A stretch of 30,241 bases of DNA, taken from the NCBI GenBank assembly GCA_964387335.1, contig CAYLWA010000001.1:1-30241 (forward strand), given 5' to 3'. This DNA is from an uncultured Candidatus Saccharibacteria bacterium (GTDB taxonomy: Bacteria > Patescibacteriota > Minisyncoccia > Phycocordibacterales > DATDWN01). Position numbers and translations under genes: made by a program. The notes beneath the pieces are model-generated. The model saw nothing but the letters and a program-made list of their open reading frames with translations. It was not told the DNA's origin and ran no database searches. Positions 1-30,241 of the stretch are shown in pieces; position 1 is the stretch's first letter; each line of letters starts with the position of its first letter.

Positions 1-2
1 CT

Positions 3-428
3 GAAGATGGAAACCTAACATCTGCAATAGTTACAACTGGAACAGTTAATACTTCCGTTGTAGGTCCATACACAAAAACTTATTCAGTTACAGATCGTGG
101 AAATCCACCACTTTCAGCTTCTATCACAAGAACTATAAATGTTGTTAGTGGTTCTGGTAGTAATTTTACCCTTACTGTAAACAGGAGCACAGGTGGAACA
201 GTAACAAGTAATGTTGGAGGTATAAATTGTGGCAATACTTGTTCTGCTGTATTTAGTTCTAACACTTCGGTTATTTTGACCGCAACACCTCTTAATGCAC
301 AGTGGATATTTGTCGGTTGGGGGGGTGCTTGTTCGGGAACTTCTTCAACTTGCACAGTTGTAATGTCTTCATCTAAAACTGTAACAGCTGAATTTAGACC
401 AAGACCTTTTGATTACAGAGAATTTTAA
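3..428 (+). CDS. C-terminal part of a secreted/surface protein: bacterial Ig-like (DUF5011-type) domain plus divergent InlB B-repeat-like domain (5' truncated by window)
   Basis: Open frame from nt 3 to TAA 426-428, missed by the ORF track. It reads EDGNLTSAIVTTGTVNTSVVGPYTKTYSVTDRGNPP...TRTINV, then FTLTVNRSTGGTVTSNVGGINCGNTCSAVF...FVGWGGACSGTSSTCTVVMSSSKTVTAEFRPRPFDYREF*. Both segments match motifs typical of these repeat families. Confidence 0.85.
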   Translation, partial: EDGNLTSAIVTTGTVNTSVVGPYTKTYSVTDRGNPPLSASITRTINVVSGSGSNFTLTVNRSTGGTVTSNVGGINCGNTCSAVFSSNTSVILTATPLNAQWIFVGWGGACSGTSSTCTVVMSSSKTVTAEFRPRPFDYREF

Positions 429-432
429 AAGC

Positions 433-460
433 TTTACTTTTTTCTTCTTTTGTCTATAAT
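433..460 (+). promoter_or_regulatory. Sigma70-type promoter for secD (TTTACT-16-TATAAT), probably leaderless
   Basis: TATAAT at 455-460, ATG 7 nt later at 468, no Shine-Dalgarno. Confidence 0.6.
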
Positions 461-467
461 ACTTCTT

Positions 468-1805
468 ATGCTTAAACACAGATTATTATCAATATTTTTA
501 GTCATTTTTTTACTGTTGTCTGCTTTTTTTGTTTACAAAACAGAAAATAAAAACAGTAATTATAAATTTAAATTAGGCCTCGATTTAAATGGTGGAACAG
601 AACTTACTTATAAAATAGATACATCGTCTGTGGCTTCATCTGATATAAATTCATCCATTGAAACATTAAGAGATGTTATTGAAAGAAGAGTTAATATTTT
701 CGGAGTATCTGAACCTGTTGTGTATAGTCAAAACTCTGTTTTCGCTGAAGATCAAAATTCACATAAACTAATAATAGAGTTGCCAGGTGTTTCAAATATA
801 TCTGACGCGATAGAGATGATTGGTCAAACTCCAAAACTTGAATTTATGTTAGTTAATCCTCAAATGAAAAATCTAAGCCAAGAGGAAATAGCTTCTAAAC
901 CAACTTCTGAAGTTTTTATACCAACAGGTCTTGATGGTAGATTATTAAAAAAATCCAATCTCGAATTTACAAATTCATCACAGGGTATTTCAGGTAAGCC
1001 AATAGTTTCTTTAACATTTAATGATGAAGGAAAAGAATTATTTGCAAAAATAACAAAAGAGCACAAAGGGGAATTACTGGCTATATTTTTAGATGGAAAC
1101 CCTGTTTCAATACCTTCAATAAAAGAAGAAATTAAAGATGGTAAAGCTGTTATTTCTGGAAGTTTTACAATGGAAGAAGCAAAAACTTTGGTTAGAAATC
1201 TAAACTATGGAACATTGCCTTTGCCTATATCTATTGAAAGTACAAACCTTATAGGGCCTTCTTTGGGTATCTCAGCTCTTAAAAGCGGTGAAAAAGCTTT
1301 GATGTGGAGCTTTCTTTTAATAGCAATATTCTTGATTTTGTATTACAGACTTCCTGGTGTTGTTGCTTCTGTTTCCTTGGTTTTCTACATAATCCTTTCA
1401 TTTGTTGTATTTAAACTAATACCAATTACTTTAACTTCCGCAGGTATTGCTGGTTTTATTCTCTCTGTTGGTATGGCGGTAGATGCAAATATACTTATAT
1501 TTGAAAGATTAAAAGAGGAAATGAAGAAAGGTAATAACGTTTCAAGTTCTATAAAGCTTGGTTTTTCTAGAGCTTGGCTTTCAATCAGAGATTCAAATAT
1601 TTCATCAATAATAACTTCTATTGTTTTGTTCTGGCTAGGAACTTCTTCTATAAAAGGATTTGCCTTAACTTTAGGTGTTGGAGTTTTAATTTCAATGCTT
1701 ACAGCTATTACAATTTCAAGAACATTTTTGTTTGCAATAGTAAGTGATTCAAAAGTCGATTCAAAAATTAAGAGGTTTTTATTCAGTAACGGTTTTAATC
1801 TTTAA
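468..1805 (+). CDS. secD: Protein translocase subunit SecD
   Basis: LGLDLNGG, IERRVNIFGVSEP, IIELPG, GPSLG, GMAVDANILIFERLKEE, DSNISS, KGFALTL motifs. ATG 468 preferred over the track's TTG 450, which overlaps the -10 box. Confidence 0.97.
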   Translation: MLKHRLLSIFLVIFLLLSAFFVYKTENKNSNYKFKLGLDLNGGTELTYKIDTSSVASSDINSSIETLRDVIERRVNIFGVSEPVVYSQNSVFAEDQNSHKLIIELPGVSNISDAIEMIGQTPKLEFMLVNPQMKNLSQEEIASKPTSEVFIPTGLDGRLLKKSNLEFTNSSQGISGKPIVSLTFNDEGKELFAKITKEHKGELLAIFLDGNPVSIPSIKEEIKDGKAVISGSFTMEEAKTLVRNLNYGTLPLPISIESTNLIGPSLGISALKSGEKALMWSFLLIAIFLILYYRLPGVVASVSLVFYIILSFVVFKLIPITLTSAGIAGFILSVGMAVDANILIFERLKEEMKKGNNVSSSIKLGFSRAWLSIRDSNISSIITSIVLFWLGTSSIKGFALTLGVGVLISMLTAITISRTFLFAIVSDSKVDSKIKRFLFSNGFNL

Positions 1806-1811
1806 AATATT

Positions 1812-2696
1812 ATGTTTATAGTAAAAAATAAAATTTTATTCTTTGGTTTGTCTCTTGTATTAGTCGCGCTTTCTCTGTTCGCTATGTTTAGATTTGGTTT
1901 TAATTTTGGCATAGATTTTACGGGTGGTTCTGTCTTGGAATTAAAATATTTACAAACCAGACCAGATTTAAGTGAAATAAAATCTGATCTTGAAAGTTTA
2001 AATATTGGCCCATTTAATGTTTTTCCAGTTGGTGAATTTGGTGTAAATATCAAATCAAAAAATATCTCTTCAACTCAAAGAGATCTTATGATCCAAAAAT
2101 TAAGTAGATTAGGCGATATACCACTTAAAGAGGAAAAATTTAATTCAATAGGCCCCGCTATTGGCGGTGAATTACAAAGTAAGGCCTATCTAGCTATTGC
2201 TGTCGTGATACTTTGTATTGTTCTTTATATAATGTTTGCGTTTAGAAAACTTAAAAATCCTTTTCATTATGGTTTGGCTACTATAATAGCTTTAATTCAT
2301 GATGTTATTGTTGCAACAGGTGCTTATATATATTGGATTTCATATAAAGGTGGTGAAATAGATCTTTTATTCGTAACCGCGATACTTGCCATACTAGGTT
2401 ATTCTGTTCACGACACAATAGTTGTGTTTGATAGAGTTAGAGAAAATCTACTCTTGAAAGAAAAAAATAGTTTTGAAGATAATGTTGGTATTTCAATCAA
2501 AGAAACTTTTGGAAGATCCATAAATACATCACTTACGATCTTCTTTGCTTTACTCGTCCTTTATTTTGTTGGAAGTCAGTCAACTCACAATTTCTCATTG
2601 GTTCTTTTGGTTGGTGTTGTTGTTGGAACATATTCTTCAATCTTTTTAGCATCCCCACTTCTTTTAGTTTTCAACAAGATAAAAAAGATAAAATAA
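1812..2696 (+). CDS. secF: Protein translocase subunit SecF
   Basis: GIDFTGG, IGPAIG, ALIHDV, GYSVHDTIVVFDRVRE, RSINTSLT, GTYSSIFLA motifs; 6 nt after secD. Confidence 0.97.
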   Translation: MFIVKNKILFFGLSLVLVALSLFAMFRFGFNFGIDFTGGSVLELKYLQTRPDLSEIKSDLESLNIGPFNVFPVGEFGVNIKSKNISSTQRDLMIQKLSRLGDIPLKEEKFNSIGPAIGGELQSKAYLAIAVVILCIVLYIMFAFRKLKNPFHYGLATIIALIHDVIVATGAYIYWISYKGGEIDLLFVTAILAILGYSVHDTIVVFDRVRENLLLKEKNSFEDNVGISIKETFGRSINTSLTIFFALLVLYFVGSQSTHNFSLVLLVGVVVGTYSSIFLASPLLLVFNKIKKIK

Positions 2697-2719
2697 TTTT
2701 TTAATCTTCATTTTTGTTG

Positions 2720-2725
2720 TATAAT
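2720..2725 (+). promoter_or_regulatory. -10 box for the VirD4-like gene (leaderless)
   Basis: TATAAT 2720-2725, ATG at 2734 (8 nt spacer). Confidence 0.5.
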
Positions 2726-2733
2726 TGTATCAA

Positions 2734-4836
2734 ATGGATACAAATCAAATTACATACTTTGCTGAAACTGATGCTAGAGGTAAAAAGATAAAGTTTGGAA
2801 TAAAAGCCAAAGATCGTCTTAAACATATGTATGTCATAGGAAAGACTGGTATGGGTAAGTCGACTCTCCTTGAAAATATGGCCATTCAAGATATTGCAAA
2901 TGGTAATGGTTTGGCAGTTATAGATCCTCACGGAAGCTTTGCTGAAAAAATGTTGGATTATATACCAGAGCACAGGATTCAAGATGTTTTGTATTTTGCG
3001 CCATTTGATATGGAATATCCGGTTTCTTTTAATGTTATGGAAGATGTTGATAAAGATAGAAGACATCTTGTTGTAAATGGTCTGATGTCAACTTTTGAGA
3101 AAATATGGGCCGATGCTTGGTCTGCCAGGATGTCATATATTTTGCAATATACAATCATAGCACTTCTTGAATATCCAAACTCAACACTTTTAGGTATCAA
3201 CAGAATGCTTTCTGACAAGGAATACAGAAAAAAAGTTATAGAAAATGTAACTGATCCTGCGACAAAGTCTTTTTGGATAGATGAGTTTGGTAAATATACC
3301 GAAAAATTTGCAGCTGAAGCCACACCTGCTATACAAAACAAAGTTGGTCAATTTACTTCAAACCCTCTGGTTAGAAACATTATAGGTCAACCAGAATCAT
3401 CTTTTGATGTTAGAAAGATGATGGACGAAAAAAAGATTTTAATAGTTAATCTTTCCAAGGGTCGGGTTGGTGAAGGAAATGCAAATCTAATAGGATCAAT
3501 GCTGATAACCAAAATATATCTAGCGGCTATGTCTCGTGCTGATTTGAGTGAATCCGAGATGTCCAAGCTTCCTAATTTTTACCTTTATGTTGACGAATTT
3601 CAGTCTTTTGCCAATAAATCTTTTGCTGATATTTTGTCAGAAGCTAGAAAATATAAATTAAACTTAACAATAGCGCATCAGTATATAGAGCAGATGGATG
3701 AAGATGTTAGAAATGCTGTTTTTGGTAACGTTGGAACAATGATTACTTTTAGAGTTGGAGCTTTTGATGCTGAAGTTTTGGAAAAAGAATTTTCGCCAAC
3801 TTTTACAGCGGAAGATTTGGTTAATTTGGGTTTTGCACAGGTTTATCTAAAACTTATGATAGACGGTGTTGCATCTAGACCTTTTTCAGCAACAACAATG
3901 GCGCCTATACCAAAACCAGAAATTTCTTTTAGAGGACAGGTTATTGATTCATCAAGAAAAATGTATGCAAGGGAAAGAGTTGTTGTGGAGAAAAATATAG
4001 AATCATTTTTTGATGAGATGAGAACACCGACTCCACCTAAAAAAGATGATAGAAATACGAGTTCAGGTTTTTCAAATAAACCAAAAGATAATAATTTTTC
4101 AAACAGAGATTTTAATAGAGACTTTAAACCAAATACAAATAATTTGGAGACCGTAAAAAGTCAGTCTGTAAATGTTGTTACGACACAGACAGATCAAAAA
4201 GAAAATATAAATACGAATACGAATACAAATACAGCAGATAAAAACAAGGAAGCTTTTTTAAAGGCAAAGGAGGAATTGTTGAAGATGGAAAGTGGTTTGG
4301 TGATTGATAAAAAACCAGAATCTTCACCCGTCCCTTTAAATGTAAATAATTTAAATGAAGTTGAAAAAAATAAAATACCGACTCAACAAAATATCAAATC
4401 TTTAAAAGATGCGTTGTCGTCCGTTTTAAAAACAGTAGAAAATCCTAAAAAGGAAAATACTAACACTGTTGTTAATAATCACAATACGGAATTTCAGCCA
4501 AAAAAAATAGAGCAAAATAATATACAATCTGCTGAGCTGATAAAAAATGAAAGTGTTAAAAATGAAATACCATCAAATCTCTCACTTAAACCAGAACCAA
4601 AACCTATAAATATTGATGTAAAACCTGTTGAATTTAAAAAGGAGCCAGTTTTAGATCATAATCATAAAAATATAAAAACAGAAACCCATATTTCTTTTGG
4701 TGGGCAAAAAATAGATGGTAAAAGTAATATTGATAATACAAATCATATCCAAAAACCAAATGATATTGATATACCTAAAAAAATCGTAAAAGAAGTTCCA
4801 GAGGATGTTTTAAAGAGTCTTTTAAGTATGGATTGA
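2734..4836 (+). CDS. VirD4/TrwB-like (type IV coupling protein / HerA-FtsK superfamily) P-loop ATPase with long low-complexity C-terminal tail
   Basis: Walker A GKTGMGKS, IDPHG, Walker B LYVDEFQ, SEARKYKLNLTIAHQY, GNVGTMITFRVG. The last ~270 aa are N/K/P/E-rich and probably disordered. Confidence 0.9.
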   Translation: MDTNQITYFAETDARGKKIKFGIKAKDRLKHMYVIGKTGMGKSTLLENMAIQDIANGNGLAVIDPHGSFAEKMLDYIPEHRIQDVLYFAPFDMEYPVSFNVMEDVDKDRRHLVVNGLMSTFEKIWADAWSARMSYILQYTIIALLEYPNSTLLGINRMLSDKEYRKKVIENVTDPATKSFWIDEFGKYTEKFAAEATPAIQNKVGQFTSNPLVRNIIGQPESSFDVRKMMDEKKILIVNLSKGRVGEGNANLIGSMLITKIYLAAMSRADLSESEMSKLPNFYLYVDEFQSFANKSFADILSEARKYKLNLTIAHQYIEQMDEDVRNAVFGNVGTMITFRVGAFDAEVLEKEFSPTFTAEDLVNLGFAQVYLKLMIDGVASRPFSATTMAPIPKPEISFRGQVIDSSRKMYARERVVVEKNIESFFDEMRTPTPPKKDDRNTSSGFSNKPKDNNFSNRDFNRDFKPNTNNLETVKSQSVNVVTTQTDQKENINTNTNTNTADKNKEAFLKAKEELLKMESGLVIDKKPESSPVPLNVNNLNEVEKNKIPTQQNIKSLKDALSSVLKTVENPKKENTNTVVNNHNTEFQPKKIEQNNIQSAELIKNESVKNEIPSNLSLKPEPKPINIDVKPVEFKKEPVLDHNHKNIKTETHISFGGQKIDGKSNIDNTNHIQKPNDIDIPKKIVKEVPEDVLKSLLSMD
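4210..4233 (+). repeat. In-frame hexamer microsatellite (AATACR)x4 encoding NTNTNTNT
   Basis: AATACG AATACG AATACA AATACA read directly. Confidence 0.8.
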
Positions 4837-4846
4837 TTTGTCATTT

Positions 4847-5968
4847 ATGAAAAAAAATATTTTAATTTTTATAACTTCTTATTATCCAAATGTTGGTGGT
4901 GCAGAAGTTGCTGTTAAAGAAATTACAGACAGGGTTACTAATTTTAATTATCATCTGATATGTTTTTCTGATAATAAAAAAAATGTTGATATAGAAAAGA
5001 TTGGTAATGTAAATGTCTACAGGGTTAACGGTTTTAAATTCCTATTTCCTTTTACTGGTTTTTTTAAAGCATTAAGATTAAATAAAAATATTGAATTTGA
5101 TGCTGTTTGGTCTATTATGGCAACTTATGCTGGATTTGCTGGTTTGTTTTTTAAATTATACAAAAAATGTAAGTTCTTATTAACTTTACAAGAAGGTGAT
5201 CCTCTTTATACAATGAAGCTTAAAGCGTGGTTTGTTTATCCTTTATTTGTAATGATATTTAGATTTGCTGATAAAATACAAGCTATTTCAAATTTTCTAG
5301 CTTCCTATGCCAAGGATATGGGATATAAAAAAGAACCTGTTGTTATTCCAAATGGTGTTGATTTGACGGTCTTCACAAAGAGAAATTCAGATTTAGATAT
5401 TGAAAAATGTAAAAAAGATTTAAATATTTTAAATGATGACTTTATTTTAATTACTGCATCAAGATTGGTTTATAAAAATGCGGTAGATGATGTCATAAAA
5501 TCTTTGGTTTTTTTGCCAAAACAGGTTAAATTTTTAGTTGTTGGTATTGGTAAAGAAGAAAAAAAATTAAGAAAGCTTGCGAAAGATTTAGGTGTAAGGG
5601 ATAGAGTTGTTTTTGTTGGATTTGTTCCGCATCATAAAATAACTTTACTTCTAAATTTATCTGATGTTTTTATTAGAGTTTCTAGATCAGAAGGCTTTGG
5701 AAATTCATTTATTGAGGCTATGGCAAGCGGACTTCCGGTTATATCTAGTCCTGTTGGGGGAATACCAGATTTTATAAGTGATGGTGTAACCGGATTGTTT
5801 GCTTGTCCAAATAATCCAAAGAGTATTGTTGAAAAAATAAAGCTCCTTATGGATGATAGTAATCTTAAAAAAACAATTGGACTAAATGGTCAAAAAATGG
5901 TAGTCTCAGATTATTCTTGGGATTTAGTGTCGTCTAAAATAGAGAATGATTTTTTCAGTGAAATCTAA
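4847..5968 (+). CDS. GT4 (GT-B) glycosyltransferase
   Basis: YYPNVGGAE, TASRLVYKN, FVGFVPH, EGFGNSFIEAMASG (E-x7-E). ATG 4847 preferred over TTG 4838. Confidence 0.93.
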   Translation: MKKNILIFITSYYPNVGGAEVAVKEITDRVTNFNYHLICFSDNKKNVDIEKIGNVNVYRVNGFKFLFPFTGFFKALRLNKNIEFDAVWSIMATYAGFAGLFFKLYKKCKFLLTLQEGDPLYTMKLKAWFVYPLFVMIFRFADKIQAISNFLASYAKDMGYKKEPVVIPNGVDLTVFTKRNSDLDIEKCKKDLNILNDDFILITASRLVYKNAVDDVIKSLVFLPKQVKFLVVGIGKEEKKLRKLAKDLGVRDRVVFVGFVPHHKITLLLNLSDVFIRVSRSEGFGNSFIEAMASGLPVISSPVGGIPDFISDGVTGLFACPNNPKSIVEKIKLLMDDSNLKKTIGLNGQKMVVSDYSWDLVSSKIENDFFSEI

Positions 5969-5972
5969 AAAA

Positions 5973-6992
5973 ATGGATAAAAAATTAAAAATCTTAATAA
6001 CTACGGGTATATATCCGCCTGATCTAGGAGGTCCGGCAAAGTATGCTGTGATGCTTTCATCTGGAATAAATAATTTGGGACACAGTGTCACAGCTTTTGC
6101 ATTTAGTAGGTATTTAAAATATCCGACTGGCATAAGACATATCATCTATTTTCTCAAAGTTTTTTTTAAAGTATATAAGTCTGATTTTGTAATAGCTCTT
6201 GATACTTTTTCAGTTTGTTTACCTTCTTTTGTCGCTTGTAAGATATTAAGAAAAAAAATTATTGTAAGAACGGGTGGTGATTTTTTATGGGAATCCTATT
6301 TGGATAGAACACAGAAAACTATAAAACTTTCTGATTTTTATAAAGAGGACAGATTTTTTAACTTAAAAGAAAGATTAGTTTTTTGGATAACAAAAGTCTT
6401 ATTAAATAATGTAGATGTTGTTGTTTTTAGCACCAAATATCAAAAAGATATTTTTACATCAGCTTATGATATATCAGAAGATAGGTGTGCCATTATAGAG
6501 AATTTGTATTTAAAAAACGATAAGAGAAATATTGTTCCAAAAAAGAAAGTTTTCATAGCCCCATTTAGAAATACTTTTTTCAAAAACAAAAATAGGATTG
6601 TTAAAGCTTTTGAAATTATAAATAAAAGATTTGTTGATGTTTTCATTGATTTCAAAACTTACTCAGGTGATGAGTTCGAAAGACATTTAAGAGATTGTTA
6701 TGCTGTTCTTATACCATCCCTATCTGAAATTAGTCCAAATTTAGCCATAGAGGCTACTTGCTCTGGTATCCCGGTTATACTTACAGAAGATTGTGGTATA
6801 AAAGAAAGACTGGATGGTTATGTTGTCTGGGTTAATCCTGAAAGTGTTGAGGATATCGTATTAAAGATTGAAAAAATGATTGATAATACAGAGTATTCTT
6901 CTTTGGTCTCAAAACTTACAAGGTTTGATTTTGAACATAACAAGGAAGATATAGCTAGGGAATTTCTAAATATTTATCAGAGAATAAAATAA
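5973..6992 (+). CDS. GT4-like glycosyltransferase with compact C-terminal domain
   Basis: TGIYPPDLGGPA, PSLSEISPNLAIEA. ATG 5973, 4 nt after the upstream stop, preferred over 5946. Confidence 0.85.
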   Translation: MDKKLKILITTGIYPPDLGGPAKYAVMLSSGINNLGHSVTAFAFSRYLKYPTGIRHIIYFLKVFFKVYKSDFVIALDTFSVCLPSFVACKILRKKIIVRTGGDFLWESYLDRTQKTIKLSDFYKEDRFFNLKERLVFWITKVLLNNVDVVVFSTKYQKDIFTSAYDISEDRCAIIENLYLKNDKRNIVPKKKVFIAPFRNTFFKNKNRIVKAFEIINKRFVDVFIDFKTYSGDEFERHLRDCYAVLIPSLSEISPNLAIEATCSGIPVILTEDCGIKERLDGYVVWVNPESVEDIVLKIEKMIDNTEYSSLVSKLTRFDFEHNKEDIAREFLNIYQRIK

Positions 6993-6993
6993 T

Positions 6994-8115
6994 ATGAATG
7001 TTTATACAATAGGATCTGATAGGAATATTTTTAATGAAAAAACTTTTGCTTTTAAAAGAATGTTTGCGTATGCCTCAAAATTAAACAATCTCTCAATAAT
7101 TATCCTTTCTCTAAAAAATAGTAATTTGCAAGAAAAACATATTGGCAATTTACATCTTTATCCAACCAATTCAATTTCAAAAGTATTATATCCTTTTGAT
7201 ATATTTAAAATATTTTTTAAGATTTTTAAAAAAGGCTATAAGGATTCTTTGATTGTGTCACAAGATCCTTTCGAGTTAGGTTTTATTTCTCTTGTTTTGT
7301 CAAAAATATTTAGTTTAAAGTTACAAATACAAATACATACTGATTTTTTTAATAATAATTTTAAATCCAGTGCACTTGGTTTATTAAGATTTTTTTTAGC
7401 TAAATTTGTATTAAATTTTTATTCTAGAATTAGAGTTGTTTCTTCTGATATTAAATTTAATCTAATTTCTTATTTTAAAATAAAAGAAGATAGAATAGAT
7501 GTTTTACCAATTCTCATTGATAAAGAAAAAATAGAAAATTCTAAACCTATAAATCTCAAAGAAATGTTCAAGGGTTTTAATAAATTTGTTTTGGTGGCTT
7601 CCAGATTAACAGAGGAAAAAATGGTAAATAAAGTTATAGAGGCTTTTAAATTGGTCTTAATTGATAATCCAAAAACTTTACTTTTAATCTGTGGTGACGG
7701 TGTCTTAAAAAATGATTTGGAAAGATTATCTGTTGATTTGGGTATCTCTAAAAATATTAAATTTTTAGGTTGGAGGGATGACATATTTTCCTACATGAAA
7801 TCTGTTGATGTTTTTATTTCTAATTCACTTTACGAAGGTTATGGTATGTCCGTTGTTGAAGCAGGGTTTTGTAAGTGTCCTATTGTAACAACTAAAACAG
7901 GAATAGCTGAATCTATTTTTAAAGATTTGGAAAATTGTCTTTTTGTTTCCTGTTTAGATATTTCTGGTATTTCTGATAAAATAAATATGTTTTTAGATGA
8001 TAAATTGTTTTCTGAAAAAATTATAAATAATACTTTTAATTTACTGAATGACAATTATTCATTTGAAAATTATGTAGAAGATTATATTAGTTTATTAAAA
8101 AAATGCCTATCATAA
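6994..8115 (+). CDS. GT4 glycosyltransferase
   Basis: VASRLTEEK, FLGWRDD, EGYGMSVVEAG. Confidence 0.92.
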   Translation: MNVYTIGSDRNIFNEKTFAFKRMFAYASKLNNLSIIILSLKNSNLQEKHIGNLHLYPTNSISKVLYPFDIFKIFFKIFKKGYKDSLIVSQDPFELGFISLVLSKIFSLKLQIQIHTDFFNNNFKSSALGLLRFFLAKFVLNFYSRIRVVSSDIKFNLISYFKIKEDRIDVLPILIDKEKIENSKPINLKEMFKGFNKFVLVASRLTEEKMVNKVIEAFKLVLIDNPKTLLLICGDGVLKNDLERLSVDLGISKNIKFLGWRDDIFSYMKSVDVFISNSLYEGYGMSVVEAGFCKCPIVTTKTGIAESIFKDLENCLFVSCLDISGISDKINMFLDDKLFSEKIINNTFNLLNDNYSFENYVEDYISLLKKCLS

Positions 8116-8501
8116 AATTTTTAATTGAGCATATTTTTATTAGATATGTAATATCTGGGGGAACAAGCGCATCGGTTAACCTTGCAGTTCTTTATATATT
8201 TAAATACAAGTTACATTTCTATTATCTAACAGCGTCTATAATTGCTTTTATTGTTGGTTTTTTTGTCAGTTTAATACTTCATAAGTTTTTTACATTTAGA
8301 GATCATTCGACTGAAAATATACACAAACAAACAGCAATGTATCTAATGTCTTCACTTTTTGGTTTAAGTTTGAACACAACTTTGATGTATATTTTTGTTG
8401 ATATTTTAAATATTTGGATTATGTTTTCTCAAGTCTTGGCTGGTATTTTGGTTGCTTCTTGTACATTTTTTATATCCAAGCATATTGTCTTTAAAAAATA
8501 A
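8103..8501 (+). CDS. GtrA-family small membrane protein (putative polyprenyl-phosphate-sugar flippase/scaffold)
   Basis: 132 aa, four hydrophobic segments, RYVISGG...VNL...HKFFTFR...F pattern; overlaps the upstream GT by 13 nt. Confidence 0.9.
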   Translation: MPIIKFLIEHIFIRYVISGGTSASVNLAVLYIFKYKLHFYYLTASIIAFIVGFFVSLILHKFFTFRDHSTENIHKQTAMYLMSSLFGLSLNTTLMYIFVDILNIWIMFSQVLAGILVASCTFFISKHIVFKK

Positions 8502-8503
8502 AT

Positions 8504-9544
8504 ATGAACATACTTTTAATAACACAGGCAGTTGATAAGCAAAACACAACGCTAGGTTTTTTTACAAGGTGGATTGAGGAGTTTGCAAAAAACTCTGATA
8601 AAGTTTTTGTTATTTGTCTTTATGAAGGTGAACATAATTTTAATGATAATAAAAAAATTAAAATTTATTCTTTGGGTAAAGATAGAGGTTTATCTAAGTT
8701 TCAAATCTTAATAAACTTTTTCAAAATACTTTTTAAACTAAGGAAAGAATATCAAAATGTTTTTGTTCATATGAATCAGGAGTATATAGTCTTGGCCGGT
8801 ATTTTTTGGAGACTGTATAGGAAAAAAGTATTCTTTTGGAGAAATCATCCGATGGGAGATTTTTTAACTAATGTTGCTGTTTATTTTTCTTTTAAAGTTT
8901 TTGCTACTGCAAAAGGGGCTTATGTTAATAGATTTAGTAAAACAGAAATTATGCCGGTTGGAGTTGATAATTATTTGTTTAAAAATAATTCTTCTTCAAG
9001 AAAAAAGGGTCAAATACTAATGCTCGGTAGAATCTCTCCAATAAAAAGAATAGAGGCGGGTTTGGAAATAGTTTCCAGACTTGTTGCATCTTCTTTTGAT
9101 ATTAAACTTATTATTGTTGGGGATTTTTTACCAAAAGATCGTGTGTATTTTTCTTTCTTAGAAAATTTTGTTAAATCAGCCAAAATATCTGAATTTGTTG
9201 AGTTTAGAAAAGGTGTACCTTTTTCTAAAACATCAGATTTTTATAATCAAAGTGAATTCTTTTTAAATTTTACATCTTCTGGAAGTTTTGATAAAACTAT
9301 AATTGAAGCTTTGTCTTGTGGTTGTAAAGTTTTAACAACTAATAGTTCTGTAAAAGATATATTGCCAAAGTATTCGTATTGCATTGATGATTCAGAAAGT
9401 AGGTTTGAGGCTTTTAAAGAACTGATGTCTTTAAGTGGAGAGTCTCTTGATAAATATCAAAGAGAATCTTTGGAGGTTTCAAAACATCATAGTCTTACAA
9501 ATCTTATTAATCTAATAACTTTATGTATAAATCAAAAAAAGTAA
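8504..9544 (+). CDS. GT4-like glycosyltransferase (GSFDK variant of the E-x7-E motif)
   Basis: LGRISPIKRIE, SGSFDKTIIEALSCG. Confidence 0.85.
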   Translation: MNILLITQAVDKQNTTLGFFTRWIEEFAKNSDKVFVICLYEGEHNFNDNKKIKIYSLGKDRGLSKFQILINFFKILFKLRKEYQNVFVHMNQEYIVLAGIFWRLYRKKVFFWRNHPMGDFLTNVAVYFSFKVFATAKGAYVNRFSKTEIMPVGVDNYLFKNNSSSRKKGQILMLGRISPIKRIEAGLEIVSRLVASSFDIKLIIVGDFLPKDRVYFSFLENFVKSAKISEFVEFRKGVPFSKTSDFYNQSEFFLNFTSSGSFDKTIIEALSCGCKVLTTNSSVKDILPKYSYCIDDSESRFEAFKELMSLSGESLDKYQRESLEVSKHHSLTNLINLITLCINQKK

Positions 9545-10236
9545 GTGTTGTTATTCCAACATACAATGAAGCTGAAAGTATCAAAGGAATAATTGAAAGA
9601 TTTTTTGCAACAAACCTTGTTGATGAGGTTGTTGCGGTTGATAATAATGCTCTTGGTAATACAAAAGAAGAGATATTGAAGACAAAAGCTAAATATGTAA
9701 GAGAAACAAAACAGGGCTATGGTTTTGCCCTAATGAGAGGCCTTTTGGAGTCATCTGGTGATCTTATTGTTATGTGTGAAGCTGACGGAACAGCTGACCC
9801 AGAAGATATACACAAATTTTTACTTTATAGTGATGATTTTCCTGTTGTTTTAAGCACAAGAACATCTAGGGCGTCAATATGGTCAGGTGCGTTTATGCCA
9901 TTTCCTGTGAGGTTCGGTAATTGGTTTTGGGCAAAAGTGGTAGAAGTTTTATATAATGGCCCAGGTCTTACTGATATTGGTTGCACTTATAAACTTATAT
10001 CAAAAGAGGCTCTTTCAAAAATTAAAGATCTGTTTGTAATGTCAGATGGTGATGGTAAATTTTCTCCTGAATTTATAATTTGGGTGTTGAGAAGAAAAAT
10101 TAAACTAATTGAAATACCAGTAATGTTTAGGCCAAGAATAGGGAAGTCAATGTATACAGGAAGTGTTTTAAAAGCTGCCAAGCTTGGTTTTTTTGAGATG
10201 ATAATGATTATTAGATATTTATTTAAAAAGATATGA
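9523..10236 (+). CDS. GT2 polyprenol-phosphate glycosyltransferase (DPM1-like)
   Basis: VVIPTYNE, VDNN, QGYG, EADGT (DxD-like), DIGCTYK, IEIPV.FRPRIGKS. Confidence 0.88.
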   Translation: MYKSKKVSVVIPTYNEAESIKGIIERFFATNLVDEVVAVDNNALGNTKEEILKTKAKYVRETKQGYGFALMRGLLESSGDLIVMCEADGTADPEDIHKFLLYSDDFPVVLSTRTSRASIWSGAFMPFPVRFGNWFWAKVVEVLYNGPGLTDIGCTYKLISKEALSKIKDLFVMSDGDGKFSPEFIIWVLRRKIKLIEIPVMFRPRIGKSMYTGSVLKAAKLGFFEMIMIIRYLFKKI

Positions 10237-11699
10237 TTTTTTATTTTAAAAAATACCAAATTGAAATAGCATCTTTTTTGTCTACTTTTTTTATTGCTTT
10301 TGTTTTATTTAATCTAACTAGTATGAGGTTTCCAAATGACGATCAGTTTATACTTTATCGTTATGTTGACAATATAGTTTCTGGAAATGGTTTTGTCTTT
10401 AATGTTGGTGAAAAAGTTTTAGGATCAACAACGCCTTTATTTACTATTGTTTCTTCTTTATTTTCTTACATATTTAAAAGTGTTTATATACCAGACATTG
10501 TTGCTTATTTAAATATATTTTTACTTTCAATAAGTTCCGTTTTCGTTTTCAAAATAGCCAAAAGACTTTCTGTAAATGATGTCTATTCCTATGTCCTAGT
10601 TTTAATTTATTCTCTAAATATGTCCAAAATGATACCGGAAGGTATGGAAACTCCAATGTTTTTAGTTTTTACTCTATCAGCCGTTTACTGTCTTTTAACA
10701 GAAAAAAGAAAACTATCAGCTGTTTTATTATCACTTTCCCTTATTACAAGACCTGATTCCATATTGATAGCTTTTTTATTTTTAATCTTCTGGTATTTGA
10801 ATTTTAAAATCAAAGAAACAATAAGACTTGTTTCGATATCAATATTGGTGGCTTTGCCTTGGCTTATATTTGCGGTATTTTATTTTGGTTCTTTTATACC
10901 GCAATCACTTTTAGCTAAGATGCATTCATCTGACATAGTTAGGATGCCAGAGTATCAAGCGTTCAAAGTTCAACTTGCAAGTATCAGTCGTATTTATTGG
11001 GGTTCCGTTATAGATTATCAAAGGATAATACTTCAAGTTATTTTGAATCTAATACCGGTTTTAGTTATGATCTTTTTATTCATTAAAAATGTTATAAATC
11101 GTAATAATTGGATTGTCTTAGGAATTCCTGTTATATATTTTATTGCTTTCTCTTTATCAAATCCGATTATGTTTCCTTGGTATGTCTCCCAGATAGAACC
11201 TTTTTGGCTTATAGTTTCTTTTGTTGGTTTGTATAGTTTTATAACAAAATTAAATATTAAATATATACATCTTTTACTTTTATTTCTTTTAGTTTTTCCA
11301 ATCATTTCTTTTACTAAAAGGGTTACAAGTGATGATGTTGGCAGTAAAACAGCTTTATTTTTAAGCGCTGATTATTTAAGCAAGCATTTAAAAGACAATC
11401 AAACAGTTGGTATTAGTAATATTGGAATAGTATCTTTTGAGACGAAAGCAAAAATAGTAGATTTCTTTGGATTAGTCAGGCCGGATTCTGTTTTATATTA
11501 TCCAATTAAAAATGGTTGTTTTAAAAAAGATGAACTTTATGTGATTCCACCAGATCTTATAAAAGATAGTAGACCAGACTTTCTTGTTGCTGGTGATGGT
11601 GAAATGGATCCCTGTTTTAAGAAAAGTTCTTGGTTTAAAAATAATTATAAAGAAAATTTTAGAATAGGATCTTTGGGGATTTACAGTCTGACAAAATAA
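10233..11699 (+). CDS. GT-C membrane glycosyltransferase, AftB (arabinofuranosyltransferase)-like
   Basis: Polytopic. The first external loop DDQFILYRYVDNIVSGNGFVFNVGEKVLGSTT, plus GMET and RPD, parallel motifs I recall for mycobacterial AftB (DD..VLR.V.N...GNGPVFN.GERV...TS / GLES / RPE). ATGA overlap with the GT2. Confidence 0.75.
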   Translation: MIFYFKKYQIEIASFLSTFFIAFVLFNLTSMRFPNDDQFILYRYVDNIVSGNGFVFNVGEKVLGSTTPLFTIVSSLFSYIFKSVYIPDIVAYLNIFLLSISSVFVFKIAKRLSVNDVYSYVLVLIYSLNMSKMIPEGMETPMFLVFTLSAVYCLLTEKRKLSAVLLSLSLITRPDSILIAFLFLIFWYLNFKIKETIRLVSISILVALPWLIFAVFYFGSFIPQSLLAKMHSSDIVRMPEYQAFKVQLASISRIYWGSVIDYQRIILQVILNLIPVLVMIFLFIKNVINRNNWIVLGIPVIYFIAFSLSNPIMFPWYVSQIEPFWLIVSFVGLYSFITKLNIKYIHLLLLFLLVFPIISFTKRVTSDDVGSKTALFLSADYLSKHLKDNQTVGISNIGIVSFETKAKIVDFFGLVRPDSVLYYPIKNGCFKKDELYVIPPDLIKDSRPDFLVAGDGEMDPCFKKSSWFKNNYKENFRIGSLGIYSLTK

Positions 11700-11705
11700 A
11701 TATTT

Positions 11706-12971
11706 ATGGATTTATCAAATATTACAAAAATAGAAAATAGTTTAATTCTCCTTGATATAGATGGTACTCTAACAGTAGATGATAAAAATTATATTGAAGG
11801 GGATTTGTTAAATACAATTAAAAAAATTCCAAAAAGTAATTCAACATTTCTTTGTTCAAATGGATCTTTTTCTAGAAATCAAGAAATTTCTAAAATGTTA
11901 GATATACCACTTACAAACCATTTATTTAAAAAACCAAGTAGGAAGTGTTTGTCTGGTATTCCAGAAATTGAAAATAAAGTAGTGGTTGGTGATAAATATT
12001 TAACTGATGGGTTATTTTCCTTAAACACAGGAGCTTCATTTTTAAAAGTAAAAAGGGTTGTTGATGGAGAGGAAGATTTTTATGTTAAATTTTCTTACTT
12101 CATAGATGATATTTTTGGCCCTGTTATATTTAAAATATTTCCTTTTATTAAAGTTTTAAGGTTAAATCATCTTGTCAAAAATTTTATAATATTTGCTCCA
12201 TTGTTTTTTGCTGGGGAAATATTTAATAAGGATATTTTATTTAATTTGATCAAAGCTTTTCTTTCCTTTTCTTTTTTAGCATCAGCTGTCTATATAATAA
12301 ATGATATTTCAGATTTAAAATCAGACAGAGAACACAGTTGGAAAAGTTTTAGACCTCTTGCAATAGGTATTTTAAAAAAAAGAGATGCTATTTTATTTGC
12401 AATATCTTTGATTGTATTAAGTTTAGCTTTGGCCTACGGACTTAATATGTTGTATTTTATGCTCTCTCTTTATTTTTTTATCAATATTTTATATACATTT
12501 AAAATCAAGAAAAAAAATATCCTAGATATTATTCTCATAGCTTTTTTATATTGTATTAGGATTTTGGTTGGCGGTTTGGTTTCTGGTGTTTACATCTCTC
12601 CTTGGATAATTTTGACAGTTTTTTTTGGCGCTCTTTTTATAACATCCTGTAAAAGATATTCACAAATAAAAAACAATAACCAGAAAACACTTTTCGGTTA
12701 CGATGAAAATTTGATCAATTTTACAATGTTGTTTTCAGCTATTCTTTCATCTGGAACTTACGGTATTTGGAGTATTTTGGAGCATAAAAATACTTTTTTG
12801 GTTTATTCAACAATTCCAGTTGTCTTTGTTGTCTTTAAAATGGTAGAGTATACATACAAATTTCCAGAAAGATCTGAATCCCCAGAAATTTTAGTTTTTA
12901 AAGATCGGTGGATTCTAGCAACTTTTTGTATTTGGTTATTATTTGTCTTTTATATTTTTTATTTAATATGA
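11706..12971 (+). CDS. Fusion: YqeG-like HAD-IIIA phosphatase (aa ~1-140) plus UbiA-family polyprenyl-phosphate phosphoribosyltransferase (DPPR-synthase type)
   Basis: HAD motifs DIDGT, CSN, KKP, GDKYLTDG. UbiA motifs RLNHLVKN..IFAPLFF, YIINDISDLKSDREH..K..RPLA.G, KK..ILDI, KRY. Confidence 0.88.
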   Translation: MDLSNITKIENSLILLDIDGTLTVDDKNYIEGDLLNTIKKIPKSNSTFLCSNGSFSRNQEISKMLDIPLTNHLFKKPSRKCLSGIPEIENKVVVGDKYLTDGLFSLNTGASFLKVKRVVDGEEDFYVKFSYFIDDIFGPVIFKIFPFIKVLRLNHLVKNFIIFAPLFFAGEIFNKDILFNLIKAFLSFSFLASAVYIINDISDLKSDREHSWKSFRPLAIGILKKRDAILFAISLIVLSLALAYGLNMLYFMLSLYFFINILYTFKIKKKNILDIILIAFLYCIRILVGGLVSGVYISPWIILTVFFGALFITSCKRYSQIKNNNQKTLFGYDENLINFTMLFSAILSSGTYGIWSILEHKNTFLVYSTIPVVFVVFKMVEYTYKFPERSESPEILVFKDRWILATFCIWLLFVFYIFYLI

Positions 12972-14002
12972 AATATTTTATTACAGGCGGTTCGGGTTTT
13001 TTGGGCATAAATATGGTTAGATTTTTGCTTGAAAGAGGTGATGAAGTTGTAAGTTACGACATAGTCCCTTTTTCTTATAAAGAGAAAAATAAAATTATTT
13101 CTCATATTGGAGACATAAGAGATTTGGAAAAAATGACAAGTTTAATGTCTGGTTGTGATGTTGTAATACATACAGCAGCAGCATTACCCCTTTATTCAAA
13201 AGAAGACATAATTTCAACTGATATTTTAGGAACAGAAAATGTTTGTAAGGCTTGTAAGACAAATAAGATAAAAAAACTTATACATATTTCTTCAACTGCT
13301 GTTTATGGTATTCCAGATCATCATCCACTCAAAGAGAGTGATAAACTTTCTGGTGTTGGTGATTATGGTGTGGCAAAAATAGAGGCCGAGAAAATATGTC
13401 AAAAATATAAATCAAAAGATCTTGCTGTCACAATACTTAGACCAAAATCTTTTATTGGACCAGAGCGACTAGGTGTCTTTGCGCTTTTTTACGACTGGGC
13501 ATCAACAGGACATAATTTTCCAATGATAGGAGATGGAAACAACAGATATCAGCTTTTAGATGTTTATGATCTTTGCAATGCTATATATATTTGCTCTATA
13601 ACAGATAAATCAGAAGTTAATGATATTTTCAATATAGGAGCAACTTCTTTTACTACTATGAAGGAAGATTATCAAGCGGTTTTAGACGTTGCTGGATTTG
13701 GAAAAAAAGTTATTGGACTTCCTGCTTTACCCATAATCTTTTTATTGAGAGTTTTAGAATTTTTTAAATTATCACCTATATATAAATGGGTTTATGAGAC
13801 TGCGTCAAAAGATAGTTTTGTATCGGTAGAGAAGGCCCAGAAAGCTTTTGGTTTTAATCCAATTTATTCCAACAAAGATGCACTTATAAGAAATTATAAA
13901 TGGTATTTGGAAAATAAAAATACTTTTTCTGATATTTCTGGTGTTTCTCATAGGGTTCCGTGGAAACAAGGAATATTATCTCTTGCAAAGTTATTTTTTT
14001 AA
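12968..14002 (+). CDS. Extended SDR, NAD-dependent epimerase/dehydratase (3-beta-HSD-like)
   Basis: TGGSGFLG, HTAA, SSTAVYG, YGVAK (YxxxK). ATG 12968 forms an ATGA overlap with the upstream stop; the track's start at 12908 is rejected. Confidence 0.9.
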   Translation: MKYFITGGSGFLGINMVRFLLERGDEVVSYDIVPFSYKEKNKIISHIGDIRDLEKMTSLMSGCDVVIHTAAALPLYSKEDIISTDILGTENVCKACKTNKIKKLIHISSTAVYGIPDHHPLKESDKLSGVGDYGVAKIEAEKICQKYKSKDLAVTILRPKSFIGPERLGVFALFYDWASTGHNFPMIGDGNNRYQLLDVYDLCNAIYICSITDKSEVNDIFNIGATSFTTMKEDYQAVLDVAGFGKKVIGLPALPIIFLLRVLEFFKLSPIYKWVYETASKDSFVSVEKAQKAFGFNPIYSNKDALIRNYKWYLENKNTFSDISGVSHRVPWKQGILSLAKLFF

Positions 14003-14061
14003 TATACAAAATATTCAATTTCAAATCCAGACTGTCAACTGTATAAGTTTGCAACTAAGCT

Positions 14062-14067
14062 TATAAT
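14062..14067 (+). promoter_or_regulatory. -10 box for the second GT-C gene (leaderless)
   Basis: TATAAT 14062-14067, ATG 14074 (6 nt spacer), in a 71-bp intergenic gap. Confidence 0.5.
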
Positions 14068-14073
14068 ATAAAA

Positions 14074-15744
14074 ATGTCAAATATAAGCCAAATTAAGTCT
14101 TTTGTTTCAAAACCTTATTTTATTTTTTCAATAATTCTATTGGTTTTTTTGGGATTAAGGATTGGTCAAGTACAGAGGCCACTTCATCAAGATGAATATA
14201 AATGGCCACTTTATTCCCATCCAGAAGTTTATCCACCGGGTTCGGTTCCACATCCTCCACTTACTGAATATTTTTTTAAGATAACTCATATTGTTTTTGG
14301 TGAAGATTTGTACAGAGGCACACCTCTTGTTTTGAGTTTTATAAATTTACTTCTACTATTTTTCTTTATAAAAAGGAGATTTGACCTTAAAACAGCACTT
14401 GTTTCATCTTTTTTGTTTTCAATATCTTTTTATAGTATTTTAGGTTCTTTAACTGTTGATACTGATGGCGCTATTTTGGCAATGTTTACTTTATTATCAT
14501 TAAATTTATATGATCTTGTTTTGTTGAATTGGCCAAACAAAAAGGTCTATCCGGTTTTACTTTTGGTTTTTATGATACTTGGTTTTATGGTAAAGCTTAG
14601 TTTTATCCTCATACCAATTTCACTTTTTATTGATTTTATTATTTTAAATAGGAAAAAATTAGACAAACGTAAAGTATTTTTTATTGTTATTTCTGCTTTC
14701 GTTTTTATAGCACTTTCTGCTTTATTTCTTTTTGTTTCTAAGTATATCTTTAATGGTTTTAGTTTAGAAAAGGGTATTAAGTATTGGAAGACATTTATGA
14801 GAGGATTTTTTGATCGTAATTTTTTTCAAACTTTTATACAGTTTATAAAATCAATATTTTATCTTTCTCCGCTTTTAGTTTTTGGTTCTCTGCTTTCTAT
14901 AAAATATAAAAATACCAAATTAAATCTTTTTTATATATACACAATAGTAGGACTCGTATTTTATTTGATACTTTTTGATTTTTCAATAGGGGCACTTGAT
15001 AGGTATTTGGTATTTTTGGTTATACCAACAATCACTTTAACTTCATATTTTTTGGTTTCCGTTTTTGATGATTTGAAATATAGTTTTAATAAAAAAATAT
15101 TATCGTCTGGATTGGTGGTGATTATTTTAGCTTATATCTTGCAATTTAAAAATCAGTATGTGCCACCACTTCATCCAAAATCAGATTGGATAGATAGGAT
15201 ATTTTCTTTAAAATGGGATTTTTTGTATCCTTTTTCTGGTGGATCTGGGCCTCTTGGTTTTTATATCTCTTTTTCTTTTCTGGCTATTTGTTTTATTTTT
15301 GGTTTAGTGTTGTCTTTATTGTTTATTTTTTCAAACAAGAAAAAAGAATTTGCTCTGATTTTGCTTTTAGTCGGTTTAGTTTATAACTTAAATTTTGCAG
15401 AAGAATTCAATCTTGGAAAAATAAACGGTTATTCTCCAAAACTTGTTTTAAACGCTGTCCAATATATAAAAAACAATAAAGATATTAAAAGTGTTTTAGT
15501 TTATAATGATAATGGTGGTTTTAATATAAGACAGTTTGGTAAATATGAGAGAAGAGTTTATGCTGTGCCAGAATTTGAATCTTCATATAAAGAGATATTT
15601 GCAAATTTTAAAGGATATTTTCTTTTTGTTGATATTCCGAAAATAAAAAAAGGAAGTTTATATTATGATTATATAGAAAGTTGTAAAGAGGTTTATTTTG
15701 ATTCTGATAAATACATAACCGCCAAAGTTTTAAATTGTAAATAA
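14074..15744 (+). CDS. GT-C membrane glycosyltransferase (ArnT/PMT-like)
   Basis: About 12-13 hydrophobic segments; first loop RPLHQDE acidic pair; VDTDG; soluble C-terminal domain. Confidence 0.75.
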   Translation: MSNISQIKSFVSKPYFIFSIILLVFLGLRIGQVQRPLHQDEYKWPLYSHPEVYPPGSVPHPPLTEYFFKITHIVFGEDLYRGTPLVLSFINLLLLFFFIKRRFDLKTALVSSFLFSISFYSILGSLTVDTDGAILAMFTLLSLNLYDLVLLNWPNKKVYPVLLLVFMILGFMVKLSFILIPISLFIDFIILNRKKLDKRKVFFIVISAFVFIALSALFLFVSKYIFNGFSLEKGIKYWKTFMRGFFDRNFFQTFIQFIKSIFYLSPLLVFGSLLSIKYKNTKLNLFYIYTIVGLVFYLILFDFSIGALDRYLVFLVIPTITLTSYFLVSVFDDLKYSFNKKILSSGLVVIILAYILQFKNQYVPPLHPKSDWIDRIFSLKWDFLYPFSGGSGPLGFYISFSFLAICFIFGLVLSLLFIFSNKKKEFALILLLVGLVYNLNFAEEFNLGKINGYSPKLVLNAVQYIKNNKDIKSVLVYNDNGGFNIRQFGKYERRVYAVPEFESSYKEIFANFKGYFLFVDIPKIKKGSLYYDYIESCKEVYFDSDKYITAKVLNCK

Positions 15745-15746
15745 AA

Positions 15747-16655
15747 ATGGAACCAATTTGTCATATATGCAACAGTAAAAGCAGATTTTATTTAAACAAA
15801 GACGACTTTGATCTTTTTAAGTGTTCTTCTTGCGGTTTAGTTTTTGTCAGTCCTCAACCACAAGAAGATTTTTTGGTAAAAAGCTTATATTCTTATGAAT
15901 CTGGTTATCAATCAAACAGAGCAAGACAAGATCTTTCTTCTACAAAAGAACAAGAAAGATTTACTGTTGCCTTTGATTATTTAGAGAAAATTAAATCTGG
16001 TGGCAAAGTTTTAGATGTTGGCTGTGGAAATGGACAAATGCTCTATTGGGCTAAAAAAAGAGGTTTTAATCCTTTTGGGGTTGAGGTAAATGAGAGAACA
16101 GCTCTTTGTGCAAAGTCTTATGGTTTTGATGTTTATATAGGTCTTTTAAGAGATTCTCATTTTCCAAAAAAAACTTTTGATATTATTTTTTTAGGGGAGA
16201 TAATAGAACATGTAAATTCACCCAAGGATTTTATAGAAGAATGCTCGGAATTTCTAAAAGATGATGGGGTTATTGCCATAACAACACCAAATATAAATTG
16301 TTATTGGTCAAAGACAACTTTTTTCTTTTATAAGATTTTTAAAATACCATGGTCGTCAGTCACACCACCATATCATCTTTTTCAGTTTGACTATAAAAAT
16401 TTAGATTTATTTATGGGTCAGTTTGGTTTTATTTGTGATAAGGAGTTGTTTTTAAGGATACCTCCTTTAAAATATGAACTCGGAATGCTTCATCTGCTTA
16501 AAAGATACAAAAAGACTAAAAAAATATTTGATTTCTTTTTTATGATTTGTAGTTATGTTTTATACACAATAACTCATTTTATCTTCAAGGTCTTACACCC
16601 ATTTCTTCAAACTGATTTTCAGATGATTAAAATATATAAAAAAAGAAATGTCTAA
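15747..16655 (+). CDS. Class I SAM-dependent methyltransferase with N-terminal Zn-ribbon
   Basis: CHIC...CSSCG; VLDVGCGNG; GVEVN; FDII...EIIEHV..P; ITTPN. Confidence 0.9.
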   Translation: MEPICHICNSKSRFYLNKDDFDLFKCSSCGLVFVSPQPQEDFLVKSLYSYESGYQSNRARQDLSSTKEQERFTVAFDYLEKIKSGGKVLDVGCGNGQMLYWAKKRGFNPFGVEVNERTALCAKSYGFDVYIGLLRDSHFPKKTFDIIFLGEIIEHVNSPKDFIEECSEFLKDDGVIAITTPNINCYWSKTTFFFYKIFKIPWSSVTPPYHLFQFDYKNLDLFMGQFGFICDKELFLRIPPLKYELGMLHLLKRYKKTKKIFDFFFMICSYVLYTITHFIFKVLHPFLQTDFQMIKIYKKRNV

Positions 16656-17736
16656 ACCAAAAATTCTATTTTTAATAAACTCTCTCGGTATTGGTGGTGC
16701 TGAAAGGGTTTTTGTAAGAGAGATAAATTCTTTAAATTCAATGGGTTTTAAAGATATCTATATTTCCACAATATTTAAAACTAAAGATATAAATATAGAA
16801 AAAGATTTATTCTTGGATAAAGATAAGTTTTTGAAGCTTGATTCAACCAACTTACTTTCTTTAAATAAGTTTTTTAAATTAGTTGGTTTTATAAAAAAGA
16901 ATAAAATTGAAATTGTTTATTCAACATTAAATGAAGCAAATATTTGGTCAAGAACTCTTAAATTATTTATTCCAACATTGAAGATTTTTATAAGGGAAGC
17001 CAATGTTGCTGATTTTAAACCTTTTAAATTTAAAATCTTAGATATTTTTTTAAATTTATTTACTTTTAAGATTGTAGCTGTTTCTTTTGGGGTTAAAGAA
17101 AGTCTTTTAAAATTTTTACCTTTCTATGAAAAAAAGATTGTTGTTATTTCAAACGGCGTTGATTTGCCAAATTTATCAAAAGATTACAGCAACATTAAAT
17201 CACCTTTACATTTTTTAAATGTTGGCAGTTTAACTTTAAAAAAAGGCCAAAAGTTTTTAATTGAAGGGGTAGCTAAGGTTCTTTCTGTCAGACCTAATTC
17301 AATTATTTTAGATATATATGGTGATGGTCAAGAGTTTGATAACCTAAGTTCTCTGATAGGTGATTTTAAAGATAATATTAAAATCCATAAACCTGTCTTG
17401 AAAGATGAGTTAAATAAAATATATTTAAACTCAGATGTTTTTGTTCTTAGTTCTCTTTATGAAGGATCTCCAAATGTATTACTTGAAGCAATGTCTTTTG
17501 GTCTTTGTTCCATCTCAACTGCTGTAAGTGGGGCAGAGGATATAATAAAAGATAGAGATTCTGGAATTTTGATTTCTAAAAAATCATCAGAGGCCATCAA
17601 AGATGTTATAATAGAATTGATTGATAATAAAGAGAAATTATCTTTTTATGGCGAGAATGCAAGGAAAAGGATTAACGATAATTTTTCTTTTAATATTCAT
17701 ATGGAAAAAATAATCAGATTGTTTAATTTAAAATAA
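16648..17736 (+). CDS. GT4 glycosyltransferase
   Basis: LGIGGAE, VGSLTLKKG, EGSPNVLLEAMSFG. Confidence 0.92.
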   Translation: MSKPKILFLINSLGIGGAERVFVREINSLNSMGFKDIYISTIFKTKDINIEKDLFLDKDKFLKLDSTNLLSLNKFFKLVGFIKKNKIEIVYSTLNEANIWSRTLKLFIPTLKIFIREANVADFKPFKFKILDIFLNLFTFKIVAVSFGVKESLLKFLPFYEKKIVVISNGVDLPNLSKDYSNIKSPLHFLNVGSLTLKKGQKFLIEGVAKVLSVRPNSIILDIYGDGQEFDNLSSLIGDFKDNIKIHKPVLKDELNKIYLNSDVFVLSSLYEGSPNVLLEAMSFGLCSISTAVSGAEDIIKDRDSGILISKKSSEAIKDVIIELIDNKEKLSFYGENARKRINDNFSFNIHMEKIIRLFNLK

Positions 17737-17737
17737 A

Positions 17738-18559
17738 ATGAAAAAATTGGCTGAAAAACAATATTGGGATTCTGTTTATAATAAAATGAATGATTTAAGT
17801 GATAATAAATTTTCATTTAAAGATCTTATTAAAAATTTAACCAGAGATTTTAGTAACTTTTTAATTTGGGAAGAAATCTTACCTAGATTTTTCAAGCAAA
17901 ATAAAGATATTAAGGTCTTGGAGGTTGGTTGTGCCCCTGGTAAATATTTGTATAAAATGAAAGAACTTTTTTTATATGAACCTTTTGGGGTCGATTATTC
18001 AGAAAAAGGAGTCCTGATTACTAGGGAATTTTTTAGAAAAAACGGATTAAATCCGGAAAATATTATACAAGCCGATGTCTTTGATGAAGATTTTCAGAAT
18101 AAAAATAAAGACAGATTTGATGTTGTCTTTTCTCGCGGTTTTATTGAACATTTTGATAATGTATCTTCTGTCGTTGATATGCACACAAACTTACTAAAAA
18201 AAGATGGATTGTTGTTTATAATGATACCTAATTTGCAAGGACTCAATTATTTTTTCGGTAAATTTTTAAATATAGATTCTTTCATCCTTCATAATTTAGA
18301 CATAATGAATAAAGACAATTTCAAATCTCTTTTTAAAGAAGATAAGTTTCAAACTCTATTTTTAGATTATGTTGGCGTTTTTAGTTTTGGTCTTTTTAAT
18401 ACAAATAAAAGATGGAAATATCTGCTTTATAGAATACTTTTGTTAATACAAAGACCTTTTGATTTCTGTTTTAGAGTTTTATATAAATTAGGTTTTAATA
18501 TAAAATCTAGATATTCAAGCCCTTATTTGCTTTTTATTGGTATAAAAAAGGGTGTATAA
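17738..18559 (+). CDS. Class I SAM-dependent methyltransferase
   Basis: VLEVGCAPG, GVDYS, FDVVFS.GFIEHF, IMIPN. Confidence 0.9.
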   Translation: MKKLAEKQYWDSVYNKMNDLSDNKFSFKDLIKNLTRDFSNFLIWEEILPRFFKQNKDIKVLEVGCAPGKYLYKMKELFLYEPFGVDYSEKGVLITREFFRKNGLNPENIIQADVFDEDFQNKNKDRFDVVFSRGFIEHFDNVSSVVDMHTNLLKKDGLLFIMIPNLQGLNYFFGKFLNIDSFILHNLDIMNKDNFKSLFKEDKFQTLFLDYVGVFSFGLFNTNKRWKYLLYRILLLIQRPFDFCFRVLYKLGFNIKSRYSSPYLLFIGIKKGV

Positions 18560-18572
18560 AAAATACAATACA

Positions 18573-18601
18573 TTGAAAAAAAGTCCTTACGGTGTTAGAT
18601 T
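18573..18601 (+). promoter_or_regulatory. Internal promoter TTGAAA-17-TAGATT with extended TG, leaderless into the TupA gene
   Basis: TTGAAA 18573-18578, TG 18593-18594, TAGATT 18596-18601, ATG 18608. Confidence 0.6.
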
Positions 18602-18607
18602 TAATAT

Positions 18608-19537
18608 ATGAATATTCTCAAAAATATACTTCGTCCTATTTACAATCATCCGTCAGTTTTCTTTATCAGAGGAATTTTTTTTGATATATGTGAATTTTTA
18701 ACTAATTACAGTGTTGAGAGAAAAAGGTTTAAAGAAAAAATGGGCTATGATCTTGATCTGAAAAATCCAAGGACTTTTAGTCATAGAATTGTATATAAAA
18801 AAATCTACGATAGAAATCCTGTTTTACCAAAGATGGCGGATAAATATTTAGCAAGAGAATATCTAATAGATAGATTCGGTGATTATATAAAAGAGTTTTT
18901 AGTGCCTCTTCTTTTTGTTACAGATAACCCTTCTAAAATTCCATTTGATAGTATTGAGGGTAATTATATAGTAAAAGTTAATCATAATTCTGGCCCTCAT
19001 TTTATAATAAGAAAAGGTCAATCTATAAACAAAGAAGAGATAATAAATTCTTTAAAAAAACAATTAAGGTATCCTTATGGAACATTAAAGCATGAGTGGG
19101 CTTATGGTAAAATCAAAAAAAGGTTGATTGTTGTTGAAAAACTTTTGGAGGATAAAGACGGCAATATACCTAGGGATTTTAAATTTCATATGATAAATGG
19201 TAAATGCGCTTTCATACAAGTTGATTTTGATAGATTTATAGATCATTCAAGAAGTTTATATGATGAAAATTGGAATTTTATTGAAGGGACACTAAAATTT
19301 AAACAGGGGATACAAATAAACAGACCAACTAATTTAAATTTAATGCTTGATTTGGCTCGTAAAATATCATCCGGTTTTGATTATCTAAGAGTTGATTTAT
19401 ATGATATAAATGAAAGGGTTTACATAGGAGAGCTGACCCATTATCCCGGTTCTGGTATGGAGGTTTTTACGCCTGAAAGTATGGATTATAAATTTGGAGA
19501 TTATTTCAAAGACAATGAATCAAAAAATAAAAAATAA
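18608..19537 (+). CDS. TupA-like ATP-grasp ligase
   Basis: LDLKNPRTFS, ADKYLAREY, YIVKVNHNSG, HEWAY, VEKLL, RDFKFH, LRVDLY, YIGELT.YPGSG. Confidence 0.9.
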   Translation: MNILKNILRPIYNHPSVFFIRGIFFDICEFLTNYSVERKRFKEKMGYDLDLKNPRTFSHRIVYKKIYDRNPVLPKMADKYLAREYLIDRFGDYIKEFLVPLLFVTDNPSKIPFDSIEGNYIVKVNHNSGPHFIIRKGQSINKEEIINSLKKQLRYPYGTLKHEWAYGKIKKRLIVVEKLLEDKDGNIPRDFKFHMINGKCAFIQVDFDRFIDHSRSLYDENWNFIEGTLKFKQGIQINRPTNLNLMLDLARKISSGFDYLRVDLYDINERVYIGELTHYPGSGMEVFTPESMDYKFGDYFKDNESKNKK

Positions 19538-20891
19538 TAATGTATCCGTTTTGGTTGATTCTGGGGATTACCCGGATTTTCCATATGAAAACAATTCTGT
19601 TTTATATCAAAATCTATTAGATTTATTAGCAAATCTCGGTTGTCCAAAAGATAATCCTTTTGCAGATTATATAAGTTCTGGTCAAGTTGCTGTTATAAAA
19701 CCAAATTGGGTTAGAGATGTAAACCCTCTCGGCTTTGATTATACTTCACTTATTACACATCAATCCATTATTAAATATGTTATTGATTTCTTGGTTAAGG
19801 CTATGGATGGAAAGGGGACTATTATAATAGGTGATGCGCCTCTTCAAAATTGTAATTTTGATAATTTAAAACAAATAACTAATATAGAAAAAATAATAAA
19901 AGATGTAAAAAAGAAACATCCTTTAATTGATATACATATTGAAGATTGGAGGATAACAAAGATTGGTGATTCATCAAAAGAGGGTCATAAATACAAATTT
20001 ACTGAAAATGAAGCTGTTTCAAATGGATATAAAATAGTAGATTTGGGAAAAGAGAGTTTTCTTGAAGATCTTTCTGGTTTTTTTAATAGATTTAGGGTTA
20101 CTAAATACAAAACCAGTTTGATGAAAAAACATCACGGTTTAGGAAAGCATGAGTATCTAATAACTGATTCTTTGTTTAAGGCAGATTTTTTAGTCAATAT
20201 TCCAAAAATGAAAACTCATATTAAAACAGGTCTTACTGGTGCAATGAAAAATATGGTTGGTGTAAATGGTCACAAAGAATTCTTACCGCATCATATAAAA
20301 GGATCTTATTTTGAAGGAGGTGATAATTATTGCAACCCGTCTTTTTTAAGAAGGGTTTATGAAGATATTTATGATTATTTTTGGGAAAATATGGATACTA
20401 TGAAAGGTTATAAAAGAAAAATCTATTTAAAAACTCTTAGTTTTATTTGGAGACTTTCTAATATTTTTAATAATGACAATATTTCTGCTGGTAGTTGGTC
20501 TGGAAATAATACCATATGGAGAACTGTTATCGATTTAAATCATATTATTTATTTTAAAGAACAAAAACCTTTAAAATGTCTTACGATCGTTGATGCTGTC
20601 TGCTCTGGTCAGGGTGAAGGTCCTCTTGAACCAGAACCAAAAAAAACAAATATATTAATTGCCGGATACAACCCAGCTTTTGTAGATATGGTTATTGCAA
20701 AAATTATGGGCTACTGCATCGCTAGAATACCATCTGTATATAATGCTATAAATGATAGAAGATCAAAGTTTTCAGGTGATAGTAGTGTTGACTTTATAAT
20801 AAAACAGTCAAAAGATGGGGTTTTGAAGGTTGGTATAGATGATATAGAAAGTCTAAATTTTAAAAAACCTAAATATTGGAGAGGTGCATAA
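19515..20891 (+). CDS. DUF362 domain protein
   Basis: IKPNWV, GDAP, NIPKMKTH.KTGLTGAMKNMVG, GQGEGPL. ATG 19515 preferred over TTG 19494; overlaps TupA by 23 nt. Confidence 0.8.
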   Translation: MNQKIKNNNVSVLVDSGDYPDFPYENNSVLYQNLLDLLANLGCPKDNPFADYISSGQVAVIKPNWVRDVNPLGFDYTSLITHQSIIKYVIDFLVKAMDGKGTIIIGDAPLQNCNFDNLKQITNIEKIIKDVKKKHPLIDIHIEDWRITKIGDSSKEGHKYKFTENEAVSNGYKIVDLGKESFLEDLSGFFNRFRVTKYKTSLMKKHHGLGKHEYLITDSLFKADFLVNIPKMKTHIKTGLTGAMKNMVGVNGHKEFLPHHIKGSYFEGGDNYCNPSFLRRVYEDIYDYFWENMDTMKGYKRKIYLKTLSFIWRLSNIFNNDNISAGSWSGNNTIWRTVIDLNHIIYFKEQKPLKCLTIVDAVCSGQGEGPLEPEPKKTNILIAGYNPAFVDMVIAKIMGYCIARIPSVYNAINDRRSKFSGDSSVDFIIKQSKDGVLKVGIDDIESLNFKKPKYWRGA

Positions 20892-20895
20892 ATAA

Positions 20896-21741
20896 ATGGA
20901 AATAGCTGTCATAATAACAACATATAATAGATCAAAACTTTTAAAAAGAGCCATCGAGAGCGTTTTGGATCAAAATTTTTCTCAGATTATAGTTGTTGAT
21001 GATTGTAGTAGTGATGATACTTTTAATACTGTTGATTTTTATACACAAAAAACCAAAAAACTTTCTTATTTAAAAATGGATAAAAATAGTGGTGTAAATG
21101 CTTGTAGAAACAGAGCAATACGTTCAGTTTTTTGTGATTGGGTCGCTTTTTTAGATGATGATGATGAGTTTGTTTTTGATGCTTTTGATGTTATTTCAAA
21201 TAAAATACAGACGATACCAAAAAATATAGATGTTATGTATTTTAATACTATTATAAATAGAGATAATGAGAAGTTTGTTGGAGGTTTTCAATTTTCTGCC
21301 GATCAAAAATATTACGATCCTTCTTATTTTGAAACAATGACCAAGTTTAATCTAAAAGGCGATTGTAAACCAGTTTTTAGAAAAAGTTTATTTGATGAAA
21401 ATTATTCATTTCCAGAAAGTGTAAATGGTTTTGAATCATACCTTATGAATAAAATAGCAAGGGACGGTAGAGGTATTAGATATTTTAGTGATATTACAAC
21501 TGTCGTCAATTTTACTTCAAATATTTCACATATAAGTCATACTGCTCCCCGTAAAAACCCAAAACCTTTGCTTGATCTTCATATTAGGCAACTAACAGAA
21601 CATAAAAATTTTTATAATAAACATCCTGTTTTTCTAGCAAAGAAATATTTAGATATGGCCAAGCTTTCTTTTAGAGCAAGTGCTTATATTAAAGCATTTA
21701 TATTTCTGATGAGATATTTTTATTTGAAGTTTTTAAAATAG
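20896..21741 (+). CDS. GT2 (GT-A) glycosyltransferase
   Basis: IITTYNRS, VVDDCSSD, NSGVNACRN, AFLDDDDE. Confidence 0.92.
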   Translation: MEIAVIITTYNRSKLLKRAIESVLDQNFSQIIVVDDCSSDDTFNTVDFYTQKTKKLSYLKMDKNSGVNACRNRAIRSVFCDWVAFLDDDDEFVFDAFDVISNKIQTIPKNIDVMYFNTIINRDNEKFVGGFQFSADQKYYDPSYFETMTKFNLKGDCKPVFRKSLFDENYSFPESVNGFESYLMNKIARDGRGIRYFSDITTVVNFTSNISHISHTAPRKNPKPLLDLHIRQLTEHKNFYNKHPVFLAKKYLDMAKLSFRASAYIKAFIFLMRYFYLKFLK

Positions 21742-22966
21742 AGTATTTTGATAATATAAACAAAATCATACTATTTATAATTTTTCCAAAAATAAGCCCC
21801 CATATTCCATAGATATATATTGAGAAAAATATTATAAGTATGCTCAAAATAGGATGTATTATATTGAGTATATAAACCCTATCAGATTTTATTGCGTAAA
21901 GAGATGTCATTGATAGTGTTGTAACTGTTGATATCACCAAAGATAAAACATATATTTGAGAATATCTTATTGATTCTATATATTGGTTAAAAAATATTTT
22001 AAATACAAAAGGGGATATTGTTATATATATAAGTCCGAATAGTCCAGAGATTATAAAAAGTCTTAATGTTTTTTCTAAAATAGTTTTGGATATTTGTTCT
22101 TGGTTTTGAATTGCAAGTTTTGGTAGTGCAATATTTGAAATTGGTCTTAAGAAACTCATAAACCTCTCTGGTATATTTGATGCAAATAGATATATGGCTA
22201 AATTTGTAGCTCCAAGGAAATGAAAGACAATCAGATTGTCTATATGAACTGCTATTGTTGGCAAGATGCCTGATAAGCTAAGTTTTTTACCATAGATTAA
22301 AGTTTCATCATCTATTTTTGTTTCGTCTGGTTCGTATTTTTCAATAGTTTTTTTGTATGCTATTGCATTTGATATTAGATTTGAAAGTAAACTTACTAAT
22401 ATCAAGAAGATTGATTTTGGTATAAAAAGTATTATTGCAATCAATCCTCCATAATACAAAATATTTATAATCTGATTATATAAAAACCAAGTTTTAAAAT
22501 CTTTTTTACCGTTTACAAAAGCTGACCAAGTGTTAAGTGAATTTGTAATAGGTAGTATTATTGAAGTTAAAATGATTCCAAAAAATAATAAGGTGTTGTT
22601 GTTTATTAGATAATATATAGAAATACCAATTCCAACAATAAATGGCAAAATAGAGTATTTAAGTTGTTCTCTAACTGATATCTGCAATATTCCATCATAC
22701 CCTCTGGCAACTGATCTGTTGACCGCTATGTTCATTCCAGTTAAAGTCAAGGAATTTATAATAAGTCCAACCGATAAAACAAATTGATAAATACCATAAA
22801 CTTCTTTTGCTAAATAGTTTCCTATTACCAAATACAATAAAAATGATCCTCCTGTGACAACTAGTGTGTTGGCGTTCATCCAAAAAGTGTTTGTTAGAAC
22901 ATATACCATATCAGTTTTGGTATATTTTTCAGACCATCTAACCAAACTCAAAAGTTTATCTTTCAT
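21698..22966 (-). CDS. wzx: Wzx-like oligosaccharide flippase (MOP superfamily)
   Basis: 422 aa, about 12 hydrophobic segments; LAKEVYGIYQF...LTG pattern; DNLIVFHFLG...LAIY; the only - strand gene of the locus. Confidence 0.85.
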   Translation of the reverse strand: MKDKLLSLVRWSEKYTKTDMVYVLTNTFWMNANTLVVTGGSFLLYLVIGNYLAKEVYGIYQFVLSVGLIINSLTLTGMNIAVNRSVARGYDGILQISVREQLKYSILPFIVGIGISIYYLINNNTLLFFGIILTSIILPITNSLNTWSAFVNGKKDFKTWFLYNQIINILYYGGLIAIILFIPKSIFLILVSLLSNLISNAIAYKKTIEKYEPDETKIDDETLIYGKKLSLSGILPTIAVHIDNLIVFHFLGATNLAIYLFASNIPERFMSFLRPISNIALPKLAIQNQEQISKTILEKTLRLFIISGLFGLIYITISPFVFKIFFNQYIESIRYSQIYVLSLVISTVTTLSMTSLYAIKSDRVYILNIIHPILSILIIFFSIYIYGIWGLIFGKIINSMILFILSKYSILKTSNKNISSEI

Positions 22967-22972
22967 AAAAAT

Positions 22973-22978
22973 ACTATA
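22973..22978 (-). promoter_or_regulatory. -10 box (TATAGT) for wzx, leaderless
   Basis: Reverse complement TATAGT, 6 nt before the ATG at 22966. Confidence 0.4.
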
Positions 22979-23024
22979 CTTTATTTTTGGCTTTATGGCT
23001 AGGCATTTTCTTTTGGTTATATTT

Positions 23025-23033
23025 TGATATAAT
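23025..23033 (+). promoter_or_regulatory. Extended -10 promoter TGaTATAAT for the O-antigen-ligase-like gene
   Basis: TG 23025-23026, TATAAT 23028-23033, ATG 23042 (8 nt spacer); divergent from the wzx promoter. Confidence 0.65.
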
Positions 23034-23041
23034 TGTAAATT

Positions 23042-25186
23042 ATGAAAAATATTTTAAATTGGTCTGTTTTATTATCAATATTTATTATTCCTTTTATACC
23101 TTTTATTGTTTCGTCAACAATGCTCTTTCCTTTTATAACAGGAAAAGGTTTCTTTTTTAGGATTTTAATAGAAATCTCTTTTGCTTTATGGTTGATTCTA
23201 ATCTCTCTTGAACCAAAATTCAGACCAAAAATGACTAAACTGTCTTGGGCAGTCCTATTTTTTGGTTTTGTTGTACTGATCTCTGATTTGTTTGGTGTTA
23301 GTCCGTATAAAAGTTTTTGGTCAAATTATGAGAGAATGGAGGGTTTTGTCTTAATTGTTCACCTTATTGCTTATTATTTTATAATAACTTCAACTTTAAG
23401 TTCTAGACTTTGGAATGCTTTTTGGAATATTAATCTTGTTGCAAGTTTTGGTATGTTTATATATTCCGCTCTTCAAATAAGTGGTAAACTAACAATAAAT
23501 CAAGGAGGAGTTAGAGTTGATGGAACTTTCGGAAATGCAACATATCTAGCTATCTATTTGGTTATAAATATTTTCATAGCATTATGGTTTTTGTTTAAGA
23601 AATACAATAATTTTGTTTATGCAAGTTTGTATCTAATCTCCATTTTATCAAATATTTATGTTCTTTATTTTACAGCAACAAGGGGTGCTATATTGGGACT
23701 TGTATTGGGTGTTATTACCACATCACTTTTAGTATTTTTTGGTGCTAAAAATGATGATGATAAAAAGTTTAAAAAAATATCAGGCGCTGTCTTGCTTTTG
23801 GTTGCGCTGTTTGGTGTCGGGTTTTTCTCTGTTAGAAATGCTGATTTCGTAAAAACAAGCCCTGTTTTATCTAGGTTTTCATCAATATCAAAAGAAGAGA
23901 TTAAAAATCAAGGAAGAAGTTTTGTTTGGCCTATGGCAATAAAAGGATTTAAAGAAAGACCGATACTTGGTTGGGGACAGGAAAATTTTAATTATGTTTT
24001 CAATAAATACTACAATCCACTTATGTATAATCAAGAGCAGTGGTTTGATAGAACTCACAATGTGATTTTAGATTGGCTTATTGCTTCTGGGATAGTAGGC
24101 TTACTTGCTTATTTGTCGCTTTACTTTTTTGCAATTCTGTCTTTAAAAAGGTTAAATTTACCGGTAGTTGAAAGAGCGGTATTTATAGGATTATTTATAG
24201 CTTATTTTATTCATAACATATTTGTTTTCGATAATCTTATAAGTTACATTTTATTTATTTCTCTGATTGCTTATATAAATAGTAGAATTACAGAAAATCT
24301 TCCTGATAATACAAAACAGTATAATCCAGATCTTGTAAATTATGGTTTTATTCCGACTATTATAATACTGTCTCTTGTTTCTATTTACTTTATAAATATT
24401 CCAGCAATGATGCAGTCAAAATATGTAATAAAAAGTATAAGCCAAAATGATTACACAAAAAGTTTTGAAAATATAAAAAAAGCTTTCAGTTATAATTCTT
24501 TTGGAAACTCTGAATCTGTTGAACAGATTGTTCCTATGGTTGTTGGTGTTTCTTCTTCAAATTATCCAAACGATTTGAAGCAAAATTTTTTCAATTTAGC
24601 TTACGAGCAATCAAAAAAACAAGTTGAAAAAACTCCAAATGATGTAAGGTATTTGCTTTTATTCGGATCGTTTTTAAATAGGTTTGGTGCATACGATGAA
24701 GCTCTAAATACATTAAATAAGGCTGTCGAGAAATCACCAAATAAACCGATGATATATTTGGAATTAGGCTCAACTTATTTAGCAAAAGGAGATTACAAAA
24801 AAGCTTTGGAGGTTTTTGATAAAGCTTATAGTATTGAACCAAGATTTAAAGAATCAACACTTGTCTACGCCGTGGGTTCCATATATGCAGGAAGGCAGGA
24901 CATCTTTACTAAACTTCTACCTTCAATATCAGAGGATGTTTTCATAGGAGATAATAGATTCTTAAAAGCATTTGCTGATACTAAAAACTACACAGTTGCC
25001 TTAAATATTCTAAACAAGAGGTTACAGATAAACAAAGATGATCCACAAACACTTCTTTCTATGGCAGCTTTGTATGCTCAAATGGGTAATAAAAATAAAG
25101 CGATAGAAATATTGAGATCTATAATAGAAAAAAATCCTTCATTTAAAGATCAAGGAGAGTTTTACATAAAAGAACTTTCAAAGTAA
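23042..25186 (+). CDS. O-antigen ligase/O-oligosaccharyltransferase family (Wzy_C) membrane protein with C-terminal TPRs
   Basis: RVDGTFGNATYLA, TATRGA, RP.LGWGQENF, FDRTHNVILD (conserved His), then TPR-like helices (YDEALNTLNKAVEKSPN...YLELGSTY..KGDYKKALE). Confidence 0.88.
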   Translation: MKNILNWSVLLSIFIIPFIPFIVSSTMLFPFITGKGFFFRILIEISFALWLILISLEPKFRPKMTKLSWAVLFFGFVVLISDLFGVSPYKSFWSNYERMEGFVLIVHLIAYYFIITSTLSSRLWNAFWNINLVASFGMFIYSALQISGKLTINQGGVRVDGTFGNATYLAIYLVINIFIALWFLFKKYNNFVYASLYLISILSNIYVLYFTATRGAILGLVLGVITTSLLVFFGAKNDDDKKFKKISGAVLLLVALFGVGFFSVRNADFVKTSPVLSRFSSISKEEIKNQGRSFVWPMAIKGFKERPILGWGQENFNYVFNKYYNPLMYNQEQWFDRTHNVILDWLIASGIVGLLAYLSLYFFAILSLKRLNLPVVERAVFIGLFIAYFIHNIFVFDNLISYILFISLIAYINSRITENLPDNTKQYNPDLVNYGFIPTIIILSLVSIYFINIPAMMQSKYVIKSISQNDYTKSFENIKKAFSYNSFGNSESVEQIVPMVVGVSSSNYPNDLKQNFFNLAYEQSKKQVEKTPNDVRYLLLFGSFLNRFGAYDEALNTLNKAVEKSPNKPMIYLELGSTYLAKGDYKKALEVFDKAYSIEPRFKESTLVYAVGSIYAGRQDIFTKLLPSISEDVFIGDNRFLKAFADTKNYTVALNILNKRLQINKDDPQTLLSMAALYAQMGNKNKAIEILRSIIEKNPSFKDQGEFYIKELSK

Positions 25187-25195
25187 AATGAAAAC

Positions 25196-25224
25196 TTGAT
25201 TATTTTTTAGCTGTATGCTAATAT
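25196..25224 (+). promoter_or_regulatory. Promoter TTGATT-17-(TGc)TAATAT driving candidate small RNA 1
   Basis: TTGATT 25196-25201, TG 25216-25217, TAATAT 25219-25224. The predicted start (~25230) coincides with the 5' end of a GC-rich stem. Confidence 0.6.
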
Positions 25225-25228
25225 ATAA

Positions 25229-25311
25229 CGGAGTGCTCATCCGGAAAGTGCAAACTAGAAGGTGATGCTCCGAAAAAATAACACAAAAACGCCTTCGGGC
25301 GTTTTTGTGTT
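25229..25311 (+). ncRNA. Candidate small structured RNA 1 (unassigned): 44-nt GNRA-capped hairpin plus terminator
   Basis: CGGAG/CTCCG outer stem, about 15 bp in total, 4x4 purine loop GGAA/AGAA, AGU-GCAA-ACU cap; own promoter and terminator; no ORF. Confidence 0.55.
25280..25311 (+). terminator. Intrinsic (probably bidirectional) terminator
   Basis: Perfect 14-bp stem AACACAAAAACGCC / GGCGTTTTTGTGTT with a cUUCGg tetraloop. Confidence 0.9.
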
Positions 25312-25333
25312 GCATTAAAAGTAAAAATATAAT
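25305..25333 (+). promoter_or_regulatory. Promoter TTGTGT-17-TATAAT driving candidate small RNA 2
   Basis: TTGTGT 25305-25310 (inside the terminator's 3' arm), TATAAT 25328-25333. Confidence 0.5.
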
Positions 25334-25349
25334 ACTATCTATTTATAAG

Positions 25350-25437
25350 TTATTTTTAGTTGTGGTTGGTGATTCGCACTCAATTTTTATTTTTTAGGAG
25401 CAAGCTTTCACCAACCGCAACTGAAAGTAATTTTTTT
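25350..25437 (+). ncRNA. Candidate small RNA 2 (unassigned): 23-bp hairpin with three U-G wobbles, 35-nt loop, U7 tail
   Basis: Arms 25350-25372 and 25408-25430. All 3 deviations from a perfect inverted repeat are U-G on the + strand; a T7 run follows at 25431-25437. Confidence 0.55.
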
Positions 25438-25512
25438 ATAAATAAAATATTTTTGAAAATAATTTTATTTTTTTTAAAAAATATAAAATTTATTTTTATA
25501 ATACAAAAATAT

Positions 25513-25521
25513 TTATCCACA
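25513..25521 (+). promoter_or_regulatory. Perfect DnaA box TTATCCACA
   Basis: Exact consensus in an extremely AT-rich spacer, flanked by a 10-bp inverted repeat. Function not shown. Confidence 0.55.
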
Positions 25522-25581
25522 ATATTTTTGAAAAAATATTTGTATTCATTTTTTTTATGTAAGATAATTAATACAGGTCGG

Positions 25582-25600
25582 GTGATGAAAAAATCATCAC
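25582..25600. repeat. Inverted repeat GTGATGA-N5-TCATCAC (operator or hairpin)
   Basis: Perfect 7-bp arms read directly. Confidence 0.5.
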
Positions 25601-25636
25601 GAACTTTTAGAAAAATTAACAAGTATCTTTAAAAGA

Positions 25637-25642
25637 TATAAT
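25637..25642 (+). promoter_or_regulatory. -10 box for the small basic ORF (leaderless)
   Basis: TATAAT 25637-25642, ATG 25650 (7 nt spacer). Confidence 0.6.
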
Positions 25643-25649
25643 AAATAAA

Positions 25650-25718
25650 ATGGCAGCAAAAAAGAAAACAAAGAAAGCAGCAACAAAAAAGAAATCTGCT
25701 TCAAAAAAGAAAAGATAA
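25650..25718 (+). CDS. 22-aa Lys/Ala-rich basic peptide MAAKKKTKKAATKKKSASKKKR (histone-H1-tail-like)
   Basis: Too short for the ORF track. Has its own -10 box and terminator; every KKK is encoded AAA-AAG-AAA. Confidence 0.7.
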   Translation: MAAKKKTKKAATKKKSASKKKR

Positions 25719-25724
25719 TTTTCT

Positions 25725-25753
25725 AACAAAAACCCCTTTAAGGGGTTTTTGTT
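25725..25753 (+). terminator. Intrinsic terminator after the basic peptide gene
   Basis: 13-bp stem AACAAAAACCCCT / AGGGGTTTTTGTT, loop TTA, T-rich 3' side. Confidence 0.88.
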
Positions 25754-25777
25754 TTTATGGAAAAAAACTTTTATTTA

Positions 25778-25786
25778 TGCTATAAT
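25778..25786 (+). promoter_or_regulatory. Extended -10 promoter TGcTATAAT for secA
   Basis: TATAAT 25781-25786, ATG 25797 (10 nt spacer). Confidence 0.65.
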
Positions 25787-25796
25787 ACAGGTTCAT

Positions 25797-28250
25797 ATGA
25801 ATTTTTTAGACAAAATATTCGGTAGTATTAGTCAAAAGGAGATAAACTCTCTTATGCCTTTGGTTTCCAAAATAAATTCCTTAGAAAATCAGTATTCAAG
25901 CTTATCTGATAGTGATCTTAGATCTAAAACCGATTTGTTTAAAAAAAGAATTGCGGAAGGTCAGAATATAGATGATTTTTTAGATGAGATTTTTGCAACC
26001 GTTAGAGAGGCGATTAAAAGAACTCTAAATATTAGACCTTTTGATGTTCAACTTATAGGAGGTTTACTTTTGCATAAAGGTTTTATATCAGAAATGAAAA
26101 CCGGTGAAGGTAAAACAGTTGTTGCTTCATTTTCTGCTTACGCAAATGCTCTATCTGGAAAAGGTGTTCATGTTGTTACAGTAAATGACTACCTTTCAAA
26201 AAGAGATGGGGTTTCTATGGGGCAAGTTTATGATTTTCTGGGTTTGAGTGTTTCTGTGATCATTCACGATCAATCTTTTTTGTATGACAATACTCATAAA
26301 GAATTAGATGAGACGAGAGATAGTGTTTCTAATTTTAAAATAATTGAGCAATTTTTAAGAGAGTGTTCCAGAGGAAAAGCTTATTTAGCAGATATAACTT
26401 ATGGAACAAATAATGAGTTTGGTTTTGATTATCTTAGAGATAATTTGGAAAGAGATATAAGCAAACTAAGACAGAGAGGTTTTAATTATGCAATTGTTGA
26501 TGAGGTTGATTCTATACTTATAGATGAAGCAAGGACTCCACTTATTATTTCTTCACCTAAAACAGAATCAGAAGCTCTATACAAAAGATTTGCTGATATA
26601 GAGACAAAAATGATTAAAGATGTTGACTATACCGTTGATTACAAGTTTAGAACTATTGCTATGACAGAATCTGGTATAGAGAAAGTAGAAAAAATATTGG
26701 GTATAGAAAATATTTATACAAATAATGGTGTTGTTTTTGTTCATCATTTGGAAACCGCCATAAAGGCTGGTGCTTTGTTTACGAAAGATAAAGACTATGT
26801 TGTAAAAGATGGTGAGATTATCATTGTTGATGAGTTTACCGGAAGACTTCAACCGGGTAGAAGATGGTCAGAGGGTATACATCAGGCAATTGAAGCAAAA
26901 GAAGGTGTTAAGATTGGTGAGGAAACAAAAACTTTTGCTTCTATAACTTTTCAAAATTATTTTAGGATGTATAAAAAACTTTCTGGAATGACTGGTACTG
27001 CAATGACATCAAAAGAGGAGTTTTCAAAAGTTTATGGTTTAACTGTTGTTGAGGTTCCTACAAATAGACCAGTTGTTCGTCTGGATAAAAATGATTTAAT
27101 ATTTAAAACAGAGGTGGCAAAATTTAAAGCTATTGTTTCTGAAATTAAAAAAAGAAATCAAGTCGGTCAACCTGTTTTAGTTGGAACTGTTTCCATTGAA
27201 AAAAGTGAACTTCTTTCTAAATTTCTTTCTGCTTCCGGTGTTAAACACGAAATCTTAAATGCTAAAAATCATTTTAGAGAAGGGGAAATAATTGCCCAAG
27301 CGGGAAAAAAGGGAGCTGTAACTATTGCTACAAATATGGCGGGAAGAGGTGTTGATATAAAACTTGGAGGCAATCCAAATACAACTGAAAGTTATGAAGA
27401 AATAAAAAGACTGGGTGGTCTTTTGGTTATTGGAACAGAAAGACATGATGCAAGAAGGATAGACAATCAACTTCGTGGTAGATCAGGAAGACAAGGTGAC
27501 CCAGGAGAGACACAATTTTTTGTTTCTTTGGAAGATCATCTTATGAAAGTTTTTGGAGGGGATAGTTTCAAAAACACAATGGAAAAATTAGGATTTCCAG
27601 ATGACCTTCCTATTGAACATAAAGTGTTAAACAAAATGATAGAACAGGCTCAAAACAAAGTAGAAGGGTTTAATTTTGATGCAAGAAAGCATGTTCTAGA
27701 ATTTGATAATGTTTTAAATTATCAAAGAAATATTTTTTATGAAAGAAGAAGACAGATTTTGTCAGGTCAAGATCAAGAAGTATTAGATTATATAAAGAGC
27801 CTAAAAACTGATTTTGAGGATTTGGATATTGGTGAGGAGAGTTTAACTATTTATAAAAATAATTTACAAATAGTTAAAAATATTATTCTACAGACTTTTG
27901 ATATGTTTTGGGTTGAGCATTTGGAGGACATGGATTATCTAAGGAGTAGTGTAAATTTGAGAGCCTATGGACAAAGGGATCCTTTGGTAGAATATAAAAA
28001 AGAAGGTCTTTCTATGTTTAAAAAAATGGAGTCCAATATTAAAGCAGATGTAGTTAAGGTGGTTTCTAGTTTTTTAAATGATGTTAAGGATAATAAGCAA
28101 ATATTAAGTGTAAATGGTGGTCAAAATACTCAAATTACAGATATAAATAAAGTTAATGCTCCAAGAGATATTGATTTTAAAGATGTATCAAGAAATGATC
28201 TTTGTCCTTGTGGTTCTGGTAAGAAATTTAAAAAATGTCATGGTAAATAA
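25797..28250 (+). CDS. secA: Protein translocase ATPase SecA (817 aa) with C-terminal SEC-C metal-binding motif
   Basis: MKTGEGKT, VTVNDYL, YGTNNEFGFDYLRDN, DEVDSILIDEARTPLIIS, GMTGTA, ATNMAGRGVDI, QLRGRSGRQGDPG, CPCGSGKKFKKCH. Start moved to ATG 25797 (MNFLDKIFG). Confidence 0.98.
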   Translation: MNFLDKIFGSISQKEINSLMPLVSKINSLENQYSSLSDSDLRSKTDLFKKRIAEGQNIDDFLDEIFATVREAIKRTLNIRPFDVQLIGGLLLHKGFISEMKTGEGKTVVASFSAYANALSGKGVHVVTVNDYLSKRDGVSMGQVYDFLGLSVSVIIHDQSFLYDNTHKELDETRDSVSNFKIIEQFLRECSRGKAYLADITYGTNNEFGFDYLRDNLERDISKLRQRGFNYAIVDEVDSILIDEARTPLIISSPKTESEALYKRFADIETKMIKDVDYTVDYKFRTIAMTESGIEKVEKILGIENIYTNNGVVFVHHLETAIKAGALFTKDKDYVVKDGEIIIVDEFTGRLQPGRRWSEGIHQAIEAKEGVKIGEETKTFASITFQNYFRMYKKLSGMTGTAMTSKEEFSKVYGLTVVEVPTNRPVVRLDKNDLIFKTEVAKFKAIVSEIKKRNQVGQPVLVGTVSIEKSELLSKFLSASGVKHEILNAKNHFREGEIIAQAGKKGAVTIATNMAGRGVDIKLGGNPNTTESYEEIKRLGGLLVIGTERHDARRIDNQLRGRSGRQGDPGETQFFVSLEDHLMKVFGGDSFKNTMEKLGFPDDLPIEHKVLNKMIEQAQNKVEGFNFDARKHVLEFDNVLNYQRNIFYERRRQILSGQDQEVLDYIKSLKTDFEDLDIGEESLTIYKNNLQIVKNIILQTFDMFWVEHLEDMDYLRSSVNLRAYGQRDPLVEYKKEGLSMFKKMESNIKADVVKVVSSFLNDVKDNKQILSVNGGQNTQITDINKVNAPRDIDFKDVSRNDLCPCGSGKKFKKCHGK

Positions 28251-28258
28251 AAATTAAA

Positions 28259-28900
28259 ATGATAACTTCTTTTGTAACTTTTATAACAAATCTTGTTTTT
28301 CCTTTCGGTGCGCTCGGCGTCTTTTTTGCTGAATTTATAGAAGAGGTCATAGTTCCGATACCATCAGCTATGATTTTACTGGGGTCAGGATTTGTCTTTT
28401 TAAAAGGGGATTTCTGGACATTATCTTTTTTAAAGGATTGGTTATTTGTAGTTGTTCTTCCTGCAACATTAGGTTTAACAATGGGTTCGGTGGTTATATA
28501 TAAACTGGTTTATATATTTGAATCAAGCTTTATATCAAAGTTTGGTAAGGTTTTATCTATTTCACAAAAAGATATAGATAATATGAATGAAAGGTTGAAT
28601 TCCGGTAGGTTTGATGAGTTTTTTATAGTTTTAGCAAGGATTATACCAGTTGTCCCAAGTGTTCTTCTTGCTGTTTTTTGTGGAATAATCAAGATGCCTT
28701 TTAAAAAATATTTCACCTTAACATTTATAGGAGCTTTTTTTAGAGCACTCCTCCTTTCTTTTGTTGGTTTTTTAGTTGGTGATATATATACAAAATATGC
28801 AGATAAGATAGGTATGGTTGAAAATACAGTTTTCGTCTTCGTTATAGTATCTGTGATTGTATTTATAATATATAGAAAATTTTATAAAAATGTAGTATAA
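28259..28900 (+). CDS. DedA/VTT family membrane protein
   Basis: E.IEE...PIPS, GSVVIY, ARIIPVVP, G..KM.FKKY..LTFIG. Confidence 0.88.
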   Translation: MITSFVTFITNLVFPFGALGVFFAEFIEEVIVPIPSAMILLGSGFVFLKGDFWTLSFLKDWLFVVVLPATLGLTMGSVVIYKLVYIFESSFISKFGKVLSISQKDIDNMNERLNSGRFDEFFIVLARIIPVVPSVLLAVFCGIIKMPFKKYFTLTFIGAFFRALLLSFVGFLVGDIYTKYADKIGMVENTVFVFVIVSVIVFIIYRKFYKNVV

Positions 28901-28901
28901 T
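28873..28901 (+). promoter_or_regulatory. Promoter TAGAAA-17-TATAAT overlapping the dedA stop, leaderless into the thioredoxin-like gene
   Basis: TATAAT 28896-28901, ATG 28909 (7 nt spacer). Confidence 0.55.
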
Positions 28902-28908
28902 AGCCAAT

Positions 28909-29298
28909 ATGAAAAAAGGAATTATATTTATTTTAATAGTCGTGGTTTTGGTTCTAGGAGCCTCTCTTGTTTTAAAGAAGGACAACGGCCCATCACCTCT
29001 TGATGATTTTGCAACTTGTCTTAAAGACAAGGGAGCTGTTTTTTACGGCGCTTTTTGGTGTCCTCATTGTAGAGATCAAAAGAAAATGTTTGGTGCCTCT
29101 GTAAAAAAATTACCTTATGTTGAATGTTCAACTGCCGACGGTCAATCTCAACTTCCTGTATGTAAAGATAAAAATATAACAGGTTATCCAACTTGGGATT
29201 TTCAAGTTGGGACAACAACAGAGAGAGTCACAGGTTTAGTTCCACTTAAAGATCTATCAGAAAAAACAGGTTGTATGCTACCAGATAGTTTTAAATAA
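28909..29298 (+). CDS. Membrane-anchored extracytoplasmic thioredoxin-like oxidoreductase (VKOR-partner type)
   Basis: N-terminal hydrophobic anchor; FYGAFWCPHC..QK..FG...YVEC...C...I.GYPTW. Confidence 0.85.
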   Translation: MKKGIIFILIVVVLVLGASLVLKKDNGPSPLDDFATCLKDKGAVFYGAFWCPHCRDQKKMFGASVKKLPYVECSTADGQSQLPVCKDKNITGYPTWDFQVGTTTERVTGLVPLKDLSEKTGCMLPDSFK

Positions 29299-29299
29299 A

Positions 29300-29824
29300 A
29301 TGGACTTTTCAATTTTAAGTAAAATCATATCATTGTTCGTATTGGTTTCAAATGTTTTATTTGTAATCTTTTTGATTTTGTATTTTACAAATAGGGGATT
29401 TAAAACAATTATAAAAGAATTTATAAAAAATAATATTTTATTTATTTTGATTGTGCCAATACTCGCTTCTATCTTAGGTAGTTTGATGTATTCAGAAATA
29501 TTAGGGTTTAAACCTTGTGTCTTGTGCTGGTATCAAAGAATAATAATATACCCACAATTTATACTACTTGCGGTGGCCATAAAAAATAAATATAAAGATA
29601 TTGTTGATTATTTAATCCCGTTTAATGTTATAGGATTTTTAATATCTTTTTATCAGACATATTCAAATTGGACAGGAACTTCTCTATTGCCATGCACAGC
29701 TTCTGGGGGAGAGTGTTCTAGAATATATGTTTTAGATTTTGGTTATATAACAATACCTTTTATGGCACTTTCTGTATTTGTTTATATGTTAGTTGTATCA
29801 TTTATATACAAGACAGATAAATAA
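29300..29824 (+). CDS. dsbB: Disulfide bond formation protein DsbB/BdbC family
   Basis: LMYSEILGFKPCVLCWYQRI..YP, second Cys pair PCTASGGEC, GYITIPFMAL; four transmembrane segments. Confidence 0.9.
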   Translation: MDFSILSKIISLFVLVSNVLFVIFLILYFTNRGFKTIIKEFIKNNILFILIVPILASILGSLMYSEILGFKPCVLCWYQRIIIYPQFILLAVAIKNKYKDIVDYLIPFNVIGFLISFYQTYSNWTGTSLLPCTASGGECSRIYVLDFGYITIPFMALSVFVYMLVVSFIYKTDK

Positions 29825-29864
29825 AATATTTTAAATATTTTTTACAATTAATCATTATCTCAAA

Positions 29865-30241
29865 ATGTTCTTAAAAAACTTTTTTAAGAAAAAAATAACC
29901 ATAGTAACTCATAGTGGAAATTTTCACGCTGATGATGTTTTTGCGGTTGCAACTCTTTGTCTATTTTTAGAAGAAAAATATAAAATCAGTATAATAAGAA
30001 CACGAGATTTAGAAATTATAAAAAAGGCAGATTATGTTGTTGATGTTGGACATATATATGACAAAAATTTAAACAGGTTTGATCACCATCAGGGAACAGC
30101 GGGTAATCACAAAGAAGGCATCCCATTTGCTTCATTTGGTTTAGTTTGGGATCATTTTGGATTAAAATTATCATCAAATAATCTTAAAGTTTTTGAAGAG
30201 TTTAAAAAGATTTTAGTATTACCAATAGATGCCACCGACAA
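29865..30241 (+). CDS. MYG1-family (UPF0160, DHH-fold) exonuclease, 3' truncated by window
   Basis: Missed by the ORF track. MFLKNFFKKKITIVTHSGNFHADDVFAVA...IRTRD...DYVVDVG...RFDHHQ...ASFGLVWDHFG...VLPIDATD. Confidence 0.92.
   Translation, partial: MFLKNFFKKKITIVTHSGNFHADDVFAVATLCLFLEEKYKISIIRTRDLEIIKKADYVVDVGHIYDKNLNRFDHHQGTAGNHKEGIPFASFGLVWDHFGLKLSSNNLKVFEEFKKILVLPIDATD

Follow-up and report, generated by a model that had tools for sequence, protein, structure and literature searches.

The window analysed here is a 30,241-nt stretch of DNA from genome G000, a 512-kb assembly (~31% G+C, 85% complete). The closest named relatives of this genome are MAGs assigned to Candidatus Paceibacteria and Kaiserbacteria, which are CPR bacteria of the Parcubacteria type. 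In the 560-bp spacer between the gene of a 714-aa Wzy_C/TPR protein (23042-25186) and secA, the initial annotation had recognized a small RNA with a promoter and a terminator of its own, and both signals are borne out by the sequence and its homologues. The -35 element TTGATT (25196-25201, plus strand) and the extended -10 element TGcTAATAT (25216-25224, plus strand) are set at a 17-nt spacing, and their position is conserved, with TTG found at the matching distance in all 51 homologues compared and a TAnnnT box in 49 of the 51. This promoter was not listed by the consensus scan because it matches the consensus at only 8 of 12 positions, in addition to the TG extension, and thus falls below the scan threshold. 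At the other end, an intrinsic terminator with a 14-bp extended stem and a UUCG loop is predicted at 25280-25311 (plus strand). The terminator scan reports this hairpin for the minus strand only, and the plus-strand U run lies partly within the extended stem; the terminators of the homologues are ordinary GC stems followed by U runs. The RNA delimited by these signals, denoted sRNA1 (25229-25311), is predicted at the sequence level to be ~80 nt long, with a sigma-70-type promoter and an intrinsic terminator of its own.

The hairpin of sRNA1 (25229-25272, plus strand) folds exactly as initially drawn. In the MFE fold of 25228-25311 (-35.9 kcal/mol; z = -7.0 relative to 200 dinucleotide shuffles), it consists of 7 bp, a C bulge, 3 bp, a U bulge and 2 bp, followed toward the tip by a 4x4 GGAA/AGAA loop, 3 bp and a GCAA loop; the base of the hairpin, CGGAGUG/UGCUCCG, is conserved. 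Two further segments of sRNA1, defined by alignment and by pairing, are important for what follows: the 5' seed A (25229-25236, plus strand), with the sequence CGGAGUGC, the local form of the order-wide motif GUGAGUGC, and the 3' arm of the hairpin together with an A-rich linker (25257-25282, plus strand).

Comparison of the regions upstream of secA in relatives showed that another structured RNA, sRNA2, comes after sRNA1 in every case, encoded ~100 nt downstream on the same (plus) strand. In the window, sRNA2 is a long hairpin (25344-25444, plus strand; R2 covariance model score of 86.4 bits) with a 23-bp basal stem (25350-25372 paired with 25408-25430, plus strand, in the consensus fold) and with its 5' and 3' ends closed within the long helix. 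Compensatory changes were detected at 17 of the 27 consensus pairs, and the U-G pairs are possible on the plus strand only. Covariance model R2 detects a single copy of sRNA2 in 109 of the 151 genomes sampled from the order, which comprises more than 100 families, and also matches 33 genomes from other orders of the class; no match was found in 149 other genomes across the phylum, only six of which belong to the same class. The tail of the sRNA1 terminator holds TTGCAT, the -35 element of the sRNA2 promoter, and a -10 box belonging to sRNA2 itself is present in 75 of 85 loci, compared to 25% at random positions. Since each RNA has its own -10 box, sRNA1 and sRNA2 appear to be separate genes. 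A terminator-like hairpin follows sRNA2 in 37 of the 85 loci (12 in the reverse-strand control), and in many other relatives, murB starts 15-30 nt after sRNA2, so that sRNA2 may be a free RNA in some lineages and a leader in others. In G000, no gene lies directly downstream of sRNA2.

The remainder of the spacer contains several additional features. A 22-aa Lys/Ala-rich ORF (MAAKKK...KKKR; 25652-25720, plus strand) has its own promoter and is followed by a terminator (25730-25750), and 23 of 30 relatives have a similar Lys-rich ORF of 13-46 aa between sRNA2 and secA; the encoded peptide could bind RNA or the ribosome. The transcript of this small ORF starts with AGGUCGG, followed by a hairpin and then AACUUU (25575-25605, plus strand), with compensatory changes relative to the same-genus genome G001; this region appears to be a structured 5' UTR that the family has conserved. 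A perfect DnaA box, TTATCCACA (25513-25521, plus strand), is found in the AT-rich spacer ~45 nt upstream of the small-ORF promoter, and (G)TTATCCACA recurs at the same position in several other genera and families. We considered and set aside the possibility that the AT-rich spacer is oriC: the window contains only one perfect box, near matches occur at the level expected by chance, and dnaA lies elsewhere, on a different contig. For secA, the ORF as listed begins with TTG at 25749, relatives align only from residue ~8-17, and a TGCTATAAT promoter (25778-25786) lies upstream of an ATG at 25797; secA probably starts at 25797 and is translated from a nearly leaderless mRNA.

Homologues of sRNA1 were reached only through synteny with secA and the neighbouring sRNA2: BLAST of the 120-nt element against 40 relatives yielded terminator-like matches only, and the single-sequence covariance model R1 recovered only the copy from G001. 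With this approach, the search upstream of secA that the initial annotation had proposed was productive, with a match to the sRNA1 profile upstream of sRNA2 in 74 of 91 oriented loci and with homologues in other orders. In the remaining 17 loci, no sRNA1 was found within 400 nt upstream of sRNA2, which weighs against the interpretation of the two RNAs as a pair. At the level of the class, sRNA1 precedes sRNA2 in 6 of the 7 loci examined, six of which come from other orders; the exception, L229, comes from the order that includes G000. The conserved parts of sRNA1 are the 5' end (consensus GUGAGUGC; CGGAGUGC in G000) and the region that extends from the 3' arm of its hairpin to the terminator, and the consensus layout comprises a promoter, the 5'-terminal GUGAGUGC, the hairpin, an A-rich linker ending with ACGAAUGUCU, and the terminator. 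The base of the hairpin begins inside the 5' motif and the apex varies. Alignment of 36 sRNA1 sequences with MAFFT followed by RNAalifold produced no consensus pairs because the variable hairpins misalign; hence, the sequences were folded individually, which showed a hairpin starting inside the 5' motif in ~90% of the homologues, with a mean z of -2.8. A CsrA-type GGA motif in the hairpin loop of the family of G000 was considered and dropped, as it is conserved neither in G000 nor outside the family.

The Rfam 15 scan of the whole window gave no family at the gathering score; a permissive scan of 25150-25760 (E <= 10) gave 35 hits, all terminator-like noise with no SRP family among them; and a scan of 20 homologous loci gave terminator and hairpin noise only, apart from RNase P RNA genes that adjoin the sRNA1/sRNA2 pair in two relatives (L191:1-107 and L192:423-619). 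No Rfam family covers sRNA1 or sRNA2 in the window or in the 20 homologous loci, and a description of the pair was not found in literature searches. The 6S RNA model (RF00013) gave no 6S-like hit for the pair and detected no 6S RNA anywhere, with the caveat that it recognizes only 5 of 14 controls. The idea that the pair stands in for a missing universal RNA was rejected for RNase P RNA and tmRNA, both of which are encoded by normal genes in all five genomes searched, and is unsupported for 6S RNA.

Of the two readings offered in the initial annotation, a highly diverged SRP-like RNA or a new RNA class, the second is upheld by conservation across the order and into other orders of the class and by the lack of a match to any curated family, whereas the first is not supported. 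Under the first reading, sRNA1 would be a 4.5S-like SRP RNA with an apex that mimics helix 8, binds an SRP54-type or substitute protein, and serves protein targeting near secA. Indeed, sRNA1 resembles the bacterial small SRP RNA (4.5S, RF00169) in its small size and its location upstream of secA, and in G000 alone also in the SRP-domain-IV-like geometry of the apex, in which 3 bp separate a GNRA tetraloop from a symmetric 4x4 purine-rich loop; a canonical SRP RNA was not found in G000 either. However, RF00169, which was detected in 13 of 14 control genomes, had no match in G000 at E <= 10 and none among ~40 relatives of the same order at E <= 1 (0/41). Searches for the M domain of Ffh (PF02978) were negative in all 41 relatives and in all 201 genomes across the phylum; the SRP54 GTPase domain (PF00448) yielded weak, sub-threshold P-loop hits only; the equivalog models for ffh and ftsY (TIGR00959 and TIGR00064) gave no hit in any of five genomes, two of them complete and from other classes; and no DT[AS]GR motif occurs in the six frames of G000. 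In the same genomes, the positive control, SecY, was readily detected, with E ~1e-100, so that the searches do work on these lineages. The completeness of the relatives is 90-100%, compared to 85% for G000, and the N runs in the G000 assembly are 100-nt scaffold gaps rather than masked genes. Overall, Ffh, FtsY and SRP RNA were undetected in all searched Patescibacteria genomes, and SecY and SecA are present. This absence is already known: a genome paper reports that the two SRP subunits are missing in many CPR bacteria (PMC8080830).

The apex itself is not conserved either. Already in G001, within the same genus, the GNRA loop and the 4x4 purine loop are replaced by a UUUUA loop and a GGAA/UAAU internal loop; a GGA/UAA loop occurs in other genera of the same family, and the hairpin is short and plain in most other families. 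Judging from these comparisons, the apex of the sRNA1 hairpin, with its GCAA and GGAA/AGAA loops, is lineage-specific, and its likeness to SRP helix 8 is a coincidence confined to a variable part of the hairpin. Taken with the results of the protein and RNA searches, this makes an SRP RNA at this locus extremely improbable.

What is conserved in sRNA1 is complementary to the apical half of sRNA2. The 5' motif GUGAGUGC is complementary to GCACUCAC on the 5' side of the sRNA2 apex; in the window, positions 25231-25236 of sRNA1 match the A' segment of sRNA2 (25376-25381, plus strand). The second block, 20-26 nt long, runs from the 3' arm of the sRNA1 hairpin into the linker upstream of the terminator and is complementary to the large loop at the apex of sRNA2 and to its 3' strand, where the sequence is typically AGACAUUUGUUUUGGAGC; in the window, 25257-25282 of sRNA1 is complementary to the B'C' segment of sRNA2 (25386-25410, plus strand), with an RNAduplex energy of -23.4 kcal/mol. 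The complementarity thus amounts to 28-34 nt in two blocks, and the order of the segments in the two RNAs is swapped relative to a simple antisense copy.

Several lines of evidence indicate that the complementary segments of the two RNAs co-evolve. In an alignment-free comparison of 53 genomes, the cognate duplexes have a mean energy of -22.0 kcal/mol compared to -15.1 kcal/mol for the non-cognate ones (permutation p <= 2e-4); for 32 genomes, the cognate RNA is among the three best of the 53 candidates. On alignments, 97.1% of the cells of the A:A' block are paired over 70 genomes, with 9 double-change cells compared to 1.7 expected, and the B:B' block contains 37 double-change cells compared to 16.1 expected; neither count was reached in any of 1000 shuffles of the genome labels. 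Explicit compensations between the two sites include GUAAGUGC/GCACUUAC, AUGAGUGU/ACACUCAU and GUGAGCGU/GCGCUCAC. Between G000 and its congener G001, AAAAAAUAA/UUAUUUUUU changes to AAAAUAUAA/UUAUAUUUU, where an A-to-U change in the sRNA1 linker is mirrored by a U-to-A change in the sRNA2 loop. Against the pairing, the A:A' helix in G000 is just 6 bp long and the B helix is A/U-rich. RNAcofold shows almost no gain for the dimer (mean ddG of -1.4 kcal/mol), but loop-to-tail pairing is a pseudoknot that this program is unable to represent, so that the result carries little weight in either direction. The co-variation indicates that what selection maintains in sRNA1 is complementarity to the neighbouring hairpin RNA, not an SRP-like geometry.

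These observations also bear on whether sRNA1 is a gene at all. It begins 43 nt past the stop codon of the Wzy_C/TPR gene, which is often the upstream neighbour in relatives as well, and might accordingly be taken for the 3' end of the mRNA of this O-antigen-ligase/TPR gene or for DNA palindromes kept by template-switch mutation. However, a promoter lies at a conserved distance between the stop codon and the RNA, and at other loci another gene, such as that of RNase P RNA, takes the upstream position. Furthermore, the conserved parts, the unpaired 5' motif and the linker, are not explained by a palindrome mechanism, the co-variation spans two separate loci, and the U-G pairs of sRNA2 form on one strand only. 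We therefore regard an origin of the element from an mRNA end or from palindrome mutation as very improbable, albeit slightly less so than an SRP RNA.

The reading that we consider the probable one is that sRNA1 is an independent small-RNA gene and a dedicated, trans-encoded antisense partner that pairs with sRNA2. The comparisons show conservation, separate promoters, the structures of both RNAs and co-evolving complementarity, whereas transcription, physical binding, and the direction and consequence of any regulation are inferred. The first contact would form between the unpaired linker of sRNA1 and the loop at the apex of sRNA2, and the pairing would extend into both hairpins by strand exchange, as in complementary antisense hairpin pairs. 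The resulting duplex of 20-26 bp could remodel sRNA2 or open it to RNase III, such that sRNA1 would determine how active or how stable sRNA2 is. In genomes with murB directly after sRNA2, the control exerted by sRNA1 would reach the downstream envelope and secretion genes. RNase III is encoded in all five genomes tested and Hfq was found in none of the genomes tested, a combination that fits Hfq-independent antisense pairing through a long duplex. On geometric grounds, simultaneous pairing of both segments with the basal stem of sRNA2 intact looks sterically strained, because two helices, of 8 bp and 22 bp, would have to be joined at their far ends by a linker of only 3-5 nt.

Three segments, GUGAGUGC, GCACUCAC and GGAGC (as UGGAGC), are nearly invariant. 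A pairs both with the 3' arm inside sRNA1 and with A' of sRNA2; A' pairs with C' inside sRNA2; and C' pairs with the 3' arm of sRNA1. The near-invariance may follow from these chained pairings, in which one change would need several others. Alternatively, a protein or a further RNA acting as a third partner could constrain the near-invariant 5' motif and its complement in addition to mutual pairing. The main rival of the antisense reading is that sRNA1 and sRNA2 are the halves of one bipartite RNA or RNP that form a stable junction and act jointly, perhaps in association with a protein, for which the Lys-rich peptide from the neighbouring ORF would be an example, neither of them regulating the other. 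The near-obligate adjacency of two single-copy genes fits such an arrangement, as do the near-invariance of the three segments, which exceeds what pairing alone demands, the closure of the sRNA2 ends in a long helix, as in stable RNAs, and the conservation of the Lys-rich ORF between sRNA2 and secA. However, no similar bipartite RNA is known and Rfam contains no matches; RNase P RNA and tmRNA exist as ordinary single genes, so that neither has been replaced; and sRNA1 and sRNA2 each fold stably alone. In our assessment, a stable two-piece RNP is possible, although rather unlikely.

Antisense pairing between two hairpin RNAs is known from the copy-control systems of plasmids, CopA-CopT of R1 and RNAI-RNAII of ColE1, in which the two RNAs are transcribed from opposite strands of one locus and the complementarity is therefore automatic. 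The sRNA1/sRNA2 pair shares with these systems two structured hairpin RNAs with extended complementarity, pairing that plausibly starts from a loop and proceeds by strand exchange into a junction or a long duplex, and a duplex long enough for RNase III with no need for Hfq. Unlike the plasmid pairs, sRNA1 and sRNA2 are encoded in tandem on the same plus strand, ~100 nt apart and from separate promoters, and accordingly, their complementarity must be kept by co-evolution; in addition, the complementary blocks are in swapped order, and the two genes are chromosomal, with conservation that extends across a class. Thus, of the two hallmarks of cis-antisense RNAs, two complementary hairpins are present and opposite-strand encoding is not.

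Sequence features typical of a trans-encoded sRNA, namely, a promoter, a terminator and a co-varying seed complementary to the target, are found in sRNA1. Like sRNAs of the RybB/MicA type, it has its own promoter, a conserved 5'-terminal seed, a hairpin and a Rho-independent terminator, and as in sponge/anti-sRNA pairs, its target is another non-coding RNA. In contrast to the RybB/MicA type, however, the complementarity extends over 28-34 nt in two blocks rather than over a short seed, there is a single dedicated target located next door, and Hfq was not found. The pair also resembles the T-box leader and its tRNA, in that an RNA acting in trans contacts two separate sites on a structured RNA that precedes genes, but the partner is not a tRNA, there is neither a T-box sequence nor an Rfam match, and sRNA2 lacks a terminator/antiterminator alternative.

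A pair of base-pairing RNAs is a known kind of element. What appears to be new here is the tandem encoding on the same strand, the swapped two-block complementarity kept by co-evolution, and the conservation across an entire class of CPR bacteria. The CPR (Patescibacteria) account for a large share of bacterial diversity and cannot be grown alone, and to our knowledge, almost no regulatory RNAs have been described in these organisms. sRNA1 and sRNA2 present a natural case of RNA-RNA co-variation in trans between separate genes and a concrete candidate for a regulatory unit. The presence of murB, secA and a gene for a tiny basic protein nearby, in a lineage that lacks SRP, points to a possible link to the control of envelope and export. 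More specifically, although we consider this improbable, the pair, located beside murB-hpf-secA and the gene of the tiny poly-lysine protein, might be an RNA device of SRP-less CPR bacteria that couples envelope growth and export to the state of the cell. In the strongest form of this idea, if true, the two RNAs would belong to an RNP that cooperates with SecA or the ribosome and performs some of the functions that SRP has in other organisms.
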